A DNA stretch of 64,000 nt from Candidatus Dadabacteria bacterium (GTDB lineage Bacteria; Desulfobacterota_D; UBA1144; Nemesobacterales; UBA2774), in NCBI GenBank assembly GCA_020849425.1, contig JADLGH010000007.1, positions 2,732-66,731 of the forward strand. The letters run 5' to 3'. The translations under genes were made by a program, and so were the position numbers. Below, one piece after another: positions 1 to 64,000 of this stretch; the stretch's first letter is position 1; each line of letters opens with the position of its first letter. The notes beneath the pieces were generated by a model that was not told where the DNA came from, made no database searches, and saw only the letters and a list, made by a program, of their open reading frames with translations.

Positions 1-585
1 ACGCTCGCGAGCATAGCCGAGGAGCATCTCGGCTCGGCCGACCAGTGGCAGCTGATTGCCCAGGCTAACGATAGAAGCAACCCCGACCAGCTCGAGGTAG
101 GACAGACCCTGACCATACCGGCGAGCGGCGAGAGGTCGGACGCCGGGGCGGAGGACCTTTCCACCGACAGCTCCTCCATGCAGAGCGCGAACGACATGAA
201 CAGCCCTGACGACTCCGATTTACAGGCCGGGAATATGAACGATCCTGACAGTGCGACCATTCCAGGCGGCGAGAACGTTGCGGAGCCCGATCAGGAAACG
301 TACGGAGAAACGGCTCGCGACTTCGAGAGCGACAAGGCAAACGACCCTGCAGCCGAGAACGATTCCGCCCTCGACCAGCAGCAGGAAATCAGGGGCGAGA
401 TAACGGAAATAGCGTCGGGCAACGAGTCCGTCACCCTTAAAGACGAGCAGGGAATGACGCATAATCTCAAGCTCGAAGATGAAGGCATAGCCGACGGGGT
501 TTCGGTAGGCGACTTCGTTAAGGCCGAGATCGAAGGCGGAACGGTAGTTTCGCTTGAGAAAGTAGACAGAACCGCTTCCAGATAA
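1..585 (+). CDS. LysM domain-containing protein (5' partial; ORF enters from upstream of window)
   Basis: Frame 1 is open from base 1: TLASIAEEHLGSADQWQLIAQANDRSNPDQLEVGQTLTIP is a LysM-like motif. It is followed by an acidic low-complexity region and ends at TAA 583-585. Confidence 0.55.
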   Translation, partial: TLASIAEEHLGSADQWQLIAQANDRSNPDQLEVGQTLTIPASGERSDAGAEDLSTDSSSMQSANDMNSPDDSDLQAGNMNDPDSATIPGGENVAEPDQETYGETARDFESDKANDPAAENDSALDQQQEIRGEITEIASGNESVTLKDEQGMTHNLKLEDEGIADGVSVGDFVKAEIEGGTVVSLEKVDRTASR

Positions 586-650
586 CAGAAGCGCTCAAAG
601 AAAGACTCTCACACTTTCATCCTCCGGGGCGAATCGAATCGCCCGGATAC

Positions 651-690
651 GGGCCGGCACGGGCAACAAACCCGTGTCGGCCCTTTTTTC
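651..690 (+). terminator. rho-independent terminator
   Basis: GC-rich inverted repeat gggccggcacggg / cccgtgtcggccc with loop caacaaa, followed by a tttttt run, directly after the LysM ORF. Confidence 0.65.
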
Positions 691-797
691 GTTTTTGCCC
701 CGCCGGGCGCACAACTTTGACAACCCATGCTTTATATCAAATAATTTCTTCTCCGGGTTTCCGGAATAAAAGGCGATCCGCGGGGGAAAAGCCGAGA

Positions 798-1379
798 ATG
801 AAATATTTCCGATATACGACGCTTGCGTTGTCGTGTTTCCTTGCCGGGTGTGTCGCAACCCCCGGAACGATACAGGAGCTCAGCGAAAGGCAGGATAATC
901 TCGAGGCCGAAGTAGGCCGCATGTCGGATACGCTCACGGACGTGCAGCGAAAGCTCGAAATACAGAGCGCGCGTATACGGAACCTCGAGCAGAACTATTC
1001 CGATATATATCTGAAACTGGGCGAGCTCCGGGTAAGGCCGTCCCCCATCGGGCCTTCCGAAGCCGCCCCCGACCAGGGGACGGTGGGTCCGCCGGCGCCG
1101 ACAGCGGTGCAGGCCGAGAAAGACCTCTACCTCAGGGCCGGAAAGCTCTACAACCAGGGCCAGTTTTTAAACGCCATACTCGCTTATCAGGTATTCATCG
1201 ATACATATCCCGACGACAGCCGCGTGGCCGACGCCTATCTCAAACAGGGCCTCTCGCTCGTCAGGATCGGCAGAAAGGACGGGGCGAAATTTTTCTTCAG
1301 GACCCTTATAACGAGGTTCCCCGACTCCCCCGAGGCCGGCAAGGCCCGCGAGGAGCTTAAGAGTATCGATTCCGAATAG
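798..1379 (+). CDS. cpoB: Tol-Pal system protein YbgF/CpoB-like lipoprotein (coiled coil + TPR)
   Basis: ATG at 798 preceded by GGGGGA. The signal peptide carries a lipobox (FLAGC). An N-terminal coiled coil (LEAEVGRM...LEIQSARIRNLEQ) is followed by C-terminal TPR-like repeats (AYLKQGLSLVRIGRKDGAKFFF). The stop is TAG. Confidence 0.6.
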   Translation: MKYFRYTTLALSCFLAGCVATPGTIQELSERQDNLEAEVGRMSDTLTDVQRKLEIQSARIRNLEQNYSDIYLKLGELRVRPSPIGPSEAAPDQGTVGPPAPTAVQAEKDLYLRAGKLYNQGQFLNAILAYQVFIDTYPDDSRVADAYLKQGLSLVRIGRKDGAKFFFRTLITRFPDSPEAGKAREELKSIDSE

Positions 1380-1574
1380 CGGAAGCGGGCGGTATTTGTA
1401 CCTTTTCGTACAATTCCCACTGTCTTCATCCGTACCATGCAGCTTTCCACAACTATAGCGCCGCCGCTAACCCTCCCCGATTATTAAAGATTTTTGGCTC
1501 CTCCCATCGTGGCATGGCGGTTGCACTATAGTCACTGCAAAACATACTGCCATGCTTGGAAGGAGGCATAAAAA

Positions 1575-2132
1575 ATGGACAGGGTTAACACACTGGAAGC
1601 TATTTGGAATAAAATTACGAGATATATAGTCCCGGGAACTCTGGGCGTTCTCATGGTATACGGCGCTGGGACCTCGGTCTTGTCCCGGCAGTCCTCGGGC
1701 TCCGAGCTCAAGGTCGAGGCGCCGTCGTACGACGCCCTTTCGGGCGCAGCGGTATCGAACCCCTACAGCCCCGAGCTGAAGGATATATTCTTCGATACTA
1801 ACAGCCATCTTATAAGGGAAGACGCAAACCCGGTCCTCGATGAAAACGCCGAGGTACTGAAGAACGAACCGGGCACGTTCGTGGTGATCGAGGCCTTCTG
1901 CGACTCGAGGGAAGCCCCGGCTTCGAGCCTCGGGGTCAAGAGGGCCGAGAGCGTCAAGGACTACATGGTGGATCACGGAGTCGGGCCCGAGAGAATAATC
2001 ACGGCCAACAAGTGCAACATCTACGACATGCAGCTTGTAAGGAGCGTGGATACAGAGAGGCTCGACAGCAGGGTTCGCTTCATAGCCCTCGACCGGATTA
2101 GCGGCGACGAGTCCTACGCTTTAAACAAATAA
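1575..2132 (+). CDS. OmpA-family peptidoglycan-associated protein (Pal-like)
   Basis: RBS GGAAGGAGG precedes ATG 1575. The C-terminal OmpA-like domain reads NSHLIREDANPVLDENAEVLKNEPGTFVVIEAFCDSRE...LGVKRAESVKDYMVDHGV. The gene lies next to the YbgF-like gene. Confidence 0.7.
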   Translation: MDRVNTLEAIWNKITRYIVPGTLGVLMVYGAGTSVLSRQSSGSELKVEAPSYDALSGAAVSNPYSPELKDIFFDTNSHLIREDANPVLDENAEVLKNEPGTFVVIEAFCDSREAPASSLGVKRAESVKDYMVDHGVGPERIITANKCNIYDMQLVRSVDTERLDSRVRFIALDRISGDESYALNK

Positions 2133-2171
2133 CCGCATAAGGCATATTCTCCTTATCTCCGGATATAAAGA

Positions 2172-2212
2172 GCCGCCCCGAGGGGTTTCCGTCCCCGGGG
2201 GCGGCTTTTTTA
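2172..2212 (+). terminator. rho-independent terminator
   Basis: gccgccccgagggg...ccccgggggcggc hairpin followed by ttttttat, 40 nt after the OmpA-family stop. Confidence 0.6.
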
Positions 2213-2484
2213 TTTGAGCCGTTCTTCGGCCTACATGCCGCGGCTTCTTCTTTCGCGCTCCTGGCTCTTGAGGAGATAAACGGCCGCGATTATCAAAAGC
2301 ATCGGGAGGAGCATCAAGAGAACATCGGGGAATCCAAAAAGGGGCAGATACGCTTTCTCCCGAAGCCGGGCTGGCCAAATGAGAGAAATCCAGTAAAGTG
2401 TTTAATAATGACAAAAGGATTTTCCGTTAAGGAGAAGCCGGATGTTGTAAACCGTAACATCAATAGGAATAAGGAGAACGGATC

Positions 2485-2868
2485 GTGAAAAAGGTAATCG
2501 CAGCATGCCTGATTGTTATGTTTTGTGGAGCGGCGAATGCTCAACAAGCTCCGCAAACTTTTGCGGTGGTTTGGGAATGGAGTACGGAAGACCGGGATAT
2601 GGTGAATAGTAATCTGGCTGCTCAAACTACGCAGTTAATAGATTTATGGAGGAGCGGAATCGTAGAAAATGTATACTTTAACACGGAAACCAAATTCGCC
2701 GACGACAGGCCGATGCCCGAGGTAGTATTCTTCATTAAAGCCGAAAATGAAGAAGAAGCAAAAAAATTATTAGACGAAATGATATTTGTCAAAAAGAATA
2801 TTGCCAAGTATGAACTGCACCCTGTCGGCGTCCTGTGGCTCACGAAACATGAAACAGAATCTAAATGA
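2485..2868 (+). CDS. hypothetical exported protein (ferredoxin-like / muconolactone-isomerase-like fold suspected)
   Basis: Signal peptide MKKVIAACLIVMFCGAANA. RBS AAGGAGAACGGA. The local region is lower in GC than its flanks. No confident family assignment. Confidence 0.5.
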   Translation: MKKVIAACLIVMFCGAANAQQAPQTFAVVWEWSTEDRDMVNSNLAAQTTQLIDLWRSGIVENVYFNTETKFADDRPMPEVVFFIKAENEEEAKKLLDEMIFVKKNIAKYELHPVGVLWLTKHETESK

Positions 2869-3072
2869 CGGGTAGAGGTTAGGGCTGGATTATTGTATCA
2901 CCCTGAAGTTTTCGTGGACGCGTTTCACGGGCAGCATGTTAAAGCAGTGCATTACCGATCACCATTATGATCTCGTCGGGGATTGATAAGATGGGGGGTT
3001 GATAAGGTCATTGCTCCTTGCCGTCTCTTCGGCATCTTGACCCCGATTGTCAACCGGGAGGAAAAATAACCA

Positions 3073-3642
3073 ATGGACAAACCCGTTAACATTCTCGGCA
3101 TTGCCGGAAGTCTTCGGCACAAGTCCTACAACCGTTCTGCTTTGCGCGCGGCAAAGCGCCTGGCGCCCGAAGATGCGACTCTCGATATCTTTGAACTGAA
3201 CGGTATCCCCGGTTTCAATGAGGACGAAGAGAAAAATCCGCCTGCCAAAGTCGCGGAGTTAAAGAAGCGAATACGCGAGGCGGATGCCGTGCTGATTGTC
3301 ACACCCGAATACAACTATTCCATACCCGGGGTATTGAAGAACGCCATCGACTGGGCGTCCCGGCCTTATGGCGACAACGCATGGTCGGGTAAGCCCGTGG
3401 CCGTCATGGGCGCTTCGATAGGAACGATCGGAACCGCGCGGGCCCAATATCATTTACGTCAGGTCTTCGTCTTTCTGAATATGCATCCCCTAAACCAGCC
3501 CGAGGTTATGATAGGAAATGCAGCCGAGCGATTCGATTCCGATGGAAACCTGACCGACGAGAATTCAAAGGAATTGATCGGCCGGCTTTTAAAGAATCTG
3601 GTAACGTGGGCGCGCCGGCTCCAGAGTCCCGAGCCCGCATGA
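3073..3642 (+). CDS. NAD(P)H-dependent FMN reductase (flavodoxin-like fold, ChrR/SsuE/YieF family)
   Basis: NILGIAGSLR...SYN N-terminal motif, LIVTPEYNYSIPGVLKNAIDWAS core and 189 aa length. RBS GGGAGG. Confidence 0.8.
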   Translation: MDKPVNILGIAGSLRHKSYNRSALRAAKRLAPEDATLDIFELNGIPGFNEDEEKNPPAKVAELKKRIREADAVLIVTPEYNYSIPGVLKNAIDWASRPYGDNAWSGKPVAVMGASIGTIGTARAQYHLRQVFVFLNMHPLNQPEVMIGNAAERFDSDGNLTDENSKELIGRLLKNLVTWARRLQSPEPA

Positions 3643-3749
3643 TATGGATACGGCAAATACACCTGCGCCCTGTCTACCGAGCCTGAATACCCTTACAGAA
3701 CAGCCGTCGGCGCCGTGATAGCAATGTAATATGTCTAAGAGGGAAGAAT

Positions 3750-4652
3750 TTGAATACGTTTCGCTTACCGGCCGAGTCCCACATCGGTCATGTCCACCTG
3801 CTGGTGTCGAACCTGGAACGAGCCCTGGCCTTCTACGGGGGGCTGCTGGGCTTCCAGGAAGTGGAGCGAAACGGCGCCACGGTCATTCTTTCGGCCACCG
3901 GGCAGCCGCCTCATCACATCCTCATTACAGAACTACCCGATTCGCAGCCCAAGCCATATCGTACGACCGGTCTGTTCCACGTGGCTATTCGCCTCCCCGA
4001 TCGGTACGAATTAGCACGGATATTCAAACATTTGCTGGCGCATGATCAGCATCTCCAGGGGCTTGCCGACCACGGGGTCAGCGAGGCGCTCTACCTGGCC
4101 GATCCGGACGGTAACGGCATCGAGATCTACGCCGATCGCCCGCGAAGTCTCTGGTCGTGGCGGAATGACCAGGTAACCATGACCACCGATCCCCTGGATA
4201 CCCGGGGCCTCCTGGAAACGGCTGGAGATACGAGCTCATGGAAGAATATTCACCCCGAAACCGATATCGGGCACGTGCACCTGCGTGTCTCGGATTTAGC
4301 GCGGGCGGAAGCGTTTTATCATGATCTGCTCGGGTTAGACGTTACCCAGCGGGATTATCCCGGGGCGCTGTTCCTCTCGGCCGGCGGGTACCACCATCAC
4401 GTCGGGCTCAACATCTGGGCCGGGATCGGAGCGCCGCCTCCACCACCCAACGCAGTGGGTCTCCGGTCGTTTGCTCTCTCCGTCCCCGACGAGGAAACCT
4501 GGCGCGCCGTGAAGGCGCGAATGAATTCAGCCGGGGCGGCGGCCGCAGGCGAGCGAAACTACGGTTACGCGACCGGTGCCCTGTTTCGCGATTCCGATGG
4601 GAATGGAATCGAGCTCCTGTTAGAACGAGACAAGCCCGGGAGAAGCGCGTAA
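3750..4652 (+). CDS. VOC-family protein with two glyoxalase/extradiol-dioxygenase-like domains
   Basis: The motif IGHVHLxVSxLxRAxAFYxxLLG occurs twice (residues ~12 and ~165). Length is 300 aa. Confidence 0.75.
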   Translation: MNTFRLPAESHIGHVHLLVSNLERALAFYGGLLGFQEVERNGATVILSATGQPPHHILITELPDSQPKPYRTTGLFHVAIRLPDRYELARIFKHLLAHDQHLQGLADHGVSEALYLADPDGNGIEIYADRPRSLWSWRNDQVTMTTDPLDTRGLLETAGDTSSWKNIHPETDIGHVHLRVSDLARAEAFYHDLLGLDVTQRDYPGALFLSAGGYHHHVGLNIWAGIGAPPPPPNAVGLRSFALSVPDEETWRAVKARMNSAGAAAAGERNYGYATGALFRDSDGNGIELLLERDKPGRSA

Positions 4653-4826
4653 CATTCCGCTGCACTGAAAATGCAATTGCTGCGGCGGCAGGTCATATTC
4701 CCTTTTCTAATTCGTTAAAATGGCTGGGGCTATTGAATACACTTCGAACCCCGGAATATCATCCTCTTTTAGGTCACTTTACCCGTACAGCTTTCGGGTG
4801 AGGGTCAAAGCACGGGTATCGCGCTT

Positions 4827-5594
4827 TCAGTGATGCTCGTGATTGCTGTTAATCCCGATAACTAATACCAGCAACAGGGTAAGGGTAGCGGGAAGAGAAA
4901 GTACCAATAAACCCCAGCCGGGCGAGTTTTTCCCTGTTGCCGGATCGTAATTGAAACAGGAAAAAGACCGTTTGTTGTCGGGTAAAGGATAGGAAGGTAC
5001 GAAAACATCGTTTATTTCTACTATCATGGCGCCAAGGGCCGCCTCATTTCTCAATCCTATCAGTTTCTTGGTAATGAGACCGTTCCTGTTAATTCCTATC
5101 AACAACGCTTCGTGATCGAATTGCCTTTTGGCGCCGGCCCGGACAGGGTTAAACCCTATGGACCGGTTTAACTTATCGATCTCGCGAGAGACAGCAAACT
5201 CCCACCTGGGATCTTCGTCCAGGGTAAATCTTTTGGCCATACCCTGCATATCCTCAAGGGTATCGAGCGGATCGAAGCTGAGTACGAGAATCGTAAACTC
5301 CCTTTTGGGGTCTATCAATTCGATGTTCTCCTTCAACCTCATCAGGAGCGGATTGCAAACGCCGGCACAGCGTGTATAAACCAGGGTTAATATTATCGGC
5401 CGACCGCTGTATATTTCCGACAGGTATATGCCTCCTTCCTCCGTTGTTACCCTTATATCCGCTACGGGTTGATATATATTAGTCTCCTCATCCAAATTAT
5501 AGACCGGAGTCAGTGCGTATAATTTCGGAGCCCATAATAGAAGGATCATCGGGAATATGTAAGCAGCTTTAAGCATTTTCGTAATATATCCCAA
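4827..5594 (-). CDS. SCO1/SenC-family copper chaperone (thioredoxin-like)
   Basis: CAGVC (CxxxC) motif, an N-terminal membrane anchor and a C-terminal membrane helix. Lies downstream of the heme-copper oxidase subunits I and II on the same strand. The true start may be an internal Met (positions 7 or 16), which would reduce the 49-nt overlap with the upstream gene. Confidence 0.7.
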   Translation of the reverse strand: MGYITKMLKAAYIFPMILLLWAPKLYALTPVYNLDEETNIYQPVADIRVTTEEGGIYLSEIYSGRPIILTLVYTRCAGVCNPLLMRLKENIELIDPKREFTILVLSFDPLDTLEDMQGMAKRFTLDEDPRWEFAVSREIDKLNRSIGFNPVRAGAKRQFDHEALLIGINRNGLITKKLIGLRNEAALGAMIVEINDVFVPSYPLPDNKRSFSCFNYDPATGKNSPGWGLLVLSLPATLTLLLVLVIGINSNHEHH

Positions 5595-6988
5595 AAGAAA
5601 ATGAGAACTGCCGCCAGATATACGGCGGCGAATACAGCCGCAATCCGGGCAAAAGATGCAGCTAATGAAAACTCCATCGGATAAATATTGAACCTTCTGG
5701 GAATTGAATATGCGCCTCCCAGATAGAACATCAAAAGAAATCCTGTTCCACCGACGAGCAGTAGTGCTATCTTTAGCCTGTTGGCTCCGCCACTCTCACC
5801 AATGCCGGCAAAACGGTTTGCCGCCCAGTTAAAAAAGGCCAGGCTGAACAAAACATTCCCCATGGCATTATAAGTATGAAAATGCGCCGGCACCCACAGG
5901 GTGTTGTGCAGCACAAGATTATTGGTGATCGTAGCATCGATCACGGCGCCTAATCCGCCGATTACCCATCCCGCCACACCCATGAAATACAAAACGTTAG
6001 TGAGCGACCAGCGTATCGAATTGCGGTAAATCAAGGTCAGAACGCTAAAAACAGTCACGACGGCCGCCGGTAAACTCGCCAGGTAAGAGGCTACCTGTCC
6101 TACAATCTGAAAGCTCTCCGGCTGAACGAAATCCATATACATATGATGGAAGAACGCAGTGAGGATAAAAACCAGGGTACAATTCCACGCCAGAGCGACA
6201 TACCAGGTAGTTTTCCATTTGGGGCGGCCGCTCACTTCCGGGAATAGCTCATATAGGGTCGCCAAGCCCAGATAGAGCATCTCGTTCGCGATGGTGTGAC
6301 CGAAGAAATAGGTAAGGTTCTTCATCAGGAGCGGATCATTTACAAACGTTCCCGAAGAAAAATACTCCGCGAAGAAGAGCACGATCAGTAATACTGCAGC
6401 CAGCAAACAGGTGATAACTCCGATTAAAGTTATAACGGTTATCAAAATAAACGGCGGGGTTTCAAAAGATGGATTCTTACCGAAGTGCTGCCATGCGAGC
6501 GCCCGTGTGATCGAATATTTCTTAAAAATCGCCATCAGCAGACTTACGCTCCACACCAGCCAGCCGACACCCAGGATTGTCAAAGAAACGAAAAATAATG
6601 GAGTGGCCCACCCCGCCCAGGCGATTTTAAAGGGCAAGGGATATAAAAAAGTCCATCCGGTGTGAAATTTGCCGACAAACGTAGTTACCCATAACAGTAC
6701 GACCCCGATTATGGTAAACAGCAGCGCAAATATGTTTGACTTTACCGGCGCAGAGACATAGCGCTGCATTAAATAATTCACACCGACCATTCCCGCTACG
6801 AACCAAATCCCGATCATGGTAAACCCGTGAGTGGTCATCTGGGAATAGAAGACTACGGGTGATTGACTGATTACCCCTCCCTGGCTGAGCCGCATGATTA
6901 TTCCCAATACCACGCTCAGGATAAAGAGCAAAAGTATGGCAATGATCCAGATAGATGTGGTTCTTGCGAGTGTAGTTCTTTCCATCAT
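5546..6988 (-). CDS. heme-copper oxidase superfamily subunit I (divergent; lacks cross-link Tyr, NOR-like)
   Basis: 12-TM protein with TMIGIWFV, FFGHTIANE (CuB His but no Tyr at +4), HHMY and HFHTYN heme-ligand motifs. At 480 aa it is shorter than A-family CoxI. Confidence 0.85.
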   Translation of the reverse strand: MMERTTLARTTSIWIIAILLLFILSVVLGIIMRLSQGGVISQSPVVFYSQMTTHGFTMIGIWFVAGMVGVNYLMQRYVSAPVKSNIFALLFTIIGVVLLWVTTFVGKFHTGWTFLYPLPFKIAWAGWATPLFFVSLTILGVGWLVWSVSLLMAIFKKYSITRALAWQHFGKNPSFETPPFILITVITLIGVITCLLAAVLLIVLFFAEYFSSGTFVNDPLLMKNLTYFFGHTIANEMLYLGLATLYELFPEVSGRPKWKTTWYVALAWNCTLVFILTAFFHHMYMDFVQPESFQIVGQVASYLASLPAAVVTVFSVLTLIYRNSIRWSLTNVLYFMGVAGWVIGGLGAVIDATITNNLVLHNTLWVPAHFHTYNAMGNVLFSLAFFNWAANRFAGIGESGGANRLKIALLLVGGTGFLLMFYLGGAYSIPRRFNIYPMEFSLAASFARIAAVFAAVYLAAVLIFFWDILRKCLKLLTYSR

Positions 6989-6995
6989 AATTTAA

Positions 6996-7559
6996 TCACC
7001 TTACTGTAAACGATGCTCTCATTACGGCATGCGCCAATCCGCAAAACTCGAGACACAGCACCTTATAAGTTCCCGGCTTTTCGAACTTCCACCTGAGACG
7101 GTTTACGTAACCCGGCATGGCCTGCGTCTGGGCTATAAGGTTGTTGCTTTCATCGTATATGCCAAACCCGTGGTTAACGTCCAGGCTCGTTACCCTGAAC
7201 TCGACCAGCTCGCCTCTTTTCAATTCTATCGCCTCTCCTGCGCCGGGATTTCCGGGTCCTATAGCCTCAGAGGACAGGGCCCAGTAATACTGCTGGGCAG
7301 CAACGAACACAACCCTCGAAGGACTCTCCTTTTCAAACAGGTAATATGGTGATTTCGGAATGGTGAATGAAGCAAAAATAAAGAGGGCTGCGGTCAAAAG
7401 CAAAAAGAACCAGAATCGCTGGGTGTTATTAAGGCCTTTTCCGTCTTCCTTTTGCGAACTTTTTGCACCCGATGAGAGATAGACGTAGACGAATACTATG
7501 GCGACAAGTGCTGCCAGCAGCAAGAATAAGACTAGAATGAATTCATGTTTATCGCTCAT
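6996..7559 (-). CDS. heme-copper oxidase subunit II with CuA centre (cupredoxin)
   Basis: Two N-terminal TM helices followed by a cupredoxin domain. CuA ligand motifs are VNHGFGIYD and CLEFCGLAHAVM (C-x-E-x-C-G-x2-H-x2-M). Confidence 0.8.
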   Translation of the reverse strand: MSDKHEFILVLFLLLAALVAIVFVYVYLSSGAKSSQKEDGKGLNNTQRFWFFLLLTAALFIFASFTIPKSPYYLFEKESPSRVVFVAAQQYYWALSSEAIGPGNPGAGEAIELKRGELVEFRVTSLDVNHGFGIYDESNNLIAQTQAMPGYVNRLRWKFEKPGTYKVLCLEFCGLAHAVMRASFTVR

Positions 7560-7683
7560 ATCACCCCCTCATCCGTCCTCGATCACAGCATTTAAATTTT
7601 TTCTGCGCCCCGGTCGCTCTACAAAAATGCGTTGGATAACTGGATAAAAATGCACTTCCTTGACATCAGCCCTATATCATTTT

Positions 7684-7696
7684 ATGATATTATCAT
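7684..7696. promoter_or_regulatory. perfect 13-bp palindrome ATGATA-T-TATCAT in divergent oxidase/Rrf2 promoter region
   Basis: Read directly from the sequence. It sits in the 184-bp AT-rich intergenic region between the oxidase subunit II start (7559, minus) and the Rrf2 start (7744, plus). Confidence 0.4.
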
Positions 7697-7743
7697 GAGA
7701 ATGTGATAAATGCAATTCTCGGTTTCTACCGGATCGATAGATA

Positions 7744-8193
7744 ATGATTTCTCAAACATCACGTTATGCTTTAAAAGCTTTGGTTTTTCTCGTTCAGAAG
7801 GGTGGGGGGGGTCCCGTCAAAGTAAAGGAAGTCTCAGAAAATTTGGATATCCCCCAAAACTACCTCTCAAAAATATTTCACGTGCTCACCCGAAGCGGCG
7901 TGTTGAAATCGACCACCGGAAAATCAGGGGGGTTTCAGCTGGCGGTCCCGACCGACCGGCTTCTGCTCGCGAAAATTATAGCGCCGTTCGAGTCGTCCGA
8001 ATTCCCCGTCGCATGCATACTCGGTCAAGCCGTATGCTCGGATGAAAATCCGTGCGCGGCCCACAACAAATGGAAGGCAATTTCAGCACTCGTCGGCTCT
8101 TTCTTCGACATGACGACACTCCAGGAGATTCTGGAACGAGAAAATATGCATGACGGATGCGCCGCTGCCGCGACATTATCCGAGGAACAATAA
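7744..8193 (+). CDS. Rrf2-family transcriptional regulator (NsrR/IscR-like, 3-Cys cluster ligands)
   Basis: N-terminal wHTH MISQTSRYALKALVFL. Three-Cys motif CxxxxxxCxxxxxC (CILGQAVCSDENPC), typical of Fe-S-binding Rrf2 regulators. Confidence 0.8.
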   Translation: MISQTSRYALKALVFLVQKGGGGPVKVKEVSENLDIPQNYLSKIFHVLTRSGVLKSTTGKSGGFQLAVPTDRLLLAKIIAPFESSEFPVACILGQAVCSDENPCAAHNKWKAISALVGSFFDMTTLQEILERENMHDGCAAAATLSEEQ

Positions 8194-8247
8194 ACCGGGT
8201 TATATCGCAAGGATTAACAAAACTCATCTATAAGGAGGTAAGACAAA

Positions 8248-8724
8248 ATGGAGCATAATAATTTTCTCGAGGCTTTCAAAGAAGAGCATAAGATAATTTT
8301 TAATAATTTGCTGAGCCTGAAAGACGCGGTGGAACGAAAAGACACCGAGGACGCTGAAAATCTGGTCAGGTTTCTGGATGAGATCATGGGACCTCATTTC
8401 AGGGTCGAGGAGGAAGCTCTCTACCCGATGTTGGCCGAATACTTTGGAGAGGATAGCGTCGAACACCTCCTGGAGGAACATACGATGGCAACCGAGGCAA
8501 TGAATGAATTCAAGCATAACATCGGGAACAAACAATATATGGTCGAGCGTGGAGAAGACACGTTAAAAAAACTTCAAGGATTTTTCCTGCATGTAACGAG
8601 CTGCGACGGGCTCTCCATAATAATCGAAAAGTTCTCAGACCGCCAGAAAAAGAATCTCGACGCACATCTGACGAAGGTCAGGGACGAGGCAATTCCTCTG
8701 ACAGTTTGGAAACAGGGAATATAA
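8248..8724 (+). CDS. hemerythrin-like (HHE cation-binding) domain protein
   Basis: His/Glu motifs HKIIFNNL, HFRVEEEALYP and EHLLEEH. RBS AAGGAGG at 8232. Lower-GC region. Confidence 0.7.
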   Translation: MEHNNFLEAFKEEHKIIFNNLLSLKDAVERKDTEDAENLVRFLDEIMGPHFRVEEEALYPMLAEYFGEDSVEHLLEEHTMATEAMNEFKHNIGNKQYMVERGEDTLKKLQGFFLHVTSCDGLSIIIEKFSDRQKKNLDAHLTKVRDEAIPLTVWKQGI

Positions 8725-8862
8725 CCCGTACTCGACATAAACGAGTAAGGAAATGAATAGTGAGGAATCCTGGATCAGTTGTTCATACGTAAGTACCCGA
8801 TATGACGGGATAGTCACAAATAATTATTATAGAGGTCGAAAGCAATTCGAAGCATAAATGTC

Positions 8863-9240
8863 ATGGAAACACATATAAAACAATTTCTTCTCAATGCAGA
8901 TTCGAAAGCGCTGGCAACGCTGTCTCGCGATGGTGCAATTAACGTCGTCCCTGTATCATCGATAAAAATTATCGAAGACAAGATCGTGCTCGTTAATTAC
9001 TTCATGGAAAAAACATTAGATAATATCCTGAGCAATGATAATATTGCACTGGTCGCATGGTCCGGAATGGCAGGATATCAGGTTAAAGGCAAGGCGGAAT
9101 ACAGGACATCCGGTGATACTTTTGACATGGTGACAAGCTGGATTAGAGAGACTATCCCTGGTCGTGTAGTAAAAGGCGTTCTCATCATAGAATCTGCTGA
9201 AGTTTACAATGTCGCACCCGACAAAAAAAGGCCGGAATAA
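8863..9240 (+). CDS. pyridoxamine 5'-phosphate oxidase-like FMN-binding split-barrel protein
   Basis: LATLSRDGAINVVPVS...IVLVNYF...VKGKAEY pattern of the PNPOx-like family. Length 125 aa. Confidence 0.6.
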   Translation: METHIKQFLLNADSKALATLSRDGAINVVPVSSIKIIEDKIVLVNYFMEKTLDNILSNDNIALVAWSGMAGYQVKGKAEYRTSGDTFDMVTSWIRETIPGRVVKGVLIIESAEVYNVAPDKKRPE

Positions 9241-9673
9241 GATTATCTTCCGCAACATCGCGAGCCGCGAGGTAATGCACTAGACCGAGCCGGTGTCCTG
9301 AACGATATAAGTCCTTATATGTCCCGGTACAGGAAAGTTTTACAGTATGTGACCTAAAGAAGTAAGAGTCATGTCTTCCGGGGGCTTGACACCATTAGAC
9401 AAGAGTATTACTACCGACGCAGAAAGTGTCATGAACTAAAAACCAGGCAATATTCGATTAACGAGCGGATTAAAAGGTATCTAAAGCCGATGGAACTTTC
9501 AAAGTTACTCTTTCCATAGCATCAGGGCTTATGAGCTTTTCGAAAGTTCGAAAATAGAGCAAAAGAGGAAACTGATCAACCATGTATTTTCGAGCCTCGA
9601 ATTAGATGCAACCCTCCGTTATTCTTTGAAAAAACCCTTTGATTTAATGGTAGATTGCCATACTCATAAGGAA

Positions 9674-9747
9674 TGGCTGGGGCACTAGGATTCGAACCTA
9701 GACTGATGGATCCAGAGTCCATAGTACTACCGTTATACTATGCCCCA
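9674..9747 (-). tRNA. tRNA-Gln (anticodon CTG)
   Basis: The reverse complement reads TGGGGCATAGTATAACGGTAGTACTATGGACTCTGGATCCATCAGTCTAGGTTCGAATCCTAGTGCCCCAGCCA. Acceptor stem TGGGGCA/TGCCCCA, anticodon loop CTCTGGA (CTG), T-arm GGTTCGAATCC and 3' CCA. It is closely similar to E. coli tRNA-Gln. Confidence 0.85.
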
Positions 9748-9861
9748 GCGGAAGGCCTTTAGTATTTATAATAACACACATGGAGTCAAGTATCTTGATT
9801 GGCCGCACGCATTCGATACAATAGAGTTACAAAACTTTTTAATCCGGCAAGGAGAAAGGCG

Positions 9862-10041
9862 ATGCCCGCAAAGACGCTGACAGTAAGCGCCAAAAAGAAA
9901 ACGGAGCTCAGGGCCAAGGTCGACAAGGCCGTAAAGGACGCCGCCAAACAGGGACTTATTTTCGTAAAGTCGGGGTACAGGGAAGACAAGATAAAGAAAT
10001 CGAAAGGCGGTTATGAAATCGAGATAGAAGTTCATTCCTAG
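9862..10041 (+). CDS. small Lys-rich hypothetical protein (59 aa)
   Basis: ATG 9862 is preceded by AAGGAGAAAGG. Product [59 protein letters not shown]. Ends with TAG, 13 nt before queF. Confidence 0.35.
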
Positions 10042-10054
10042 GTTTGATCGAGAC

Positions 10055-10411
10055 ATGGCAGAGCCCGAATTTCACAAGCTGGAGACGTTCGAGAACCGGT
10101 ACCCGGACAGGGAATACGAGATAGACATATCCTGCCCGGAATTCACCTGCGTCTGCCCGAAGACGGGCCAGCCGGACTTCGGAACGATCCGCATAAAGTA
10201 CGTCCCGGGCAGGCTCTGTATAGAGCTCAAATCACTCAAGCTGTACATATATTCATACCGCGGCGTCGGCACGTTCCACGAGCACGTAACGAACAAAATC
10301 CTCGACGACATAGTCTCGGCGTGCAGCCCCGTAAGTGCCGTCGTCACGGGGGACTTCAACGTGAGGGGCGGAATAAAAACCGTCGTCACGGCCTCTTACG
10401 AGAGGGATTGA
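10055..10411 (+). CDS. queF: NADPH-dependent 7-cyano-7-deazaguanine (preQ0) reductase, unimodular type
   Basis: Catalytic Cys in [16 protein letters not shown] and the QueF motif [12 protein letters not shown]. Length 118 aa. Confidence 0.9.
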
Positions 10412-10430
10412 GGCCTCCCGTTCCGGGCTT

Positions 10431-11327
10431 TTGGCAATCCCTGGCCGAAATTATTTCTCAATTCATCCTCATGGGGTTAATATCTTTATATACCGCCCGG
10501 AGGATGCCGCAGGCTTGCTTTTAAAAGCTCAGATAATAATCACAGCCGTAATAATCCTGGTAATAATCGGGATCGCCGTGGCCGCGCCCTACGTCGCGCC
10601 GTATAAATACGACGAGACGGACTTCCGGAACGCGCTCAGCAAGCCCGGCCCGAAACACCTCCTGGGCACGGACCAGGAAGGAAGGGACATGCTGAGCCGG
10701 ATCATCTACGGCGCGCGGGTCTCGATAGCCGTCGCGCTCGGGACGGCAGCCATAGCGCTAGTCATCGGCACATTTTACGGCGCCGTGTCGGGCTATATCG
10801 GCGGCAAGGTTGACGAGCTCATGATGAGGGTGGTGGACGTATTCTACTCGCTCCCCGACCTCCTTCTCATCGTCCTCATCACGCTGGTCATAGGAAGGGG
10901 CGTCCTCGGAATAGTGCTCGCCCTCGGGCTCACGGCGTGGATGAGGGTCGCGAGGATTGCGCGCGGAAGCGTCCTCCAGCTAAAGGAAGTCGAATACGTC
11001 CAGTCGGCCAGGAGCCTCGGGGCTTCTCCCGCGCGAATTCTGGGGGTCCACATTGTCCCGAACATACTGAGCCCGCTCATAATCACGCTCACCTTCTCCG
11101 TCCCCTACGCGATCCTGGCCGAATCGACCCTCAGCTTCCTCGGCCTCGGGATAGCCCCCCCCGAATCGAGCTGGGGCACGCTCGCGAGCACGGGGTGGCA
11201 GGGCATAAGGACGTTCCCCCATCTCATCGTCTTTCCGAGCCTCGCTATTTTCATTACGGCTTTTTCATTTAACCTATTCGGAGAAGGTATAAGGGATTAT
11301 CTCGACCCCCAGAGAGTAAGGAGGTAA
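10431..11327 (+). CDS. ABC transporter permease, DppC/OppC-like
   Basis: Six TM helices with the HLLGTDQEGRDMLSRIIYGARVSI signature and an EAA-like loop (ARSLGASPARILGVHIVPN). No cognate binding protein, second permease or ATPase is in the window. The start codon is uncertain. Confidence 0.7.
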   Translation: MAIPGRNYFSIHPHGVNIFIYRPEDAAGLLLKAQIIITAVIILVIIGIAVAAPYVAPYKYDETDFRNALSKPGPKHLLGTDQEGRDMLSRIIYGARVSIAVALGTAAIALVIGTFYGAVSGYIGGKVDELMMRVVDVFYSLPDLLLIVLITLVIGRGVLGIVLALGLTAWMRVARIARGSVLQLKEVEYVQSARSLGASPARILGVHIVPNILSPLIITLTFSVPYAILAESTLSFLGLGIAPPESSWGTLASTGWQGIRTFPHLIVFPSLAIFITAFSFNLFGEGIRDYLDPQRVRR

Positions 11328-11334
11328 ATTTCCA

Positions 11335-13419
11335 ATGTACATCCGCAACCCGAAGTCATGTATAAAATACGGCGCCTCTGTTCTGGCGCTGACCGCGCTT
11401 TCGTTTATCGTTCCGGGCCCTGATTCGTCGGCCCAGATCAACTGCCAGTCCGAGATATACCTGCCCGCAAAGCCCGACGCCAAAGACAGGTTCAAAAAGG
11501 GCTACTGCTTCATCCAGATGGGCCAGTTCCAGGAAGGCGTGACGAGGCTCGAGGGCGTCGAAAAGGAGCTCCCGACGGTGGCGGACTACGTCCTCTACTA
11601 CCAGGCTGCGGGATACGAGAACCTCGGCGATTACCCTAAAGCCGCGCTGCTTTTCAACCGCGTGCTGACGGAATACCCCGGAAGCGGCGTCAGGAAGAAG
11701 GCCTTCGAGCGGCTGGGGAACATATACATCCAATCCGGCGACTACGCCAACGCCGAGAGGATTTTCAGGGCGCTTTACGCCGAGGACGCACCCCGGAGCT
11801 CGAAATCATCATACCTTTACAGCCTCGGCGAGGCCCTCGAAAAGCAGGGCCGCTACCCCGAGGCCGTGTCCACGTACAAACAGGTCTGGGTCGAGTATCC
11901 CGAATCGAAAGAATCGTCTTCGGCGCAGGCGGCGGCCCGCCGCGTGAGCACGGCGGGCGGAGTGGCGTTCACCCCCACCCAGTCCGACTACCTACAAAGG
12001 GCCGACACCCTCTTTAAATATTCGAGGTGGTCTTCCGCGGTACAGAACTACGAGATGGTCGCCTCCAAAAGCACCCAGGCCATGACGAACATGGGAATCG
12101 CGATGGTTAACGCCGGCAGGCTTAACGAGGCCGAGGCGGTGCTGAGCACCATAAACACCCCCGAGTCTCTCTTCTGGAGGGGCAAGCTCAAATCGAAACA
12201 GGGGCTCGACAGCGAGGCCGCGTCGCTCTATTCACAGATAAGCACCCGCTTCCCGTCGAGCGAGCTCGCTCCCGAGGGGCTTTACAACGCCGCCAGGCTC
12301 TACCAGATCAACGACCAGGACCAGAGCGCCATAAAAACCTATGACGTCCTCATAAGGACCTACCCGAAGAACAAGTACGCCGAGGACGGCGCGTGGAACC
12401 TCGGCTGGATTTATTACAGGAAGGGGATGTACCCCGAGGCGCTCGCGACGTTTTCCGCCTTCACCGATTCGTCGTCCTCTTTTAACGCGTCCAACGCCAG
12501 GTACTGGAAGGCGAGGACCCTCGAAAAACAGGGGAGGAGGGACGAAGCGCTCGCCGAATACACGGCCCTCGCCGCCCTCACTCCGCCGACGTATCATTCC
12601 TACCTCGCGCAGCAGAAAACGGGCGTCACCCCGGCCTTTGCAAACGTAAGCCCCGAGACGACGACCCTCGGCCCGGAGGCCGCCGCGAGGAAGCAAAAGG
12701 CCGAGCTCCTGATAGAGCTCGGGCTGCCCGATGACGCGAGGCTCGAAATAGAAAAGATGGAGAGCGCCGCCAAGGCGCAGGAAGAGTTCGTCGCGGTGAG
12801 CCTCCTTTACGCGAAGGTCGATGATTACAATAGCTCTATAAAAGTCGCGCAGGACCTCGGCCTCCCGCAGGCCAACAGCCTGTCGTTCCCGAGGGGGTAC
12901 AAGGACATAGTCGGTCCCTACGCCAGGAAATACGGCGTCGATGAGCTCCTGGTTTATTCCGTCATAAGGGAGGAGAGCAGGTTCCAGAAGGACGTCGTCT
13001 CCCCGGCAGACGCCGTCGGGCTGATGCAGCTCATACCGCCCACGGCGAGGACCGTCGCAAGGCAGATCGGCCTCAGCGGCTTTACGGTCGAGATGCTTAC
13101 GATCCCGCGCATAAATATCGAAATGGGCATATTTTATCTGAAGCAGGTGCTGGACAAGTTCGGCGGTGACGTCGAGCTCGCCCTCGCGAGCTACAACGCC
13201 GGCCCGAACCGCGCCGCCACCTGGAAGACGCAGTACTACGGGCTCGACAAGGACGAGTTCATAGAAGAGATACCTTTCCGCGAAACGAGGAACTATATAA
13301 GAAGGATCCTGAGAAGCTACGGAGCGTACAAGGCGATCTACGGGGGCTCGGCCTCGGCTGCGGAGCCCCCGGCAAAGACGACGCCCGGGGCGAGCGATGC
13401 GAAATATCCGGTGAACTAG
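11335..13419 (+). CDS. slt: soluble lytic murein transglycosylase (Slt70-like: superhelical TPR-like domain + C-terminal SLT domain)
   Basis: Signal peptide, a long alpha-superhelical region, and a C-terminal lysozyme-like domain LLVYSVIREESRFQKDVVSPADAVGLMQLIPPTA...ALASYNAGPNRA. Confidence 0.85.
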   Translation: MYIRNPKSCIKYGASVLALTALSFIVPGPDSSAQINCQSEIYLPAKPDAKDRFKKGYCFIQMGQFQEGVTRLEGVEKELPTVADYVLYYQAAGYENLGDYPKAALLFNRVLTEYPGSGVRKKAFERLGNIYIQSGDYANAERIFRALYAEDAPRSSKSSYLYSLGEALEKQGRYPEAVSTYKQVWVEYPESKESSSAQAAARRVSTAGGVAFTPTQSDYLQRADTLFKYSRWSSAVQNYEMVASKSTQAMTNMGIAMVNAGRLNEAEAVLSTINTPESLFWRGKLKSKQGLDSEAASLYSQISTRFPSSELAPEGLYNAARLYQINDQDQSAIKTYDVLIRTYPKNKYAEDGAWNLGWIYYRKGMYPEALATFSAFTDSSSSFNASNARYWKARTLEKQGRRDEALAEYTALAALTPPTYHSYLAQQKTGVTPAFANVSPETTTLGPEAAARKQKAELLIELGLPDDARLEIEKMESAAKAQEEFVAVSLLYAKVDDYNSSIKVAQDLGLPQANSLSFPRGYKDIVGPYARKYGVDELLVYSVIREESRFQKDVVSPADAVGLMQLIPPTARTVARQIGLSGFTVEMLTIPRINIEMGIFYLKQVLDKFGGDVELALASYNAGPNRAATWKTQYYGLDKDEFIEEIPFRETRNYIRRILRSYGAYKAIYGGSASAAEPPAKTTPGASDAKYPVN

Positions 13420-14057
13420 GCCGATGCGGCCTTGGTCTCGCAGCCCGTAAGCGCGGCGAAATTCCTCAGTATGCGGAGGCCGTCGGCGCTGCTCTTCTCG
13501 GGGTGGAACTGGCAGGCGAAGAGGTTGTCCCTTGCGACGGCGGCAGTAAACTCGGCGCCGTAATTCGACGTGACCGCGACGACGCCCGCGTCCTTCGGTA
13601 CCGGGTAATAGGAATGGACGAAGTAGAACCAGTTTCCGTCCGGGATTCCGGCGAGCACCGGGCTTTCCTTCCTTATAAAGACCCTGTTCCATCCCATGTG
13701 CGGGACCTTGAGCCTCTCTTCTTCGGAAGGAGAGAATCTCACCACTCTCCCTTCGAGGATGCCGAGCCCGGGAACATCCGGGGATTCGTCGCTCCCCTCG
13801 AACAGCACCTGTAGCCCGAGGCAAATTCCCAAAAACGGCTTGCCCGAGTCTATGTGCTCCTTTATGGGATCTGCGAGCCCGTACCCGGCCAGGTTCTTCA
13901 TGCAGTCGCCGAACGCGCCGACTCCCGGCAGGACGAGCCCGTCCGCGCGCGATATCTCGCCCGGGTCCCTCGTCACGGACGCGTCGATACCCTGGCCGAG
14001 AAACGCCTTCCCGACGCTTCTTAAATTCCCCATTCCGTAATCTACTATGACGATCAT
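13416..14057 (-). CDS. hisH: imidazole glycerol phosphate synthase, glutamine amidotransferase subunit
   Basis: MIVIVDYGMGNLRSV...PGVGAFG...GICLGLQVLF...HSYY...QFHPEKS. Class I GATase catalytic Cys and His. Confidence 0.9.
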   Translation of the reverse strand: MIVIVDYGMGNLRSVGKAFLGQGIDASVTRDPGEISRADGLVLPGVGAFGDCMKNLAGYGLADPIKEHIDSGKPFLGICLGLQVLFEGSDESPDVPGLGILEGRVVRFSPSEEERLKVPHMGWNRVFIRKESPVLAGIPDGNWFYFVHSYYPVPKDAGVVAVTSNYGAEFTAAVARDNLFACQFHPEKSSADGLRILRNFAALTGCETKAASA

Positions 14058-14065
14058 TGCTTTAT

Positions 14066-14656
14066 TTAGAGCTTGCCCTTGGTCGATGGCACGGACGACG
14101 ACCTCGGGTCTATGCCGGAAGCCCTGTCGAGCGCGCGCCCGACGGCCTTGAACACGGCCTCTATCACGTGGTGGAGGTTGTCCCCGTACCTGAGCTCGAT
14201 GTGGAGGTTACAGAGTAGCGTATTAGAAAAGGATTTGAAGAATTCCTCGCCGAGCTCTACGTCGAACTCCCCCACCTTCGTCTTCGGCACGGAAACGTTG
14301 TACACGAGATACGGACGCCCGCTGAGGTCGACCGACGCGAATGCGAGCGTCTCGTCGAACGGGACGAAGGCCTCCCCGAACCTCGTTATCGACTTCTTGT
14401 CCCCGAGCGCTTTTAGGAATGCGTCCCCGAGCGCAAGGCCGACGTCTTCGACCGTGTGGTGGAAATCGACTTCTATATCACCGACCGCCTTTATGTCGAG
14501 GTCGAAGTATCCGTGCCTCGAAAACTGCGCGAGCATGTGGTCGAAGAACGGTATGCCGGTATCGATGTCGAAATTCCCCTCGCCGTCGAGGTTTATCTCG
14601 ACCTCGACCTTTACCTCCGAGGTTACTCTTTCAGTCCTTCCTTTCCTTTCGGCCAT
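14066..14656 (-). CDS. hisB: imidazoleglycerol-phosphate dehydratase
   Basis: RTERVTSEVKVEVEINLDG...GIPFFDHMLAQFSRHG...DFHHTVEDVGLALG...HIELRYGDNLHHVIEAVFKAVGRAL. The IGPD histidine-rich motifs are all present. Confidence 0.9.
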   Translation of the reverse strand: MAERKGRTERVTSEVKVEVEINLDGEGNFDIDTGIPFFDHMLAQFSRHGYFDLDIKAVGDIEVDFHHTVEDVGLALGDAFLKALGDKKSITRFGEAFVPFDETLAFASVDLSGRPYLVYNVSVPKTKVGEFDVELGEEFFKSFSNTLLCNLHIELRYGDNLHHVIEAVFKAVGRALDRASGIDPRSSSVPSTKGKL

Positions 14657-14762
14657 AATCGCTAAGAATCATATCAGAAATTAAGTAAGTGTCCAATGCC
14701 GCCGCACGCTTGAAACGGCAGGGTGTTTCGCCCGAAGGCCGCTCCGAGTACAATATAGCCCC

Positions 14763-15194
14763 ATGAAAATCGCTCTCACCGACGAGACGGGCGAGCTCGA
14801 CGCCCGCTACAGGGCCCGAATTAAAAAGATTGCCGGTGCGGTCCTCGGGAATCTCGACGTGGACAGGGCATCCGAGCTCTCCGTCACGTTCATCGGCGAC
14901 GCCGAAATGCGGGCGCTCAACAAATCCTGGCGGGGCATCGACCGCGCGACCGACGTCCTCTCCTTCCCCCAGGACGGCGAAGGGCCCGTCCCGCTTCTTG
15001 GCGATATAGTGATCTCGCTCGATACGACGAGGCGTCACGCCGTCAGATACGGCAACACATTTCACGAGGAAATAAAAAAGCTCATAGTCCACGGCATACT
15101 CCACCTCCTCGGCCACGACCACAAAAAGAAGAAAGAAAAAGAGGTGATGCGGGGCCTCGAAGAGGAGTTATTGGAGAAGATCCGGGGGCTGTAG
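14763..15194 (+). CDS. ybeY: rRNA maturation endoribonuclease YbeY
   Basis: Zinc motif HGILHLLGHDH and DVLSFPQ motif. Length 143 aa. Confidence 0.9.
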   Translation: MKIALTDETGELDARYRARIKKIAGAVLGNLDVDRASELSVTFIGDAEMRALNKSWRGIDRATDVLSFPQDGEGPVPLLGDIVISLDTTRRHAVRYGNTFHEEIKKLIVHGILHLLGHDHKKKKEKEVMRGLEEELLEKIRGL

Positions 15195-15218
15195 GTGTAG
15201 GAAGCCGGGGGAGGGAAA

Positions 15219-16451
15219 TCACTTCTTCTTTTTCTGCACTACCCTCACCTCGTCTATCGAGCGCGATGTCGCCTTGGTAACCGTAAACTGCCATCCACCG
15301 TGCCTTATCTTGTCCCCCGGCCTCGGTATGGTCCCCGACTCCATAAGCAGGAATCCCCCCAGGGTTTCGTAATCGTCGCTCTCCGGTATGCCGAGCGCGA
15401 GCTCGTCGTTTATAACGTCTATCTCTATCTTCGGATTGACGAGATACTCGTTCTCCCCCGTCTTCCTCCAGAGCCTTGCGCCCTTGTCGTACTCGTCCTC
15501 GATCTCGCCCACGACCTCTTCGAGAATGTCCTCGAGCGCGATGATCCCGACGGCGCCCCCGTACTCGTCGACGACGACCGCGAGGCCGGCTATCCCCTCC
15601 TTCATCTCGTCTAGGAGCTCGTCTACGAACTTCGATTCGGGCACGTAATAAGGCGGCCGGGCAAAGCTCCTTACCTTCTCGTCGGGGTTCTCGCCGAGGA
15701 GGTAGAACGAATGAAGCATGCCCGTGATGTTGTCCACCCTCGACGAATAGATCGGTATGCGCGTGTGGCCGGTCTCGTTTATCATGCATATGGCGTCACG
15801 GACGGCGGCGTCTTCACTGAGCGCGCTTACGTTAATGAGAGGAATCATTATCTCGGCCACCGTCGTCTCCGAGAACCTGAATATCCTCTTTATCATCCTG
15901 TCCTTGTAATCGATCCTCGGGACGGACGTGTCGCCCTCTATGACCCCTATCAGCTCCTCGCGGGTGACGAAGACGCTCTTCGTGCTTCCTATAAGCGTGA
16001 GTATCTTCTTCGTAAAGACGTTGACCACGGCCAGGACCGGGTAGAGAATCCACGAAGCCACGATAAGCGGATATATCGCCCAGAGTATGGCCGTGTCCCT
16101 TCTCCTCTGGAAAACCGCCTTGGGGACTATCTGCCCGAATATGACTATGAGCGGGGAGAGAATCAAAACGGCGTAGAGCTCCGAGCCCTTGCCGTATTCC
16201 TTTTCGAAGTAAAGCGTCATCACGACCGTGCTCGTTATGAGCGCGAGGTTTATGCCGACGAGCGTCGTGCTTATGAACCGCTCTATCTCGGAGAAGGCGT
16301 TCATCACGAGCTTTGCGCTCTGCGAGCCGCCGTCGGCGAGAGACTTCAGCTTTATCTTGTCGCAGGAGACGAGCGCTATCTCCGAGCCCGCGAAGAACCC
16401 CTGCACGACGAGCGAAACGGCGACGATTGCTATGACTATCTCAAGCGACAT
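15219..16451 (-). CDS. CNNM/CorC-HlyC family membrane protein (DUF21 + CBS pair + CorC_HlyC)
   Basis: N-terminal 4-TM DUF21 (FFAGSEIALVS), tandem CBS domains and a C-terminal transporter-associated domain. Overlaps its downstream paralog by 11 nt. Confidence 0.8.
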   Translation of the reverse strand: MSLEIVIAIVAVSLVVQGFFAGSEIALVSCDKIKLKSLADGGSQSAKLVMNAFSEIERFISTTLVGINLALITSTVVMTLYFEKEYGKGSELYAVLILSPLIVIFGQIVPKAVFQRRRDTAILWAIYPLIVASWILYPVLAVVNVFTKKILTLIGSTKSVFVTREELIGVIEGDTSVPRIDYKDRMIKRIFRFSETTVAEIMIPLINVSALSEDAAVRDAICMINETGHTRIPIYSSRVDNITGMLHSFYLLGENPDEKVRSFARPPYYVPESKFVDELLDEMKEGIAGLAVVVDEYGGAVGIIALEDILEEVVGEIEDEYDKGARLWRKTGENEYLVNPKIEIDVINDELALGIPESDDYETLGGFLLMESGTIPRPGDKIRHGGWQFTVTKATSRSIDEVRVVQKKKK

Positions 16452-17784
16452 CGGCCACCTCCTCGCTCCTTATCTGAACCCTTATCTCCGTTATGCGTTT
16501 CCCCGAAATCTTGCTCACCTGGAACGTAACCGCTCCGTACGTGACGCTCTCCCCCTCTTTGGGGAACTTCCCGAACATGTCGAACATGAACCCGGCCACC
16601 GTCTCGTGGTCCTCTTCGAGCGGGAGGACGGACTGTTCGAGCCCCTCTCCCAGGCTGTCGAGCCCACCGAACCTCAGCACCATGAACAGGTACGTATCGT
16701 TGAACTCCTCTATCTTCATCGTGCCGGGCAAGACGAACGTATTCCCGTCGCACCTGACGGCGCTTTTTTTCAGTACGCTCCTCTCGTCCTCTATTTCCCC
16801 GAAGAGCTCTTCGAGTATGTCCTCGAGCGTCACTATCCCGTCGAACCGGCCGTACTCGTCTACCACTATCGCCATGTGGTTCCTGTCGAGCTGGAATTCC
16901 TTTAGCAGGTCGAAGGCCATCTTCGTCCTCGGTATGAAGTACGGGGGGCGCAAGAGGCTCCCGAGGTTTCCGCCGCCCGAGAGCTCGGACGTAAGGAGGT
17001 CCTTCGAGTAAAGGGCTCCGACGATGTTATCCTTGTCCCCGTCGTAAACGGGCGTCCTCGAAAACCCCCTCTTCTTTATTTCGTATATGGCGTCCTTCCG
17101 CGGGACGCCGAGCGGCAGCACGAAGCAATCGACGCTCGGCGTCATCAGCTTGTACGCGGGGACTTCCTCCAGCTTGAAGAGGCTTATGACGAGCTTCATC
17201 TCCTCGTCCGTTATAACGCCCTCCTCGCCCCCTATGTCCACGAGGGCCTTCACTTCGTCCGTAGTGAAACCGTTCGTCTGCTGATACTCCATTCTGCCGC
17301 CGAAGAGCCTCGTGAACCCCATCGAGAGGATCATCAGCACCCACCTTAAAGGCGCGATTACGGTGTGAAAGAAATTAAGCGGATACGCGACGAGCCTCGA
17401 CATTACGCGGGGGTATTTCACCCCGAGCGTCTTCGGTCCTATCTCGCCGAGGAGCAGAAGGCTCGGCGAAGCTATCGCGATGGAAAGTATCGTAATCGTA
17501 TTTTCGGACAGCCCCCCGAAGAGCCTGCTCACGGTTATCCCGATGACGCTCGCGTACGCCACGTTCAGCACCTCGTCCGCTAACAGTATGGTGATGATGA
17601 GCTTATAGGGCTCGTGAAGGAGCTTCTCTATATACTTCGAGCTCTTCTTCCCTTCCTTCCTCAGGCTTTCGAGCTGGTGCCTGCCGAGCGAGAATAAAGC
17701 GCCTTCAGACGTGCTGAAAAAGCCCGAGGCTACGAGAAGGAGCAGTATGAGAAAAAGATGGTATGTTAGCGCAGCTTCGTCCAT
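16441..17784 (-). CDS. CNNM/CorC-HlyC family membrane protein (paralog of 15219-16451)
   Basis: Same DUF21-CBS-CorC_HlyC architecture (FFSTSEGALFS...). Its start codon abuts the thiL stop. Confidence 0.8.
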   Translation of the reverse strand: MDEAALTYHLFLILLLLVASGFFSTSEGALFSLGRHQLESLRKEGKKSSKYIEKLLHEPYKLIITILLADEVLNVAYASVIGITVSRLFGGLSENTITILSIAIASPSLLLLGEIGPKTLGVKYPRVMSRLVAYPLNFFHTVIAPLRWVLMILSMGFTRLFGGRMEYQQTNGFTTDEVKALVDIGGEEGVITDEEMKLVISLFKLEEVPAYKLMTPSVDCFVLPLGVPRKDAIYEIKKRGFSRTPVYDGDKDNIVGALYSKDLLTSELSGGGNLGSLLRPPYFIPRTKMAFDLLKEFQLDRNHMAIVVDEYGRFDGIVTLEDILEELFGEIEDERSVLKKSAVRCDGNTFVLPGTMKIEEFNDTYLFMVLRFGGLDSLGEGLEQSVLPLEEDHETVAGFMFDMFGKFPKEGESVTYGAVTFQVSKISGKRITEIRVQIRSEEVADVA

Positions 17785-18768
17785 TTAACTTCCGGAATGA
17801 ACAAAACCTCCGTCTTTCAGGGCTATTTCGTTGCCGCCGGGATCGGTTATCGCCAGCTCTGCGTTATGCGAGACGTCCCCGATCTCGGTGATATCGATGT
17901 TAAGCATATCGGATATTTTCTCTATTTCGCCGCGTCTTTCGGGGGGCGAAGTGAAAAGGAGCTCGTAATCCTCGCCGCCCGATAGCGCCGGGCCGTAAAA
18001 ATCGTCCGTATACTCGCCGGCCAGGACGCGGTAATCGTCCGACAGCGGAAGCCTCTCGACGCCGACCCTCGCCCCCACACCGTGCGTCACCGTTATCCGT
18101 TTGAGGTCGAGCGCGAGCCCGTCGCTCACGTCTATCATCGCCGTCGCCAGCTTCCCGTCGGCGAGGCGCTTCCCCAGGGCGAGCCTGGGCTCGGGCCTTA
18201 GATGCCTCTCCGCGAGGCGGCCCCCCTTCCCTCCCTTCCCGTCCTTCCTCAGTATCCTGAGCCCGAGGGCCGAATCCCCGAGCGTGCCGCTCACGTATAT
18301 CACGTCCCCGGGCGAGGCGCCCTTCCGAGTGACCACGCGTGCCGGATCGACGAAGCCGAGGACCGTTATGTCGAGGAAAATCCTCTCCGAGGAGCTAAGG
18401 TTCCCGCCCACGAGCCCGACGCCGAATTCCTCCTCCGCGGATTCGAAGCCGCGCATGAGCCCTTCGAGGAACGCGCCGTCCTCGCGCTTCGTGTAGCCGA
18501 GGGACGCGAGTATATATCTCGGGACGCCGCCCATTGCGCCTATGTCGCTCACCGAAACGGCGACCGACTTACGCGCGAGGTCTTCGGGAGAGATGAGGGA
18601 CTTTACGAAGTGAACGTCTTCCACCTGGCAGTCCGTCGTTACGAGGAGGAGCTTCCCGGGCTCCGTACGGAGAGCCGCCGCGTCGTCGCCGATCCCAACC
18701 TCAACGCCATTTCGACTGCCGGAGAAACGCTCGCCGATCAAACGGAGAGCGTCGAGCTCGTTTATCAT
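17785..18768 (-). CDS. thiL: thiamine-monophosphate kinase
   Basis: AIR-synthase-related fold with the ThiL N-terminus MINELDALRLIGERF...VGIGDDAAAL...LLVTTDCQVEDVHF. Confidence 0.85.
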   Translation of the reverse strand: MINELDALRLIGERFSGSRNGVEVGIGDDAAALRTEPGKLLLVTTDCQVEDVHFVKSLISPEDLARKSVAVSVSDIGAMGGVPRYILASLGYTKREDGAFLEGLMRGFESAEEEFGVGLVGGNLSSSERIFLDITVLGFVDPARVVTRKGASPGDVIYVSGTLGDSALGLRILRKDGKGGKGGRLAERHLRPEPRLALGKRLADGKLATAMIDVSDGLALDLKRITVTHGVGARVGVERLPLSDDYRVLAGEYTDDFYGPALSGGEDYELLFTSPPERRGEIEKISDMLNIDITEIGDVSHNAELAITDPGGNEIALKDGGFVHSGS

Positions 18769-18984
18769 TTCAGATCAAGGTCCGGGGGCAAATATACTCG
18801 ATTGAATAATCCGGAATTTACAGCGATGTATTCAGGAGATGTTTTAACGGAATTCTGATTTTGGCCGCACAAATGGGGATCAGGGTCTTTCATAATTCGC
18901 TATCATTTAAATAATTACTTCGCATGAGTCGAATTAAAGTTTAGGATATTCGCTATAATATGTCAACCTGAAACGGATGCCGAA

Positions 18985-20514
18985 GTGACGCCCTGGCCGC
19001 ATTTTTCGAGACTGACACTCGCGACGCTGATACTGCTCTGCGTAAAGCTCGCGCTGGCCCTGTATCTTTACAGTCTCGGTTTTCTGAGCCTCTCGGCGGA
19101 CGAGTACTCGCGCGGGATGACGGCCGCTAGATGGGCTCTCGACGGCGACCTGCCGCTCGGAATATACATGAACGCGTGGCTCCCCTTCGAGACGTACGTC
19201 AACGGCCTCGCGCTCAAGGTATGGAGCGACGTCATATGGACCCCCCGTATCACTGTATTCATCTTCTCCTGCGTCCTCCTCGTATATTTTTTGAAGCTGG
19301 TTCAATACCTTTTCAAATCGCTCGTCGTAACGATAATAGCGGGCCTCCTCCTCGTCTTCACACGCTGGTTCGTCTGGCTCGGCGGAACCCCCATGCTCGA
19401 CATCTACTGCCTCGCGCCCTTCGTCGCGGGGCTTTACTACGCGGCGAAGTGGACGGAGGAAAGACGCGGCGTTTTTCTCCTCGCGGGAGGATTCCTTTTC
19501 TTCCTCTCGACCGGGTTTCACAGCCAGGCATGGATCCTCGTAAACGCGGCGTGCCTTTCCCTGGCGGTTTACGCCGCGGCATTCATGAGAGAGAAAAGCC
19601 CGAGGGCCCTTCCGGAGCTGGCGGGCTTCTTCTTACTGAGCAATCTCTTCATCGCCGTCTATCTCCCGGTAGAGCACGCCGCCACCGGCGAATGGCTCTA
19701 CATGTTCAGGGACCACGCGGCGAGGACCCTCCCCTACTACTCCGACTACGACGTCTCTCTCTGGAAGAAGCTCGCCTACTATCCCCGGCTCGTGTACCAC
19801 TCCGCAAACTGGCTCGTGTGGCTCTTTTTCCCGGTGGGTATATTTGCGGCCCTGACAGCACGGCGAAGAACCGCGGCCCTCTTCCCGCTCGCGGTCGGCA
19901 TTATCGCCCTCGCCGTCTACTCGTTCTATAACGTCTTCTCGGTCCCGGCCTCTGCCGCGCCCGGGCGCTACTCCCTCCCCTTCTTCATACTCTTCGCGCC
20001 GTACTCGGCCCTCGGCATTTACACGCTCTCCTTCCTCGATATCCGCGCGCCGGTTTCGTGGCTCCTTCGCGGCGCGGCGGCGGCGCTCGTCGTCTATCTC
20101 TTGTGGACGAGCTTCCTCCAGCTGCCCGATTACGAAACGAAAAACGCGCGCGAGGCCGTGGGCGTCGGCCTCTTCGTCAGGGACGAGATGGACAGCAAAT
20201 GGCCCGGCGACGACGGAACAATACTCCTCGAACGGGCGTACTGGGACTTCCTCTACATACGGCTCGCCGCCGGGCACTTCGGCCTCGTACGGTTCGACAG
20301 GCCAATCACGGACGAGTACGCCGGCACGCCGTCCGACCTCCTCTCGATGAGCGACGGTGAAATACTCGCCCGCGTGAAAAAAGAGAAGACGAGGTTCATA
20401 ATCGTGAGGGACCCCGCGCTCAGGGAAAGGCTCTCAGGGCTCGGCTTTTTGCGAATAGCGAGGGATTCAGACGAATGGGCCGCCTTCGAGGTCGACCCGG
20501 GCGTGATGCGATAG
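18985..20514 (+). CDS. glycosyltransferase family 39 / ArnT-PMT-like integral membrane glycosyltransferase
   Basis: About 12 TM helices with a conserved DE motif in the first periplasmic loop (LSADEYSRG) and a soluble C-terminal domain. GTG start. A TATAAT hexamer lies upstream at about 18953. Confidence 0.55.
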   Translation: MTPWPHFSRLTLATLILLCVKLALALYLYSLGFLSLSADEYSRGMTAARWALDGDLPLGIYMNAWLPFETYVNGLALKVWSDVIWTPRITVFIFSCVLLVYFLKLVQYLFKSLVVTIIAGLLLVFTRWFVWLGGTPMLDIYCLAPFVAGLYYAAKWTEERRGVFLLAGGFLFFLSTGFHSQAWILVNAACLSLAVYAAAFMREKSPRALPELAGFFLLSNLFIAVYLPVEHAATGEWLYMFRDHAARTLPYYSDYDVSLWKKLAYYPRLVYHSANWLVWLFFPVGIFAALTARRRTAALFPLAVGIIALAVYSFYNVFSVPASAAPGRYSLPFFILFAPYSALGIYTLSFLDIRAPVSWLLRGAAAALVVYLLWTSFLQLPDYETKNAREAVGVGLFVRDEMDSKWPGDDGTILLERAYWDFLYIRLAAGHFGLVRFDRPITDEYAGTPSDLLSMSDGEILARVKKEKTRFIIVRDPALRERLSGLGFLRIARDSDEWAAFEVDPGVMR

Positions 20515-20595
20515 AGGCAAGTATGATTCCTTTTTACAGTGACGCCGCGAAGCACCCGCGGCAATCCCGTTAAAATCGCCCGCTTGAAGCGGCAG

Positions 20596-23500
20596 CTATC
20601 TCTCTGCGTAATGTTCCTGCGTGCCCTTCTTCCAGAGCCGCGAGAGCGAGAGGCTCGGTATATAGGTCTGGAGCCTGTCCATGTATATGTAAAAGACCGG
20701 CGTCAGGTAAAGTGTGATAAGCTGCGAGAAGAGTAAGCCACCCACGACGGTAAGACCGAGCGGCTGGCGCGACTCCGCTCCCGCGCCGTGGCCGAGCGCA
20801 AGCGGCACCGCTCCGAGGAGCGCCGCCATCGTCGTCATCATGATCGGGCGGAACCTGATGAGACACCCCTGGTATATCGCCTCCACGGGGCTCTTGCCCC
20901 CCTTTCTCTGGGCCTCGAGCGCAAAGTCTATCTGCATGATCGCGTTTTTCTTCACGATGCCTATGAGCATTATGAGACCGACGAATGCGTACACGTTCAG
21001 CTCTATTCCGAAAATGAGAAGAACTATGAGCGCCCCGAACCCGGCCGAAGGGAGGCCCGAGAGAATCGTTATCGGGTGGATGAAGCTCTCGTACAGGATT
21101 CCGAGTATGATGTAAATGACGAGTATGGAGAAAACGAGAAGGAGCCCGAGCCCCTTGAGCGACCTCTGGAACTCCTGCGCCACGCCCTGGTAATTCGTGC
21201 TCATGTTCGCGGGCAGCGTCTCCTCGACCAGCCTGTCTATTTTGCCGACGGCCTGGCTGAGCGATACGCCCGTCGCAAGGTTAAACGATATGGTTACGGC
21301 CGGGAACTGGCCGTAATGATTGATGGTCTTGGGACCGATGTTTTCCGTGAACCTGGCTACAGTATCGAGTGGTATGAGGCTCCCGCCCGACGACTTCACG
21401 TAAAGCCTCGAAAGGGCGTTCATGTCGTCCTGGTACTCGGGCTTCAGCTCCATGATGACCTGGAACTGGTTCGTCGGCGTGTATATCGTGGAGACCCACC
21501 TGTCGCCGTAGGCGTTATAGAGCGTGTTCTCGATCTCGGCGGCCGTAACGCCGTGGGCCGACGCCTTGTCCCTCATTATTTCGACGTTCACCTGCGGGTT
21601 CTCGATCTCGAGGTCGCTCGTAACGTCCTTGAGCTCGGGGAGCTCGCTCATCTTCGATTCGAGTATGGGAACGTACTCGTAGAGCTCCTCCATGTCCGGG
21701 CTCTGTATAGTGAACTGGTAGAGGCTCTTCGTAAGCTGTCCGCCTATCCTTATCTCGGGCTGGTCCTGCATGAACGAGCTCACCCCCGGGAGCTCCGCGA
21801 GCTTCGGGCGAAGCTCGTCTATTATCTCGAACGAGCTCGGCCTTTCGTCCCTGGGTATCAACCGCATGAACATCCTGCCCTGGTTCGTCCCAGTGGTTCC
21901 TCCTCCCCCGCCGATTCTCGAGAAGAACGAGTACACGTACGGGCTCGACATAACGACGTCGGCGACCTGCTGCTGGTACTCGGCCATCTTTTCGAAGGAA
22001 GTCCCCTGCGAAGCCTCGGTTATCGTAAAGATAGTCCCGTGGTCCTCGTTCGGCAGAAACCCCTTCGGGATTATCATGAAGAGGTACGCCGTTATCAGGA
22101 GTATCAAAACGTTCATCATCAGGAATGCGAACCTGTGCTTGAGCACGAACCCGAGGCTCCATTCGTATACGTTATACATGCCGTCGAAGAAGCGCTCGAC
22201 GGCGTTGTAAAGACGCCCGTGCTTCCTGCCGGACTCCGGCTTTAAAAACCTACTGCAGAGCATCGGGGTGAGGGTAAGGGAAACGACCCCCGAAATGAGA
22301 ATGGCGGCGGTTATGGATACGGCGAACTCCTGGAAGAGCCTGCCTATAACCCCGCCCATGAGCAGCACCGGGATGAATACGGCCGCGAGGGATAGCGTCA
22401 TCGACACGAGAGTGAAGCTTATCTCTTTCGAGCCGTCGAGGGCCGCCTGGAGGGGCTTCTTCCCCATCTCCATGTGCCTCACTATATTTTCGAGCATGAC
22501 TATGGCGTCGTCCACGACGAACCCTATGGCGAGAATGAGCGCCATCATCGAGATGTTGTTCAGGCTGAAGCCGCACAGATACATGACTATGAACGTCCCG
22601 ACGATCGAAAGCGGAAGCGCCAGGCTGGGTATCACCGTGGCCGAAATGTTCCGGAGAAAGAGGAATATCACCATGACGACCAGGCAAAGCGTGAGCAGCA
22701 TGGTGAAGTTGACCTCGTCCATCGACTCCCTTATCGACTGCGAGCGGTCGTAGTGAATGTTGAGGTTGACCGAGGGGGGGAGATAATCCTCGAGCGACGG
22801 GATTACCGCCTTGACCGCGTCGGCGACGGCGACGGTATTCGTCCCCGGCTGGCGCTGGATCGCGAGGATCACGGCCCTTTCGCTGGAATCCCTGTTTACG
22901 AACCACGCGGCGTTCTTGTCGTCCTCGACGCTGTCTATCACGTTCCCGAGCTCTTTCAAACGGACGGGAGAACCGTCGCGATAAGCGACGATGACGTCCC
23001 TGTATGCCTCGGCGTTATGCAGCTGCCCGGTGGCGAGGATGGTATAGGATTTGTCGGGGCCGTAAAGAGAGCCCGTCGGCATGTTGACGTTGGCGGCGTT
23101 CACCGCGGCCTCGACTTCGTTTATGCCGATACCCTTGCTGCTGAGCGCGTTGGGGTCTAGCTGTATGCGGACTGCGTACTTCTTCGAGCCGTATATCTGC
23201 ACCTGTGCGACGCCGCTCACCATCGAAATGCGCTGGGCGAGTATAGTGTCGGCGTATTCCGTAAGCTCCCAGGGCTGGAGCGTCGGCGACGTCACCGCGT
23301 AATACAGTATCGGCTGGTCGGCGGGGTTCACTTTCCTGTACGTGGGGGGCTCCGGCATGTCCTGCGGCAGGAGCCGGCTCGCCCGCGCTATGGCGGTCTG
23401 GACGTCCTGCGCCGCCGCGTCGAGCTGCCTTTCGAGGTTGAACTGTATCGTTATCTGCGTCGAGCCGAGCGAGCTCACGGACGTCATCGAGTCTATGCCC

Positions 23501-23724
23501 TCGATGGTCGAGAACTGCCGCTCGAGCGGCGTCGCGACCGTGGACGACATGGTCTCCGGGCTCGCCCCCGCGAGGTTCGCCGAAACGAGTATGGTAGGGA
23601 AATCCACGTTCGGGAGGTCGCTCACCGGAAGCGTCCTGTAGCCGATTATTCCGAAAAGGAGTATGGAGGCCATAAGGAGCGACGTCATAACCGGACGCCT
23701 GATGAATATTCCGGAAAGGTTCAA
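20596..23724 (-). CDS. RND multidrug efflux permease (HAE1, AcrB/MexB-like)
   Basis: 1042 aa, 12 TM helices and two large periplasmic loops. The N-terminus is MNLSGIFIRRPVMTSLLMASILLFGIIGYRTLPVSDLPNVDFPTI. Confidence 0.9.
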   Translation of the reverse strand: MNLSGIFIRRPVMTSLLMASILLFGIIGYRTLPVSDLPNVDFPTILVSANLAGASPETMSSTVATPLERQFSTIEGIDSMTSVSSLGSTQITIQFNLERQLDAAAQDVQTAIARASRLLPQDMPEPPTYRKVNPADQPILYYAVTSPTLQPWELTEYADTILAQRISMVSGVAQVQIYGSKKYAVRIQLDPNALSSKGIGINEVEAAVNAANVNMPTGSLYGPDKSYTILATGQLHNAEAYRDVIVAYRDGSPVRLKELGNVIDSVEDDKNAAWFVNRDSSERAVILAIQRQPGTNTVAVADAVKAVIPSLEDYLPPSVNLNIHYDRSQSIRESMDEVNFTMLLTLCLVVMVIFLFLRNISATVIPSLALPLSIVGTFIVMYLCGFSLNNISMMALILAIGFVVDDAIVMLENIVRHMEMGKKPLQAALDGSKEISFTLVSMTLSLAAVFIPVLLMGGVIGRLFQEFAVSITAAILISGVVSLTLTPMLCSRFLKPESGRKHGRLYNAVERFFDGMYNVYEWSLGFVLKHRFAFLMMNVLILLITAYLFMIIPKGFLPNEDHGTIFTITEASQGTSFEKMAEYQQQVADVVMSSPYVYSFFSRIGGGGGTTGTNQGRMFMRLIPRDERPSSFEIIDELRPKLAELPGVSSFMQDQPEIRIGGQLTKSLYQFTIQSPDMEELYEYVPILESKMSELPELKDVTSDLEIENPQVNVEIMRDKASAHGVTAAEIENTLYNAYGDRWVSTIYTPTNQFQVIMELKPEYQDDMNALSRLYVKSSGGSLIPLDTVARFTENIGPKTINHYGQFPAVTISFNLATGVSLSQAVGKIDRLVEETLPANMSTNYQGVAQEFQRSLKGLGLLLVFSILVIYIILGILYESFIHPITILSGLPSAGFGALIVLLIFGIELNVYAFVGLIMLIGIVKKNAIMQIDFALEAQRKGGKSPVEAIYQGCLIRFRPIMMTTMAALLGAVPLALGHGAGAESRQPLGLTVVGGLLFSQLITLYLTPVFYIYMDRLQTYIPSLSLSRLWKKGTQEHYAER

Positions 23725-23761
23725 GGGCAGGCTACCTCGTTTTAAGTTCTTCGATTACAGG

Positions 23762-25000
23762 CTACTTCATGCTTATGTCCGAGCCGTCCTGCGAAAGGAC
23801 TTCGGGACTCTCGTTAACCCTGACCTTCATCCCCGGGACGAGCCTCAGCTGGCCCTCGGTGACGACGATCTCGCCGGGTTTCAGCCCCTTCGTGATGACG
23901 ACCTCCCTGTCCACCCTCGCGCCCGGGACGACGGGACGCGACTCGACCGTGGAATCGGGCTTTACGACGAAGACGTAATCCCCGCTCTGGCCCGACTGGA
24001 CTGCGCGGGCGGGCACGACGGTCGCATTCTCCTGCGTCGTGAGATTAAGTGAGACGTTTACGAATTTTCCCGGCCACAGCACCTCGCCCTCGTTTTCGAA
24101 TACGGCCTTTAACCTCACGGTTCCCGTCGACTCGTTCACCCTGTTGTCTATGAAGCTGAGCGTCCCTTCGGCCGGGGGAAGCTCGCTCGGGCTCACGCCG
24201 ACGGCCTCCGTATCCTTATCCATCGCCGCGCTCTCGCCGTCCTTCCGGCTGGTATAGGGAATAGCGGCGTAAACCCTGAGCTCGCCCGAGGCCGCGAGGT
24301 ATTCGCGGATGAGCGCCAGGAAATGCTCGGGAACGGAGAAATCGACGAACACGGGTTTTGTCTGGTTTATAACCGCCAGCAGGGTCGAGCGCGTTTCTAC
24401 CGTGTTGCCCTCGTGAACGAGTATCTCGCCTATGCGCCCGTCTATCGGCGATCGTATGGAGCAGTACTCCAGCTCGAGCTTTGCGTTCGCGACGGCGGCC
24501 CTGTCGGCGTTGACGGCCGCTTTCAGCGATTCGAACTCCGCCCTCACCTGGTCGTACTGCTGGGCGGACACAACCCCCTTGTTTATAAGGTCTTCGTACC
24601 TGGCGGCATCCTGCTCCGCCTTCTTCATCATTGCAGTATTGCGGGCCATGTTGGCCTCCGCCTGCCTGAGCGTATTTTCATACGGCCTCTGATCGATGAG
24701 AAAGAGAAGGTCTCCGCTGGATACCTTCTCCCCCTCCTTGAAGTAGACCCGCGAGAGCTGCCCCTCCACCTGGGGCTTTATCTCGACGGTCGAGTACGGC
24801 TACACGTTTCCTATGGCGCTCAGCCTGACGGGGACGTCCTTGCTCGTAACGCGGGCGACCGTCACGGGGACCCCTTCGCCCTGCCCCCCGCCCGGGGAGC
24901 CCTCCGCCTTAGAGTCCCCTCGGTCGCATGAAAAGGACATGACCAGCGCTATTAATGAAGTGAAAAAAAGTAGACCGCTTCGCCTGAAGGCGCGGGACAT
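23762..25000 (-). pseudogene. RND efflux periplasmic adaptor (membrane fusion protein, AcrA/MexA-like) interrupted by an in-frame TAG at 24800-24802
   Basis: Two ORFs in the same frame (24800..25045 and 23762..24769) give ...VPVRLSAIGNV*PYSTVEIKPQVEGQLSRVYFKEG. Read together they form a continuous MFP with a lipoprotein signal MSRAFRRSGLLFFTSLIALVMSFSC. The probable start is ATG 25000 with RBS GGGAGGA. Confidence 0.75.
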
Positions 25001-25423
25001 CCGGGTTTTCCTCCCGTGATAGCGTACAAAATCCTCGTTATCCATTATTGAATCTGAAATCTCGGCCGCGTAACCCCGACAAGAGACGTAGGGACTTTCC
25101 TTCCGCCGCTCCCGACCAGCCTGGAGCCTTAAGCCACTGCTATGATTAACCTTCTTATACCTGCGTCGGCGAACCTGTCCGATGTAAGTAATTACTTACC
25201 AAGACTAGATAAAACTGCATTACAATCCGCACGAAGTCAATTAATTTGTCGTTAAGCCCGCGACTGATTTATAAACACCTGCTGCATTTTCTCGCAAACT
25301 TGGAGAAGATACGTCGTCTAGGACAGTCGTGCTGACTCTGCCGCCGTGCTCTACCGAAGACGCAAACGAACCCGGGATTAAAAATACTATTGACAGTTCG
25401 GAATATTACGATATATTATAAGC

Positions 25424-25756
25424 ATGCAGAAAATAACGTCACAAAGCGGGGTCTTTCCGCGCCTGACCGGCCTTGACTCGCTGGCGCAGGCCGCCGAATG
25501 CCTACGTGTGCTTGCCCACCCCCACCGCCTGAGGATGATCCAGATGATGCTGGCGGGGAGATTTACGGTCGGAGAGCTGGCCGAGGCATGCGAGCTGCCG
25601 ACGGCGATGGCCTCCGAGCATCTTCGGCTGATGCAGCGCTGCGGATTTCTAAGCAGCGAAAAGGAGGGCAGGAAGGTGTTTTACCGCGTAGTGGACCCTC
25701 ACCTTAAAAACCTCATGAAGTGCGTCGAGGATCGCTGCGGCGAGGCATTCGCGTAA
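25424..25756 (+). CDS. ArsR/SmtB-family transcriptional regulator (BigR/CstR-like context)
   Basis: wHTH LRVLAHPHRLRMIQMMLAGRFTVGELAEACELPTAMASEHLRLM. It carries several Cys and sits upstream of the rhodanese and persulfide-dioxygenase genes. Confidence 0.8.
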   Translation: MQKITSQSGVFPRLTGLDSLAQAAECLRVLAHPHRLRMIQMMLAGRFTVGELAEACELPTAMASEHLRLMQRCGFLSSEKEGRKVFYRVVDPHLKNLMKCVEDRCGEAFA

Positions 25757-25837
25757 GGCGGATTTTTTTTGCCCTGATATTCGGAAATATTCCGATATAT
25801 CGACTAATTAATAAACGATATTCGAAAGGAGAAAGTA

Positions 25838-26407
25838 ATGAGCGTACAAACGATTACACCGAAGAGGCTCTCCGAGCTGAAGGCAGCCGGGGAAACCATC
25901 GAGCTTATCGATGTCAGGACCCCCGCCGAGTTCCGCGAAATACACGTCGGCTTCGCCCGGAACGTCCCGCTCGACAGGCTCGGCGCATCCGGACTCGCCG
26001 AGGGCGGCCGGCCCCTATACGTCATGTGCCGTTCGGGAAACAGGGGCAGGGAGGCCTGCGAGAAGCTCTTTAACGACGCCGGAGTAGACGTCGTAAACGT
26101 CGAGGGAGGCGTGCTTGGATGGGAGGAAGCCGGGCTCCCCGTCGTTCGCGGGAAGAAGACCATCTCCCTCGACCGCCAGGTGCGGATTGCCGCGGGCTCT
26201 CTCGTCCTTTTGGGGGCTCTGCTGTCCGCCCTGGTAAGCGTTTACTGGATAGCGCTTCCGGCATTCGTAGGGGCGGGGCTCGTCTTCGCGGGCGTAACGG
26301 ACACATGCGGCATGGCAATGCTTTTGGCCCGTATGCCGTGGAACCGGGTCAGGGAAAGCCCGGACGGCGCGGCCTGCGAAAATAATCCGTCCGCGCTCGG
26401 CGGATAG
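25838..26407 (+). CDS. rhodanese-domain membrane protein (YgaP-like: rhodanese + DUF2892 TM hairpin)
   Basis: Rhodanese active-site loop CRSGNRG and two C-terminal TM helices. RBS AAAGGAGAAAG. Confidence 0.75.
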   Translation: MSVQTITPKRLSELKAAGETIELIDVRTPAEFREIHVGFARNVPLDRLGASGLAEGGRPLYVMCRSGNRGREACEKLFNDAGVDVVNVEGGVLGWEEAGLPVVRGKKTISLDRQVRIAAGSLVLLGALLSALVSVYWIALPAFVGAGLVFAGVTDTCGMAMLLARMPWNRVRESPDGAACENNPSALGG

Positions 26408-26464
26408 CGCCGCCGGAATTTGAGGAACGAATTTACGCGAACAAATATAGAAAGGAGAAATCAA

Positions 26465-27868
26465 ATGCTGCTTAAATACTTTTACGATCCCGGGCTGGCC
26501 CATGCATCCTACCTCGTCGGCTGCCGGCAAACCGGCGAAGCCGTGGTCATCGACCCGGGCAGGAACGTAGATCAATACCTCGAAGCCGCGGAGCTCGAAG
26601 AGCTTCGTATAGTCGGCTCCGCCGAGACGCACATACACGCCGACTTCGTTTCCGGCTCGTGCGAGCTCGCCGACAGGACCGGGGCGAGGCTATATCTCTC
26701 GGACGAAGGGCCTTCGGAATGGAAATACCTGTTCGCCGGCCGTTACGACACGCGGCTCCTGAAACACTGCGATTCGTTCCGCGTCGGCAGGGTCCGGCTC
26801 GAGGCCGTCCACACGCCGGGACATACGCCCGAGCACATGTCGTTTCTCCTGACGGACGAAGGGGGCGGCGCGGACGAGCCGATGGGGATTTTCACGGGCG
26901 ACTTCGTCTTCGCAGGCTCCATAGGACGGCCCGACCTTCTCGAAACCGCGGCCGGCGTAGCCGGCAGCGCCGGGAAGGGGGCGCGGCAGCTCTATCGTTC
27001 GCTCGACCTCTTCCGGGGCCTTCCCGACCACCTCCAGGTATGGCCCACTCACGGGGCCGGGAGCGCCTGCGGCAAGGGCCTCGGCGCGGTTCCTTCGAGC
27101 ACCGTCGGCTACGAAAAGCGGTTTAACCCGGGTCTCCGGTTCGAGGGCGAGCAGGAGTTCGTCGACTACATACTTTCAGACCAGCCGGAAACGCCCCATT
27201 ACTTCGCCGTCATGAAGCGCATCAACAAAGAAGGCCCGGCGCTCGTTCGCACCCTGCCGCCGGTAGAGGCCCTCGACCCGGACCTCCTGCCCGAGGCTGC
27301 GGGCCGGTACGTCGTGATAGACGTCCTCCCTGCGGCGGAGTTCGCGGAGGCCCACGTCCCGGGGACGATAAACATCCCTGCCGCTGCGCTCGTCAGGTGG
27401 GCGGGATTTCTGGTCGATTACGCTCGGCCCGTTTACCTCCTCGCGGACGAGGCGTCCGTGGCCGGCGTCCTTGGCCGCCTTCGCTCGATAGGAATAGACA
27501 ACGTCGGCGGCTATTTCGACGCCGGGGCCGTCCGGGAAGCCGGGCTCAGGACGGAGTTCTACGAATCCGCCTCTCCAGAAGAGCTTCGCCCGGATATCGA
27601 AAGCGGAGAGGTTACGGTCCTCGACGTGCGCGCGGCGACCGAGTACAGGGAAGGGCGCATCCCCGGGGCCGGGCACAAATTCGTGGGCAACCTCCTTCGT
27701 GAAATGAGCGACGTCGAACGTTCGAAGCCCGTGGCGGTCCACTGTCTCGGGGGCGAGCGCTCTGCGATCGCGGCGAGCCTCCTCCAGCGCGCGGGATACG
27801 ACGTCGTCGATATGAGCGGCGGTTACCGGGCGTGGGCGGCGGCCGGCCTACCGATCGACAAGAACTGA
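26465..27868 (+). CDS. MBL-fold persulfide dioxygenase-like domain fused to two rhodanese domains (Blh/CstB-like)
   Basis: Metallo-beta-lactamase motif HIHADFVSG (HxHxDH variant) with HTPGHTPEH, followed by two rhodanese modules. ATG at 26465 follows AAAGGAGAAA; the ORF track start at 26420 is probably too early. Confidence 0.75.
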   Translation: MLLKYFYDPGLAHASYLVGCRQTGEAVVIDPGRNVDQYLEAAELEELRIVGSAETHIHADFVSGSCELADRTGARLYLSDEGPSEWKYLFAGRYDTRLLKHCDSFRVGRVRLEAVHTPGHTPEHMSFLLTDEGGGADEPMGIFTGDFVFAGSIGRPDLLETAAGVAGSAGKGARQLYRSLDLFRGLPDHLQVWPTHGAGSACGKGLGAVPSSTVGYEKRFNPGLRFEGEQEFVDYILSDQPETPHYFAVMKRINKEGPALVRTLPPVEALDPDLLPEAAGRYVVIDVLPAAEFAEAHVPGTINIPAAALVRWAGFLVDYARPVYLLADEASVAGVLGRLRSIGIDNVGGYFDAGAVREAGLRTEFYESASPEELRPDIESGEVTVLDVRAATEYREGRIPGAGHKFVGNLLREMSDVERSKPVAVHCLGGERSAIAASLLQRAGYDVVDMSGGYRAWAAAGLPIDKN

Positions 27869-27890
27869 TTTCAAACGGTAAAGGTCCCGA

Positions 27891-28715
27891 ATGTCCATAA
27901 CCAGCCTCTTGTTGGGAGCCCTCGTCGGGCTCTCGCTCGGCCTCACGGGCGGCGGGGGCGCGATCTTCGCGGTGCCGCTCCTCGTATACGGGATGGGCCT
28001 TTCCGCGAAGGACGCCGTGGCCACATCCCTCTCGGCCGTGGGGGCCATATCGACGGTCGGGTTCCTTTCACACTGGCGAAGGGGCGACGTCGAGCTAAGG
28101 ACAGGGCTCCTCTTTGCCGCGGCGGGCATGGTCGGGGCGCCCGTCGGGACGTGGATCGCCGGTCTTATCCCGCAAACCCTTCTCCTTTTGCTGTTCGCCG
28201 CGCTGATGGCGGTCATCGCCCTCGTGCTCTGGCGGAAAACGGGTCTGGTGGAGAGCGAGTTACGCCCCGCGGCGGAAGGCCGGGACTGCATGGCCGCCGG
28301 CCCTTCGTGCGAGCGCGACCCGGCCGGCATCCTGATAATGAGCTCCTGCTGCGCCGTCCTCCTTGTCGTAGCCGGCGTTATCACCGGGGTCCTCTCCGGC
28401 CTCTTCGGTGTCGGCGGCGGATTTATTATCGTGCCCGCGCTCGTACTCTTCAGCGGCATGTCCATCCACCGGGCCGTGGGCACGTCCCTCATGGTCATCG
28501 TCCTCATAAGCGCGGCGGGCGTCGTCTCGCAGATCTTTGCCGGGCGCATCGTCTCGGGAGAGGTCACGCTCCTCTTCGTCGCGGGCGGTGTCGCCGGGCT
28601 CTTCGCGGGACAGGCCGCCGGGCGCAGGCTGTCCGGCCCTTCACTTCAGAAGGTCTTCGCCGCCGCCATACTCCTCGTGGCCGCCTTCGTCATCGTCCGG
28701 AATATATTCGGCTGA
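27891..28715 (+). CDS. TauE/SafE-family sulfite/anion exporter
   Basis: Eight TM helices with duplicated GGGGAIFAVPLLV / GVGGGFIIVPALV motifs. Confidence 0.8.
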   Translation: MSITSLLLGALVGLSLGLTGGGGAIFAVPLLVYGMGLSAKDAVATSLSAVGAISTVGFLSHWRRGDVELRTGLLFAAAGMVGAPVGTWIAGLIPQTLLLLLFAALMAVIALVLWRKTGLVESELRPAAEGRDCMAAGPSCERDPAGILIMSSCCAVLLVVAGVITGVLSGLFGVGGGFIIVPALVLFSGMSIHRAVGTSLMVIVLISAAGVVSQIFAGRIVSGEVTLLFVAGGVAGLFAGQAAGRRLSGPSLQKVFAAAILLVAAFVIVRNIFG

Positions 28716-28840
28716 GCCGGTATTCCACGCGCGCCGGTCAGGCGCTTCGGCGCATTCGCCGCCTTACCGTAGCCCCTAGGAATCCGGGCCCGCTATGGAT
28801 TATAATCTAGGGATATTCCGAGCCTTTTTGCCGGCCGTAT

Positions 28841-30793
28841 ATGGAAACACAGCGAGTCCCTTTCAAAGGCGTAGAGGAAAACGAGGCGATACGCTCCATT
28901 CTCGAGGGCACCTCATCCGAAGTCGGGGAGGCGTTCTTCGATTCGCTCGTCGAAAACCTGTCCAAGGTCCTTCACACGTACGGCGCATGGGTCACCGAAT
29001 ACCTCGAAGACACGAAGCGCCTCCGGTCGATAGCGTTCTTCCTCGGCGGAAACCGGATCGAGAGCTTCGAATATCCGGTCACGGGCACGGTCTGCGAGGT
29101 CGTGGTCGAGGAAAGAAGACTCGTACACATACGGGACAGGCTTTTCGAAAGGTTTCACGGAAACCCCGAGCTCGGAAAGGCCCTCCCAAATTTCCGGGCC
29201 GTAAGCTACCTGGGGATACCCTTTGAGGACACTGACGGGACAATACTCGGACACCTCTCCGTCATAGACCAGCTTCCCATACCCGAGGACCCGCAGGTCT
29301 TTAACGTCTTCCGCATATTCGCCAACCGCGCCAGCGCCGAGATGAGGCGCGTGCGTGCGGAGAAGGAGATACTCCAAAGGGAAGAGAAGCTCCGAAGGCT
29401 GTTCGACAGCGCGATGGACGCGATAATCGAGTTCGACAGCGATTTCAAGGTGACGAGTCTCAACCCCGCGGCGTCGAAGCTGTTCGGATACGGAAGCGGC
29501 AGAATGCAGGGAAGGCTCTTTAACCTCCTTCTTACGAAACAAAGCAGCGCGAAGCTTTTGCGCATATCGGAGTTTCTCGACGCGAAGCCCGAGGGGGAAA
29601 AATTCATCTGGATACCCGAAGGCATAAGGGCCGTAAGCGAAGCGGGGGCCGAGTTCCCGGCCGAGGCCACGCTTTCGAGCTACGTCATGGGAAGCGACAG
29701 GTTCTACACGCTCATACTCCGTAACGTGAACGAGAGGCTCGAAGCCGAGCAGAAAATCCGGTCGCTTGCCAGCATGTCCGAATATCTCAAAGAGGAAATA
29801 AAATCGCTCACCGAAGAAAACGGTATAATCGGCGACAGCGTCCCCCTCAAAAACGTCCTCGAAGACGTTAAGAAAGTAGCCGCCACCGATGCGACGGTCC
29901 TCATACTTGGCGAAACGGGAACGGGCAAGGAGCTCATAGCCAGGTCCATTCACTCTTCGAGCCGGAGGTCTGAAAAACCCTTCGTGAAGGTCAACTGCCC
30001 GGCCATACCTTCTAACCTCATAGAGAGCGAGCTCTTCGGACACGAGAAGGGCGCGTTCACCGGCGCCACCGGAAAGAGAGAGGGCCGCTTCTCCATAGCC
30101 GACGGGGGGACGATCTTCCTCGACGAGATAGGCGAGCTCCCGCTCGACCTTCAGTCGAAGCTCTTGCGGGTGCTCCAGGAGGGGGAGTTCGAGCCCGTGG
30201 GGAGCTCCAGGACCGTCAGGGTAAACGTCCGCGTCATCTCGGCGACCAACAGGGACCTTTTAAAAGAGGTAAGGGAAGGAAGGTTCAGGGAAGACCTCTA
30301 CTACAGGCTGAACGTCTTTCAGATAGAGCTCCCTCCCCTCCGGGAACGCTCCGAAGATATAGAAAGGCTCGCCCGCGCGTTCGCCGATAAATTCTCCGCC
30401 CGGAACGGGATAACGCTCGCCCCCCTCTCGGCCGACGACATCGCCCGGCTCAGGGCATACCACTGGCCGGGGAATATAAGGGAGCTCCAGAACGTTATAG
30501 AGCGCGCTGTCATCACGTCCGCCGGCGGTAAGGCCGATCTCGAAAGAGCCCTCCCCGTACCGAGGGATAGGCCCCCGAGTGCGGGGGGCGACTCCGCGGC
30601 AACCATAAGCGACGACGCCGTCCTCTCCGACAGTGATTTAAGAGAATTCGAGAAGAACAACATACTCCGCGCCCTCAAAAAAGCCGGCTGGAAGGTGTCC
30701 GGCAAAGCCGGCGCGGCCGCAATGCTCGGCATCCCGTCTTCCACCCTCAACTCGAAGATAAAAGCCTTCGGTATAGAAATACCCTCAAAATAA
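28841..30793 (+). CDS. sigma-54-dependent transcriptional activator with N-terminal GAF and PAS sensor domains
   Basis: AAA+ core with Walker A GETGTGKE and the GAFTGA motif ([12 protein letters not shown]). C-terminal Fis-type HTH ([17 protein letters not shown]). The N-terminal ~330 aa carry GAF and PAS ([11 protein letters not shown]) domains. Confidence 0.85.
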
Positions 30794-30934
30794 CGGGCTT
30801 CTCCCGGCTCTATCGAAATCCCGCCTCCCGGAATAGCGGGAAATCGAGAATAGCGAAATCCCGACATACGAGAATTTCTCTCGTTGACTCCCTAAGGCTC
30901 CGTCATACCTGCATTTTTTCGATCTCGCCTCGCC

Positions 30935-30950
30935 TGGCACGCCCTTTGCG
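30935..30950 (+). promoter_or_regulatory. sigma-54 (-24/-12) promoter, consensus match TGGCACG-N4-TTGC
   Basis: cctGGCACgccctTTGCgct lies about 40 nt upstream of the RBS AAAGGAGG and the GTG at 30989. The motif is read directly from the sequence. Confidence 0.6.
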
Positions 30951-30988
30951 CTTAAGCCCGGGCAAATAAACAAAAGGAGGTGATTGAA

Positions 30989-31255
30989 GTGAAGACATTG
31001 ATCGCAGTCATGACGCTTGGGTTCACGCTCGGTTTCGCGTCTCTTTCATCGGCTACGGATTACATGGGGCTCTACACGGGCGCCCCGGCCGTGAAGGATG
31101 TAAAGACGGAAACGAGGGGCGGCGAAGTCGAGTCGACTCCGATGAGCTTTTACCTGGCCCCCGCCAAGGCTCACATCCGGAACGACTCTTCGAAAACTGC
31201 CGTAAGGACCGAAAGCGATGAGAACACCCTTCTCGTATTCAGCGTCAGGATATAA
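30989..31255 (+). CDS. small secreted hypothetical protein (88 aa) downstream of the sigma-54 promoter
   Basis: GTG 30989 is 7 nt after AAAGGAGG. Signal peptide [22 protein letters not shown]. The ORF track's start at 30980 would leave no RBS spacing. Confidence 0.45.
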
Positions 31256-31334
31256 GCCGGCGCTAAAAAAAGCGGGGGCCGGAAGGCCCTCGCTTTTTCG
31301 CATTGAACGAAAACAAAATCATAAGGAGAGAACG

Positions 31335-32153
31335 ATGAGCACGATACAAAATATAGAAGCCGTTAAATCGAGGATGAAGGACGTATGGAATTCCGGGGAC
31401 TACGGCAGATTCGCGACTTACATGGAGCCGGGCGCCCTCGAAATCTTAGAGGGATGGAATATAGCGCCGGGTGAGAGGCTTTTGGACGTCGCCTGCGGGG
31501 CCGGGCAGATATCGATACCGGCCTCCCGCGCCGGGGTCAGCGTCACGGGCGTCGACATAGCCCCCAACTGGATCGCCACGGCGAGGGCGCGGGCTGCGAG
31601 CGAAGGGCTCGACGCCGGGTTCGACGAAGGCGACGCGGAGGCCCTTCCATATAAGGAGGGCGCTTTCGACGTCGTAACGACGCTCGTCGGGGCCATGTTC
31701 GCGCCCCGTCCCGAAATGGTGGCCTCCGAGCTCGTGAGGGTGGCGAGACCGGGCGGCAGGATACTCATGGTCAACTGGACGCCCGAGGGATTCGTAGGCC
31801 GGATGTTCAAGACGATAGGCAGGCATCTCCCGCCCCCCTCGGACGTGCCCTCTCCCCTCCTCTGGGGAAACGAAGAGGTCGTCAAAACCCGCTTCGGCAA
31901 CACCGTAAGCCACATAATCCTGACGAAGAAGATATATCTCCTCTGGAATTATCCCTTCGGCGTGCCCGAGGTCGTCCAGTTCTTCTTCGAGAATTACGGG
32001 CCTACTTACAGGGCGGCCCAGGCGCTCGACGGCGAGAAAAGGGCGGCGCTCCGAAAGGACCTCGAACAGGTGTTCTCCGAGTACAACATAGCCAGAGACG
32101 GCACCACGACGCTCTACAGCGAATATCTCGAAGTCGATGCGGTTAAAAAATGA
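31335..32153 (+). CDS. class I SAM-dependent methyltransferase
   Basis: ATG 31335 follows AAGGAGAGAACG. Motif [11 protein letters not shown], acidic post-I residues and motif II/III (DVVTT...[11 protein letters not shown]). Confidence 0.75.
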
Positions 32154-32170
32154 CGGAGAAAAATCCGGGA

Positions 32171-32204
32171 AGGGGGCGCGGTCTTCGCAGCGCCCCCCTT
32201 TTTG
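32171..32204 (+). terminator. rho-independent terminator
   Basis: gggggcgcg / cgcgccccc hairpin followed by ctttttg, 17 nt after the methyltransferase stop. It marks the left edge of the low-GC island. Confidence 0.6.
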
Positions 32205-32220
32205 ATTGACGACAATCGCG

Positions 32221-33687
32221 TTAAGATTTAATACGTGTGGGAAGGTTCTTTAGATTGCCCAAAGCAAAACGGCTGTTGCTGCCCTCTCCACATTCTGAAC
32301 AAGATGGGCCTTTACGTGGTTCATCAAATGACATTTGACGGTATCTTGGAATGAAACGCATATAGCTCCGCTCCGCGTTCTGTTCTGTAAGACCTGTCAT
32401 ATATAACATAAAATCATTGGCTGCTTGTGAAGCAGATATTGCGTTGAGAGTTATTACGCTTGGTGCGTGTACTTCAATATCATTAACGTATCTTTGGGCA
32501 GCAAGCTCTTTTTTCCCTTGCCCTTCTTCCTGAAGCTTGGAGGGATCAATAACCTGATTGCACAAAAGACATCCTGCATCAGGAGTAACTGGTCTCACTA
32601 TACTGAAAATGTCTCCTACTTCACCTGTTTCCCCATCAACCGGCACCTTCGCACCAACCTGGACGCCCGGTATCAGGTATTGATGCACAATCGCATTAAA
32701 TAACAATCTTGCACGCATAGTGTCAGCAGCGAGAAATATATAGTCACAATCAAGAAGTCGATTAGCATTTTCTAAATCCAAAACATTGCCATAAACAGCC
32801 TCTATGAGAGCATTCTTGTTTGCTCTACTTATAATTCTCTTTGCGATAGATACCTTTTTCCTAGCCAGTCTTTTTGCCATATTCCGAATCCAAGACGGCA
32901 TACGTTGATCAGCTAACCAGGTAAGGGCATCAAATCTTGTTGCACCGACAACACGAGGAAGGTTAGAAATTTCTATACGGTCATCATCTATCAGTACGAA
33001 GCGACCAACGCCTAGGTGTCCCAAGTACTCAGCCAGGAGAGAGCCTGCACCACCAAGCCCGATAATTCCAATTTTTGTCTTACGCAATATTTGTTGTCCG
33101 ACATTCCCAAAAAGAAGTGCCTGACGGTCATAGGTCTCATCCCGCAAAAGGCTAGTTCCGACCGGAGCATCTCTTAGCAATCGCCTCCGATGTCCGATAA
33201 TGGTCGCGGACGAGAGTTTTATCCGACTATGATCAGAGAGCCAGATATCTCCTGCTACTGCATTTGTTGCAAACACTAAAGCCCCAACGGGCATTCCACT
33301 GGCTATATCCAACAACGCTGGATATACGCGTTCATGGCTCTGCATGTCTTCATGCGAAAAGGCAACTGAGTCAAAACCGCTATGATTATGTACTGCAAGA
33401 TATACAAGCCTTTTATCCCTGCATTCAAGTATATGATTCTGGATAAAATTAGCCTTGAGCATACGATAACCACGAACGCCCGGAACGTAATCTTGCCCGT
33501 CAATCGCGATATGTAGACTACGCGCCAGCAGTCTTACACGGCCGTCCGTAGTTGAGGCTACACCGGCCTTTATAATAGCACCGTGTTCATCACAATCACC
33601 CGGAAATAAATGAGCGTTCAGCTTCTCGTACATATCCCCCGACAATACCAATTCACAATGCCTTCCCTTTATCTGGAGTTTATCCAT
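32221..33687 (-). CDS. JAB/MPN metalloprotease domain fused to E1-like (ThiF/MoeB/UBA) adenylyltransferase
   Basis: N-terminal JAMM-like motifs are E-x2-G (DEHGAIIKAG) and HNHSGFDSVAFSHED (HxH...S-x2-D). The central Rossmann GIIGLGGAGS plus FVLIDDDRIEISNLPR match an E1 nucleotide-binding core. The C-terminal CxxC...CxxC (CLLC, CSEC) resembles the MoeB-type Zn site. Confidence 0.65.
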   Translation of the reverse strand: MDKLQIKGRHCELVLSGDMYEKLNAHLFPGDCDEHGAIIKAGVASTTDGRVRLLARSLHIAIDGQDYVPGVRGYRMLKANFIQNHILECRDKRLVYLAVHNHSGFDSVAFSHEDMQSHERVYPALLDIASGMPVGALVFATNAVAGDIWLSDHSRIKLSSATIIGHRRRLLRDAPVGTSLLRDETYDRQALLFGNVGQQILRKTKIGIIGLGGAGSLLAEYLGHLGVGRFVLIDDDRIEISNLPRVVGATRFDALTWLADQRMPSWIRNMAKRLARKKVSIAKRIISRANKNALIEAVYGNVLDLENANRLLDCDYIFLAADTMRARLLFNAIVHQYLIPGVQVGAKVPVDGETGEVGDIFSIVRPVTPDAGCLLCNQVIDPSKLQEEGQGKKELAAQRYVNDIEVHAPSVITLNAISASQAANDFMLYMTGLTEQNAERSYMRFIPRYRQMSFDEPRKGPSCSECGEGSNSRFALGNLKNLPTRIKS

Positions 33688-34094
33688 TCTATCACCTTGA
33701 GAAGTTTAATTTGAGGTGTTTCGAGATTCGACGAGTTATCTCTTCTATTTGATTTTCTTGAAATTTGAACGGCTGTGCGGCGTTCTCTTTGAGGAATATG
33801 TTTAGCATTTGCAGGTGGATATACATGCCCTTTTGAAAAGGCTTCTCCCAGTTCCTTTGAATCCTTACGAGAAAGATCGTCCCTTACAAAATGGGGATAA
33901 ACATCCGCATAGGGACAGGTATGCGTTATATGAAAACCAATCCATGTTTCACTCTGATTGTAAGTCGATGACAAAGTTATACTTTCGATAATAACAAACG
34001 CCCCGCCTTGCGCATCGGAGAAATAACGCAGGTTATTCTCTCCGTAATGTTCTTTTAACTCTTTAATTGCAGATTCGACGTCAGGGGTTAGCAT
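33669..34094 (-). CDS. hypothetical protein, possibly E2-like (small alpha/beta protein with conserved Cys)
   Basis: 141 aa with a candidate catalytic Cys in FHITHTCPYADVYPHF. It overlaps the downstream JAB-E1 gene by 19 nt, consistent with translational coupling. The E2 assignment comes from operon context and is uncertain. Confidence 0.35.
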   Translation of the reverse strand: MLTPDVESAIKELKEHYGENNLRYFSDAQGGAFVIIESITLSSTYNQSETWIGFHITHTCPYADVYPHFVRDDLSRKDSKELGEAFSKGHVYPPANAKHIPQRERRTAVQISRKSNRRDNSSNLETPQIKLLKVIEWINSR

Positions 34095-34106
34095 GACACA
34101 TCCTCT

Positions 34107-34793
34107 TTATGAATTATCATCATTTGCAATGGCAATAAATTTTTGACCGCGCTGAACCTTAACCATCTCACTATCGGCGACGATCTTAGTCCTCCCGGGA
34201 CCCAGCTCCACAGACAGAATAAAATCCAGTTGTATATTTACACCTTGGTCTATGGCAGCCTGTTTAATATCCAACCCTGTATGTTCATAACCGATCACAA
34301 TAATAGGCTTCTCATTTATAAAGATTTTCACTCTTGAGTCTTGCCTCTGTATTACAAAAAATCTTTCCAAAGAATTCGGGGAAAGATCTACCGTTTCTGC
34401 ATTATTTATAAGGCGGTCCTCATCCTGCCCACGCGCTTCAAGCCAAACCTCATATTCTTCCGGGTCAACTCTTGCAAGTTTCTTAAGCTGCAGGCCAGAT
34501 ATAAGATTGGCTCCCCATGGAAACGAACGCCCGTCTAAGACAAAACGAAAGATGCGATCTGTCTTAAACGTCAGAAATTCCATAATACCGGCCTTACAAA
34601 TATCGATGATTTCATCAAGCCCGATTACTTCTAATAGTCCGTTGTCCAAGAACGTAAGAACTACATGCTCTTCAACCGGACGCTTTCCAGCCTTATCTAG
34701 AAGTTGTCTTCCCAGTGGTTTGGGATCCTCGATTAAAAACCTTTCTCCATCAATTAACACCACATACTCTTTTTCGCCTAGACTTAGATTCAT
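34107..34793 (-). CDS. protein with three tandem beta-grasp (ubiquitin-like) repeats (multi-ubiquitin-like)
   Basis: Three internal repeats of ~70 aa, each with hxhxIDG/NEK ... G(L)D/Q ... pattern (KEYVVLIDGERF..., FRFVLDGRSF..., VKIFINEKPIIV...). First gene of a 3-gene minus-strand operon. No C-terminal GG. Confidence 0.5.
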   Translation of the reverse strand: MNLSLGEKEYVVLIDGERFLIEDPKPLGRQLLDKAGKRPVEEHVVLTFLDNGLLEVIGLDEIIDICKAGIMEFLTFKTDRIFRFVLDGRSFPWGANLISGLQLKKLARVDPEEYEVWLEARGQDEDRLINNAETVDLSPNSLERFFVIQRQDSRVKIFINEKPIIVIGYEHTGLDIKQAAIDQGVNIQLDFILSVELGPGRTKIVADSEMVKVQRGQKFIAIANDDNS

Positions 34794-34945
34794 TTTTACC
34801 TCCGAACCTTTAGATTTTTTTATTCGGCTATCAGCGAGCCCGTAACTACACCTTAAACTTCGCCAAATCAGATGTCAAGTGTTGCACGCCTAAAATAATG
34901 TATAGCATAACAATACATCATCTTTAAAATTTTGGGCGTTTTAGG

Positions 34946-34975
34946 TTGACAGAAGAATTTATCCTGTATTATTAT
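34946..34975 (+). promoter_or_regulatory. sigma-70-type promoter TTGACA-N17/18-TATTAT giving leaderless/short-leader transcript for the HTH gene
   Basis: TTGACA at 34946-34951 and TATTAT at 34970-34975, with the ATG of the HTH gene at 34982. Confidence 0.5.
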
Positions 34976-34981
34976 AGAGTT

Positions 34982-35341
34982 ATGAATGAAAGCTCAATTT
35001 ACGAGAAAATAGGCGCACTTATTAAGAAAAATCGCGTTAATCGTAATATGACTCAAAGCGATTTAGCAAAGAGAGTTGGGCTTTCAAGAGGTTCCATAGC
35101 AAATATAGAAAATGGTTCTCAGCGTATCCTCGTACATCAACTCTATATCTTCTCAAAGTATCTAGAAATTAAAACTGAAGATTTATTGCCAGAACATTTA
35201 GAAGAAAATATTGAGAACATAAAGAAAATTCAGATAGAAGTGCGAGGATCGCAAGATAATACTGTGCACAAGCAAACAAATGACAAATTGTTATCTTGGA
35301 TAAGCGAAATGATGGGAAAGGCCACACATGACCGAACCTAA
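34982..35341 (+). CDS. XRE-family HTH transcriptional regulator (Cro/CI-type; CapH-like)
   Basis: HTH_3 domain LIKKNRVNRNMTQSDLAKRVGLSRGSIANIENGSQ. It overlaps the downstream ImmA-like gene by 14 nt. Start ATG 34982; the ORF track start at 34946 is the -35 hexamer. Confidence 0.75.
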   Translation: MNESSIYEKIGALIKKNRVNRNMTQSDLAKRVGLSRGSIANIENGSQRILVHQLYIFSKYLEIKTEDLLPEHLEENIENIKKIQIEVRGSQDNTVHKQTNDKLLSWISEMMGKATHDRT

Positions 35342-35879
35342 ATCATACGCAGTCAGCATACTTCAAAAATTTAAAATTAATTTTGTCCCTGTTCCCGTTG
35401 AAGATATAGCAAAAGGGCTTGGTGCTAAAGTTGTATTCTCAGCTCTTGAAGATAGTCATTGTGGAATGATTCATATGCAAGGTAACATCATCGTGATAGG
35501 AGTCAATTCAATACATCCCAAAAATCGACAAAGGTTTACTATTGCACATGAAATTGGCCACCTCGTTATGCATAAGGACGAAATTAGTGAAAGTATTCAT
35601 ATAGATCAAGCCTTTGGTGAAAGATTAAACCGAGATGGAAGATCCTCTTTAGGAGAAGATTTAAAAGAAGTACAGGCTAACAGATTTGCGGCTGAGCTTT
35701 TGATGCCAACCAGTATCTTAAAAAGGGAAACTAAGAATCAGCGTATTGATATTGAAGATAGTGAATTTATTGAAAAGCTGGCTCAAAAATTTCAGGTAAG
35801 TTTTCAGTCCATGTCTATTAAATTACTCGATACTTTTTATAAAAACTATTCATTATCAACTTCTAAGTTGCATCCTTAA
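35328..35879 (+). CDS. ImmA/IrrE-family zinc metallopeptidase (HEXXH; CapP-like)
   Basis: HEIGH motif (FTIAHEIGHLVMH). The N-terminus is typical of DUF955/ImmA. Paired with the XRE HTH. Confidence 0.8.
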   Translation: MTEPKSYAVSILQKFKINFVPVPVEDIAKGLGAKVVFSALEDSHCGMIHMQGNIIVIGVNSIHPKNRQRFTIAHEIGHLVMHKDEISESIHIDQAFGERLNRDGRSSLGEDLKEVQANRFAAELLMPTSILKRETKNQRIDIEDSEFIEKLAQKFQVSFQSMSIKLLDTFYKNYSLSTSKLHP

Positions 35880-35967
35880 TTCGGATGTTAACATTATTAT
35901 CATTCTTTCCCCCAACAACCATTATATTATGTTTCTCCTCTATTCTTATACTTCGCTGATATGGCCC

Positions 35968-36975
35968 TCACCTCTCCGTTCTGATATGCCGGCGTACGGC
36001 ATAGTACTTTCTTATAAGCCGCTTGACGATACCCATCGTCAGCCCGGACGGGTTCACTACGGCCGACTTGTATATTCCGGTCTCCAGCTCACTCAGCTTG
36101 TAGCGCCTGAGTCCTCGTGAAGACGGCTCTCCGGCCGCCGATATTCCCTTCAGCGTCTCGGCGAATACCCCTTCGTCGGACGCCATATCGCCCTTGTCAG
36201 AGATCATGATGTTGTCCTTGCCTGTCTTTAAATATTTTCTCGCCCCGCCGATCGGAGCCAGCAGGTGCCATACGATCGCCTCGGTCGTGATCATCATCGT
36301 GTAACCCCGGGCGTAGAGCCTTGCGCAAAGGTCGCTCTCTTCCCTGAACGCCACATCCGAATATCCGGGGACCGCCCATCCCCCCGCGTCTTCTATGGCG
36401 CTTCGTCTGTAGAGTATCGCCCCGCCGCCCAGCGATTCGGCCTCTAGTATTTCTGGAAGGTTGTACTAGAAATGACCCTGGAGTCTCCAGTCGGGCCTGT
36501 CGAATCTGGGGATCCATTCGGGATCGCCGAGGGCGACGTCCAGGTCGAGCGGGCCGCTGCCGGGCTCGGGGTGGAGCCCCCCGACGGCTGCGAGCGGCTC
36601 GGACGGAAAGAACCTGAACGGCTTCAGCATGTTCTCGAGGAACGAGGGCTCCGGGAACATGTCGTCGTCTATCCGGAGTACGAGCTCTATGCCTTCGGGG
36701 ACGGCCTCCATTGCGCCCTGGTGCCTTTCCGCTCCCTTGTCCGTGCGTATCATCCGGACGTCGTGTCCCGTCCTTTGCGCGAGGGCGAGCAAGTCCCTCA
36801 CGGCGTGATCCCTGCCTACGGGCGCATCGCTCTGGTCGTTTATCACCAGCATCCAGTTCGTATACGTCTGGCCCAATATGCAGGATATAACGATAGAGAG
36901 GTACGAGGGCCTGTTCCTCGTCGGGACGGCTACGGCTATCTTTTCATCGCTGCGAAGCGGCTTCAGGTCTATCAC
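35968..36975 (-). pseudogene. family 2 glycosyltransferase interrupted by an in-frame TAG at 36466-36468
   Basis: N-terminal ORF 36466..36975 (VAVPTRNRPSYLSIVISCILGQTY...DDD) and C-terminal ORF 35968..36354 (FREESDLCARLYARGY) share one frame, joined by ...DWRLQGHF*YNLPEILEAESLGGGAILYRRSAIEDAGGW.... Confidence 0.7.
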
Positions 36976-37340
36976 GCTCTCTCACCTTACAAATTGGAAA
37001 TGACGTTCACGAATCTCATCTCCTGGTACAGCCGGCTGCAGCGCCATACGCGCAGCCATGCCCAATATTCTTATCATATTAGCCCGAACGTCGCCAGGCA
37101 TCCTCGTGAGAAGATTTCCGACGATACCGCGCGCTTGAGCTTCCACGAATGCCTCGCTACCCTTTCCTCCGGCCTTATTACCGAATACTGCAGCCCTGTT
37201 TATGGATGTTGTACGGTGTATTACAGTATAATTTCGATGATAACCCTTCTCCCATTCCTTAGGCGCTTTAAACGGCGACCGACCCGAATCCTGAGCTGTA
37301 CTATAAACGAGTTGAAAATTAAACCGAAGGAGTAAAGATC

Positions 37341-38312
37341 ATGGGCAGATTCCCGAAAGAAAGAATGGAAAAGGCTTTGGAGCAGCTAAAGACTATTTCC
37401 GAATCGGATTACGAAAAAATAAAGGGAATGGTCAACGTGGTCAGGCCCTTTAGAAGCGTTCTTCACAAAACACCGGACGATCACGGCATGACAGGCTGGG
37501 AAGATATTTACTTTCCAGCGGACGACGGCGTCGCACTCGAAGGATGGTATATTCCGGCGAAAGGCGGCGAGAGTGATAAACTCGTCATTTTTAACCATGC
37601 GCTTCCCATGTGCCGCGCCGGTTTTCAGGGGCACTTCGGCGAGCCCTGGAGCAATTACGACGCGGTAGAGATCGATTTCGTGATCCAGATGAAGCATCTG
37701 GCCGACGCCGGGTACAACGTGCTGGCCTACGACATCAGGAATCACGGCAGAAGCGGGGCTTCGAACAACGGCGTGAGCGGCATCGGCAGGATAGAATGGC
37801 GCGACTGCGTGGGCGTAAAGAAATATGTAGACAGCCATCCGAGGCTTGGCAAAATGAAGGTGGGCTTATACAGCCAGTGCATGGGCGGGAATTCACAGTA
37901 CGAAGCTATCTATCGGCGCCCGGATTTATTCGAGAACGTCCGCTGCATGTGCAGCCCGATGGTGGTTTCCATGAGGGCCATTTACAGGGCTTTCTCCGAG
38001 CTTCAGGGCGTTGAGCAGTATCTGGATCTGCTGGATTTCGAGCTCCTGAAAGCGGGCGGGTTCCTCATGGACGAGATGACGCCGCACTTATTCGCCCCGG
38101 GAGTAAAAATGCCTGTACTCATGATCCAGGTGAAAGACGATGCCTGGACAAAAAACCCGGAAGACGGACAAAAAACGTTCGACCTTTTGGGAAGCAGGGA
38201 CAAAGAGCTCTTCTGGATCGAAGGAACGACGAGAAGGTTCAAGGACGGATATAACTATTTCGGAAGATATCCGGAAATGGTAATCGGTTTTTTCGACAAG
38301 TATATGAAATAG
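37341..38312 (+). CDS. alpha/beta hydrolase fold protein (dienelactone-hydrolase-like, Cys nucleophile candidate)
   Basis: RBS AAGGAG. Candidate nucleophile elbow GLYSQCMGG and HG-type motif LVIFNHALP. Confidence 0.55.
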   Translation: MGRFPKERMEKALEQLKTISESDYEKIKGMVNVVRPFRSVLHKTPDDHGMTGWEDIYFPADDGVALEGWYIPAKGGESDKLVIFNHALPMCRAGFQGHFGEPWSNYDAVEIDFVIQMKHLADAGYNVLAYDIRNHGRSGASNNGVSGIGRIEWRDCVGVKKYVDSHPRLGKMKVGLYSQCMGGNSQYEAIYRRPDLFENVRCMCSPMVVSMRAIYRAFSELQGVEQYLDLLDFELLKAGGFLMDEMTPHLFAPGVKMPVLMIQVKDDAWTKNPEDGQKTFDLLGSRDKELFWIEGTTRRFKDGYNYFGRYPEMVIGFFDKYMK

Positions 38313-38508
38313 GGATCGATTGCCATTGTAAAGCACGGACCGAGATAAAAGCTGAAGGCTGACTCCGTCTTCTTTTTATTTAGCCACCTATTGAAATTCC
38401 TTGACGCCGCTCTTGCAAAGAAGAATGGTGTGTCGCACCGCCTCGCAGGTTTTTTCATTGCCGGTCTACACTTCATAAATAATTAAAGGTTATAATTAGC
38501 CCGTTATT

Positions 38509-40032
38509 ATGATTTCCAAAATCCTTTCAAGCGCGGTACTTGGGGTTGACGCATACATTGTCGAAGTCGAAGTCGATCTCGCGTTCGGCGTCCCGCAATT
38601 CAACACGGTAGGGCTGCCGGAGGGAGCAGTCAAGGAAAGCAAGGAGCGCGTAAGGGCGGCGATAAAGAACTGCGGATACGAGTTCCCGGCGAGGAGGATC
38701 ACCGTAAACCTCGCCCCGGCCGATATAAGAAAGGAGGGCTCTGCGTTCGATCTTCCGATATCGCTCGGGATACTCTCCGCGACCGGCCTCGTAGAGCAGG
38801 ACCTCCTTCAGGACTACGTCGTACTCGGCGAGCTCTCTCTCGACGGAAAAGTGAAGCCGGTGAGGGGGGCGCTTCCGAGCTCCATACGCGCGCGTGACAA
38901 CAGGCTCAAGGGAATAATCCTCCCCAGGGAAAACGCCGAGGAGGCCGCGGTCGTCGACGGAATAGAAGTCCTCGCCGTCGAAACGCTTCAGGAGACAGTC
39001 GAATTCCTCTCCGGAAAAAGGGTTATCGAGCCAACCGTAATCGACGTCGATTCCTTATTCACCGCGGCCAGGAGCTACGACATCGACTTTCACGAAGTGA
39101 AGGGGCAGGAGCACGTAAAGCGCGCCCTCGAAGTCGCGGCGAGCGGGGGGCATAACGTCCTCATGATCGGCTCCCCCGGCTCGGGCAAGACCATGCTGGC
39201 AAGGAGGCTTCCGACGATCCTCCCCGACATGAGCTTCGACGAGGCGCTCGAAACGACGAAAATTTACTCCGTTTCCGGACTCCTTCCCGACCACTCGTCC
39301 TTATTCGCGACGAGGCCTTTCAGGCCCCCTCACCATACGATAAGCGACGCCGGGCTCATAGGGGGCGGTGCGGTTCCGAAGCCCGGTGAGGTGAGCCTGG
39401 CGCATAACGGTGTGCTGTTTTTGGACGAGCTTCCCGAATTCAGGAAGAACGTGCTCGAGGTTTTGAGACAGCCGCTCGAAGACGGCGTCGTCACCATATC
39501 GAGGGCCATAACCTCGATAACATATCCCGCGCGCATGATGCTGGTGGCTGCAATGAACCCGTGTCCGTGCGGCTATCACGGCGACCCTCTCAAGGAATGC
39601 AGCTGCACCCCCATGCAAATACACAGGTACAGGGCGAAGGTGTCAGGGCCTCTTCTCGACAGGATAGACATACACATCGAAGTCCCGCCTGTAAGGTACA
39701 GGGAGCTTACGGAGGACACGAGGGGGGAAACCTCGGCCGATATAAAAAGCCGCGTCAACGCCGCGAGAGAGATACAAAGGGCGCGTTTTAAGAGATCTAG
39801 AATCCATTCGAATTCCCAGATGTCGCCCTCGATGGTGAGGAAATATTCGAAGCCGGACGACAAGGGAGCGAGCCTCCTTCAGGCCGCTATAGACAGGCTC
39901 GGGCTAAGCGCCCGCGCGTACGACAGGATACTCAAGGTCTCCCGCACGATTGCCGACCTCGACAGGTCTGAAAACGTCCTCGCCCATCACATATCCGAAG
40001 CAATACAATACCGCTCGCTCGACAGGGGCTGA
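38509..40032 (+). CDS. comM: YifB/ComM-family Mg-chelatase-like AAA+ ATPase
   Basis: N-terminal Lon-protease-like domain ([19 protein letters not shown]), Walker A GSPGSGKT and a C-terminal ChlI-like domain. A TATAAT at 38491-38496 lies only ~13 nt before the ATG. Confidence 0.9.
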
Positions 40033-40322
40033 GCCGGGATAACATGCCCACGGCAGCAGCACCGTTTGTATCTTTCAATTCGAGCGACAATCCCTCTAAA
40101 ACGCACGGGACAAGAGCAACTGAAAAAAACCGCCCTCTAATGCCATTTCCCATCAAGAATTTTTCAGGCTGGTACTATTTATTTTTTATCATATTTATTG
40201 CTATTACACGTATCGAATAAGTACTACATTATATTAAATAAAACAATCAGATACTGGCAAAGCTAATAACTACCAGCTAATATCCACTCTCAGGCAATCA
40301 CTTCTTATTATTGAATTTTTTC

Positions 40323-40370
40323 TTGACAGGATTCTCACACCTTATTATTATGAATATGATTTTGAATATC
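40323..40370 (+). promoter_or_regulatory. sigma-70 promoter (TTGACA-N17-TATTAT) overlapped by a Fur-box-like element
   Basis: TTGACA at 40323-40328 and TATTAT at 40346-40351. GAATATGATTTTGAATATC at 40352-40370 matches 13/19 to the Fur box GATAATGATAATCATTATC, with two GAATAT direct repeats. The local region is AT-rich. Confidence 0.45.
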
Positions 40371-40416
40371 AAGCCAATGTGATGGGCATTGTTGCTTGAA
40401 TAAAGGAGGAATTACA

Positions 40417-41499
40417 ATGTACACAAGAGTAAAAGTCTTGACTTTGATTCTTTCGATTTCATTTCTATTCATGGCGGCTTGCGATGGAGGCAGTTCGAGC
40501 TCGGACGGACCAGGTCCAGGCCCCGATCCCAATGAGCAGCTTATTCAGAACATACTCGACGACTACGTCGACGGAGTTGTCGTAGGAACCTACGGATTGC
40601 TCCAGGAAAGGGCGACTGTGCTCAGGGAGGCGTGCGAAACCCTTGAAGCCGACAGGACGCAGCAAAACCTGGACGCCGCCAAGGCGGCCTGGATATCGGC
40701 CCGAATTCCGTGGGAGCAGAGCGAGGCGTGGCTTTTCGGACCCGTGGACTTCAGGGGTCACGACCCGGCGCTCGACAGCTGGCCGGTCAACAGAACGGAC
40801 CTCGACGCTGTCCTCGCGAGCGGTAATGCACTTACCCCGGAATTCATCAGGAACCTCGACCCGACCCTCAAGGGATTCCACACAGCCGAATACCTTCTTT
40901 TCGCCTTCTCGATCGACCAGCTCGGCGACAGGGAGTTCGAATACCTGATAGCCGTCGTCACGGACATCGAGATCACGGCCACGGAGCTTCTTAACGACTG
41001 GACCGCGGGGCCCGATCCCTTCGGCGACGTCATGAAGACGGCCGGAAGCAATACGGTCTTCCCGTCGCAGGTGAGCGCACTCGAGCAGATAATAGAAGGC
41101 ATGTCCATCATTCTGGACGAGGTCGCCAACGGAAAAATAGCCGAGCCCTTTGACAACCAGGACGTCGAAGCCGTCGAAAGCCAGTTCAGCTTCAATTCGA
41201 GGGCAGACTTCGCGGACGACATAAGGGGAGTTCTCTACTCATACACCGGCGACCAGCCGCTTCTCGGTATTAACGGCACGGGAATCGACGAGCTCGTTGC
41301 CGAGACTGATCCCGATCTCGCAGCGAGGGTGGAAAACGAGATAAACGATGCTATAGGTGCGATACTCGCGATTCCGCAGCCTTTCCGCGATGCGATCCTC
41401 GATCCAAATGCGGCCGACGATATAGTAGCGGCGCAGGAAGCCTGCGTAAGAGTATTCAACACCCTTAACGGTGAAGTATTACCTGTTATAAGACAGTAA
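40417..41499 (+). CDS. imelysin-like (peptidase M75 / IrpA-family) lipoprotein
   Basis: RBS AAAGGAGG. Lipoprotein signal LILSISFLFMAAC. GxHxxE motif (GFHTAEYLLF). Length ~360 aa. Confidence 0.7.
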   Translation: MYTRVKVLTLILSISFLFMAACDGGSSSSDGPGPGPDPNEQLIQNILDDYVDGVVVGTYGLLQERATVLREACETLEADRTQQNLDAAKAAWISARIPWEQSEAWLFGPVDFRGHDPALDSWPVNRTDLDAVLASGNALTPEFIRNLDPTLKGFHTAEYLLFAFSIDQLGDREFEYLIAVVTDIEITATELLNDWTAGPDPFGDVMKTAGSNTVFPSQVSALEQIIEGMSIILDEVANGKIAEPFDNQDVEAVESQFSFNSRADFADDIRGVLYSYTGDQPLLGINGTGIDELVAETDPDLAARVENEINDAIGAILAIPQPFRDAILDPNAADDIVAAQEACVRVFNTLNGEVLPVIRQ

Positions 41500-41582
41500 T
41501 CCGCAAATAGAGCGCCTGCTCCGAGCCGCCCCAAGCGGCCCGGGGCGGGCGCATATCTATTTCTTTTTAAGGTGAGGGGAGC

Positions 41583-42989
41583 ATGTACAAAACGGGTGAG
41601 TCCGAGCCGGGGATTTTCCGCCGGCTCTTTTATGTTTTTGTTCTTTGTGCACTCTGCCCGGTGTTTTTTCTGACGTCTTGCGGGGAGGGCGATTCGTCGG
41701 ACACGTCACCGGAGCCTGAGCCGACTGCCGGGCCTGTAAGAGCAGGCGGCGATACGAGTGTTTATAACCGCACTTCTTTTGCATTCGAGGTGCCCGCAGC
41801 GAATCTATCGGAGGAGTCCTTGATAAAGCATTTAAACGGCGACGTGACGTTCGGCGACATTTTCGTTACGCCTCCCGCGCCGAGAAATCCGGGACTCGGC
41901 CCGCTTTTCAACAACGTGTCGTGTGAGTCGTGCCACGTGAAAAACGGGAGAGGGCAGCCTGTGTTCGGCAATACGGGCCTCAGGAGCCACGGGCTCATCA
42001 GGGTTTCCGACCCCGGAGGAACGCCGCTCGTCCCGGGCGGTAATCGCCCGGTGGAAGGGCTCGGCGAGCAAATACAGGACCACGCGACCTTCGGATTTAC
42101 ACCCGAGGGCGAGGTCTTCCTCGACTGGGAGGAAGTCCCCGGCGCCTATCCGGACGGGACACCGTACAGTCTCAGGCGGCCCATTGTCGAAGTCATTCTC
42201 TCGAACGGGGAGCCGCTGCCGGATCATATAGAAAGATCTATGAGGCTGCCGCCGCCCGTAATCGGTCTCGGTCTTCTCGAAGCCGTATCGGAAGAAACCT
42301 TACTCGAAAGGGCGGACCCCGACGACGCGGACGGCGACGGTATATCCGGGCGGCCGAACATAGTCTGGAACACCGTTACTTCCAACTTCGAGCTGGGGAG
42401 ATTCGGGCATAAGGCGAGCTCGCGCAATCTGCGTGAGCAGGCCGTGAAAGCATATTCCGAGGACATGGGGGTTACGAACCCTGACCTCCCGGGCGAAGAC
42501 CCCGAGCCCGATATAGACGAGGAGACGGTCGAGCTCACGACGTTCTACACACAGACGCTCACTGTGCCGCTCAGGCTCGACACCGACGACCCCGACGTCC
42601 CCGCGGGCGAGCGCATATTTAACGACATAGGGTGCGAGCAGTGCCACAGGTCGGTTATAAGAACCGGCACACACGAGCTCCCCGAGCTCAGTAACCAGCT
42701 CATACAGCCCTTTACGGACCTTCTCCTCCACGACATGGGCGAGGGGCTCGCCGATCACAGGCCGGACCACGACGCAAGCGGGACGGAATGGCGGACAGCG
42801 CCGCTCTGGGCGATAGGACTTACGAGAACCGTCTCGGGCGTACAGAACTTTCTCCACGACGGGCGTGCGAGGACGCTCGAAGAGGCGATACTCTGGCACG
42901 ACGGCGAGGCGCACGGCGCAAAGGAACGTTTTATGAATTTAAACAAAACCGAGCGTGAAAAGCTCATCAAATTCTTGAACGCGCTTTGA
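41583..42989 (+). CDS. di-heme c-type cytochrome, DUF1111/thiol-oxidoreductase-like (cytochrome c peroxidase-related)
   Basis: Two heme c sites, CESCH and CEQCH. Lipoprotein-like signal (FFLTSC). Commonly paired with imelysin proteins. Confidence 0.75.
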   Translation: MYKTGESEPGIFRRLFYVFVLCALCPVFFLTSCGEGDSSDTSPEPEPTAGPVRAGGDTSVYNRTSFAFEVPAANLSEESLIKHLNGDVTFGDIFVTPPAPRNPGLGPLFNNVSCESCHVKNGRGQPVFGNTGLRSHGLIRVSDPGGTPLVPGGNRPVEGLGEQIQDHATFGFTPEGEVFLDWEEVPGAYPDGTPYSLRRPIVEVILSNGEPLPDHIERSMRLPPPVIGLGLLEAVSEETLLERADPDDADGDGISGRPNIVWNTVTSNFELGRFGHKASSRNLREQAVKAYSEDMGVTNPDLPGEDPEPDIDEETVELTTFYTQTLTVPLRLDTDDPDVPAGERIFNDIGCEQCHRSVIRTGTHELPELSNQLIQPFTDLLLHDMGEGLADHRPDHDASGTEWRTAPLWAIGLTRTVSGVQNFLHDGRARTLEEAILWHDGEAHGAKERFMNLNKTEREKLIKFLNAL

Positions 42990-42998
42990 GGAAGGAAC

Positions 42999-44600
42999 GT
43001 GAAGATGAAAAAATTTATTCTCCCATCGCTCTTTATCATTTTGGCGACACTTCTGGCGGGCGATTTCGCCTATTCACAGGCCCAGCCCAGTAGTAACGAA
43101 CTACAGGAGCTCAAGGAGATGGTAAGGCAGCTCCAGCTCGACAACGCCCGGAGAGTGGAGGAGATAGAACAGCTGAAAAAAGAGAACACCGAGAAGATCG
43201 AGGCCCTCGAAAAGAAGGTTGACGAGCTCTCCGGCGAGAAGCCGGTCGTGGTGGAAAAAGGCGCGCCCGGCAAGCCTGCCGCGCCTTCGGCACCGGTAGC
43301 GCCGGGAGAAGCCACCGAGGAAGAAACCCTTAAGGCCGCCGAGGAAGAAGAGCGTGACGTCAGCGAGGAAAACTTCTTCGAGATGGTGAACAGGGGCGAA
43401 AAACCCTACAAGAAGCTCGTCGACGAGGGGCCGTTCCAGCTCACCTGGGAAGGGTACGCCGATATTCTCTTTTCGTGGTACGGCTACGGCCCGGACCAGA
43501 CGCGACCCGGGGGTTCGGGCTCGTATGACAGGCTCGAATTCGACCTGTCCCGCTTCGTGATCGAGCTTGAGGGCGAGATGTTCGCGGGGCTCGGCTTCGA
43601 GGCCGAGATAGAATTCGAGCACGGCGGCACGGGCTCTACGTTCGAAATAGAATACGAGGAATTCGGCGAATACGAGAAAGAGATCGAAAAGGGCGGAGAG
43701 GTGTACGTCGAAGAGCTCTACCTATATAAAAAATTCAGCGACTGGGGAAAGCTGAAGGCCGGGCGTTTTTACCTTGCGTTCGGACTCATGTCGTTCCTCA
43801 GCAAGCCTACGGATTACCTCGCCGCGAGGAGGCCCGAATCCGAGACGATGGTCATACCGGCCGTATGGGACGAGATGGGCGCCAGCTTCGAGTATTACGC
43901 GACGGACAGCCTGAATCTCACGTTCCAGGTCGTAAACGGGCTCGACTCGACGGGATTCGGCTCGCTTAACTGGATACGCGGCGGACACCAGGGGAAATTT
44001 GAAACTATAAAGGCGACGGGGCTCGCAATGGTGGGCAGGATCGATTACAAGTTCCTCGACTACGGGCTTCTCGTGGGCACATCGGCCTACTACGGCTTCG
44101 ACACCTCGGCCAACAGGCCCAAGGACGACCTTCCCGACGTGGACGCACCTATACTGCTGCTCGACGCCCACGCCATATTCAACTACGGAAAATGGCGCGG
44201 AAGCGGTCTCTTCGTGTGGGGGCACCTCTGGGACGCAGCCGAGGTCTCGGAAAGGAACGCGAGGCTTTCGAACAACCTCGACGTACCGAGGACCGCCGTT
44301 TCCGACAACGCGATTTCGGCATGGGCCGAGCTCGGCTACAACATAAACACATACGTCGGGCTCAATCACCTCCACCGTCTCGAGCCCTTCTTCAGGGTCG
44401 ATTACTACGACACGATGTTCGACCCGCGTAACGACCTCTTCGACAACCCGAGGTACGAAAGAACAGTGCTCACGGGAGGGCTTTCTTACACGTTCGCGAA
44501 TGCAGTCTTCGTAAAGCTCGACTACGGCTACAGGATGATAGCCGCGAGCGACCTCAACAACGAAAGCACGATAGACCTCGCCTTCGGGTGGGTGTACTGA
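42999..44600 (+). CDS. outer-membrane beta-barrel protein with N-terminal coiled-coil (porin-like)
   Basis: Signal peptide, a coiled-coil segment (LQELKEMVRQLQLDNARRVEEIEQLKKENTEKIEALEKKVDEL), an Ala/Pro/Glu-rich linker, and a beta-rich region with alternating hydrophobic residues ending with aromatic FGWVY. Confidence 0.5.
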   Translation: MKMKKFILPSLFIILATLLAGDFAYSQAQPSSNELQELKEMVRQLQLDNARRVEEIEQLKKENTEKIEALEKKVDELSGEKPVVVEKGAPGKPAAPSAPVAPGEATEEETLKAAEEEERDVSEENFFEMVNRGEKPYKKLVDEGPFQLTWEGYADILFSWYGYGPDQTRPGGSGSYDRLEFDLSRFVIELEGEMFAGLGFEAEIEFEHGGTGSTFEIEYEEFGEYEKEIEKGGEVYVEELYLYKKFSDWGKLKAGRFYLAFGLMSFLSKPTDYLAARRPESETMVIPAVWDEMGASFEYYATDSLNLTFQVVNGLDSTGFGSLNWIRGGHQGKFETIKATGLAMVGRIDYKFLDYGLLVGTSAYYGFDTSANRPKDDLPDVDAPILLLDAHAIFNYGKWRGSGLFVWGHLWDAAEVSERNARLSNNLDVPRTAVSDNAISAWAELGYNINTYVGLNHLHRLEPFFRVDYYDTMFDPRNDLFDNPRYERTVLTGGLSYTFANAVFVKLDYGYRMIAASDLNNESTIDLAFGWVY

Positions 44601-44710
44601 TTTTACGGGGCGAATCGCCGGCGCTCGAAGCTTCCGGCTACCCGTGCGGAAGGAGCCGGCCTTCCGGACGGGGTGTATACACACGGGGCTTTCGCTTATA
44701 ATAACTCCCG

Positions 44711-45589
44711 ATGTTCGGAGATAAATTCCAGAAGGCTTACGTCGAGACCTCGGGCGCCGGGATAAACCTCGTCCACGGCGGCGAGGGTAAGCCTTTGCTC
44801 CTCCTGCACGGCTATCCCGAGACGCACGCGATGTGGCGCCTGACCGCGCCCGAGCTCGCAAAACATTTCCACGTCGTCTGCATGGACCTCAGGGGCTACG
44901 GCGACAGCTCGAAACCCGAATCAACCTCGGACCACTACACTTATTCAAAGCGCGCCATGGCCGGGGACTGCGTCGAGGTCATGGAGGCGCTCGGATTCCG
45001 GAGTTTCTACGTCGCAGGGCACGACAGGGGCGGCAGGGTTACGCACAGGATGTGCCTCGACCACCCGGACAGGGTCCGGGCCGCGTGCGTGATGGACATA
45101 GCGCCGACGCATACTATGTTCAAAACGGCCGAGAAGAATTTCGCCACCGGATACTATCACTGGTTCTTCCTCATTCAGCCGGACGGTCTCCCCGAAAGGA
45201 TGATAGGGTGCGACCCGGAATATTATCTAAGGGAGAAGCTCGGGAGATGGAGCGCGCCCGGCGCGGTGTTCGACGAAGAGACCGTTAAGGAATACGTCCG
45301 GTGCTTCGGCTCGCCCGAGGCTATACACGCGAGCTGCGAGGATTACAGGGCGGCGGCGACTATAGACCTCGTCCACGACGAGTCAGACTTCGAAAAGAGG
45401 ATCGAATGCCCGCTGCTCGTCCTCTGGGGCGGGAAGGGGTTCGTCCACAGGACATACGACGTCCTTGCCACGTGGAGGGAGAAGGCCATTGACGTGAGAG
45501 GCGGACCGCTCGACTGCGGGCACTTCCTTCCGGAAGAAAAACCGGAAGAGGTTACGGACGGGCTCCTTAAATTTTTCTCGTCGATCTGA
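44711..45589 (+). CDS. alpha/beta hydrolase, haloacetate dehalogenase/epoxide hydrolase-like (Asp nucleophile)
   Basis: HGYPETH (HGxP) motif, nucleophile elbow AGHDRGG, and a cap-domain Trp/Tyr pattern. Confidence 0.65.
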   Translation: MFGDKFQKAYVETSGAGINLVHGGEGKPLLLLHGYPETHAMWRLTAPELAKHFHVVCMDLRGYGDSSKPESTSDHYTYSKRAMAGDCVEVMEALGFRSFYVAGHDRGGRVTHRMCLDHPDRVRAACVMDIAPTHTMFKTAEKNFATGYYHWFFLIQPDGLPERMIGCDPEYYLREKLGRWSAPGAVFDEETVKEYVRCFGSPEAIHASCEDYRAAATIDLVHDESDFEKRIECPLLVLWGGKGFVHRTYDVLATWREKAIDVRGGPLDCGHFLPEEKPEEVTDGLLKFFSSI

Positions 45590-45689
45590 ATCCTTCCCGT
45601 AAATATTCTCCACGGTTACCCTCGAGCTCTGAAAAGTATTGAAGACACTGGACGCGATCCGGCCCCGGAGTAGACGAGGAGAAAATACG

Positions 45690-46220
45690 ATGAACAAGAA
45701 AATAGCGATCCCACCCGACGGCGGTGACAGCTTCGACTTCGGCGGGCTCGGCGTACACTGGAAGATAGAAGGTGAAGAGACGGGGAAGAGGTTTTCTGTC
45801 GTGCATCACCCGCTTGCTCCCCGTGCGCTGGCAGCGCCGCTCCACTATCATCACAACGAAGACGAATACTCGTACGTCGCTCAAGGCACGCTCGGTGCGC
45901 TCCCGGGCGACGAAGCGGTGATCGCCGGCCGGGGTTCCCGGGTATTCAAGCCGCGCGGACAGTGGCACACGTTCTGGAATGCGGGCGACGCGACGCGCCT
46001 GATAATAGAGGTCATATCCCCCGCGGGGTTCGAGAGCTATTTCCGAGAGGTGGTTGCCGCCCGGGGCGACCTCGGCAAATTCGCGGAGATAAACAAAGAT
46101 GCTCGCTCGAAATGGACTTTGGCAGCGTGCCCGCTTTATGCGAGCGGTTCGGCCTCACGTTTCCGAGCCTCTGAAACGAAAGAGCGAAGACCTGCCGAGG
46201 CCGGAGCCCTCAAACTTTGA
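45690..46220 (+). CDS. cupin-domain protein
   Basis: ATG 45690 follows GAGGAG. Cupin motifs HHPLAPRALAAPLHYHHNEDEYSYVAQG and GQWHTFWN. The C-terminal tail is low-complexity. Confidence 0.55.
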   Translation: MNKKIAIPPDGGDSFDFGGLGVHWKIEGEETGKRFSVVHHPLAPRALAAPLHYHHNEDEYSYVAQGTLGALPGDEAVIAGRGSRVFKPRGQWHTFWNAGDATRLIIEVISPAGFESYFREVVAARGDLGKFAEINKDARSKWTLAACPLYASGSASRFRASETKERRPAEAGALKL

Positions 46221-46295
46221 ATTCTTTCATCCGAGAAAAAGAAGCTGCGCGTTACACCCCGCACCGCGTAGCCGGAATGTAACGCGCACGCCGTT

Positions 46296-46877
46296 TCAGA
46301 AATCCACCGTAACCTTCACCGGCACCGGGTTCGAGACTATGTCGAATACCGGGGAGCGCCTTTCCGCCAGCTTTACGAGCTCGTCTATCTCCTCCTTCGT
46401 GGCGTCGTCGGCCCTTATCCTCACCTTTATCCTTATCTCCTCGTAGCCGTTACGCTTCGCCCCGGGAATTCCGAGCAGGCCCCTGAGGTCCAGGTCTCCC
46501 TCGAAGCTCGTCTCCATCTCGTCGATCCTTATGCCCCTCGCCGCGGCGTGGTAGACGAGCGTCGTCGTGATACATCCCGCAAGCCCGTGGAGAACCTGCT
46601 CGACAGGGTTCGGCCCCCTGTCCTCCCCGAGAAGGACCGGCGGCTCGTCGTTATCGAGAACGAACGGCGTTTCCCTCGTGTGCTCGTTACACGCACCGTA
46701 GAAGCCGTCGACGAAGGACCTGTTGAGCCCCCCGGTAATCCACCGGTTTCGGTTCCGGAACTGGAACTTCGCGGCCCCGGCGTCGCAGCTCATAATGGCT
46801 ATAGCACGAAATATCCCGTCGACGTTGACCCCGTTCAAAACCTTGTCTTCTGTGGTGTCCTTTGCCAGTTCTGACAT
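46296..46877 (-). CDS. OsmC/Ohr-family peroxiredoxin-like protein
   Basis: OsmC fold with conserved Cys pair context (GACNEHT...GLAGCITTTL). RBS AAGGAGG. Confidence 0.75.
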   Translation of the reverse strand: MSELAKDTTEDKVLNGVNVDGIFRAIAIMSCDAGAAKFQFRNRNRWITGGLNRSFVDGFYGACNEHTRETPFVLDNDEPPVLLGEDRGPNPVEQVLHGLAGCITTTLVYHAAARGIRIDEMETSFEGDLDLRGLLGIPGAKRNGYEEIRIKVRIRADDATKEEIDELVKLAERRSPVFDIVSNPVPVKVTVDF

Positions 46878-47161
46878 TTTACTTACCTCCTTATTTTAGA
46901 TTTTTTGTGCGTCGAGAACTGTTGAAACAAAGGTGCAAGGGGCATGCCAACCTGCTTCGGCAATGGAATATATAATTGTTCCAAGGGGTTAACTATATTC
47001 TCCTTTGTTCAACGATATTACGAGATTTCGTAATTTACGAGACTTCGCAGACCGTCCTGACGATATCTCGCGAACACCCGTAACCACCGGGACGCCTCGT
47101 TTGCCTCTTCCGAAACCTAAGCCGCCGTGGAGATTGAACTATTGAAGCTTTCCTCAAATTC

Positions 47162-47177
47162 GGCACGGAGGTTGCCA
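47162..47177 (+). promoter_or_regulatory. sigma-54 (-24/-12) promoter-like element cGGCACG-N4-TTGC
   Basis: ttcGGCACggaggTTGCcat lies ~60 nt upstream of the ATG at 47236 (RBS GGAGGT). GG-to-GC spacing is correct. Read from the sequence. Confidence 0.5.
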
Positions 47178-47235
47178 TACTTCATCCAAACAGAGCGGGA
47201 TTCGGTTCCCGAAATCAAAAATGGAGGTAAGCAAG

Positions 47236-48024
47236 ATGGCGATAAGATGTCCGGCAGGATTCGACACGGGGTATCTGAAAGAAAGGGTTTACGAGACCTA
47301 CGACAGGGTCGCCCGTGAACCCAACGGCGAGTTCCATTTTCACAGGGGGCCCGCGTACGCGTCCGGGTATCTCAAATACGATATGGAAGAGCTGATGGCG
47401 CTCCCGGAAGAGAGCACGGCCCGTTTTGCGGGCGTGGCCAATCCCCACAGGATAGGTAAGATCGCGCCGGGGGAAACTGTTCTCGATCATGCGTGCGGGG
47501 CCGGCATGGACCTCCTGCTGGCGGCAAAGCGCGTCGGCCCCCGGGGAAAGGCGATAGGCGTAGATATGACGAAGGCGATGCGCGACTGCGCCGTAGCGGC
47601 CGCACGTAAAGCCGGGATGTCGCATTACGTGGATATACGGGAAGGTGTTTTCGAAGAGTTGCCGGTGGAGGACGAGAGCGTAGACGTCGTTATATCGAAC
47701 GGCGTCGTGAACCTCGCCCCGGACAAGGAAATAGTGTTTCGTGAAATCCACCGCGTGCTAAGGCCCGGAGGGAGGCTATTCCTGGGCGACGTAGTGGTGC
47801 AGAGGGAGTTAAAGCCCGAAGCGAGGGAAAACCCGGACCTGTGGGCGGCCTGCATAGCGGGGGCGCTTACGGAAAAAGAGCTGCCCGAAATCGCCGGGGC
47901 CTGCGGTTTTACGGACTGCCGGGTGACGGAGCACTTCGACTGCTTTAAAAACACGTCGGCGGAGGTGAAGGTTTCGAAGGACCTCTACGTCCAGGGAGTC
48001 AATTTCTTCGCGAAAAAGCCCTGA
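47236..48024 (+). CDS. class I SAM-dependent methyltransferase, ArsM-like but lacking the catalytic Cys residues
   Basis: Close resemblance to the ArsM core (VLDHACGAGMDLLLAAKRVGPRGKAIGVDMT...VDVVISNGVVNLAPDKEIVFREIHRVLRPGGRLFLGDVV). The ISNCVINL Cys of ArsM is Gly here (ISNGVVNL). Confidence 0.7.
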   Translation: MAIRCPAGFDTGYLKERVYETYDRVAREPNGEFHFHRGPAYASGYLKYDMEELMALPEESTARFAGVANPHRIGKIAPGETVLDHACGAGMDLLLAAKRVGPRGKAIGVDMTKAMRDCAVAAARKAGMSHYVDIREGVFEELPVEDESVDVVISNGVVNLAPDKEIVFREIHRVLRPGGRLFLGDVVVQRELKPEARENPDLWAACIAGALTEKELPEIAGACGFTDCRVTEHFDCFKNTSAEVKVSKDLYVQGVNFFAKKP

Positions 48025-48077
48025 GATCTTTATATATAAGGAAGAACGGACCGGGCAAAGGGGCGGGGACGTAGGAA

Positions 48078-50015
48078 CTATCCCCCGCGCCTTATTCCGA
48101 GGGTCTTTATCCGCGAGCCGAGAGTGGTCGAAGGCACCCCGAGAAGCCTAGCGGCCCCCTTTTCGCCCGAAACGCGCCAGCCCGATTTTTCGAGCGCCGC
48201 GACTATGTTGCTCCTTTCGAGGTCGAGGAGCTCCTTGTGTGTGAGTATACGTTTATCTCCGGAGGCCTCGGGGGCTGGGGCCGTCCGGGTAGTCCTTATA
48301 GAACCCGCCGGGAGCGCGCTGTCCAGGTTGAGCTCACCCGCTCGGGAGGTAATCACGGCGCGCTCCATCACGTTCTGAAGCTCGCGCACGTTGCCGGGCC
48401 AGCCGTATGCCGCGAGCCTCTCTATCTGCTCCCCGGTAAGGGGCTTCACGGTCACCCCGATCTTGCGCGCAAACCTCTCCGAAAAGATGGCGGCGAGTGT
48501 TATTACGTCCCTGCCCCGCTCCCTGAGCGGAGGTATATCGAGCGGAAACACGCTCAGCCTGTAGTAGAGGTCTTCACGGAATTTCCCCTCCTTCACCATA
48601 CGCATGAGGTCCCTGTTCGTGGCCGCTATAACGCGCACATCCACCCTCCGGGTCTCGGAGCTCCCGACAGGCTCGAATTCGCCTTCCTGGAGCACGCGGA
48701 GGAGCTTTGACTGGAGGTCGAGCTGGAGCTCACCTATCTCGTCGAGGAAAATGGTCCCGCCGTCAGCGAGCGAGAACCTGCCCTCTCTCTTCCCGGTGGC
48801 GCCCGTGAACGCACCCTTCTCGTGCCCGAAGAATTCGCTCTCTATAAGCCCGCCCGGGATTGCCGCGCAGTTGACCCTTATGAGCGGCGAGTCGTTTCTC
48901 AAACTCTCGGCGTGCACGGCCCTGGCTATGAGCTCCTTGCCCGTCCCGGTCTCGCCCGTCACCAGCACCGTCGCGTCCGTCCTTGCCACCCTCGCTATAT
49001 CGTTTATAACCCCGCTCAAGGCGGGGGAGCTGCCCGCGATCTCGCCGAAGTTTCTGAGCGAGTTAATTTCCTCGTTAAGATAATCGGCCTTCTCGGAGAG
49101 GGCTTTTATACGCCTTTCGGCTTCGAGCCTTTCCTCTATATTCCGGAGAATCACGGTGTAGTACCTTTTCTTCTTCATCTCGAACTGTGAAACCGTGGCT
49201 TCGGCCGTGAAAACGCTCCCGTCCGAGCGCCTGGCCGACAGCCCTCCCGCGACCCATAGAAACCGCCGTCCCTCCGGGAGCGCGGCGAGCTCGGAAATAA
49301 TTCCCTTCAGCCTGGCCGCGCTTTCTCCGGAGAGAAAGTCGAGGAAGCTCTTTCGCCTGCACTCAGGTATCCCGGTCCTGAACACACCCTCGGCGGCAGG
49401 GTTTAACATGCTGACTTCGAGCATGTTGTCGAGCTCGATGATGGCGTCCATAGCGCTGTCCACGAGGCGTGTCAGCTTTTCCTCCCTCTCGCGTACGCCT
49501 GTCTCGGCGCGGAGCCTCCGGAGCTCGGCCGAAGCGCGAGCCGCGAATATCCTGAAAATCGCTTCGACGCGGGATTCCTCGGGCATGGGTTTTGAATCGA
49601 GGACGGCCAGGTGACCGAGCACGTTCCCAGCAGGGTCGAGAAGGGGTATGCCCATGTAGCTCACGGCACCCATCGGGCCGAGGTCCGGGTCGTCGGGGTA
49701 GAGATCGACCACATTGTCTTCGACGCGGAAGATGGTCTTTTTCTCCACTACGAGCTCGCACGGGGTGCCGGATATACGGTATTCGTATTCGTCCACCCAG
49801 CCGTCGTCCAGGCGGAAGGCAAGAGAGCTCAGGCGCCCGGCCTCGGGCAGATACTCCGTCACCCACGCGCCCCTCGTGCCGAGCACGGCGGCAAGATTCC
49901 CGACAAGCGCCTTGAAGAACCCCTCGCCCGTCTCGGCGGCTGTGCCTTCCACTATGAGCCTGAGGGCCCTTTCTTCGTCCATAGTCTGCCGACCGGGCTC
50001 GAGATTTCGGCGCAT
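48078..50015 (-). CDS. sigma-54-dependent transcriptional activator with GAF and PAS domains (paralog of 28841-30793)
   Basis: Same architecture and about 55-60% identity by eye to the other activator ([29 protein letters not shown]-terminal HTH). Confidence 0.85.
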
Positions 50016-50312
50016 TCGTCTACCCCGTTTCTGAATTTATACAGAGCTCACAAAGGCCCACGCGAATATAATAAAAGCAACCGTATATCATTTCAAAGGA
50101 GGGATTTAACTGTAAGAGGAGTGTCCGGGCGAAACGATCAGGGCGAGTGGTAAGCGCACCCTCACAAAACAGGCATCCATGAGAAGCCCGGGTGCATCTT
50201 ATCTCACGAGGGAAGGCCCCCGCTGTTGAATAATCCGGTTTTCCCGGAAACTATATTTTTAATATCGATGCCGCACGGGCCGCGCACATAACCATATGCC
50301 GAGGTAATCCCC

Positions 50313-51287
50313 ATGACGACCGATCCTATTCAAAGAGCGGAGCAGAAACCGGCCGAGCCCGAGCATATCTCCATACGTACCGCCGACGGCTTCACTATAA
50401 ACGGCTCCATGTGGCGGAGCCCCGGGCCCGATTCCCGGGACAGGCCCGTCGTCATAATAAACGCGGCGAACTCGGTCAGGTGCAGATACTATTCCCGCTT
50501 CGCCTCGTTCCTCTACAGGAACGGCTTTGACGTGATCACTTACGATTACCGCGGCATAGGCGCGTCGCGGCCGCCCAGCTTTAAAGGGTTCGACGCCGGG
50601 TGGATAGACTGGGGCGAGCTCGATTTCGACGCCGTCATCAGGTTCGCACTCGAGACGTTCCCCGGCCGGCCGATAGATGTCGCGGCACACAGCGTAGGCG
50701 GGTTCCTCGTCGGCTTTGCAGAATCGAGCTGTCTCATCCGGAGGATCTTCACCATGGGGGCGCAGTACGCCTACTGGCGGGACTACGCACCCGGCAAGAG
50801 GGCGGGGATGTTCGCCAAATGGCACATCGCCATGCCGCTCGCGACGCTCCTCCTCGGCTACTTCCCCGGAAAGCGTCTCGGGTGGCTTGAAGATACGCCG
50901 GGAAGGGTCGCGAGAGACTGGGCCCGCAGCCGGCCGCGTTTCGAAGATGTCCCCGGCGGGAGCTGGGCGGTGCGCTATCCGGACAAACGAGTATTCCTCG
51001 ACAGGTTTGAAGCGGTTACGGCCCCTACCCTCGCAGTGAGCGTCACGGACGACGAGTTCGGCACCATACCGGCCGTCGAGCGCCTGCTCTCGTATTACAC
51101 CGGGAGCGCACGGATACACTTAAGGATCCCGCCCGAGTCCATAGGTGAGGATTCGATAGGGCATTTCCCGTTTTTCAACGGCAAGTTCGAAGAGAAGCTC
51201 TGGCGCATTCCTCTCGAATGGCTGAGGTCCGGAAAGATTGCGGAGGACTGGCCCGGCGAGATTATAACGCCCGAAGGCCGCGGCTGA
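50313..51287 (+). CDS. alpha/beta hydrolase fold protein (Ser nucleophile AHSVGG)
   Basis: HSVGG nucleophile elbow. Length ~320 aa. Confidence 0.6.
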   Translation: MTTDPIQRAEQKPAEPEHISIRTADGFTINGSMWRSPGPDSRDRPVVIINAANSVRCRYYSRFASFLYRNGFDVITYDYRGIGASRPPSFKGFDAGWIDWGELDFDAVIRFALETFPGRPIDVAAHSVGGFLVGFAESSCLIRRIFTMGAQYAYWRDYAPGKRAGMFAKWHIAMPLATLLLGYFPGKRLGWLEDTPGRVARDWARSRPRFEDVPGGSWAVRYPDKRVFLDRFEAVTAPTLAVSVTDDEFGTIPAVERLLSYYTGSARIHLRIPPESIGEDSIGHFPFFNGKFEEKLWRIPLEWLRSGKIAEDWPGEIITPEGRG

Positions 51288-51398
51288 GCCGGATATATAC
51301 CAAGTGTAGAATTCAAGGAATCGGCGCGGGGCAGGGAAGTCATCCCGCCCCGCGTGGAAAGGTAATTTTCTCTAAATCGGCCGCCCTGCGGCTTGATA

Positions 51399-51887
51399 TC
51401 AGTGCCTCTGGCCGAGCTGGGAGTCGAGAAGAAGGATCGCCGAGCTGTTGTCCCCGGCGAATTTCAATCTGTCGAGGATCTCGGTCGCCGACTTTTCTTC
51501 CTCGACCTGCTCGTGTATGAACCACTGGAGCTCGACCGCCGTCGCATGGTCGTTCTCGCTTATGGCCTTCTCGTAGAGCTTGTTTATCATCCCCGTGACC
51601 TCTCTTTCGTGATCGAGGGCCTGCTGGAAAATATCCGTAAGCGATTTGAACTTCGACTGGGGCTTTTCGATCCCCTGGAGGACGACCTGCCCGTCCCTGT
51701 CGACGATGTAGTCGAAGAGCTTCATCGCATGCTGGATCTCTTCCTGGCTCTGCTTCCTCAGCCACTTGGCAAAGCCAGTGAGATTGAGCGATTCGCAGTG
51801 GGCCGCCATCGAGAGATAGGTAAAAGACGCGAAATATTCGTTTTTAATCTGATCGTTCAGGGCATCCTGAATTTCTTTACTCAGCAT
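51399..51887 (-). CDS. ferritin (non-heme, Ftn-like)
   Basis: Ferroxidase-site residues in EYFASFTYLSMAAHCE...EEIQHAMKLFDY...ALDHEREV. RBS GAGGAGG. Length 162 aa. Confidence 0.8.
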   Translation of the reverse strand: MLSKEIQDALNDQIKNEYFASFTYLSMAAHCESLNLTGFAKWLRKQSQEEIQHAMKLFDYIVDRDGQVVLQGIEKPQSKFKSLTDIFQQALDHEREVTGMINKLYEKAISENDHATAVELQWFIHEQVEEEKSATEILDRLKFAGDNSSAILLLDSQLGQRH

Positions 51888-52079
51888 AATAGCCTCCTCG
51901 TGTGATTAATGTGTCAGAGCGCCTTCCGGCCCCTGCCCTTGTCACTAAAATTATGTCACAAAATAGGACCAAATACAAGTTATTATCAGGCGGGAATTGT
52001 TACCAATTAGAATTTAGTTACAGAAACTCGCTCCGTATAAGCACCGCGGAAGCGGCAGTCTTGAATAAATATGCAGCAT

Positions 52080-52343
52080 TCAGCGCCATTTTCCGGCAAC
52101 GAGATAGTAAAAGCCCAGGAGCCCGCCGATCAGCCATATGATGATCCCGAGGCCGAGCTTTCCCTGGGCGCCGAAAGACTCGGGAAGGGAATAAGCCGCA
52201 AAAAGGGAGACCGGGGTCCAGAGAAGGAGGAACAGGATAATGGCGGTCAACCGAGCTTCCGCCTTCCATTTTGGGTCATTTCCAATAATAATACTCGCAA
52301 AACCGGGACGAGGGGACACGACTGTCCGCCCGAAGAATCTCAA
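52080..52343 (-). CDS. possible small two-TM membrane protein (uncertain; may start at an internal TTG/ATG)
   Basis: Hydrophobic segments IILFLLLWTPVSLFAAY and LGLGIIIWLIGGLLGFYYLV. It fills the 460-bp gap between the ferritin and MFS genes. No homology is recognised. Confidence 0.25.
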   Translation of the reverse strand: MRFFGRTVVSPRPGFASIIIGNDPKWKAEARLTAIILFLLLWTPVSLFAAYSLPESFGAQGKLGLGIIIWLIGGLLGFYYLVAGKWR

Positions 52344-52348
52344 GAGAA

Positions 52349-53653
52349 ATGACCGAAACCGACGCGAAGGGCAAGAATAGGGAAACCCTCAGCTGGTGCA
52401 TGTACGACTGGGCGTATTCCGCCTTCGCCACCGTCGTCATCTCCGCCGTCCTGCCCGTCTACTACAGCCAGGTCGCGGCCTCTAACCTCGAAAGCAACAT
52501 AGCGACCGCATATTGGGGATACACAACCGTCATCACACTTTTCATAGCCGCGGTACTCTCCCCTGTCGTGGGCGCAATCGCCGATTACTCCGGCATGAAA
52601 AAGCGCCTTCTCCTCCTGTTCGCCGCTCTCGGAATATTCTCGACAGCCCTTCTTTACTTCGTAAAAACCGGGGACTGGCTATTGGCTTCTCTCTTTTTCA
52701 TTTTCGGGAACATAGGCTTTACGGTCTCCGAGGTCTTCTACAACTCGATGCTCCCCTACGTGGCCAGGCCGGGAGAGATGGACCGGGTGTCCATAAAGGG
52801 ATACATATTCGGCTACACCGGCGGCGGCATTCTTCTGGCCGTAGACATAGCCATGATAGAGCTCATGTCGGACAAGCTCCTTGCGACGAGGCTCTCGTTT
52901 CTCACCGTATCTCTCTGGTGGGCCGTCTTTACGATCCCGCTTATTCTCAACGTGAAGGAGCCCCCGGGCGGGACCGGGGGCGCCCGCGGCGTAAACCCCC
53001 TGACGGCAGGATTTAAAAGGCTTTCAGGGACCTTCAGAGAGCTCAGGAAGTACAGGGAGCTCGCCCTCTTCCTGGCCGCCTTCTGGGTCTATAACGACGG
53101 CATCGGGACCATAATAAAGATGGCGACCATTTACGGCGCCGAGATAGGCATAAGCCAGACGGCGCTCATAGGGGCCCTCCTCATGACACAGTTCGTCGGC
53201 ATACCGTTCTCCTTCGCCTTCGGGCGTCTCGCGGGCATAATCGGCCCGAAGAACTCGATCCTCCTCGGGCTCTCGGTGTACACGGTGATTTCCATAGGCG
53301 GATACTTCATGGAGAACGCCGTTCACTTCTGGATACTCGCGTTCCTCGTGGGGACGGTGCAGGGAGGCACACAGGCGCTCAGCCGCTCGATGTTCGGCTC
53401 GATGCTGCCCAGGGACAAGACGGCCGAGTTCTTCGGATTTTACGGTATGAGCTCCAAGTTTGCGGGCATCGTCGGGCCGCTCGTCTTCGCCGTCGTCTCG
53501 CAGACCACGGGCTCGAGCCGCCTTAGCATTTTCTCGCTGATCGCCTTCTTCGTCATAGGGGCCGCCATGCTCTCGCAGGTCGACGTCGAAAAGGGTATAA
53601 GGGCAGCCGGGGAAGGGAATGTATCCACAGACCCGGGCGCCCCGGGGGCGTAA
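52349..53653 (+). CDS. MFS transporter, UMF1/Atg22-like family
   Basis: LSWCMYDWAYSAFATVV N-terminal signature and about 12 TM helices. Confidence 0.65.
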   Translation: MTETDAKGKNRETLSWCMYDWAYSAFATVVISAVLPVYYSQVAASNLESNIATAYWGYTTVITLFIAAVLSPVVGAIADYSGMKKRLLLLFAALGIFSTALLYFVKTGDWLLASLFFIFGNIGFTVSEVFYNSMLPYVARPGEMDRVSIKGYIFGYTGGGILLAVDIAMIELMSDKLLATRLSFLTVSLWWAVFTIPLILNVKEPPGGTGGARGVNPLTAGFKRLSGTFRELRKYRELALFLAAFWVYNDGIGTIIKMATIYGAEIGISQTALIGALLMTQFVGIPFSFAFGRLAGIIGPKNSILLGLSVYTVISIGGYFMENAVHFWILAFLVGTVQGGTQALSRSMFGSMLPRDKTAEFFGFYGMSSKFAGIVGPLVFAVVSQTTGSSRLSIFSLIAFFVIGAAMLSQVDVEKGIRAAGEGNVSTDPGAPGA

Positions 53654-53987
53654 AGATATCCACAGACAGGAACGGGCGCGGAAATTCTCTTTTCTTCCGG
53701 CCTCTTGCGCCCGTGGTGCATATAATACACACAGGAAAACTACACGCAGACGCCCGCCCGCCGCCGTATGGTGTAAATACATATATCGATTTAGCATTTT
53801 TCTGTAACCTACCGTGATAACTGGATAAAAAAAATAAACTTGACAATGTCTTTCGGCATCTGTTAGGATGTAGCGTACGGATTAGGGTGGGGCTTAATTC
53901 ACACACAAACCAGCACTACGATTTGTCCACAGGCTGGTGATGGATTGTGGATAGATTGCCTTTTTCAAGACGGAGGAACGATAGCAA
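53654..53987. other. putative oriC segment upstream of dnaA (AT-rich DUE-like stretch plus DnaA-box-like 9-mers)
   Basis: AT-rich tgataactggataaaaaaaataaacttgacaatg. TTGTCCACA at 53916-53924 and TGTGGATAG at 53945-53953, each one mismatch from TTATCCACA. Confidence 0.5.
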
Positions 53988-55493
53988 TTGGCCACTAAGC
54001 GTACGCCCCTTAAACATAATCTGAGAACGATCTTCAACAGACAAAAAGACGACGGTAAAGGGCTTGAGCAGTTCATGAGCAAGTCCATACGCCCGGGGAA
54101 ATCCCACCAGAAGACGGCGGCCGAAACCGCCGGCCAGGATACGTGGGAAAGCGTCCTCGAAAGGATAAAAAAGAAATCGAACCCGCAGGTGTTCTTCTGG
54201 TTCGCGCCGCTTAAGCCGGTCGCCGAAACCGAGAGCTCGATAACCCTCGCCGCCGGAAGCGAATTCGACAGGGACTGGATAAACAACCACTACCTCGATT
54301 TCATAAGCGATACGATAAACGAGGTGTGCGGAAAGCGGCTCGAAGTTTCCGTAGTAGCCGATCACGAGAGGGCGCAGGCAGCCCACGAAAAGAAGGAGAG
54401 GGACGAGCACAGGGAAAAGTCGGAGAAGGAAACAAAGGCCTCTAAGCTCTTCACCGGCGTCCTCAACCTGAATTACACCTTCGACAGGTTTATAGTAGGG
54501 CCGAGTAACCAGTTCGCCCACGCTGCGTCTACGGCAGTCGCGAGGAAGCCCGGAGAGGCGTATAACCCCCTCTTCATATACGGCGGCGTCGGGCTTGGAA
54601 AGACGCACCTTATAAACGCGATAGGGAATCACATAATTAAATCCACTTCCAACATGGCGCGCGTGTGCTGCATCTCGGCGGAGCACTTTACGAATCAGGT
54701 CATAAACAGCATCAAGTCGAACAAGATGGAAGAGTTCAGGAACCGCTACAGGTTCGGCTGCGACGTTTTGCTCATAGACGACATACAGTTCATCGCCGGA
54801 AAGGAGAGCACGCAGGAGGAATTCTTCCACACGTTCAACACGCTCTACGAATCTAAAAAGCAGATAGTCCTTTCGAGCGACAAGTCGCCCAAGGACATGT
54901 CCTATCTCGAGGAGAGGCTCCGCTCCCGGTTCGAATGGGGACTCATCACCGACATACAGCCGCCCGAGACCGAAACACGTATAGCGATTATAAAAAACAA
55001 GGCCGAATCGGAGGGGACGGCGCTTCCTAACGAGGTCGCCCTTTATCTGGCGCAGAACACGACTTCCAACATACGCGAGCTCGAAGGGACTCTCACGAAC
55101 ATAATGGCCCACGCGAAGCTCCTTAACACAGAGATATCGCTCGACCTCGCAAAGGATGTCCTCAAGAACATCCTAAAGCAGCACGATAGAAAGTTCCTCA
55201 GCATAGAGAGCATACAAAAGGAAGTGGCCGGCTACCACGGCCTCAGGGTGCAGGACTTAAAATCCGCGAAGAAGCAGAAGAACATCTCGGCCCCGAGGCA
55301 GATAGCCATGTACCTCGCCAGGAGATACACTGGGGCTTCCTATCCCGAGATAGGGGAGAAGTTCGGCGGAAAGGACCACTCGACCGTAATACACGCCGTC
55401 AAGAAAATCGAAAGCACCCTCGGAAAAGACCCCGCGCTCGAAAACGCGGTGAAGGCGCTTTGCAGAAGAATAGAGGGCCTTACCGGCGGATAG
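53988..55493 (+). CDS. dnaA: chromosomal replication initiator protein DnaA
   Basis: AAA+ Walker A GGVGLGKTHL, a DnaA domain IV HTH (HSTVIHAVKKIE) and the N-terminal ...VFFWFAPLKPV. The start is either TTG 53988 or ATG 54075. Confidence 0.9.
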   Translation: MATKRTPLKHNLRTIFNRQKDDGKGLEQFMSKSIRPGKSHQKTAAETAGQDTWESVLERIKKKSNPQVFFWFAPLKPVAETESSITLAAGSEFDRDWINNHYLDFISDTINEVCGKRLEVSVVADHERAQAAHEKKERDEHREKSEKETKASKLFTGVLNLNYTFDRFIVGPSNQFAHAASTAVARKPGEAYNPLFIYGGVGLGKTHLINAIGNHIIKSTSNMARVCCISAEHFTNQVINSIKSNKMEEFRNRYRFGCDVLLIDDIQFIAGKESTQEEFFHTFNTLYESKKQIVLSSDKSPKDMSYLEERLRSRFEWGLITDIQPPETETRIAIIKNKAESEGTALPNEVALYLAQNTTSNIRELEGTLTNIMAHAKLLNTEISLDLAKDVLKNILKQHDRKFLSIESIQKEVAGYHGLRVQDLKSAKKQKNISAPRQIAMYLARRYTGASYPEIGEKFGGKDHSTVIHAVKKIESTLGKDPALENAVKALCRRIEGLTGG

Positions 55494-55723
55494 GCTGTGG
55501 AAAGGCCTGTGAATGAAATTGTGGATAAAAAGCCGGTTTTACGTTTTTACCCCGTTCCTGTGGATGAATGTTGATAACCCGTTTTTTAATCAACAGGGTT
55601 ACGAACACTGAAAATATTGTGTTTCGAGCCGGATAGGATACATTTTCACATTCCCACAGGGCCTACTGTTACTACTTCTATGAAGTAATGGTAATTTGTT
55701 AAAAAACAGCAGGAGTAGAGAAT
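55494..55723. other. dnaA-dnaN intergenic DnaA-box cluster (second oriC component)
   Basis: TGTGGATAA at 55526-55534 is a perfect complement of TTATCCACA. TGTGGATGA at 55560-55568 and TGTGGAAAG near 55496 are close variants. Confidence 0.5.
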
Positions 55724-56824
55724 ATGAAATTCAAGACTCGGGTAGAAGATTTCGCAGTAAAGCTCGGTCTCGTCCAGGGCATTTCAGAGAGACGGGCTAC
55801 CATGCCTGTACTGTCACACGTTTTGCTTAACGTCGCGAAAAACAGGATAGGGATTTCCGCGACCGACCTGGAAACGACAATGAGCACCTGGTCTACGGCC
55901 GAGGTTTTAAAGGAGGGTGCACTGGCAGTGCCCGCGAGGAAGCTCTACGAGATCGTAAAGGAGCTCGAAGGCGGGGACATCGAGGTCGAGGAGATAGGCA
56001 ACCACTGGATAGAGATAAAGACGTCTTCTGCGGTCTTCAAGATAGCGGGTCTTCCGAGCGACGATTTTCCGATAATCCCCGAGCTTCACTCGGATCACCT
56101 CTTTTCCGTCGAAAGCTCGCTTCTGGAGGAGATGGTTTCGAAGACCATATTCGCTGTTTCGCCCGACGAGCTCAGGCGCAATCTCGCCGGGATATATTTC
56201 GAGGAGGCGGGTAGCAAGAGCCTCCGGCTGGTGGCGACGGACGGGCACAGGCTTTCCCTCGTCGAAAAGAACATAGACAGCAGGGTTAAGTTCGAGAAGG
56301 GGTTCGTGGTTCCCAAGAAGGGCGTGGCCGAGCTGAGAAAGGTGCTCAAGCTTACGGATAAGGTTAGGATAGGCGTCGGGGACAGCTTCTTTATGGCCGA
56401 GGGAGAGGATATAGTCCTCGTGGCAAGGCTCATAGACGCGGACTTCCCGGACTATAAGCAGGTGACGCCCGAGGTGACGAAGGCTACGCTCACGATTAAG
56501 AAAGGGGAATTTCTGAGCGCCTTAAAGCGCGTGTCGATTCTCTCTTCCGAAAAGACCAGGAGCGTTAAGTTCGTAATAGACAAGGACGGGATGACTCTCA
56601 TATCGGTCTCCCCGGAGGTCGGCGAGGCGAAGGAAAGGGTAGCCGCCGAATATTCCGGCGAGCCTATGGAGCTCGGATTCAATTCGAGGTACCTCATGGA
56701 CGTCCTCGAGGTGGTGACAGAGGAGAGGGTTCAGATGGGCCTTATAGACGAGCTCAGCCCTGCAGTGCTGAGGCCCGAGGGTGAAGATGTGTACCTCTCC
56801 GTCATAATGCCGATGAGGGTCTGA
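55724..56824 (+). CDS. dnaN: DNA polymerase III beta sliding clamp
   Basis: 366 aa, three-domain clamp. N-terminus MKFKTRVEDFAVKLGLVQGISERRATMPVLSHVLL. RBS GGAGTAGAG. Confidence 0.9.
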   Translation: MKFKTRVEDFAVKLGLVQGISERRATMPVLSHVLLNVAKNRIGISATDLETTMSTWSTAEVLKEGALAVPARKLYEIVKELEGGDIEVEEIGNHWIEIKTSSAVFKIAGLPSDDFPIIPELHSDHLFSVESSLLEEMVSKTIFAVSPDELRRNLAGIYFEEAGSKSLRLVATDGHRLSLVEKNIDSRVKFEKGFVVPKKGVAELRKVLKLTDKVRIGVGDSFFMAEGEDIVLVARLIDADFPDYKQVTPEVTKATLTIKKGEFLSALKRVSILSSEKTRSVKFVIDKDGMTLISVSPEVGEAKERVAAEYSGEPMELGFNSRYLMDVLEVVTEERVQMGLIDELSPAVLRPEGEDVYLSVIMPMRV

Positions 56825-57003
56825 TAGGGCCTCCAGGCAGCGCCTGCCCCGGTCGAGGGATTGGGCATCTTCGTCTTAATGATGTCCCGGACACCGGGCT
56901 TTTGACACGCCTTTCGCGCGAGTCCGTCCGGTACTTACAGCCGCCAAAAATTTTGTGCAGGTCAACCCGGGTTCGCGGGCGGTATACTTTTAATGGTAGC
57001 CGA

Positions 57004-57735
57004 ATGCTAGACCTCGTCTTTCCCCAAACGTGTCCAGGGTGCGATTCCGCGATCGAAGATAACGAGAAGCTGTGCGGGGATTGTCTCTCCGGCATAACTT
57101 TTATAAGCGGCTTGTCCTCGTGCGCCCGCTGCGGGATCCCGTTCGGGTTTTATAAGAGTAAAAACGACTACGGGGATGGAGGGAAGAACGAGGGGCATCT
57201 ATGCGGGAGGTGCCTTACGGGGTCCCATAGTTTTTCGAAAGCCCGCTCCATAGCCTTATATGACGGTAAACTTGTAGACATAATCTACGGATTCAAGTAC
57301 AGGGGGAATCCCGGGCTCGGCGATTTTCTTTCCGGGCTCCTGGCAGGCGGCATGCCCTACGGCGCGGACGAGTTTGATGTAATCGTCCCGGTTCCGCTGC
57401 ACATAAACAAGCTCCGGTCGAGGGAATACAACCAGTCGGCCGTCCTTGCGAAGAATCTCTCGAAGAGCATCGGAGTGAAGCACGACCTTTTCGGTCTGAA
57501 GAAGACAAGGGATACGATGCCGCAGTTCGAGATTCAAAAGGAAGAGGCGAGGCGGAAGAATGTAAGGGGGGCGTTTTCGGTTACGGACCCGGACGCCTTT
57601 TCCGGGAAATCCGTTCTCGTCGTGGACGACGTTTTCACGACGGGCTCGACGACCGACGAATGCGCGCGGGCGCTTTTGAAGGCGGGCGCTTCGGAGGTGA
57701 GGGTTTTGACTGTGGCCAGGGCGAGGTGGGCATAA
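57004..57735 (+). CDS. comF: ComF-family protein (double zinc ribbon + phosphoribosyltransferase domain)
   Basis: N-terminal CPGC...CGDC...CARCG...CGRC zinc-ribbon cysteines. C-terminal PRT motif VLVVDDVFTTGST. Confidence 0.75.
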   Translation: MLDLVFPQTCPGCDSAIEDNEKLCGDCLSGITFISGLSSCARCGIPFGFYKSKNDYGDGGKNEGHLCGRCLTGSHSFSKARSIALYDGKLVDIIYGFKYRGNPGLGDFLSGLLAGGMPYGADEFDVIVPVPLHINKLRSREYNQSAVLAKNLSKSIGVKHDLFGLKKTRDTMPQFEIQKEEARRKNVRGAFSVTDPDAFSGKSVLVVDDVFTTGSTTDECARALLKAGASEVRVLTVARARWA

Positions 57736-57801
57736 ATTCATTTGACTTTAAGGGGGCCTTACTTTAAATTTAAAGCGGCAGATTAAGTAATTTACTTAAA
57801 C

Positions 57802-59310
57802 ATGTACGGAAGATTTGCAGGACTCGATATAGGAAAGAAGGAAGTAAGGATTGCCTTAATTAACAGAGGATTAAGAGAAGTCCAGCTCCTTCAGACCATA
57901 CGCGCCGAAATCGGCGACGACCCGACAGGGACGCAAGAGAACTCCTTAGGCAACGTATTCAGGGAATATTCCCTTCCGAGGGGTGACGTGGCCGTCTCTC
58001 TTACGGACGACCCGGTATCGGTAAGGGTGATGAAGTTCCCCTTTTCGGATCCGAAGAAGATAGACCAGGTCTACGAGTTCGAGCTCGAAAATATCTCGAC
58101 GTTCGAGCCCCAGGAAAAGATACACACGTACCATTTTATAAAGAACGCCACCGGCGGCGAGGCCCTTGTCTGCGTCTTCGAAAAAGAGGACGTGGAAGGT
58201 ATCCTCGCGCGCCTTAACGAAGAAGGAATAGACCCCAAGATTCTAACCTACACGCCCGCGGCCTTCGGATCGCTGGCGGATATAGTCGAAGGGCAGAGGC
58301 CGCTCGTACTGGTCGATATCGGCGAGCGGGAAATGAGCTTTACGCTCTTCGGGGATTCGGGGTTCAAGCGCGGAAGGTCCTCGGCGAGGGCGATTGCGCT
58401 CTTTATGGAGAACCTGGGCGCGTCGGGCGGCGGGGGCGAAGAAGACAGGTTCGGATTTTCGAAGGGAAAACCGGAGCACGCAGAAAGCGCTCACATGAAA
58501 GAGGCCCTTTCGCCGATCGTAAGCGAGATTAGAAAGACCGTTCAGTTCTTCGAAAACGAGACTAAGGACAAGGTGAAGACGATACTCGTTTCGGGCTCGA
58601 TGTCGCGTATACAGGGGCTCACCGAGCTCTTGAAAAAAGAGATCGGAAGGGACGTGAAGAAGCTCTTCATCCCGGACCTCGGCGTCGATAACTCGCCCCT
58701 TTACGCCAAGGCCTACGCGCTTGCGCTTTACGGCGGCTCTTACAGGGGGGGCTATCTCAATTTCAGAAAAGACCAGTTTAAGTACCAGGGTGCGGACCGC
58801 GAGCTCCGTAAGGTGTTCATGGTCCCGGCCGTCCTGTTCGTTGTGCTCGTGGCCCTGCTCTTGTATAGCATGACGTCCAGGTATTTCGAGCTCAAGGATC
58901 AGGTAGGCGTGCTCGAGGCCCAGGTGGCGCGAGAGGTGAAGGAGACCTTCCCCGACGTTCAGACGATCCCGCGCCCCGCGGAGTATATGCAGTCCGAGGT
59001 CGCGAAGGTGAGGGAAAGGCTCAGCATGATAGAGGGCGTCGAGGGGGCGAGCACCCCGCTCGAAATCCTGAGAAGTCTTTCGAGCAGTCTCCCGCCCGGA
59101 ATGAGTCTCAGGGTGAACGACATAAAGATCGAAGGAAGTAACGGCGTAAAGGTGCAGGGGCTCTGCGATTCGTATCAGGAAGTGGCCGAGATAGAGGAGG
59201 CCCTCTCCAAGTCGGGCAGGTTCGAATCCGTAATCAGGAATCAGACGGGTAACGCCGTCGACGGAAAGACGAAATTCGAGATATCCCTGGTGCTGAAGCG
59301 CGAGACATAG
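57802..59310 (+). CDS. GspL/PilM-like actin-fold assembly protein with TM segment and periplasmic domain
   Basis: N-terminal GLDIGKKEVRIAL actin-like ATPase fold, a TM helix (VPAVLFVVLVALLLY) near residue 345, and a ~140 aa periplasmic C-terminus. Confidence 0.5.
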   Translation: MYGRFAGLDIGKKEVRIALINRGLREVQLLQTIRAEIGDDPTGTQENSLGNVFREYSLPRGDVAVSLTDDPVSVRVMKFPFSDPKKIDQVYEFELENISTFEPQEKIHTYHFIKNATGGEALVCVFEKEDVEGILARLNEEGIDPKILTYTPAAFGSLADIVEGQRPLVLVDIGEREMSFTLFGDSGFKRGRSSARAIALFMENLGASGGGGEEDRFGFSKGKPEHAESAHMKEALSPIVSEIRKTVQFFENETKDKVKTILVSGSMSRIQGLTELLKKEIGRDVKKLFIPDLGVDNSPLYAKAYALALYGGSYRGGYLNFRKDQFKYQGADRELRKVFMVPAVLFVVLVALLLYSMTSRYFELKDQVGVLEAQVAREVKETFPDVQTIPRPAEYMQSEVAKVRERLSMIEGVEGASTPLEILRSLSSSLPPGMSLRVNDIKIEGSNGVKVQGLCDSYQEVAEIEEALSKSGRFESVIRNQTGNAVDGKTKFEISLVLKRET

Positions 59311-59312
59311 AC

Positions 59313-59912
59313 ATGGAATTAGGCTCTTTAACCGAGAATATAAACAAGGCGGTGAGGTCCGCCCGCGAAAGACTGGCGCAGATTTCATCGACGGAGCGCG
59401 ACAGGAGGGCTGTAATAATAGGCGCCGCCGGGCTCTGTCTCCTCATTCTTTATATAATATTTCATTCGATTTCCTCGGGTACGGACAGGCTCGAGAAAAG
59501 GGTCGCCCAGCTCGAAACGGAGCTCGGGAAGATACAGGAGCTAAAAACAGAATACGAAGATTCACAGAAAAAAATCGCGGTTCTTTCCAGCAAGATAAGG
59601 GAAGAAAACGAGCCGCTCATATCGATAGTCGAGCAGATACTCCTTTCGGAAAATCTCGACAGAAAGAACTTCTCGATAAGGGACGTTAACCTCCGGACCT
59701 CGGACTCGGAAGATTTTTACGAGGAGAGGAGCATAGACGTCGAGCTCAAGAACATCTCGCTCAAGGACTTTGTGGACGTGCTGTACAAGATTCAGAATGC
59801 GCCGTCCTTTCTCAAGGTGTCGAACCTTAACCTGAGCACGAGATTCGACAGATCCGATTCCCTTACCGTCAAGCTCCGGGTCTCCACGTTCCGGTTTAAA
59901 GAGGTAACCTGA
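59313..59912 (+). CDS. GspM/PilO-like bitopic inner-membrane protein
   Basis: A short cytoplasmic N-terminus, one TM helix (VIIGAAGLCLLILYIIF), a coiled coil and a periplasmic domain. Start is 3 nt after the preceding stop. Confidence 0.4.
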   Translation: MELGSLTENINKAVRSARERLAQISSTERDRRAVIIGAAGLCLLILYIIFHSISSGTDRLEKRVAQLETELGKIQELKTEYEDSQKKIAVLSSKIREENEPLISIVEQILLSENLDRKNFSIRDVNLRTSDSEDFYEERSIDVELKNISLKDFVDVLYKIQNAPSFLKVSNLNLSTRFDRSDSLTVKLRVSTFRFKEVT

Positions 59913-59913
59913 A

Positions 59914-60810
59914 ATGAAAGAGAAAATAAAAAAATATAAACACATAAAGCCCGTATCGTATACGCTCTTCTTCCTGGTCGTATTCACGCTGTTTTTATTC
60001 ATGACCTTTCCGGGCGACGTAATAAAGAAGCGCATAATCGCCGAGATAGAAAGCAATACTCCGTATAAGGCCGACATCCAGAACGTAAGGGTCTCGCCTC
60101 TTTTGAAGATAAACATGGAGGGGGTAAAGCTCTCGAGGGCGAACTCTGTTTTCCTCGAGCTCGAAAACCTCGATCTCAGCCCTTCGCCGCTTTCGGTTTT
60201 CTCCGATAACCCCAAAGTACCGTTCACGGCGAAGCTCTGGGGCGGCGAGATAAGCGGAAGCATCCGGATCAATAAAACGACCGGCCGCGTAAGCGAGCTC
60301 GACGCGACGCTCGAGAGCGTGAGAATAAACTCCGTCCCGTCTCTTTTTTCCGAGGAGGCCGAAAAATCGCTCTCACTTGGCGGGGTGATAGACGGGGAGG
60401 TTAACCTCGTTATGATCCCCCCGGCGAGCGGGGATATACAGTTCGAAATAACGGGGCTCAAGCTCGAAAACATGAAGTTAAAGGGCATCACTCTCCCGAA
60501 CCTGACGGACCTCACGTCCATGTTCAAGGGCACCATCGAGGGCGACATGACCAGGATAGATCAGTTCAGGATCGCGGGCGCGGATATAGACCTCGACATA
60601 ACGGGCACGACGCCGCTTCCCTGGGAGATACAAAACGGCGGGGTAATAGATATCGGCTACAGCCTTCAGATGAAGGGCGGACCGATGGCGAAGTACAAGG
60701 GCCTCCTCTCGCCCTACCTCGCGACGCAGAGGGACGGCAGCCTCGGCGGCAAGATACTCGGCACCGTCGCGAACCCGAGGTTCGAGCAGGGGTCCATAAC
60801 CAGATTCTGA
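59914..60810 (+). CDS. GspN-like (type II secretion system protein N family) membrane-anchored periplasmic protein
   Basis: N-terminal TM anchor followed by a beta-rich periplasmic domain. Start 2 nt after the previous stop, so the three genes form a coupled operon. Confidence 0.4.
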   Translation: MKEKIKKYKHIKPVSYTLFFLVVFTLFLFMTFPGDVIKKRIIAEIESNTPYKADIQNVRVSPLLKINMEGVKLSRANSVFLELENLDLSPSPLSVFSDNPKVPFTAKLWGGEISGSIRINKTTGRVSELDATLESVRINSVPSLFSEEAEKSLSLGGVIDGEVNLVMIPPASGDIQFEITGLKLENMKLKGITLPNLTDLTSMFKGTIEGDMTRIDQFRIAGADIDLDITGTTPLPWEIQNGGVIDIGYSLQMKGGPMAKYKGLLSPYLATQRDGSLGGKILGTVANPRFEQGSITRF

Positions 60811-60858
60811 TACACGCCCGGTCGGGGCTGCCGGCCGCTTCCGGAAAGTAGGGCGTCC

Positions 60859-61125
60859 ATGAACGAAAAAGAGCTTGAAAAAGGGCGTCTGGCCGAAGGA
60901 TTCTCCGGGATATTCGTCCACAGGGACGGCCCGGGCGCCGGCTATCCCGACCATACGCACGGCGGCGTTACGGCCCACATAGTTCTCGAAGGCGAGATAA
61001 CGATAACGAGTGAGGGCTTAACAGTCACCTACGGCCCCGGGGAGAGGTTCGACGTTCCCGCCGGCGCCGTCCATTCGGCCGTCACAGGCGGCTCGGGCTG
61101 CCGCTACATGATAGGGGAGAAGTAG
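60859..61125 (+). CDS. small cupin-domain protein
   Basis: HTHGGVTAHIVLEGEI...GAVHSAVT, a two-His cupin motif. Length 88 aa. Confidence 0.5.
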   Translation: MNEKELEKGRLAEGFSGIFVHRDGPGAGYPDHTHGGVTAHIVLEGEITITSEGLTVTYGPGERFDVPAGAVHSAVTGGSGCRYMIGEK

Positions 61126-61264
61126 CGCGCCGGCCCGGCCTTCATACACCCTCCCGCTTACGCTGATTCACTGTTTCTGCATATATCCCCGGGTTCTCTG
61201 TATGGCGGATTCATATTTGAAGTGCGGCGGACCGGAGAATGAGTAGAGTACTTCAGCCGGGGTT

Positions 61265-61596
61265 CTAAAGCCGGGACATTTTCCTATTCCCGGGCACCGC
61301 CCGCCGCATCAGTCGTGAAACCCGCCGCCGCGCTACCGGGCCTGATCGTCTGCGTAGGCGGGCAGCTCCGCCGGCCGTTCCTTCTTGCTTCCACGATATC
61401 GCCCCGGCCGCGCGATCCATACTTGCTGCAATTTGCCGGACCGTTTTACCGCTTTCTCGCATACGGGCAATCGTGCAGCGATCCTCCGGCGAGAGTTGCT
61501 CGTATCTTCTTCCCATAGTGACAACACCTTGGCGCGGTGTTGCGCTTCGTTTGTGAACTTAACGATTCGGTACTTCGCGCCCGATGCTTCCTTCAC
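61265..61596 (-). pseudogene. degenerate IS30-like transposase N-terminal (HTH) fragment
   Basis: Two overlapping minus-strand frames carry pieces resembling the IS30 N-terminal HTH (LSPEDRCTIARMRESGKTVRQIAASMDRAAGAIS and RRRIAARLPVCEKAVKR). No catalytic DDE domain is present and no inverted repeats were identified. Confidence 0.3.
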
Positions 61597-61637
61597 GAGG
61601 CTCCTTTGTGCTATTCTTTTCCGAGGAGGTGACCGTT

Positions 61638-62153
61638 ATGCGAATAAGGGCTTTGATTACGGGCGTTTCGCTCGTCGCCGTTCTGTGCCTCGTCTGGGCT
61701 CTCCCGCTCGTCGCCGAAAAGAATGCCGAGCCGGAGCAGGAGATGAAGATTAAGGGGCTCGGATTCGACCAGCTTGCGCAGACGCCGGTCGTCCTTTTGG
61801 GGAACGAGAAAGAGACCCTGCTCCCTATATGGATAGGCCTCTGCGAGGCGAGGTCCATTGAAATCGGTCTGTCCGGAATCGTCCCTCCGCGCCCCCTTAC
61901 GTACGACATGGTGGCGGCGATGGTGAGGACGATGAACGCCGAGGTCAGGAGGGTCGTAATCACCGACGTGAGGGACCGGGTCTTTTACGCGCAGGTGGAG
62001 ATGTCGGTCGGAGGGAAGGTGTCGCGGATAGACACGCGCCCGAGCGACGCCATCGCTCTCGCCGCCCGTATGGAATCCCCGATATTCGTCAGAAACGCGG
62101 TCATCGAGAAGGCCGCGCTGCTGGATTCGGACGTCGTCAGGGAGGAGCTCTAG
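61638..62153 (+). CDS. bifunctional-nuclease (BFN/DUF151) domain protein with N-terminal signal/TM
   Basis: ATG 61638 follows GAGGAGGTG. DUF151-like core VVLLGNEKETLLPIWIGLCEARSI...DAIALAARMESPIFV. Confidence 0.55.
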   Translation: MRIRALITGVSLVAVLCLVWALPLVAEKNAEPEQEMKIKGLGFDQLAQTPVVLLGNEKETLLPIWIGLCEARSIEIGLSGIVPPRPLTYDMVAAMVRTMNAEVRRVVITDVRDRVFYAQVEMSVGGKVSRIDTRPSDAIALAARMESPIFVRNAVIEKAALLDSDVVREEL

Positions 62154-62217
62154 GTGGTTTCCGCCATGTATGCGGCGCCCCGCCGGCACTACCTGCTCCG
62201 TACGCCCGGGGGGCTTA

Positions 62218-62246
62218 TTGACATATATTTTTACTGTCGCTATCAT
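62218..62246 (+). promoter_or_regulatory. sigma-70 promoter TTGACA-N17-TATCAT upstream of pheA
   Basis: TTGACA at 62218-62223 and TATCAT at 62241-62246, about 30 nt before the pheA ATG. Confidence 0.45.
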
Positions 62247-62275
62247 TCTCATCAAACTGCATTAACCGATCGATA

Positions 62276-63364
62276 ATGGGCTCCTCTGAAGATCTCCGGA
62301 AATTAAGAAAAAAGATAGACGATCTCGACGCCGAAATACTCGCGCTCCTGAACAGGCGCGCCGAGGTCGCCATCGGAATAAGGGAGCATAAGAAGGAGAA
62401 CTTCGTTTGTGTTTACGACCCCAAAAGGGAAAAAGAGATTGAAAAGAAGCTGAGGCGGCTGAATGCGGGGCCCCTTCCGGACGATTCCGTCCTCAGCGTG
62501 TACAGGGAAATAATCTCGGCGTGCCGGGCGCTTCAGTATCCGCTCAGGGTTTCGTACCTGGGCCCGGAGGGGAGCTTCACGCACCAGGCCGCTTACAACG
62601 AATTCGGCGGCTCGTCAGAGCTCGTCCCCGCCGGGAGCTTCGACGAGATATTCGACGAGGTCGAAACCGGCCGGGCGTCCGTGGGCGTCGTACCCGTGGA
62701 GAATTCGAACGAAGGCTCCGTAGGCACCGTGCTAGACCTCCTCTCGGCTTCGAGTCTCACCGTTTCGGCCGAGCTGTTCGAGAAGATAAATCACTTTCTT
62801 CTTTCCAGGTCCGACAGGCTGAGCGGCGTCAGGGTGGTCGCGTCGCATCCGCAGGCGCTGGCCCAGTCGAAGAAGTGGATAAATAAAAAACTGCCCGGCG
62901 CGAAGATAAGGGAAACGTCGAGCACGGCCGAAGCGGCAAGGCTCGCTTCGCGGAGTAAAGATATAGGGGCAGTCGCCGGGCTCCATTCGGCTTCCATCTA
63001 CAGGCTGAACGTGCTCGGAAAGAATATCGCCAACAGTAAACGCAACACCACCAGGTTTTTCGTAATCGGCCGCCAGATGAGCCCGCCCTCGGGGGACGAC
63101 AGGACGTCCATCGTTTTTTCCCTGAAAGATAAGCCCGGCGAGCTCCAGAAGGTTTTCTTCCAGCCCTTCGCCGAGGCCGGCGTAAACCTTACCAAGATAG
63201 AATCGCGGCCCTCGAAGGAAAATCCCTGGGAATACCTCTTCTTTGTCGACTTCAAGGGGCACCGTGATGAAAAGCCTATCGAAAAGCTCCTGGCGAAGCT
63301 CACGGTCAACAGCATTTACCTTAGGGTTCTCGGCTCCTATCCGGTCAGCGACCCGGGAAGGTAG
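62276..63364 (+). CDS. pheA: bifunctional chorismate mutase / prephenate dehydratase (P-protein)
   Basis: An N-terminal CM domain (LRKLRKKIDDLDAEILALLNRRAEVA), then a PDT domain (VSYLGPEGSFTHQAA...VPVENSNEGSV) and a C-terminal ACT domain with ESRPSK. Confidence 0.85.
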   Translation: MGSSEDLRKLRKKIDDLDAEILALLNRRAEVAIGIREHKKENFVCVYDPKREKEIEKKLRRLNAGPLPDDSVLSVYREIISACRALQYPLRVSYLGPEGSFTHQAAYNEFGGSSELVPAGSFDEIFDEVETGRASVGVVPVENSNEGSVGTVLDLLSASSLTVSAELFEKINHFLLSRSDRLSGVRVVASHPQALAQSKKWINKKLPGAKIRETSSTAEAARLASRSKDIGAVAGLHSASIYRLNVLGKNIANSKRNTTRFFVIGRQMSPPSGDDRTSIVFSLKDKPGELQKVFFQPFAEAGVNLTKIESRPSKENPWEYLFFVDFKGHRDEKPIEKLLAKLTVNSIYLRVLGSYPVSDPGR

Positions 63365-63450
63365 CGCTTCCCGCCCACTTGCCGCTATCCGTTTTTCCGG
63401 AATATCTTCGGGCCGATCCGTGGCCGGACAACCCGCGGGATTCTTCGGAT

Positions 63451-64000
63451 TTATACCTTGTCGTGATCACTCGGGACGAGGTCGTCGGGAGATATCCGGT
63501 AGCTATAGGGAAGGTTTATGCTGAACTTGCTTCCTGCGCCTTCTTCGCTCTGAACGTCGATTTTTCCGCCGTGCATCAATACGATGTGTTTTACGATACT
63601 GAGGCCGAGACCTGTACCCCCGAGATTGCGGGACCGCGTCTTGTCCACCCTGTAAAATCTCTCGAATATTCTCGGAAGATGCTCCTTCGGTATCCCTATC
63701 CCGTTATCCTCTATTTCCGTCAGCACGGCGCCGTCCGAAGACGATATTCTGATGTCTATCTTGCCACCCTCCGGCGTGTACTTGACCGCGTTGTCTATGA
63801 GATTTATGAACATCTGCTCGAGGAGAAACCTGCTCGCTTTTATACGGCTGGAGTCTTTGTCCATGCTGAGCGATACTTCGAGACCCTTTTCGGCGGCCGT
63901 CGACCTGAGCGCTTCGAGCGAGGATTTTATCACTTCGTTTACGTTGATCTCCTCGACGTCGGCATCGACCGCGTCTCCGAAGGCGGTGTCCCTGCTCTCG
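63451..64000 (-). CDS. sensor histidine kinase (3' portion; gene continues beyond window end)
   Basis: HATPase_c motifs NLIDNAVKYT (N box), DNGIGIP (G1) and GGTGLGLSIV (G2). The frame is open to position 64000. Confidence 0.75.
   Translation of the reverse strand, partial: ESRDTAFGDAVDADVEEINVNEVIKSSLEALRSTAAEKGLEVSLSMDKDSSRIKASRFLLEQMFINLIDNAVKYTPEGGKIDIRISSSDGAVLTEIEDNGIGIPKEHLPRIFERFYRVDKTRSRNLGGTGLGLSIVKHIVLMHGGKIDVQSEEGAGSKFSINLPYSYRISPDDLVPSDHDKV

Follow-up and report, generated by a model that had tools for sequence, protein, structure and literature searches.

The five genes at positions 4827–8724 of the window (the whole stretch of 64,000 nucleotides analysed here) probably constitute an sNOR-type heme-copper nitric oxide (NO) reductase cassette, norS-norY-senC, accompanied by its own regulator. 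They encode a Sco/SenC copper chaperone, a catalytic subunit I, a CuA-bearing subunit II, a divergently transcribed Rrf2 regulator, and a hemerythrin-domain protein. The open reading frames lie where the initial annotation placed them, and Pfam domains match all five products. The enzyme adds one more member to the sNOR family, which has been described before, and does not represent a novel enzyme type.

Subunit I (NorY, 480 aa; 5546–6988, minus strand; Pfam COX1 1.3e-48) carries all six histidine ligands that had been read from its sequence. In a phmmer alignment, bovine COX1 residues H61, H240, H290/H291, and H376/H378 correspond to NorY H54, H231, H281/H282, and H369/H371. H54 and H371 are the low-spin heme ligands, H369 is the high-spin heme ligand, and H231, H281, and H282 bind the B-site metal. 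The first heme His precedes TMIGIW (in TTHGFTMIGIW) rather than following it, a small slip in the initial annotation. The helix VI motif GHTIANE (G230–E236) was correctly described and is translated from 6281–6301 on the minus strand; Asn235 stands at the position of the cross-link Tyr (bovine Y244), followed directly by Glu236. A cross-linked Tyr is considered essential to the four-electron reduction of O2 by every A, B, and C oxidase. N235 is invariant across 22 diverse relatives, and no substitute Tyr was found at the C-family position of subunit I, where the residue six before H281 is Ile.

NorY has 12 predicted transmembrane helices, and its AF2 model (pLDDT 80, pTM 0.85) displays 12 long helices. 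Foldseek comparisons with this model gave TM scores of 0.70–0.79 against A- and B-type oxidases and 0.53–0.66 against cbb3, cNOR, and qNOR, and the family profile gave 59 matches in the PDB at E ≤ 1e-10, none of them a cNOR, qNOR, or cbb3 chain. Both fold and profile are thus nearer to the A/B oxidases. The ba3 oxidase of Thermus thermophilus shares the 12-helix fold (TM 0.70–0.74), a CuA subunit II, the HHxY motif, and the K-channel Tyr (NorY Y246 equals ba3 Y248 by hand alignment on the helix VI motif), but it carries GHPIVY with cross-linked Tyr237 where NorY has Asn235. The cNOR and qNOR enzymes (NorB, NorZ) resemble NorY in the predicted reaction, 2 NO to N2O, and in loss of the Tyr cofactor. 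However, they have a Glu ligand where NorY has Asn, receive electrons from cytochrome c or quinol, not CuA, and are structurally much less similar (TM 0.53–0.58).

Subunit II (NorS, 187 aa; 6996–7559, minus strand; Pfam COX2 1.3e-06) consists of two N-terminal transmembrane helices and a cupredoxin domain. Its CuA site is complete, as initially annotated, with H130 and C169-x-E171-x-C173-G-x-x-H177-x-x-M180 all located and the CuA loop encoded at 7020–7055. NCBIfam matches were to CoxB (5e-23) and the C-terminal CuA domain of NosZ (1.8e-10). The Sco1/SenC-type chaperone gene senC (4827–5594, minus strand; Pfam SCO1-SenC 3.8e-07) encodes the expected CxxxC motif (C76-x3-C80), H161, and a transmembrane segment at the C terminus. 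The gene overlaps the subunit I gene at the latter's 3′ end, as its counterpart in the related locus L001 also does, and translation probably begins at M7 (5576), for a product of 249 aa, the length seen in relatives.

The residue at the Tyr site is Asn in sNOR and CuANOR, Gln in eNOR, Asp in gNOR, and Glu in cNOR/qNOR (PMC8756737, Appendix 2). The sNOR subunit II bears CuA (PMC11214002), and sNOR genes are ordered norS-norY-senC (PMC4940428; 10.1101/765727). We assign the locus to sNOR because it combines Asn at the Tyr site with a CuA subunit and a neighbouring senC. The initial annotation had proposed an unconventional NO reductase branch of CuANOR or eNOR/sNOR type; the branch is upheld by these three signature matches, but the enzyme is not unconventional, since the family is known. 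The closest described enzymes are the sNORs of ammonia oxidizers, Ruegeria (Silicibacter) pomeroyi, and Ca. Methylomirabilis oxyfera (Stein 2007; Hemp & Gennis 2008; Murali et al. 2024), the latter two being named as sNOR carriers in the literature. They share with the present locus the six His, Asn in place of the cross-link Tyr, the CuA subunit, the order subunit II-subunit I-SenC, and family descent from the B-type side of the superfamily. The R. pomeroyi locus, on a megaplasmid, likewise has a divergent Rrf2 gene (NsrR is the best NCBIfam match of its product), followed by subunit II, subunit I (GHVFINA), SCO, a hypothetical gene, a nitrite/formate transporter, and a cytochrome c; the motif in Ca. 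M. oxyfera cluster P0128 is GHTLANL. In contrast to the named carriers, to which NorY is only 33–38% identical, with 35–38% given for the R. pomeroyi and Methylomirabilis sNORs, the present locus lacks orf1 of the proteobacterial norSY-senC-orf1 cluster, has a regulator with an IscR-like rather than NsrR-like ligand pattern, and resides in a Thermodesulfobacteriota/Dadabacteria-like bacterium.

Relatives number at least 556 among species-representative genomes. Every one down to ~30% identity has Asn at the Tyr site, and nearly all of the ~85 related loci whose flanks are long enough keep the subunit II-subunit I-Sco triad. In a neighbour-joining (NJ) tree with low support at its deep nodes, built without ammonia-oxidizer NorY, bNOR, eNOR, nNOR, or gNOR reference sequences, the B-type sequences with Tyr group apart in a clade of their own (100% support), leaving NorY outside them. 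Where those sequences have F, N, and M, the family has its own Y239, D351, and Y373. The N-E motif occurs in 59 of 87 loci, the remaining loci with a matched motif having N-L, N-I, or N-A. Sequences with Glu directly after Asn form a subclade (NE; NJ bootstrap 98%) that includes NorY, is found mostly in Bacteroidota, and has particular polar residues (N71, N85, H109, H168, C194, Y263, N356, N374, N378). Neighbouring genes in relatives include Rrf2 (10 loci), a RIC-like protein with six DUF2249 domains, ScdA_N, and hemerythrin (8 loci), DUF1858 with DUF2249, and an Fe-S assembly protein.

The low identity to named carriers, the missing orf1, and the weakly supported deep nodes might also suit another B-derived NOR family (bNOR, nNOR, eNOR, or gNOR) or a new sister family, but we regard such a placement as very doubtful. 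The Asn signature is common to bNOR (PMC8756737), yet bNOR is reportedly confined to Bacillales and no close relative of sNOR (PMC11214002). Although nNOR has been described as a close relative of sNOR (10.1101/592808), it requires Glu in place of the Tyr and Met as a heme ligand, where NorY has Asn235, H54, and H371. The eNORs have Gln at the Tyr site, and gNORs have Asp for a His and no CuA, whereas NorY has all three His and a full CuA site. Moreover, its relatives, among them the R. pomeroyi and M. oxyfera enzymes, form one Asn-bearing continuum, in keeping with sNOR.

Reduction of NO, rather than O2, is presumed for sNORs as a whole; among the B-derived families, activity had been measured as of 2026 for eNOR and bNOR only (PMC11214002; PMC13592168). 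The best functional analogue of NorY is bNOR (CuANOR) of Bacillus azotoformans, a proven, electrogenic NO reductase compared here by published description. It has a CuA subunit and the active-site residues predicted for NorY (three His and Asn), an active site described as the same in sNOR (PMC11214002, section 7), but the resemblance is reportedly convergent and the bNOR proton channel resembles the B-family K-channel. A different substrate is suggested by Nitrosomonas europaea, in which sNOR genes were up 2.7–10.8-fold under O2 limitation and B-type affinities were also cited for a high-affinity oxidase role (10.1101/765727). The present enzyme could thus be a terminal oxidase that scavenges O2 with high affinity, or one that reduces both O2 and NO, in a cassette that shields an oxygen-sensitive host from O2 traces, with the hemerythrin and Rrf2 proteins responding to O2 or oxidative stress. 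A fold closest to O2 reductases, an anaerobic-type host lineage, a regulator nearer IscR than NsrR, and a possible relation of hemerythrins to O2 would agree with this. We nonetheless consider it unlikely, given the invariant Asn throughout the family, the lack of a substitute Tyr at the C-family position, the proven NO reductase activity of bNOR with the same active-site residues (PMC11214002), and the NO-stress genes adjoining relatives (RIC-like ScdA_N and hemerythrin, DUF2249, an NsrR-like regulator, and a nitrite transporter).

The Asn-Glu pair might instead give the active site a new chemistry, such as NO dismutation or the reduction of N2O or of peroxynitrite/peroxide, and the conserved polar residues of the NE subclade could be read in that way. 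This is most improbable: NO dismutation and N2O reduction have been proposed for other heme-copper oxidase offshoots, but those families are kin to qNOR/cNOR and not to the B family (PMC11214002). Furthermore, the gene context contains no pointer to such chemistry, and CuA-type electron input fits a reductase consuming external electrons, as in our preferred reading of a dedicated NO reductase.

The Rrf2-family regulator (149 aa; 7744–8193, plus strand; Pfam Rrf2 8.7e-28) was initially annotated as a three-Cys protein of NsrR/IscR type. The three Cys are present in a cluster-binding pattern with an IscR-like His (C91-x6-C98-x5-C104-x2-H107), but NsrR orthology is ruled out by NCBIfam scores (IscR best at 80.7 bits, cut-off 207.55; NsrR 39.4 bits, cut-off 182) and a weak NsrR match in the PDB (8e-4), where CymR and IscR were the best matches. 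The protein resembles NsrR and IscR in its winged-helix Rrf2 fold and clustered Cys, and in that its gene is divergently oriented to an NO-related operon and the promoters are overlapped by AT-rich palindromes. However, it falls far under both equivalog cut-offs, has no Asp at the position of the NsrR Asp8 ligand, and keeps the IscR His but with C-x6-C-x5-C spacing. The same Cys/His spacing is found in Rrf2 proteins beside some Bacteroidota sNORs.

A promoter scan of the control region between the subunit II and Rrf2 genes (7560–7743) yielded an 11/12 match, with candidate promoters for Rrf2-hemerythrin (TTGACA-17-TATGAT; 7660–7688, plus strand) and on the minus strand (7707–7679). TATCA/TGATA half-sites form overlapping palindromes at 7674–7709, ATATCAT-N3-ATGATAT (7674–7690) and TTATCA-N8-TGATAA (7690–7709), which are presumed to be the Rrf2 operator; the arms of the latter are kept in related loci L004 and L005 with a varying spacer. 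The hemerythrin gene (8248–8724, plus strand) is co-transcribed with Rrf2. Its 158-aa product is the divergently encoded hemerythrin-like protein noted initially, an HHE-domain (di-iron) protein (Pfam Hemerythrin 1.7e-11) that has no ScdA_N domain and no significant similarity to the YtfE di-iron domain (E 0.13). O2 binding is frequent among hemerythrin domains.

The cassette lies in a low-GC islet of ~4.95 kb (GC 41–49% within, 53–63% outside), bracketed by the 12-nt direct repeat AATGGCTGGGGC, which occurs exactly twice in the window (4719–4730, plus strand, and 9672–9683) versus 0.03 copies expected. The repeat is a copy of the 3′ end of tRNA-Gln (CTG) (9674–9747, minus strand; ARAGORN; Rfam tRNA 65 bits), and this 3′ end faces the islet. 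The hemerythrin gene is part of a 78%-identical DNA block common to L004/L005. A gene for a PNPOx-like FMN-binding split-barrel protein (125 aa; 8863–9240, plus strand; Pfam PNPOx_N 5.2e-14) lies inside the islet, outside the cassette common to relatives, and is absent from L004/L005. The gene island was probably acquired horizontally by its host, a Thermodesulfobacteriota/Dadabacteria-like bacterium of a typically anaerobic lineage. No nitrite reductase or other denitrification genes were found beside the cassette or among the scanned window proteins.

We hypothesize that the NorS CuA centre, copper-loaded by SenC/Sco, accepts electrons from a periplasmic carrier and relays them through the low-spin heme of NorY (H54/H371) to a binuclear site comprising the high-spin heme on H369 and a CuB or FeB metal on H231, H281, and H282. 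Because Asn235 replaces the His-Tyr cofactor, this site would be suited to the two-electron reaction 2 NO + 2 e− + 2 H+ → N2O + H2O. The Rrf2 protein, holding an Fe-S cluster by Cys91/98/104 and probably His107, would most likely occupy the palindromes overlapping both promoters; damage to the cluster by NO or oxidants may release it, switching on the enzyme and the di-iron hemerythrin-type protein. The five genes would travel as one cassette. As this is a small tRNA-Gln islet in a Thermodesulfobacteriota/Dadabacteria-like host, a detoxifying or opportunistic NO-scavenging role is likelier than full denitrification.

The five-gene locus at window positions 4827–8724 is a new member of the sNOR family, an already described group of heme-copper oxidase-related proteins encoded by norS, norY and senC. 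The assignment is based on signature residues, gene order and two named anchors (Ruegeria pomeroyi and Candidatus Methylomirabilis oxyfera). The initial annotation had proposed an unconventional NO reductase, and its interpretation was essentially right in that the Asn signature, the CuA site and the gene order are those of sNOR; the family had already been described, however, and the enzyme is not unconventional. Five open reading frames were found where that annotation had drawn them, each with the expected Pfam domain.

Subunit I (NorY, 480 aa; 5546–6988, minus strand; Pfam COX1, 1.3e-48), hereafter the query, retains all six His ligands that had been read from its motifs. In a phmmer alignment with bovine COX1, H54, H231, H281, H282, H369 and H371 correspond to bovine H61, H240, H290, H291, H376 and H378, and all six are invariant in the family alignment. 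Asn235, four residues after the helix-VI His, pairs with the bovine cross-link Tyr244 and is followed by Glu236 at His+5; both lie in the motif GHTIANE, translated from positions 6281–6301 of the minus strand, as previously reported. A tyrosine supplied from another helix had also been considered. At the C-family position, six residues before H281, the query has Ile275, and C-family-style Tyr migration was rejected. Y284, in the HHxY motif, is common to Tyr-bearing B-type enzymes, and Y373 lies on helix X beside the heme ligands. The JGI gene call for this protein (P0001) is 449 aa long and starts 31 residues too late relative to the 480-aa form. The longer gene model is preferable because relatives align from residue 1 and T11 and W14 are invariant.

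The remaining components also match their first description. Subunit II (NorS, 187 aa; 6996–7559, minus strand; Pfam COX2, 1.3e-06; NCBIfam CoxB) has two hydrophobic helices at its N-terminus and a complete CuA site (H130, C169-x-E171-x-C173-G-x-x-H177-x-x-M180), and the Sco protein (4827–5594, minus strand; Pfam SCO1-SenC, 3.8e-07) carries C76xxxC80 and H161. On the plus strand, a hemerythrin-like protein (8248–8724; Pfam Hemerythrin, 1.7e-11) is followed on its 3′ side by a sixth gene encoding a PNPOx-like protein (8863–9240). Identity of the hemerythrin protein with the RIC/YtfE/ScdA repair proteins was rejected, as only the PF01814 domain is present and the YtfE match is not significant. 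The minus-strand genes run from subunit II through subunit I to Sco (7559 to 4827), the same order as norSY-senC in ammonia oxidizers, where the cluster is norSY-senC-orf1, with NorY as its catalytic subunit and NorS as subunit II (PMC4940428; 10.1101/765727). A tblastn search with the R. pomeroyi orf1 found no match in either the window or the 87 related loci; orf1 is likely to be accessory, a trait of the proteobacterial sNOR branch.

The residue at the Tyr site separates the candidate families, being Asn in sNOR and in CuANOR/bNOR, Gln in eNOR, Asp in gNOR and Glu in cNOR/qNOR (PMC8756737, Appendix 2, after Hemp & Gennis 2008). Asn235 is incompatible with the Gln needed for eNOR, with the helix-VI cross-link Tyr (GHPxVY) of B-family O2 reductases, and with the Glu of nNOR, which also needs one low-spin heme His exchanged for Met where the query keeps both H54 and H371. 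Assignment to gNOR was rejected since that family has Asp for one active-site His and no CuA ligands, whereas the query has three B-site His residues and the full CuA site. The cNOR and qNOR enzymes have an FeB-ligand Glu at His+4, a C-family-like fold and no CuA. Foldseek TM scores were 0.53–0.58 to cNOR/qNOR (3o0r/3ayf) versus 0.70–0.79 to A/B oxidases, and the family profile had 59 PDB matches at E ≤ 1e-10, none of them a cNOR, qNOR or cbb3 chain. Neither PDB search (Foldseek or family profile) returned a solved sNOR-like structure. The active-site residues of bNOR are the same as those of the query; bNOR is reported to be a Bacillales-restricted clade distinct from sNOR. Relatives of the query span many phyla, and their sole Bacillaceae representative (P0139) joins the R. 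pomeroyi sNOR with 100% support in a neighbor-joining (NJ) tree.

When 1.84 billion representative proteins were searched exhaustively, 514 matched the query. H-x3-N is present in every full-length relative down to ~30% identity, and Tyr-bearing sequences (GHPVVY) first appear at ~30% identity or less. One match, P0128, represents a cluster that includes Ca. Methylomirabilis oxyfera proteins; it is 38% identical to the query and has the motif GHTLANL. Murali et al. credit M. oxyfera with a qNOR, a gNOR and an sNOR; this protein is the sNOR, since it has Asn and retains the three His ligands. The second anchor came from a tblastn search of plasmids, in which a subunit I on the megaplasmid of Ruegeria (Silicibacter) pomeroyi matched at 35% identity; Silicibacter is listed in the literature as an sNOR carrier. 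That locus comprises a divergent Rrf2 gene, subunit II, subunit I (GHVFINA), SCO, a hypothetical gene, a formate/nitrite transporter and cytochrome c, and the best 120 matches of the R. pomeroyi protein are all alphaproteobacterial. Two full-length subunit-I-like proteins of ~470 aa from the representative search (P0191 and P0200) keep, in the motif alignment, the helix-II His only and lack the helix-VI, HH and HFH ligands, so they are likely to be relatives without redox function.

The NJ tree (470 columns, 200 bootstraps) contained no ammonia-oxidizer NorY, bNOR, nNOR, eNOR or gNOR references. A Tyr-bearing outgroup clade (100% support) stands apart from all Asn-bearing relatives, the M. oxyfera group and R. 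pomeroyi included; deep nodes among the Asn-bearing lineages are weakly supported. Residues N235, Y239, D351 and Y373 set the family as a whole apart from its Tyr-bearing relatives. Sequences with Glu directly after the active-site Asn form a clade, here called NE, with 98% bootstrap support, and NE (with P0124) and an N-L/N-I clade together form a larger clade at 97%.

A scan of species-representative genomes recovered at least 556 relatives of the query. The best 80 of these, at 44–73% identity, belong mainly to Bacteroidota, Ignavibacteriota and Chlorobiota; the window’s own organism was not found among them, and NE is their commonest branch. Helix VI reads N-E in 59 of 87 loci, the remaining motif-matched loci having N-L, N-I or N-A. 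Almost all related loci whose flanks are long enough contain the subunit II–subunit I–Sco triad, as does R. pomeroyi. Rrf2 regulators occur near sNOR in 10 loci and RIC/YtfE-like fusions of DUF2249x6, ScdA_N and hemerythrin in 8; further recurrent neighbours are DUF1858 + DUF2249 proteins, an Fe-S assembly protein, CMD-family proteins, a second Sco and cytochrome c. Such gene neighbourhoods suggest NO and Fe-S stress, not aerobic respiration. The six-repeat fusions, such as that at 2802–5075 of the Bacteroidota locus L036, beside its sNOR operon, represent the RIC/YtfE-type repair protein in an unusual form with multiple repeats.

The most likely function of the cassette enzyme is reduction of NO to N2O at a CuA-fed binuclear centre lacking the Tyr cofactor; for every sNOR such activity is a prediction (PMC11214002; PMC13592168). 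Sco would mature the CuA site, and enzyme and di-iron protein alike would be controlled by an Fe-S Rrf2 switch. The main rival explanation, that sNOR is a high-affinity O2 reductase, draws on the 2.7–10.8-fold induction of sNOR in N. europaea under O2 limitation (10.1101/765727). We give it less weight on three grounds: the invariant Asn at the Tyr site, the precedent of bNOR, and genomic neighbours that are NO-related.

The regulator (7744–8193, plus strand; Pfam Rrf2, 8.7e-28) had been described as a three-Cys protein of the NsrR/IscR type. Its Rrf2 membership and its three cysteines (C91, C98, C104) stand; orthology with NsrR does not. H107 aligns with the IscR His ligand. Against NCBIfam the best model was IscR at 80.7 bits (cut-off 207.55), and NsrR scored 39.4 bits (cut-off 182). 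The best PDB matches were CymR and IscR, with Streptomyces coelicolor NsrR at just 8e-4, and Arg7 occupies the position equivalent to NsrR Asp8. The NsrR label was rejected on the sub-threshold score, the higher IscR score and the missing Asp8 equivalent. The R. pomeroyi regulator, unlike that of the window, has NsrR as its best match. Rrf2 genes near sNOR in Bacteroidota (L008, L011, L029, L037, L044, L054, L060 and L062) share the C-x6-C-x5-C-x2-H spacing of the window’s regulator at 25–27% identity and may form an Rrf2 subgroup of their own that is associated with NE-type sNOR.

A promoter scan of the control region gave a near-consensus plus-strand candidate (TTGACA-17-TATGAT, 7660–7688) and a weaker one on the minus strand (7707–7679). 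The latter was preferred to a hand-picked minus-strand −35 element, TTGCAT, which agrees with the consensus at just 3 of 6 positions. Overlapping palindromes with TATCA/TGATA half-sites at 7674–7709, in the 184-bp intergenic region, are a putative operator. The TTATCA-N8-TGATAA arms are kept in two related loci (L004 and L005), and the spacer varies.

These two loci carry relatives 87% identical to the query, and their DNA homology with the window spans exactly 4859–8728 at 78% identity, a block that holds the Sco, NorY, NorS, Rrf2 and hemerythrin genes. Beyond it the contexts diverge, L004 continuing with DUF2249 + cupin and a second hemerythrin. In the window, GC content is 41–49% across 4800–10000 and 53–63% in the flanks, and a tRNA-Gln(CTG) gene (9674–9747, minus strand) borders the low-GC stretch. 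Twelve nucleotides of the tRNA-Gln 3′ end, AATGGCTGGGGC at 9672–9683, recur at 4719–4730 on the opposite edge, and the whole window has no further copy, against 0.03 expected. The repeat pair, the tRNA gene and the low GC together place the cassette in a ~4.95-kb islet at a tRNA gene, which contains the whole sNOR cassette and the PNPOx-like gene; no integrase was found within it. When the flanking glyoxalase gene was compared with metagenome contigs for an ‘empty’ tRNA-Gln site, no syntenic relatives were found, the best match being 61% identical.

The ComM/YifB marker of the window has its best named matches, at 73–77% identity, in Thermodesulfobacteriota, ‘Deltaproteobacteria’ and Ca. Dadabacteria MAGs, and the window encodes several sigma-54 activators. 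The sNORs of Thermodesulfobacteriota MAGs are just 47% identical to the query; its closest named relatives (~70%) are in Bacteroidota. The islet is consistent with an old horizontal acquisition, of which we infer the donor direction.

Two other loci of the window deserve mention. A second low-GC region (32221–35879, 38–45% GC) holds several genes: a minus-strand operon encoding a Multiubiquitin-domain protein (34107–34793), a 141-aa ORF (33669–34094) and a ThiF/E1-like protein (32221–33687), and, divergent from it on the plus strand, a CapH-like HTH protein (34946–35341) and a CapP-like M78 peptidase (35328–35879; PADLOC capP, 4.6e-34). It looks like a bacterial ubiquitin-like conjugation island of defence type under CapH/CapP control. 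A di-haem oxidoreductase (PF06537, DHOR, a putative peroxidase) at 41583–42989 adjoins a porin-like gene (42999–44600) and has no connection with the cassette.

The NE clade is marked by clade-specific polar residues, namely N71, N85, H109, H168, C194, E236, Y263, N356, N374 and N378. N71 pairs in the phmmer alignment with bovine N80, which belongs to the D-channel. E236 directly follows the active-site Asn in helix VI; N85 lies near the cytoplasmic end of helix III, and N374 and N378 on helix X; by helix position in an AF2 model, E236, N374 and N378 sit at mid-membrane depth. On the strength of the clade-specific residues, the N71–N80 pairing and this depth, we raise the speculative and rather unlikely reading that the NE clade is a mechanistically distinct sNOR variant, in which these residues might provide a D-channel-like second proton path or a carboxylate ligand for a non-heme iron. 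Neither feature is present in other sNORs or in B-type oxidases. If the reading were true, NO reduction in the NE clade could couple to energy conservation in a new way.

Our finding is confirmatory rather than surprising, with incidental interest in the NE signature, the mobile five-gene cassette and the tRNA-flanked islet. It extends the range of sNOR, one of several predicted NO reductase families jointly thought to hold a large share of environmental N2O-producing capacity, to a Thermodesulfobacteriota/Dadabacteria-like host, and indicates that subunit II, subunit I, SenC, the Fe-S Rrf2 regulator and hemerythrin move jointly as a compact mobile cassette. It also brings out a large, mainly Bacteroidota subclade in which a further Glu adjoins the active-site Asn, and identifies cultured carriers of it, such as Gelidibacter japonicus Bio7-1, whose locus L022 is 69% identical. 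Together with the self-contained cassette, these carriers offer a practical route to the question of NO versus O2 reduction by sNORs.

Follow-up and report, generated by a model that had tools for sequence, protein, structure and literature searches.

Two types of Bub operon have been described. Type I (6E.1) is represented by BubAB/BubCD/BubE of Citrobacter sp. RHBSTW-00271, with a split form on pRphaR620c of Rhizobium phaseoli (Ye, Gong, Chambers, Corbett; 10.1101/2024.11.21.623953), and Type II (6E.2) by BubA/BubBD/BubE of E. coli ZDHYS365. BubE was reported for every Bub operon, and CapH and CapP are carried by 31% of them (Ye et al., 10.1101/2024.11.21.623953). The older ‘6e’ neighbourhood (Iyer, Burroughs, Aravind 2006, PMC1779556) comprises a polyUbl, a UBC domain regarded as ‘inactive’ and E2/RWD-like, a JAB-E1 fusion and a fourth, metal-binding protein with a C-x3-C...H-x2-C pattern, now DUF6527. 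The Bil systems (bacterial ISG15-like, BilABCD) follow the same logic of Ubl, E2, JAB and E1, with Multi_ubiq domains in Type II BilA. They rely on Cys thioesters; their two-domain E1 carries a mobile Cys domain, and JAB is encoded by a gene of its own.

The locus considered here lies within a 64-kb stretch of DNA (the window), where it occupies an AT-rich island of 3.7 kb (32.2 to 35.95 kb) carrying a five-gene cassette. The initial annotation of positions 32206 to 35950 correctly described a tightly coupled minus-strand operon of three genes (228, 141 and 488 amino acids), but overlooked a divergent plus-strand CapH/CapP pair. The GC content of the island is 0.405 compared to 0.563 in the rest of the window, the lowest among all its 3.7-kb stretches, and GC3 is 0.26 to 0.38 in the island genes and 0.67 to 0.81 in the flanking ones. 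This contrast supports the foreign origin that had been proposed for the module from its base composition, and that a check of GC and codon usage was expected to reveal. At the left edge, a G+C-rich hairpin followed by a T-run (32172 to 32203), with a predicted folding energy of about -24 kcal/mol with short flanks (ViennaRNA), represents the anticipated terminator; it belongs to the plus-strand methyltransferase gene, lies 18 nt past the bubCD-like stop and marks the drop in GC from 0.57-0.64 to 0.44. At the right edge, the glycosyltransferase gene had been taken to be disrupted. In fact, the island does not cut it: the gene stays in one frame down to its own stop at 35968, with a lone in-frame TAG (36466 to 36468) about 500 nt inside. 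Flanking direct repeats, an integrase and an adjacent tRNA were sought, and none was found. We consider it probable, for the explanation as a whole, including the relay described below and horizontal acquisition, that the island is a self-contained cassette of two modules, a CapH/CapP switch and a three-gene Bub-type conjugation pathway.

The first gene of the pathway (34107 to 34793, minus strand), preceded by a GGAGG ribosome-binding site, encodes a bubA-like Ubl of 228 residues. [quoted passage not shown] Among proteins of known structure it matches BubA of E. coli ZDHYS365 (9cd2, E 2.4e-26) and BilA of M. brachiatum (8u38, E 5.6e-23). Type II BubA is its best overall sequence match (E 2e-26 to 2e-27) and shares the stand-alone, three-beta-grasp arrangement with a C-terminal Ser. 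Moreover, D79 and E143, which correspond to Ca2+-site residues of Ubl3 proteins (10.1101/2024.11.21.623966), are conserved in the alignment to the PDB matches. The protein ends in ...IANDDNS-COOH (DDNS codons 34110 to 34121), and the exact DDNS terminus recurs in 73 of 74 distinct relatives, different from Type I, where a Gly is either exposed by JAB cleavage (...NNG, Citrobacter) or encoded (...TTEG, R. phaseoli). The absence of a C-terminal Gly-Gly had thus been read correctly. However, the JAB processing proposed as one of two options for such an end is not needed, since the protein is made with DDNS-COOH and the natural, Ser-ending E. coli Type II BubA (...TDKS) is conjugation-active in vitro (10.1101/2024.11.21.623953).

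The bubCD-like gene (32221 to 33687, minus strand; Pfam ThiF E 3.9e-29) encodes a 488-residue fusion of an N-terminal JAB/JAMM peptidase (about residues 10 to 175, about 33163 to 33660) and a C-terminal E1 adenylation domain (about residues 183 to 488), as the initial annotation had it. JAB residues E34, H100, H102, S111 and D114 are invariant in 73 homologues, as are, in the adenylation site (G210-x-G212-G213-x-G215, N242, R245, D322), the Rossmann glycines, N242 and D322. The same holds for C373, C376, C463 and C466, two C-x-x-C pairs that form a putative structural Zn site present also in R. phaseoli, but not in Citrobacter BubCD, and for the crossover-loop Tyr400 (codon 32488 to 32490; 73 of 73), which aligns with Y370 of BubCD. 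The protein agrees with the Type I fusion in domain order, in its JAB and adenylation residues and in having the crossover-loop Tyr. The top sequence match in the PDB is indeed Citrobacter BubCD (E 1.1e-27 over residues 12 to 429, catalytic residues aligned), and similarity to the Type II E1 is weak (E 3e-7). With the AF2 model (pLDDT 85.5) as query, BubCD chains take the first eight places among the Foldseek matches (TM 0.71 to 0.81, E about 3e-33), followed by MccB, UBA5 and ThiF at about 1e-14; the low model confidence of the crossover loop (residues 394 to 408) fits a mobile loop. The database and structure comparisons thus place the protein closest to BubCD crystal structures.

Between these two genes, the bubB-like gene (33669 to 34094, minus strand) has an AGAGGA ribosome-binding site and is translationally coupled to the bubCD-like gene by a 19-nt overlap, noted earlier from the reading frames and found likewise in homologous loci (for example L001). 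Its 141-residue product gave no match in Pfam, NCBIfam or PADLOC and no detectable sequence similarity to Citrobacter BubB. The structure model and the homologue alignment identify it as a UBC-fold E2 without a catalytic Cys: the closest fold to the predicted model is BubB, which bears out the E2 role suggested for the middle gene. The Cys that had looked conserved, Cys60, is the only one in the protein, and C, Y or S occupy its position in the homologues, Y or S in most of them. Instead, the invariant motifs are P-Y-A-D-V-Y-P-H-F, with H68, and Q-I-S112-R113-K-S-N, in which Ser112-Arg113 is invariant (Ser112 codon 33759 to 33761). Type I E2s likewise have a UBC fold without Cys and with an invariant Ser, and a weak profile alignment (E 0.11) pairs Ser112 with the active-site Ser of the W-S-R-H motif in a Type I BubB. 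The motif itself, S-R-[KR]-S-N, differs from W-S-R-H, and the active-site context S-R-K/R is neither that of Type I (S-x-H plus Asp) nor that of Type II (H..S-x-K), which counts against the relay; the basic residue two positions past the Ser is nevertheless shared with Type II (S-N-K).

The invariant Ser112 and Tyr400, which are likely the catalytic residues, match the published cysteine-free oxyester relay. [quoted passage not shown] Since the Ubl already has its mature end when made, and the family has no DUF6527/BubE protease, the JAB domain would most likely act as a deconjugating or proof-reading peptidase here, and as a maturase only in relatives with a Ubl-E2 fusion. Against a deconjugating role, the Citrobacter JAB domain gave no visible reversal of conjugation (10.1101/2024.11.21.623953).

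The other module is divergent from this operon. A capH-like gene for an XRE-type HTH repressor (34946 to 35341, plus strand; Pfam HTH_3 E 6.1e-12, PADLOC capH E 2.4e-9), starting at TTG 34946 (131 residues) or, more likely, at ATG 34982 (119 residues), overlaps by 14 nt a capP-like gene (35328 to 35879, plus strand) for a 183-residue ImmA/IrrE (M78) zinc metallopeptidase with the H-E-I-G-H motif (Pfam Peptidase_M78 E 6.4e-25, PADLOC capP E 4.6e-34). In CBASS and other immune operons, too, a divergent HTH repressor and an M78/IrrE-like metallopeptidase are encoded by overlapping genes ahead of the effector operon. Such regulators are frequent in Type I Bub, which is also similar in its position in mobile or defence regions. 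However, different from the usual CapP, the protein is a short form matching only positions 4 to 152 of the 242-position PADLOC model, and CapP is short across the family (about 185 to 195 residues). It lacks the C-terminal third of the model, and its sensor part and activation signal may differ. By analogy with characterised pairs, CapH would repress the divergent operon, and DNA damage or phage stress would activate CapP, which would cleave CapH and de-repress it. Consensus scans and a repeat search of the control region (34794 to 34981) returned a candidate sigma-70-like capH promoter (TTGACA-18-TATTAT, 34946 to 34975, 11 of 12 matches), which would yield a leaderless message from ATG 34982, and a weaker predicted promoter in the opposite direction (34997 to 34968), in a region where promoter-like sites are not enriched over shuffled sequence. 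An imperfect palindrome (34892 to 34924) might serve as the CapH operator.

With the same biochemistry, the system could instead serve a general response to DNA damage or stress, or plasmid or mobile-element maintenance, rather than against phages. Bub had been cited as shown to be anti-phage, but the authors report no phage protection by any Bub operon so far (10.1101/2024.11.21.623953; PMC13373217) and themselves raise a stress response (10.1101/2024.11.21.623953; PMC13373217; 10.1101/2024.11.21.623966). CapH/CapP respond to DNA damage, Ubl3 proteins form Ca2+-dependent filaments (10.1101/2024.11.21.623966), and large rhizobial plasmids carry some family members. On the other hand, AbiE, BREX, a Cap2/JAB pair and a DNA methylase, besides integrases, adjoin relatives, and it is immune operons that typically have CapH/CapP, CapW or CapK/CapS (10.1101/2024.11.21.623953; PMC13373217); we therefore regard this role as possible, but the less likely one. 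Homologues were not found in phage genomes or viral contigs, which is neutral on a defence role.

The 74 species-representative loci come from more than 10 phyla, and essentially all of them keep the order Ubl, E2, JAB-E1. Of the family's two mutually exclusive sub-clades, that of the window system has CapP and the other an uncharacterised protein of about 526 residues. About 31 operons catalogued as Type I (Table S1), that of R. phaseoli among them, also have the JAB-E1 fusion and the split Ubl and E2, and our view of the genome covers 64 kb; the locus might thus be an ordinary Type I operon whose bubE was recently lost or lies elsewhere in the genome. We judge this improbable, because DUF6527/BubE was found neither in the window nor in any of 86 related loci (about 6 to 8 kb of flank requested per side), while the positive control (L087) was detected. 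Furthermore, E1 identity is 41 to 55% within the family and only about 22 to 28% (around 26%) to Type I E1s, a clearly bimodal distribution, and neither the Ubl tail nor the E2 motif is that of Type I. The missing BubE, reported for every Bub operon and part of the ‘6e’ definition that the three core genes otherwise fit, also counts against a Bub relay. Type II is different in having BubE, an E2-E1 fusion and no JAB; here the E2 is free and JAB is fused to the E1.

A Bil-type thioester system with Cys60 as the E2 catalytic residue would agree with the BilA match and with the single Cys of the small protein. This reading is very unlikely and effectively refuted, as Cys60 is not conserved, the JAB-fused E1 is BubCD-like, a single adenylation domain rather than an IAD-AAD-CYS E1 with a separate JAB, and the E2 fold is nearest to BubB. 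Least credible of all, and likewise effectively refuted, is a MoeB/ThiF-type activation of a sulfur carrier for cofactor or thio-compound biosynthesis, suggested by the C-x-x-C...C-x-x-C zinc motif and by NCBIfam ThiF/MoeB similarities that all score far under cut-off, since the partner is a triple Multi_ubiq protein that ends in Ser, unlike ThiS/MoaD with their terminal GG, since there are E2 and JAB domains, and since thiamine, molybdopterin or cysteine-synthesis genes are absent from the surroundings.

Of the Bil or Bub identity initially assigned, it is Bub that stands: with a single-domain E1 that lacks a Cys domain and an E2 that lacks a conserved Cys, the system is Bub-type (Aravind’s ‘6e’) and not Bil-type. 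It belongs to a widespread branch that the published Bub catalogue does not contain, and probably serves in defence against phages or DNA-damage stress.

The minus-strand operon of the island (window 32206 to 35950) encodes a bubA-like ubiquitin-like protein (Ubl) of 228 aa (34107 to 34793), an E2 of 141 aa (33669 to 34094) and a JAB-E1 protein of 488 aa (32221 to 33687), whose reading frames the initial annotation had located correctly. The Ubl reading frame ends in TAA and is followed, after a 12-nt spacer carrying AGAGGA, by the ATG of the E2 gene, which overlaps the JAB-E1 gene by 19 nt. The proposal that these genes form an acquired ubiquitin-like conjugation module of the Bil/Bub type is supported in its main interpretation, with corrections: the module is horizontally acquired and of the Bub type, and the Bil assignment falls, as the E2 has no conserved Cys. 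Moreover, the operon belongs to a widespread Bub branch that is absent from the published catalogue that we checked.

Bub pathways were formerly named 6E/DUF6527 (Ye et al., 10.1101/2024.11.21.623953). Type I comprises BubAB (a Ubl-E2 fusion, split at times), BubCD (JAB-E1) and BubE (DUF6527), and Type II comprises BubA, BubBD (E2-E1) and BubE (10.1101/2024.11.21.623953). The relay is free of cysteines, the Ubl being carried as oxyesters on Tyr370 of the E1 crossover loop and on Ser333 of the E2, and BubE is a Ser-His protease that takes off the conjugates (10.1101/2024.11.21.623953). The same core genes, together with a metal-binding protein, had been described in 2006 as the "6e" neighbourhood (PMC1779556). 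The anti-phage activity that the initial annotation ascribed to Bub does not agree with the literature, in which the authors found no phage protection (10.1101/2024.11.21.623953), a statement repeated by the same group in 2026 (PMC13373217).

In the JAB-E1 protein, which has a ThiF match in Pfam, residues 12 to 429 matched the crystal structure of Citrobacter BubCD (E 1.1e-27), by far the top match in the PDB, with the JAB Glu, HxH and Asp, the adenylation Arg and the crossover-loop Tyr aligned. When the AlphaFold2 model (pLDDT 85.5) was searched with Foldseek, all eight BubCD chains came first (E about 3e-33, TM 0.71 to 0.81), followed at a distance of 19 orders of magnitude by MccB, UBA5 and ThiF, which matched only the E1 half; the predicted fusion of a JAB/MPN domain to an E1 thus holds both in sequence and in fold. 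Tyr400, which aligns with Citrobacter Tyr370 and with the Tyr of the R. phaseoli Type I E1, is invariant in 73/73 family members, as are E34, H100, H102, S111, D114, N242 and D322. The protein therefore presents the arrangement of Type I, in which a JAB domain is joined to an E1 that consists of one domain, has an invariant Tyr in its crossover loop and lacks a catalytic Cys domain. C373, C376, C463 and C466, likewise invariant in 73/73, form a MoeB/ThiF-like CxxC...CxxC pattern and would correspond to a structural Zn site. The possibility of a standard MoeB/ThiF activator beside ThiS/MoaD genes, which the initial annotation had itself put forward as a refutation, was checked and not borne out: the top NCBIfam equivalog score was 64 bits against cut-offs of 159 to 339, the partner Ubl ends in Ser and no biosynthetic genes are adjacent.

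The three beta-grasp repeats described for the Ubl were confirmed as a triple Multi_ubiq arrangement (Pfam PF14452, E 3.1e-40, three stretches), within the one to three such domains of Type I Bub. Its top solved relatives are BubA of E. coli ZDHYS365 (9cd2, E 2.4e-26) and then Type II BilA (8u38); the third beta-grasp domain by itself found no PDB chain by sequence, and a profile of the DDNS-bearing domain was not particularly close to the C-terminal domain of Type II. The Ubl is encoded by a separate gene, and the protein ends in ...DDNS, directly followed by the stop codon. Exactly this end occurs in 73 of the 74 distinct stand-alone Ubls from species-representative genomes, which cover Alpha- and Gammaproteobacteria, Acidobacteriota, Chloroflexota, Actinomycetota, Cyanobacteria, Nitrospirota, Deinococcota, Binatia and others, more than 10 phyla in all, and DDNS also lies at the Ubl-E2 junction of fused relatives. 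The C-terminal Gly that JAB cleavage exposes in the Type I BubAB pre-protein was not found here. It follows that the JAB processing which the initial annotation proposed, with an unconventional conjugation chemistry as the alternative, for a Ubl lacking Gly-Gly is not needed: there is no pro-peptide to remove, and the Ser-ended BubA of E. coli forms conjugates.

Since DDNS falls exactly at the junction of the fused relatives, and in the split form only a TAA and four codons (window 34095 to 34109) separate the bubA and E2 genes, which share one reading frame, split and fused forms look interconvertible through very small changes in sequence. The same arrangement could be taken for a BubAB fusion that a nonsense mutation has split, a reading that we rejected because the AGAGGA before the E2 reading frame is a good ribosome-binding site and 73 of 74 relatives are likewise split and DDNS ended. 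Nor is a C-terminal Ser unprecedented, as ...TDKS is the end of BubA in the Type II system of E. coli. By alignment, the Ubl also keeps D79 and E143, residues of the Ca2+ site that drives Ubl3 proteins to form dimers and filaments (10.1101/2024.11.21.623966), so Ubl availability may be gated by assembly as well.

The identity of the 141-aa protein was resolved only through structure prediction. By sequence, it had no match in Pfam, NCBIfam, PADLOC or a phmmer search of the PDB, and a profile of 104 sequences run against the PDB returned nothing. The predicted structure, however, is a confident UBC fold (pLDDT 92), which bears out the proposal that the middle gene is the E2. Furthermore, 36 of the 104 homologues weakly touched Pfam Prok-E2_E. 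The Cys that had appeared conserved in the single sequence is not, position 60 being C, Y or S among the homologues. The invariant elements are Ser112-Arg113 within Q-I-S-R-[RK]-S-N and H68 within PYADVYPHF. The Type I E2 pattern features Prok-E2_E, an invariant Ser at the position of the catalytic Cys, a His at +2 and an Asp (10.1101/2024.11.21.623953); Ser112 falls on the Type I Ser in a profile alignment that is itself weak. The active-site context is S-R-[KR], compared to W-S-R-H in Type I and H-W-F-S-N-K in Type II. A diverged BubE was also considered for this protein and rejected, given the UBC fold, the single Cys and the lack of a C4 site.

Taken together, the variable Cys60, the invariant Ser112-Arg113, H68 and E1 Tyr400 and their match to the Bub relay place the operon in the Bub type. 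Different from this, Bil (BilABCD) features an E2 with a catalytic Cys, an E1 of the IAD-AAD-CYS type and JAB as a separate gene, whereas here Cys60 is variable, the E1 model is of the BubCD/UBA5/ThiF single-domain type and JAB is fused to E1. With regard to Type II Bub, the family is alike in that the Ubl ends in Ser and a basic residue stands at Ser+2, and unlike in that it has a separate E2, carries its JAB on the E1 and lacks BubE; BubA of E. coli, a natural Type II Ubl with the end ...TQTDKS, forms conjugates in vitro. Type I Ubls, in contrast to the DDNS-ended ones, end in Gly, as in Citrobacter (...VNNG|EEPR, with the Gly exposed after JAB cleavage) and R. phaseoli (...TTEG). Moreover, the DUF6527 (BubE) gene of Type I operons is missing: tblastn and HMM searches from three BubE sequences gave nothing in any frame across the 64-kb window, nor in 86 related loci, while BubE was detected in the R. 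phaseoli control locus, and DUF6527 annotation was absent from every fetched context of the related loci. The identity of the E1 to those on plasmid records is bimodal, with 41 to 55% for ten records of the same three-gene layout (e.g., R. ruizarguesonis p4, where E2 is annotated as "hypothetical") and about 26 to 28% for classical Type I operons, such as that of R. phaseoli, where DUF6527 is present; this suggests that the family is a clade separate from classical Type I. Thus, the family has the architecture of Type I, resembles Type II in the tail and the active site, and lacks DUF6527.

Run against 1.84 billion proteins, the E2 profile retrieved 301 clusters (50% identity), E1 homologues number in the thousands, the best 120 all being at least 56% identical, and one exact-motif scan of species-representative genomes yielded 74 loci in more than 10 phyla. 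Essentially all loci keep their genes in the order Ubl, E2, JAB-E1. In 41 of the 86 loci, including the one in the window, an M78 (CapP-like) gene lies upstream and nothing downstream, and 36 feature only the HTH gene together with a downstream protein of about 511 to 548 aa; nine have neither the M78 gene nor this protein, and none has both. The gene of the latter follows the JAB-E1 gene in, for example, Bradyrhizobium macuxiense BR 10303 (L060:8796-10403, minus strand) and two other related loci (L006:10433-11968 and L010:4017-5663). DUF6527, tested as the identity of this roughly 526-aa neighbour, was discarded, as its sequence matched nothing in Pfam or the PDB. A papain/C39-like Cys peptidase is suggested by its invariant residues (Q170-D171, A176-C177-A178, W183, H281-A282 and H310-D311-D312), with no more than faint hints in Pfam, and the protein may represent a fourth component of a sister subclade.

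The neighbours of the relatives include AbiEi/AbiEii, PglZ/BrxC, a TIR-SEFIR protein and a Cap2-like E2-E1 with JAB, as well as integrases, an actinomycete integrative element and a DNA methylase; no homologue was found in phage genomes or IMG/VR viral contigs. In B. macuxiense BR 10303 (L060:11538-13762, minus strand), the related operon lies beside a Cap2-like E2-E1 fusion (a 575-aa open reading frame with the motif HVERDGKLCLG) and a JAB gene, so two different ubiquitin-like systems stand side by side. The cassette most closely related to that of the window, on an ENA metagenome contig (L089:621-4302), shares 79% identity in E1 and 64% in Ubl; its M78 gene is in pieces of 96 and 53 aa and no E2 was called in the 420-nt gap between Ubl and E1, and this cassette may be a decaying copy.

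The island also contains two plus-strand genes that the initial annotation did not report, divergent from the operon and overlapping by 14 nt. The first encodes an XRE-type HTH protein (34946 or 34982 to 35341; Pfam HTH_3; PADLOC capH, E 2.4e-9), and the second encodes an M78 peptidase with the motif HEIGH (35328 to 35879; Pfam Peptidase_M78; PADLOC capP, E 4.6e-34). An HTH gene next to an HExxH M78/IrrE-like gene upstream of the operon is the CapH+CapP arrangement, which occurs in 31% of Bub operons (10.1101/2024.11.21.623953). In such pairs, DNA damage or ssDNA triggers the cleavage of CapH by CapP. The peptidase here has 183 aa (about 185 to 195 aa in many relatives) and covers only positions 4 to 152 of the 242 of the capP model; it is thus a short form without the C-terminal part of canonical CapP.

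The composition of the island is clearly foreign. As had been noticed at first, it is AT rich, with a GC content of 0.405 versus 0.563 elsewhere in the window and a GC3 of 0.26 to 0.38 versus 0.67 to 0.81 in the flanking genes, and it is the minimum-GC 3.7-kb stretch of the window. The terminator proposed for its left border is present as a strong hairpin with a T-run (32172 to 32203), between a convergent methyltransferase gene and the operon end. At the right border, the family 2 glycosyltransferase gene (35968 to 36975, minus strand), reported as disrupted, is not cut by the island, being a single reading frame with its own stop at 35968; its one in-frame TAG (36466 to 36468) has no link with the insertion of the island and could mean that the gene is a pseudogene, is read through or was misassembled. 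No convincing att-like direct repeats, integrase or tRNA were found at the borders. Elsewhere in the window, a second low-GC stretch (7500 to 9750, 0.43 to 0.47) adjoins a tRNA-Gln (9674 to 9747), carries genes for an Rrf2-type regulator, a hemerythrin-like protein and a pyridoxamine-phosphate-oxidase-like protein and may be a further acquired segment; GC also falls to 0.38 at 40000 to 40500, just past a ComM/YifB-like gene (38509 to 40032).

The folds, the homology to crystallised enzymes, the invariant catalytic residues, the translational coupling, the CapH/CapP-type pair and the foreign origin provide the demonstrated basis for the following scheme. CapH would repress the divergent operon, with an imperfect palindrome (34892 to 34924), beside a promoter-like TTGACA-18-TATTAT, as the candidate operator; upon stress, CapP would become active and CapH would be cleaved. 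An E1 dimer would adenylate the carboxylate of Ubl Ser228, and the Ubl would then be loaded onto E1 Tyr400 and passed to E2 Ser112. As no E3 is encoded, the E2 would modify target lysines directly, and JAB, which is fully conserved though there is no pro-peptide to remove, would probably reverse or edit conjugation in the stead of BubE. The pathway may serve immunity or a stress response.

E1-like MccB acts on a C-terminal Asn with succinimide-type chemistry. It is possible to hypothesize, although we regard it as quite improbable, that the invariant DDNS-COOH tail marks a conjugation chemistry or target class unlike that of Gly-terminated ubiquitin-like proteins, with JAB replacing BubE as the sole reverser. 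By analogy with MccB, activation could then depend on the Asn-Ser end through succinimide-type chemistry, or transfer could be onto a non-lysine or non-protein acceptor; if this were true, the family would count as a third type of bacterial ubiquitin-like pathway, set apart by its mechanism and not just by gene content.

To our knowledge, the Bub pathways are the sole ubiquitin-like cascades that proceed wholly on oxyester (Tyr and Ser) intermediates. The 544 operons of the published catalogue were collected starting from the DUF6527 gene, according to the header of its Table S1, and a branch without DUF6527 would therefore escape the catalogue; in the two members checked, the annotation reads only "ThiF family" and "hypothetical protein," and no PADLOC model covers the Ubl or the E2 of the branch. 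Proteins 99 to 100% identical are labelled Candidatus Dadabacteria, very probably the source of this MAG, and for this host the island is simply a small acquired accessory segment. For specialists in bacterial ubiquitin-like systems, the branch is of interest as a useful minimal model and not as a new category of system: if it is functional, BubE would be dispensable and the JAB domain could be the sole peptidase, three proteins with a built-in mature Ubl end would offer a minimal system for dissecting the chemistry, and the mutually exclusive partners, CapP or the roughly 526-aa protein with its Cys-His-Asp signature, would provide handles on how conjugation is switched on or reversed.

Follow-up and report, generated by a model that had tools for sequence, protein, structure and literature searches.

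The locus analysed here raises the question of whether a small pair of regulatory genes controls the ubiquitin-like operon that lies back to back with it in a Candidatus Dadabacteria genome, and by what mechanism it might do so. The window, by which we mean the whole 64,000-nucleotide stretch of DNA that was analysed, contains a ~3.7-kb islet of low GC and foreign composition at 32.2-35.9 kb, made up of an HTH-peptidase gene pair on one strand and a three-gene ubiquitin-like (Ubl) operon on the other. A preliminary description had proposed that the pair controls the Ubl operon. Conserved synteny, the predicted architecture of promoters and dyad, and published precedent support this proposal, and we consider it probable that a module of the CapH/CapP class on this islet controls the divergent Bub-like operon by the mechanism proposed below. 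The genes of the islet, its left edge and the main parts of the two regulatory proteins are as follows.

32172-32203, strand not assigned: GC-rich hairpin terminator at the left islet edge, flanked by the JAB-E1 and host methyltransferase genes
32221-33687, minus strand: JAB/JAMM peptidase-E1 fusion gene, BubCD homologue, 488 aa (ThiF, 3.9e-29)
33669-34094, minus strand: E2-like gene, BubB-like, 141 aa (from the family alignment)
34107-34793, minus strand: Ubl gene, Multi_ubiq, BubA-like, 228 aa (PF14452, 3.1e-40, 3 matched stretches)
34982-35341, plus strand: XRE-family HTH repressor gene, CapH-like, 119 aa (HTH_3, 4.9e-12)
35328-35879, plus strand: short M78 ImmA/IrrE-family Zn-metallopeptidase gene, 183 aa (Peptidase_M78, 6.4e-25)
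HTH protein: HTH domain at residues 1-70, then a variable linker and a C-terminal helix at about 97-116
Peptidase: active site with Zn ligands H74, H78 and E114 and catalytic E75

The two genes of the pair are as first described, an XRE-HTH gene starting at 34982 and overlapping an ImmA/IrrE gene with a HEXXH motif. Both ORFs and both domain matches are found: the HTH gene runs from the ATG at 34982 to a stop at 35339-35341 and the peptidase gene from the ATG at 35328 to a stop at 35877-35879, with HEIGH at residues 74-78, and the two share 14 nt in the same orientation. Among the PADLOC models the HTH protein matches capH at 1.8e-9 and PDC-M69A at 1.1e-10, but generic XRE models score it about as well as capH does. 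An AF2 model of this protein, built with four homologues, is confident for residues 1-70 and of low confidence for 72-119, with pLDDT <50 in the C-terminal half. Beyond the HTH domain lie ~50 residues with two predicted helices, 71-77 and 97-116; the motif LSWISEM is conserved there. CapH has a two-helix C-terminal domain (CTD) with which this region is not confidently equated, no match to the CapH CTD having been obtained for a segment modelled at such low pLDDT. The C-terminal region may serve as an oligomerisation domain that includes a cleavage site.

Judged by its residues, the Zn active site of the peptidase is intact; H74, E75, H78 and E114 are each invariant in 83-84 of 84 family members, and E114 aligns with E129 of CapP. 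The PADLOC capP profile matches the peptidase at 4.6e-34, over profile positions 4-152 of 242 only. By profile, CapP (7T5T) and IrrE are its best solved relatives in a set that was searched without an ImmA structure, and the alignment on 7T5T (291 aa) covers residues 86-183; Foldseek returned PprI (8SLN, the top match) and CapP 7T5T (TMq 0.63, TMt 0.44). Whereas CapP is a three-domain protein of 291 aa with a C-terminal GAF domain, the window peptidase consists of the peptidase and linker domains only, and no GAF domain was found in its 183 aa by the PADLOC capP profile, the sequence profile or Foldseek. The short peptidase is the native form and not a truncation, since all of its top 120 homologues are 168-191 aa long. 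The GAF domain is likewise absent from the regulator in most loci of this operon family. There is an insertion with a predicted beta-strand at residues 91-94, and the cysteine-switch loop of CapP was not seen in the alignment, in which His91 occupies the position of C113. His91 and Asp93 are invariant in the close clade of the window peptidase, but across the wider family only 58 of 84 members have His at position 91, and the idea that a 'histidine switch' characterises the family as a whole was dropped. The cysteine-switch loop itself occurs in only ~33% of CBASS CapPs and is not strictly defining.

On the opposite strand, the Ubl protein is composed of three beta-grasp domains. The E2-like protein gave no match in Pfam, NCBIfam or PADLOC; in its family alignment Ser112 is invariant and no Cys is conserved, the Cys of a 'CPY' motif alternating with Tyr, and the only PDB match of its profile is a marginal one to Citrobacter BubB (E 0.83). 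The third protein is more readily placed. A profile of the window JAB-E1 protein and its relatives matches Citrobacter BubCD (9EA4) with an E of 1.4e-37 along almost the whole length (positions 5-424), whereas the E1s that follow score ~1e-14, and the JAB motif residues E34, H100, H102 and D114 are invariant. The operon thus resembles Type I/II Bub (6E/DUF6527) operons in its JAB-E1 protein, its multi-beta-grasp Ubl, its E2-like protein with an invariant Ser and no conserved Cys, and its association with this type of regulator. It differs from them in two respects. Type I operons have a BubAB fusion, whereas here Ubl and E2 are separate genes (Ubl stop 34107-34109, E2 ATG 34094), as they also are in the 80 genome loci with this JAB-E1 that were collected by a scan with a 4-sequence E1 alignment; the Ubl-E2 fusion was found neither at the locus nor in those 80. 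Moreover, no BubE (DUF6527/PF20137) gene was found in the islet, elsewhere in the window or in the 80 loci by phmmer with the single BubE query of locus L168, a search of limited sensitivity which does detect the gene in the Type II Bub loci L012, L027 and L168. The cargo belongs to a widespread group of three-gene operons that are related to Type I Bub operons but have no BubE; genomic loci of this JAB-E1 family number roughly 379. Lacking BubE, it falls outside the published catalogue, which is anchored on DUF6527, and surveys so anchored would miss operons of this type.

The combination of such a regulator with such a cargo has precedent. CapH is a repressor which is cleaved by CapP, and both are also found beside 6e multi-ubiquitin/E1 operons (Lau 2022 bioRxiv, 10.1101/2022.04.27.489752). 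In a survey of Bub operons, CapH and CapP were present in 168 of 544, or 31% (Ye et al. 2024/2026, PMC11601596). As in the CapH+CapP systems of E. coli MS115-1 and Thauera sp. K11, in the window an XRE-HTH gene precedes a PF06114 HExxH gene, the pair and a defence or stress operon are arranged divergently around a common promoter region, and a conserved site is present upstream of the -35; with the CapH+CapP pairs beside 6E/Bub operons it also shares a Bub-type cargo. The pairing of CapH/CapP with Bub operons is already published, and the present locus is a well-supported but ordinary further example, which extends the association to a Candidatus Dadabacteria MAG.

Two other known systems share parts of this design. 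ImmR/ImmA of the Bacillus subtilis element ICEBs1 combines an XRE repressor with a short, GAF-less M78 peptidase (169 aa, PMC12828697, compared with 183 aa here) on horizontally acquired DNA, and ImmA cleaves ImmR, derepressing adjacent genes. The genes under its control, however, are those for integration, excision and transfer of its own element, while the cargo in the window is a Ubl operon, on an islet with no mobility genes. DdrO/IrrE (PprI) of Deinococcus is similar in protease fold, as the top Foldseek match indicates, and in its logic, in which cleavage in the C-terminal part of an XRE repressor abolishes its dimerisation. In contrast to the window peptidase, IrrE has a GAF-like ssDNA-binding domain, and irrE/ddrO governs a chromosomal regulon of many promoters through the RDRM motif, whereas the islet carries a portable two-gene cassette that faces one operon.

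The association of the pair with Ubl operons is conserved among relatives. The closest relatives of the peptidase (72%, 70% and 58% identical) are all encoded divergently from Multi_ubiq/ThiF operons, as is a 47%-identical plasmid copy, and the closest relatives of the pair as a whole face Multi_ubiq/ThiF/BubE operons. The divergent layout is preserved at loci L001, L002, L168, L003 and L172, and the Ubl gene directly faces the pair in all close orthologues. Among more distant relatives 11 of 33 also face Multi_ubiq/ThiF/BubE operons, and others face CBASS genes, for example SMODS and SAVED. Viewed from the cargo, a divergent M78 peptidase, in most cases of 185-216 aa, accompanies this JAB-E1 family at 28 of 66 genomic loci, and in nearly all of 80 metagenomic relatives the HTH gene is directly upstream of the peptidase gene. 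Pair, spacer and the first two domains of the Ubl protein have been inherited as a single block.

The spacer between the HTH gene and the Multi_ubiq gene, which starts at 34793 on the minus strand, is 188 bp long (34794-34981) with 35% GC. Its features are listed here in order of position.

34799-34803, minus strand: strong Shine-Dalgarno sequence GGAGG of the Multi_ubiq gene, 5 nt upstream of the ATG
34850-34878, minus strand: candidate Ubl operon promoter, TTGACA (34878 to 34873), N17, TAAGGT (34855 to 34850)
34899-34917, strand not assigned: candidate operator dyad TGTAT-N9-ATACA, 19 bp, identified by conservation
34946-34975, plus strand: predicted HTH-peptidase promoter, TTGACA (34946-34951), N18, TATTAT (34970-34975)
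34965-34969, plus strand: lone TGTAT half-site, just upstream of and into the HTH -10, conserved

A scan of 4.4 kb ranked the HTH-peptidase promoter first, with 11 of 12 consensus positions matched. When the spacer is shuffled with its dinucleotides preserved, 0.8% of the shuffles reach 11/12 or better. The hexamers had been described with a spacing of N17/18. The spacing of 18 holds, and that of 17 does not, as the second hexamer would then read TTATTA. The ATG follows the -10 after 6 nt, and inspection of the sequence showed no Shine-Dalgarno sequence before this ATG. The same leaderless geometry occurs in 34 of 63 family members (54%) compared with 2.8% of random positions, SD-like motifs occur in only 8 of the 63, and the promoter geometry is conserved in L002, L168 and L171. 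These results bear out the earlier reading of the HTH-peptidase mRNA as leaderless, which we predict from the position of the promoter. Two leadered promoters were considered and not adopted: ATGTCA-N16-AATAAT at 34872-34899, with a 9/12 match, and TTGCAA-N16-TATATT, which is present in L001 and L002 and not conserved in the window.

The candidate promoter of the Ubl operon was missed by the promoter scan because its -10, TAAGGT, is weak (3/6). L001, L002, L168 and L171 all conserve its -35 block, ATG(T)CAAGT, and have TATATT at the -10 position, and the GGAGG block before the Multi_ubiq ATG is invariant in the orthologous spacers. A manual reading found no convincing minus-strand promoter overlapping the dyad. 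Neither an Rfam search nor RNA folding revealed anything in the Ubl 5'UTR (fold z-score 0.54).

Midway between the two divergent -35 hexamers lies the inverted repeat ATGTAT (34898-34903), N9, ATACAT (34913-34918), which had been put forward as a candidate operator. The repeat is present, but alone it is no better than chance and was ruled out as evidence by itself: 48% of spacer shuffles hold one or more perfect 6-bp inverted repeats whose arms are 3-15 nt apart. The significance of the dyad comes from its conservation only. The TGTAT-N9-ATACA arms and their spacing are invariant in four independent orthologous spacers, in which the nucleotides between the arms vary; no other 5+5 dyad of the spacer is invariant, and none of 5000 column shuffles produced a matching one. 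TGTAT-N9-ATACA is unique in the window and, among 167 loci, occurs only in the orthologous spacers. The next relatives have TGTCA-N7-TGACA at the same place, and palindromes upstream of the -35 are common across the peptidase/HTH family. A second palindrome, TGCAA-GTA-TTGCA, which lies at the Ubl -35 in L001 and L002, is not kept as a palindrome in the window. Conservation of the lone TGTAT half-site is inseparable from conservation of the HTH promoter itself; this half-site may perhaps contribute something to autoregulation. On these grounds the dyad is a candidate operator for the repressor.

The position of the dyad is one reason to consider that the HTH protein might be an activator or dual regulator, which recruits RNA polymerase to a promoter with a poor -10 and whose cleavage by the peptidase switches the Ubl operon off or re-tunes it. 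The centre of the dyad falls near -74 relative to the HTH start and near -65 relative to the predicted transcription start of the Ubl operon, upstream of both -35 hexamers and outside both core promoters, which is unusual for a simple steric repressor; the perfect -35 and weak -10 of the Ubl promoter would also fit the pattern typical of activator-dependent promoters. However, these promoter assignments are predictions, and in the close relatives L028 and L037 the corresponding dyad overlaps the HTH-promoter -35, a placement like that of a repressor. In the characterised E. coli system the CapH site is likewise reported upstream of the predicted -35, in a similar position, and deletion of capH leads to high expression (Lau 2022, 10.1101/2022.04.27.489752). 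We regard activation as improbable and infer that the protein represses the Ubl operon.

A different objection is that the pair need not act on the operon at all. It could be an Xre-COG2856 toxin-antitoxin-like addiction module that stabilises the islet and regulates only itself, the Ubl operon being expressed independently; HTH-COG2856 pairs have been suggested on bioinformatic grounds to be TA systems, PDB entry 7T5T was deposited as 'CapP toxin', the named NCBIfam model nearest to the peptidase is 'spr1629 family repressor/antitoxin', and the pair is found with many different cargos. Yet no toxicity is reported for CapP, ImmA or IrrE in the literature examined on them, and an independent Ubl operon accords poorly both with the inheritance of pair, spacer and Ubl domains as a block and with a conserved dyad in the common promoter region, so that we consider this reading very improbable. 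More improbable still is an immunity module of the ImmR/ImmA type that controls excision or transfer of a mobile element, with the Ubl neighbourhood incidental. The short, GAF-less peptidase, the foreign composition of the islet and the occurrence of some relatives in mobile elements carrying an integrase or relaxase would all suit it, but no integrase, excisionase or relaxase ORF lies within or at the edges of the islet at 32.2-35.9 kb, no direct repeats flank it, and in all close orthologues it is a Ubl gene that stands directly opposite the pair. The single tRNA of the window (9674-9747) is far from the islet.

We thus return to control of the Ubl operon by a cleavable repressor, for which the following scheme is proposed. 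A near-consensus sigma-70 promoter would transcribe the HTH-peptidase operon from a start at, or a base or two from, the ATG to give a leaderless mRNA, and through the 14-nt overlap the peptidase would be translationally coupled to the HTH gene. The repressor, as a dimer or higher oligomer, would bind TGTAT-N9-ATACA and keep the Ubl promoter off. Upon a stress signal the protease, which probably cuts the repressor, would do so between the HTH domain and the C-terminal helix; oligomerisation and DNA binding would then be lost and the Ubl operon derepressed. With its promoter, leaderless start and 19-bp dyad, the locus offers a compact, phylogenetically footprinted case in which switches of this kind could be tested.

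The nature of the trigger is the least firm part of this scheme, and DNA damage can be put forward only tentatively, at somewhat less than an even chance. In IrrE it is the GAF domain that binds ssDNA, and a similar role is presumed for it in CapP. Analogy with CapP would suggest ssDNA or DNA damage as the trigger, but for the window peptidase direct sensing of ssDNA as in CapP or IrrE is doubtful because the protease is a GAF-less short form. In IrrE, GAF is required for ssDNA binding and stimulation, and the GAF-less ImmA and Rir are not stimulated by ssDNA (PMC12828697). It is conceivable, if rather unlikely, that short GAF-less proteases use another trigger, such as a phage or cargo signal, Zn availability or RecA filaments, and that the strand bearing His91 and Asp93, at the position of the CapP cysteine switch, could autoinhibit the enzyme as a 'histidine switch'. 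Short GAF-less CapP-like proteases are numerous, with 4677 matches at E<=1e-10, and occur beside Bub, CBASS and other cargo.

The pair of regulatory genes lies in a low-GC islet at ~32.2-35.9 kb, in which GC content ranges between 0.32 and 0.48 against 0.54-0.67 in the flanks, by composition of the window. Five genes are found inside the islet, three on the minus strand and two on the plus strand; the candidate promoter of the Ubl operon is listed with them:

32221-33687, minus strand: ThiF-domain protein (JAB-E1), 488 aa
33669-34094, minus strand: 141-aa protein (E2-like) without family match
34107-34793, minus strand: Multi_ubiq protein (Ubl) with three domains (PF14452, 3.1e-40)
34878 to 34873, minus strand: TTGACA of the candidate Ubl promoter, followed by N17 and TAAGGT
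34982-35341, plus strand: HTH_3-domain protein, 119 aa
35328-35879, plus strand: Peptidase_M78 protein with HEIGH motif, 183 aa

The HTH and peptidase genes overlap by 14 nt, and the divergent operons are 188 bp apart (34794-34981). All positions in the preliminary description were correct on re-reading of the sequence. Each of the two regulator proteins has a 100% identical NCBI match named Candidatus Dadabacteria, which identifies the source of the window, as judged from these matches, as a MAG of that organism. Directly to the right of the islet are two glycosyltransferase-like ORFs on the minus strand (35968-36354 and 36466-36975, with ~110 nt between them) that resemble the C-terminal and N-terminal parts, respectively, of one gene; the apparent split may reflect a frameshifted pseudogene or an error of assembly.

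The near-consensus promoter proposed for the HTH gene, TTGACA(34946)-N18-TATTAT(34975), matches the consensus at 11/12 positions. It is the top site of the 4.4 kb scanned, and a match as good turns up in only 0.8% of spacer shuffles that preserve dinucleotides. The -10 hexamer is separated from the ATG by 6 nt, and the HTH gene lacks a Shine-Dalgarno sequence; the Ubl gene, by contrast, carries GGAGG 5 nt upstream of its start codon. The N-terminus was set by family alignment, and helix 1 would be lost if the next in-frame Met were used; the longer TTG-initiated ORF opens right at the -35 hexamer. The geometry TTGACA-N18-TAT(C/T)AT-N6-ATG is kept in L002, L168 and L171, three of the loci with orthologous spacers. 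Across the family, 34 of 63 members combine TTGACA at 5/6 or better with a -10 that stops 4-10 nt (mode 6) short of the start codon, compared with a rate of 2.8% at random positions, and an SD-like motif is present in only 8/63. On these counts leaderless expression seems to be general among these repressors, and the leaderless mRNA predicted for the window fits that pattern.

The inverted repeat ATGTAT-N9-ATACAT, offered previously as an operator candidate, is present but not significant on its own, since 48% of shuffles of the AT-rich spacer hold a perfect 6-bp inverted repeat; it is conservation that argues for it. Four independent orthologous spacers were recovered, including those of L001, L002 (nearly identical to L168) and L171, with regulators 65-73% identical to those of the window. 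The 5-bp arms TGTAT/ATACA and their 9-bp spacing are invariant in all of these, while the inner sequence varies (AGCATAACA, TATATTATT, TATATTACT, ACTGTCACT). The dyad TGTAT-N9-ATACA is fully invariant, the spacer has no other such 5+5 dyad, and none of 5000 column shuffles yields one. It occurs once in the 64-kb window and is confined to the orthologous spacers among 167 loci searched. A related dyad, TGTCA-N7-TGACA, is found upstream of the HTH genes of the next-closest relatives (L003, L165/L166, L025, L028 and L037), its placement in the spacer having been read directly for L003, L028 and L037; the L003 site, ATGTCAGCATTACTGACAT, is at -76 from the start codon, versus -74 for the window dyad. 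Many other family members (L004-L083) have long palindromes directly upstream of the HTH-promoter -35, 40-60 nt upstream of the start codon (for example CAAACATGTTTG, ACACGCA-N-TGCGTGT and CACACAC-N3-GTGTGTG); the dyad of the window's clade is about two helical turns further upstream.

The XRE domain of the HTH protein (residues 1-70) is confidently modelled and ends in a conserved DLLP motif, followed by a variable linker and a conserved C-terminal helix (LSWISEM). The C-terminal half has low model confidence; it is a plausible location for an oligomerisation domain and cleavage site. The peptidase matches PADLOC capP (4.6e-34) over profile positions 4-152 of 242 only, and its best solved relatives, using a profile built from 23 homologues, are CapP (7T5T) and then IrrE. 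The AF2 model (pLDDT 81) likewise finds PprI/IrrE and CapP as fold matches, with TM-scores of 0.59-0.63 for the query but just 0.44-0.46 for the targets; the protein thus corresponds to peptidase and linker domains without a GAF domain. Truncation is ruled out, as every one of the best 120 of 4677 homologue matches (E<=1e-10) is 168-191 aa long. Residues H74, E75, H78 and E114 (the equivalent of CapP E129) are essentially invariant in the family. His91 aligns with the CapP cysteine switch C113, on a predicted beta-strand beside the active site. Within the close clade neither His91 nor Asp93 (residues 91-93, window 35598-35606) varies; in the wider family only 58/84 members have His at position 91.

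CapH/CapP pairs an HTH repressor with an M78 peptidase, the two encoded divergently from CBASS; a conserved CapH site lies upstream of the predicted -35, DNA binding requires the C-terminal oligomerisation domain of CapH, and ssDNA-stimulated CapP cuts CapH within that domain (Lau et al. 2022, bioRxiv 10.1101/2022.04.27.489752). A similar switch over the Ubl operon is quite probable here. A strong, constitutive, leaderless promoter would supply the repressor and, via translational coupling, the protease; the repressor on TGTAT-N9-ATACA, between the divergent -35 hexamers, would hold the Ubl promoter off; and a stress signal would activate the protease, which would cut the repressor between its HTH domain and C-terminal helix and so derepress the Bub-like operon. 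That the HTH protein is instead an activator or dual regulator is very improbable, and we give no more credence to the pair being a TA-like addiction module or an ImmR/ImmA element-immunity module.

The arrangement of the locus is confirmed and its interpretation as a repressor-protease switch supported, the trigger excepted. The switch logic has good support at this locus, and the GAF-less peptidase is the point of difference from CapH/CapP. IrrE without its GAF domain loses both ssDNA binding and stimulation, and the naturally GAF-less ImmA and Rir show no ssDNA stimulation (PMC12828697). Direct ssDNA sensing by this peptidase is doubtful, and DNA damage as the signal is a tentative proposal by analogy.

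As a rule, family members have an HTH gene followed by a peptidase gene, and the closest relatives of the pair face ubiquitin-like operons. The facing cargo at individual loci is:

L001 and L002: Multi_ubiq
L003: DUF2188, Prok-E2_E and ThiF
L168 (Holosporales MAG), canonical Type II Bub operon: Multi_ubiq, DUF6791-ThiF fusion and BubE
Mesorhizobium conjugative plasmid: three hypothetical genes and ThiF

Of the more distant relatives, 33 have 2.5 kb or more of upstream sequence; 11 of these also face Bub-like genes, and some of the remainder face CBASS (SMODS, SAVED), Metal_CEHH or MBL/beta-CASP genes. Such varied cargo argues that the pair is a portable controller of neighbouring pathways. Its association with Bub-type operons is already known, since CapH/CapP-like pairs adjoin 6e operons encoding a multi-ubiquitin protein and E1 (Lau et al. 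2022), CapH and CapP occur at 168 of 544 Bub operons (Ye et al., PMC11601596), and later papers restate the association.

Comparison of L168 (6124-7877) with the window (34107-35879) finds orthology across the regulator genes, the intergenic spacer and Ubl beta-grasp domains 1 and 2. The third, C-terminal domain and the downstream enzymes differ: the window is of JAB-E1 type with a Ubl ending ...DDNS, and L168 is Type II Bub (DUF6791-ThiF and BubE) with a Ubl ending ...TDKS. Because orthology stops after the second domain, a putative recombination breakpoint within the Ubl gene is implied. The same Holosporales defence island has a second HTH gene with a long (290 aa) M78 peptidase (10410-11963), divergent from a DUF2188/pP_pnuc_1/PDDEXK operon, so short- and long-form CapP-like switches coexist on one element, which also encodes a relaxase and an MmeI-type methyltransferase.

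In the facing operon of the window, JAB-E1 is homologous to BubCD (E 1.4e-37 to 9EA4). In the 141-aa protein Ser112 is invariant and no Cys is conserved, and its only PDB profile match is a marginal one to BubB. Ubl and E2 are separate genes, and a BubE gene was not found in this cargo. The three-gene family occurs widely: GTDB species representatives have 379 tblastn-confirmed loci, spread over many phyla. A divergent M78 peptidase, mostly of 185-216 aa, is present at 28 of the 66 JAB-E1 loci with enough flank; another 28 have just an HTH gene, and 10 lack both.

The cargo of the window (32221-34793, minus strand) and of 80 genome loci with the JAB-E1 family (L084-L163) is a relative of Type I Bub operons, with separate Ubl, separate Ser-type E2 and JAB-E1; lacking BubE/DUF6527, this family would escape a DUF6527-anchored catalogue. 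The Ubl stop and the E2 ATG (window 34094-34109) are 12 nt apart in the same frame, an arrangement that recalls the BubAB fusion but is probably coincidental, since L084 does not keep the shared frame. The Ubl C-terminus in the cargo family is a conserved ...A(D/N)DDNS and not a C-terminal Gly (window 34107-34130; L028 5172-5498; L084 4759-5583). A conserved protein of ~526 aa without Pfam match, absent from the window, is encoded convergently just downstream of JAB-E1 in 30 of the 80 loci (L144, 7413-9020, minus strand, and 29 others). At 24 of these 30 there is a divergent 129-aa HTH gene and no M78 peptidase, a gene arrangement that points to a different regulator or partner of this operon type.
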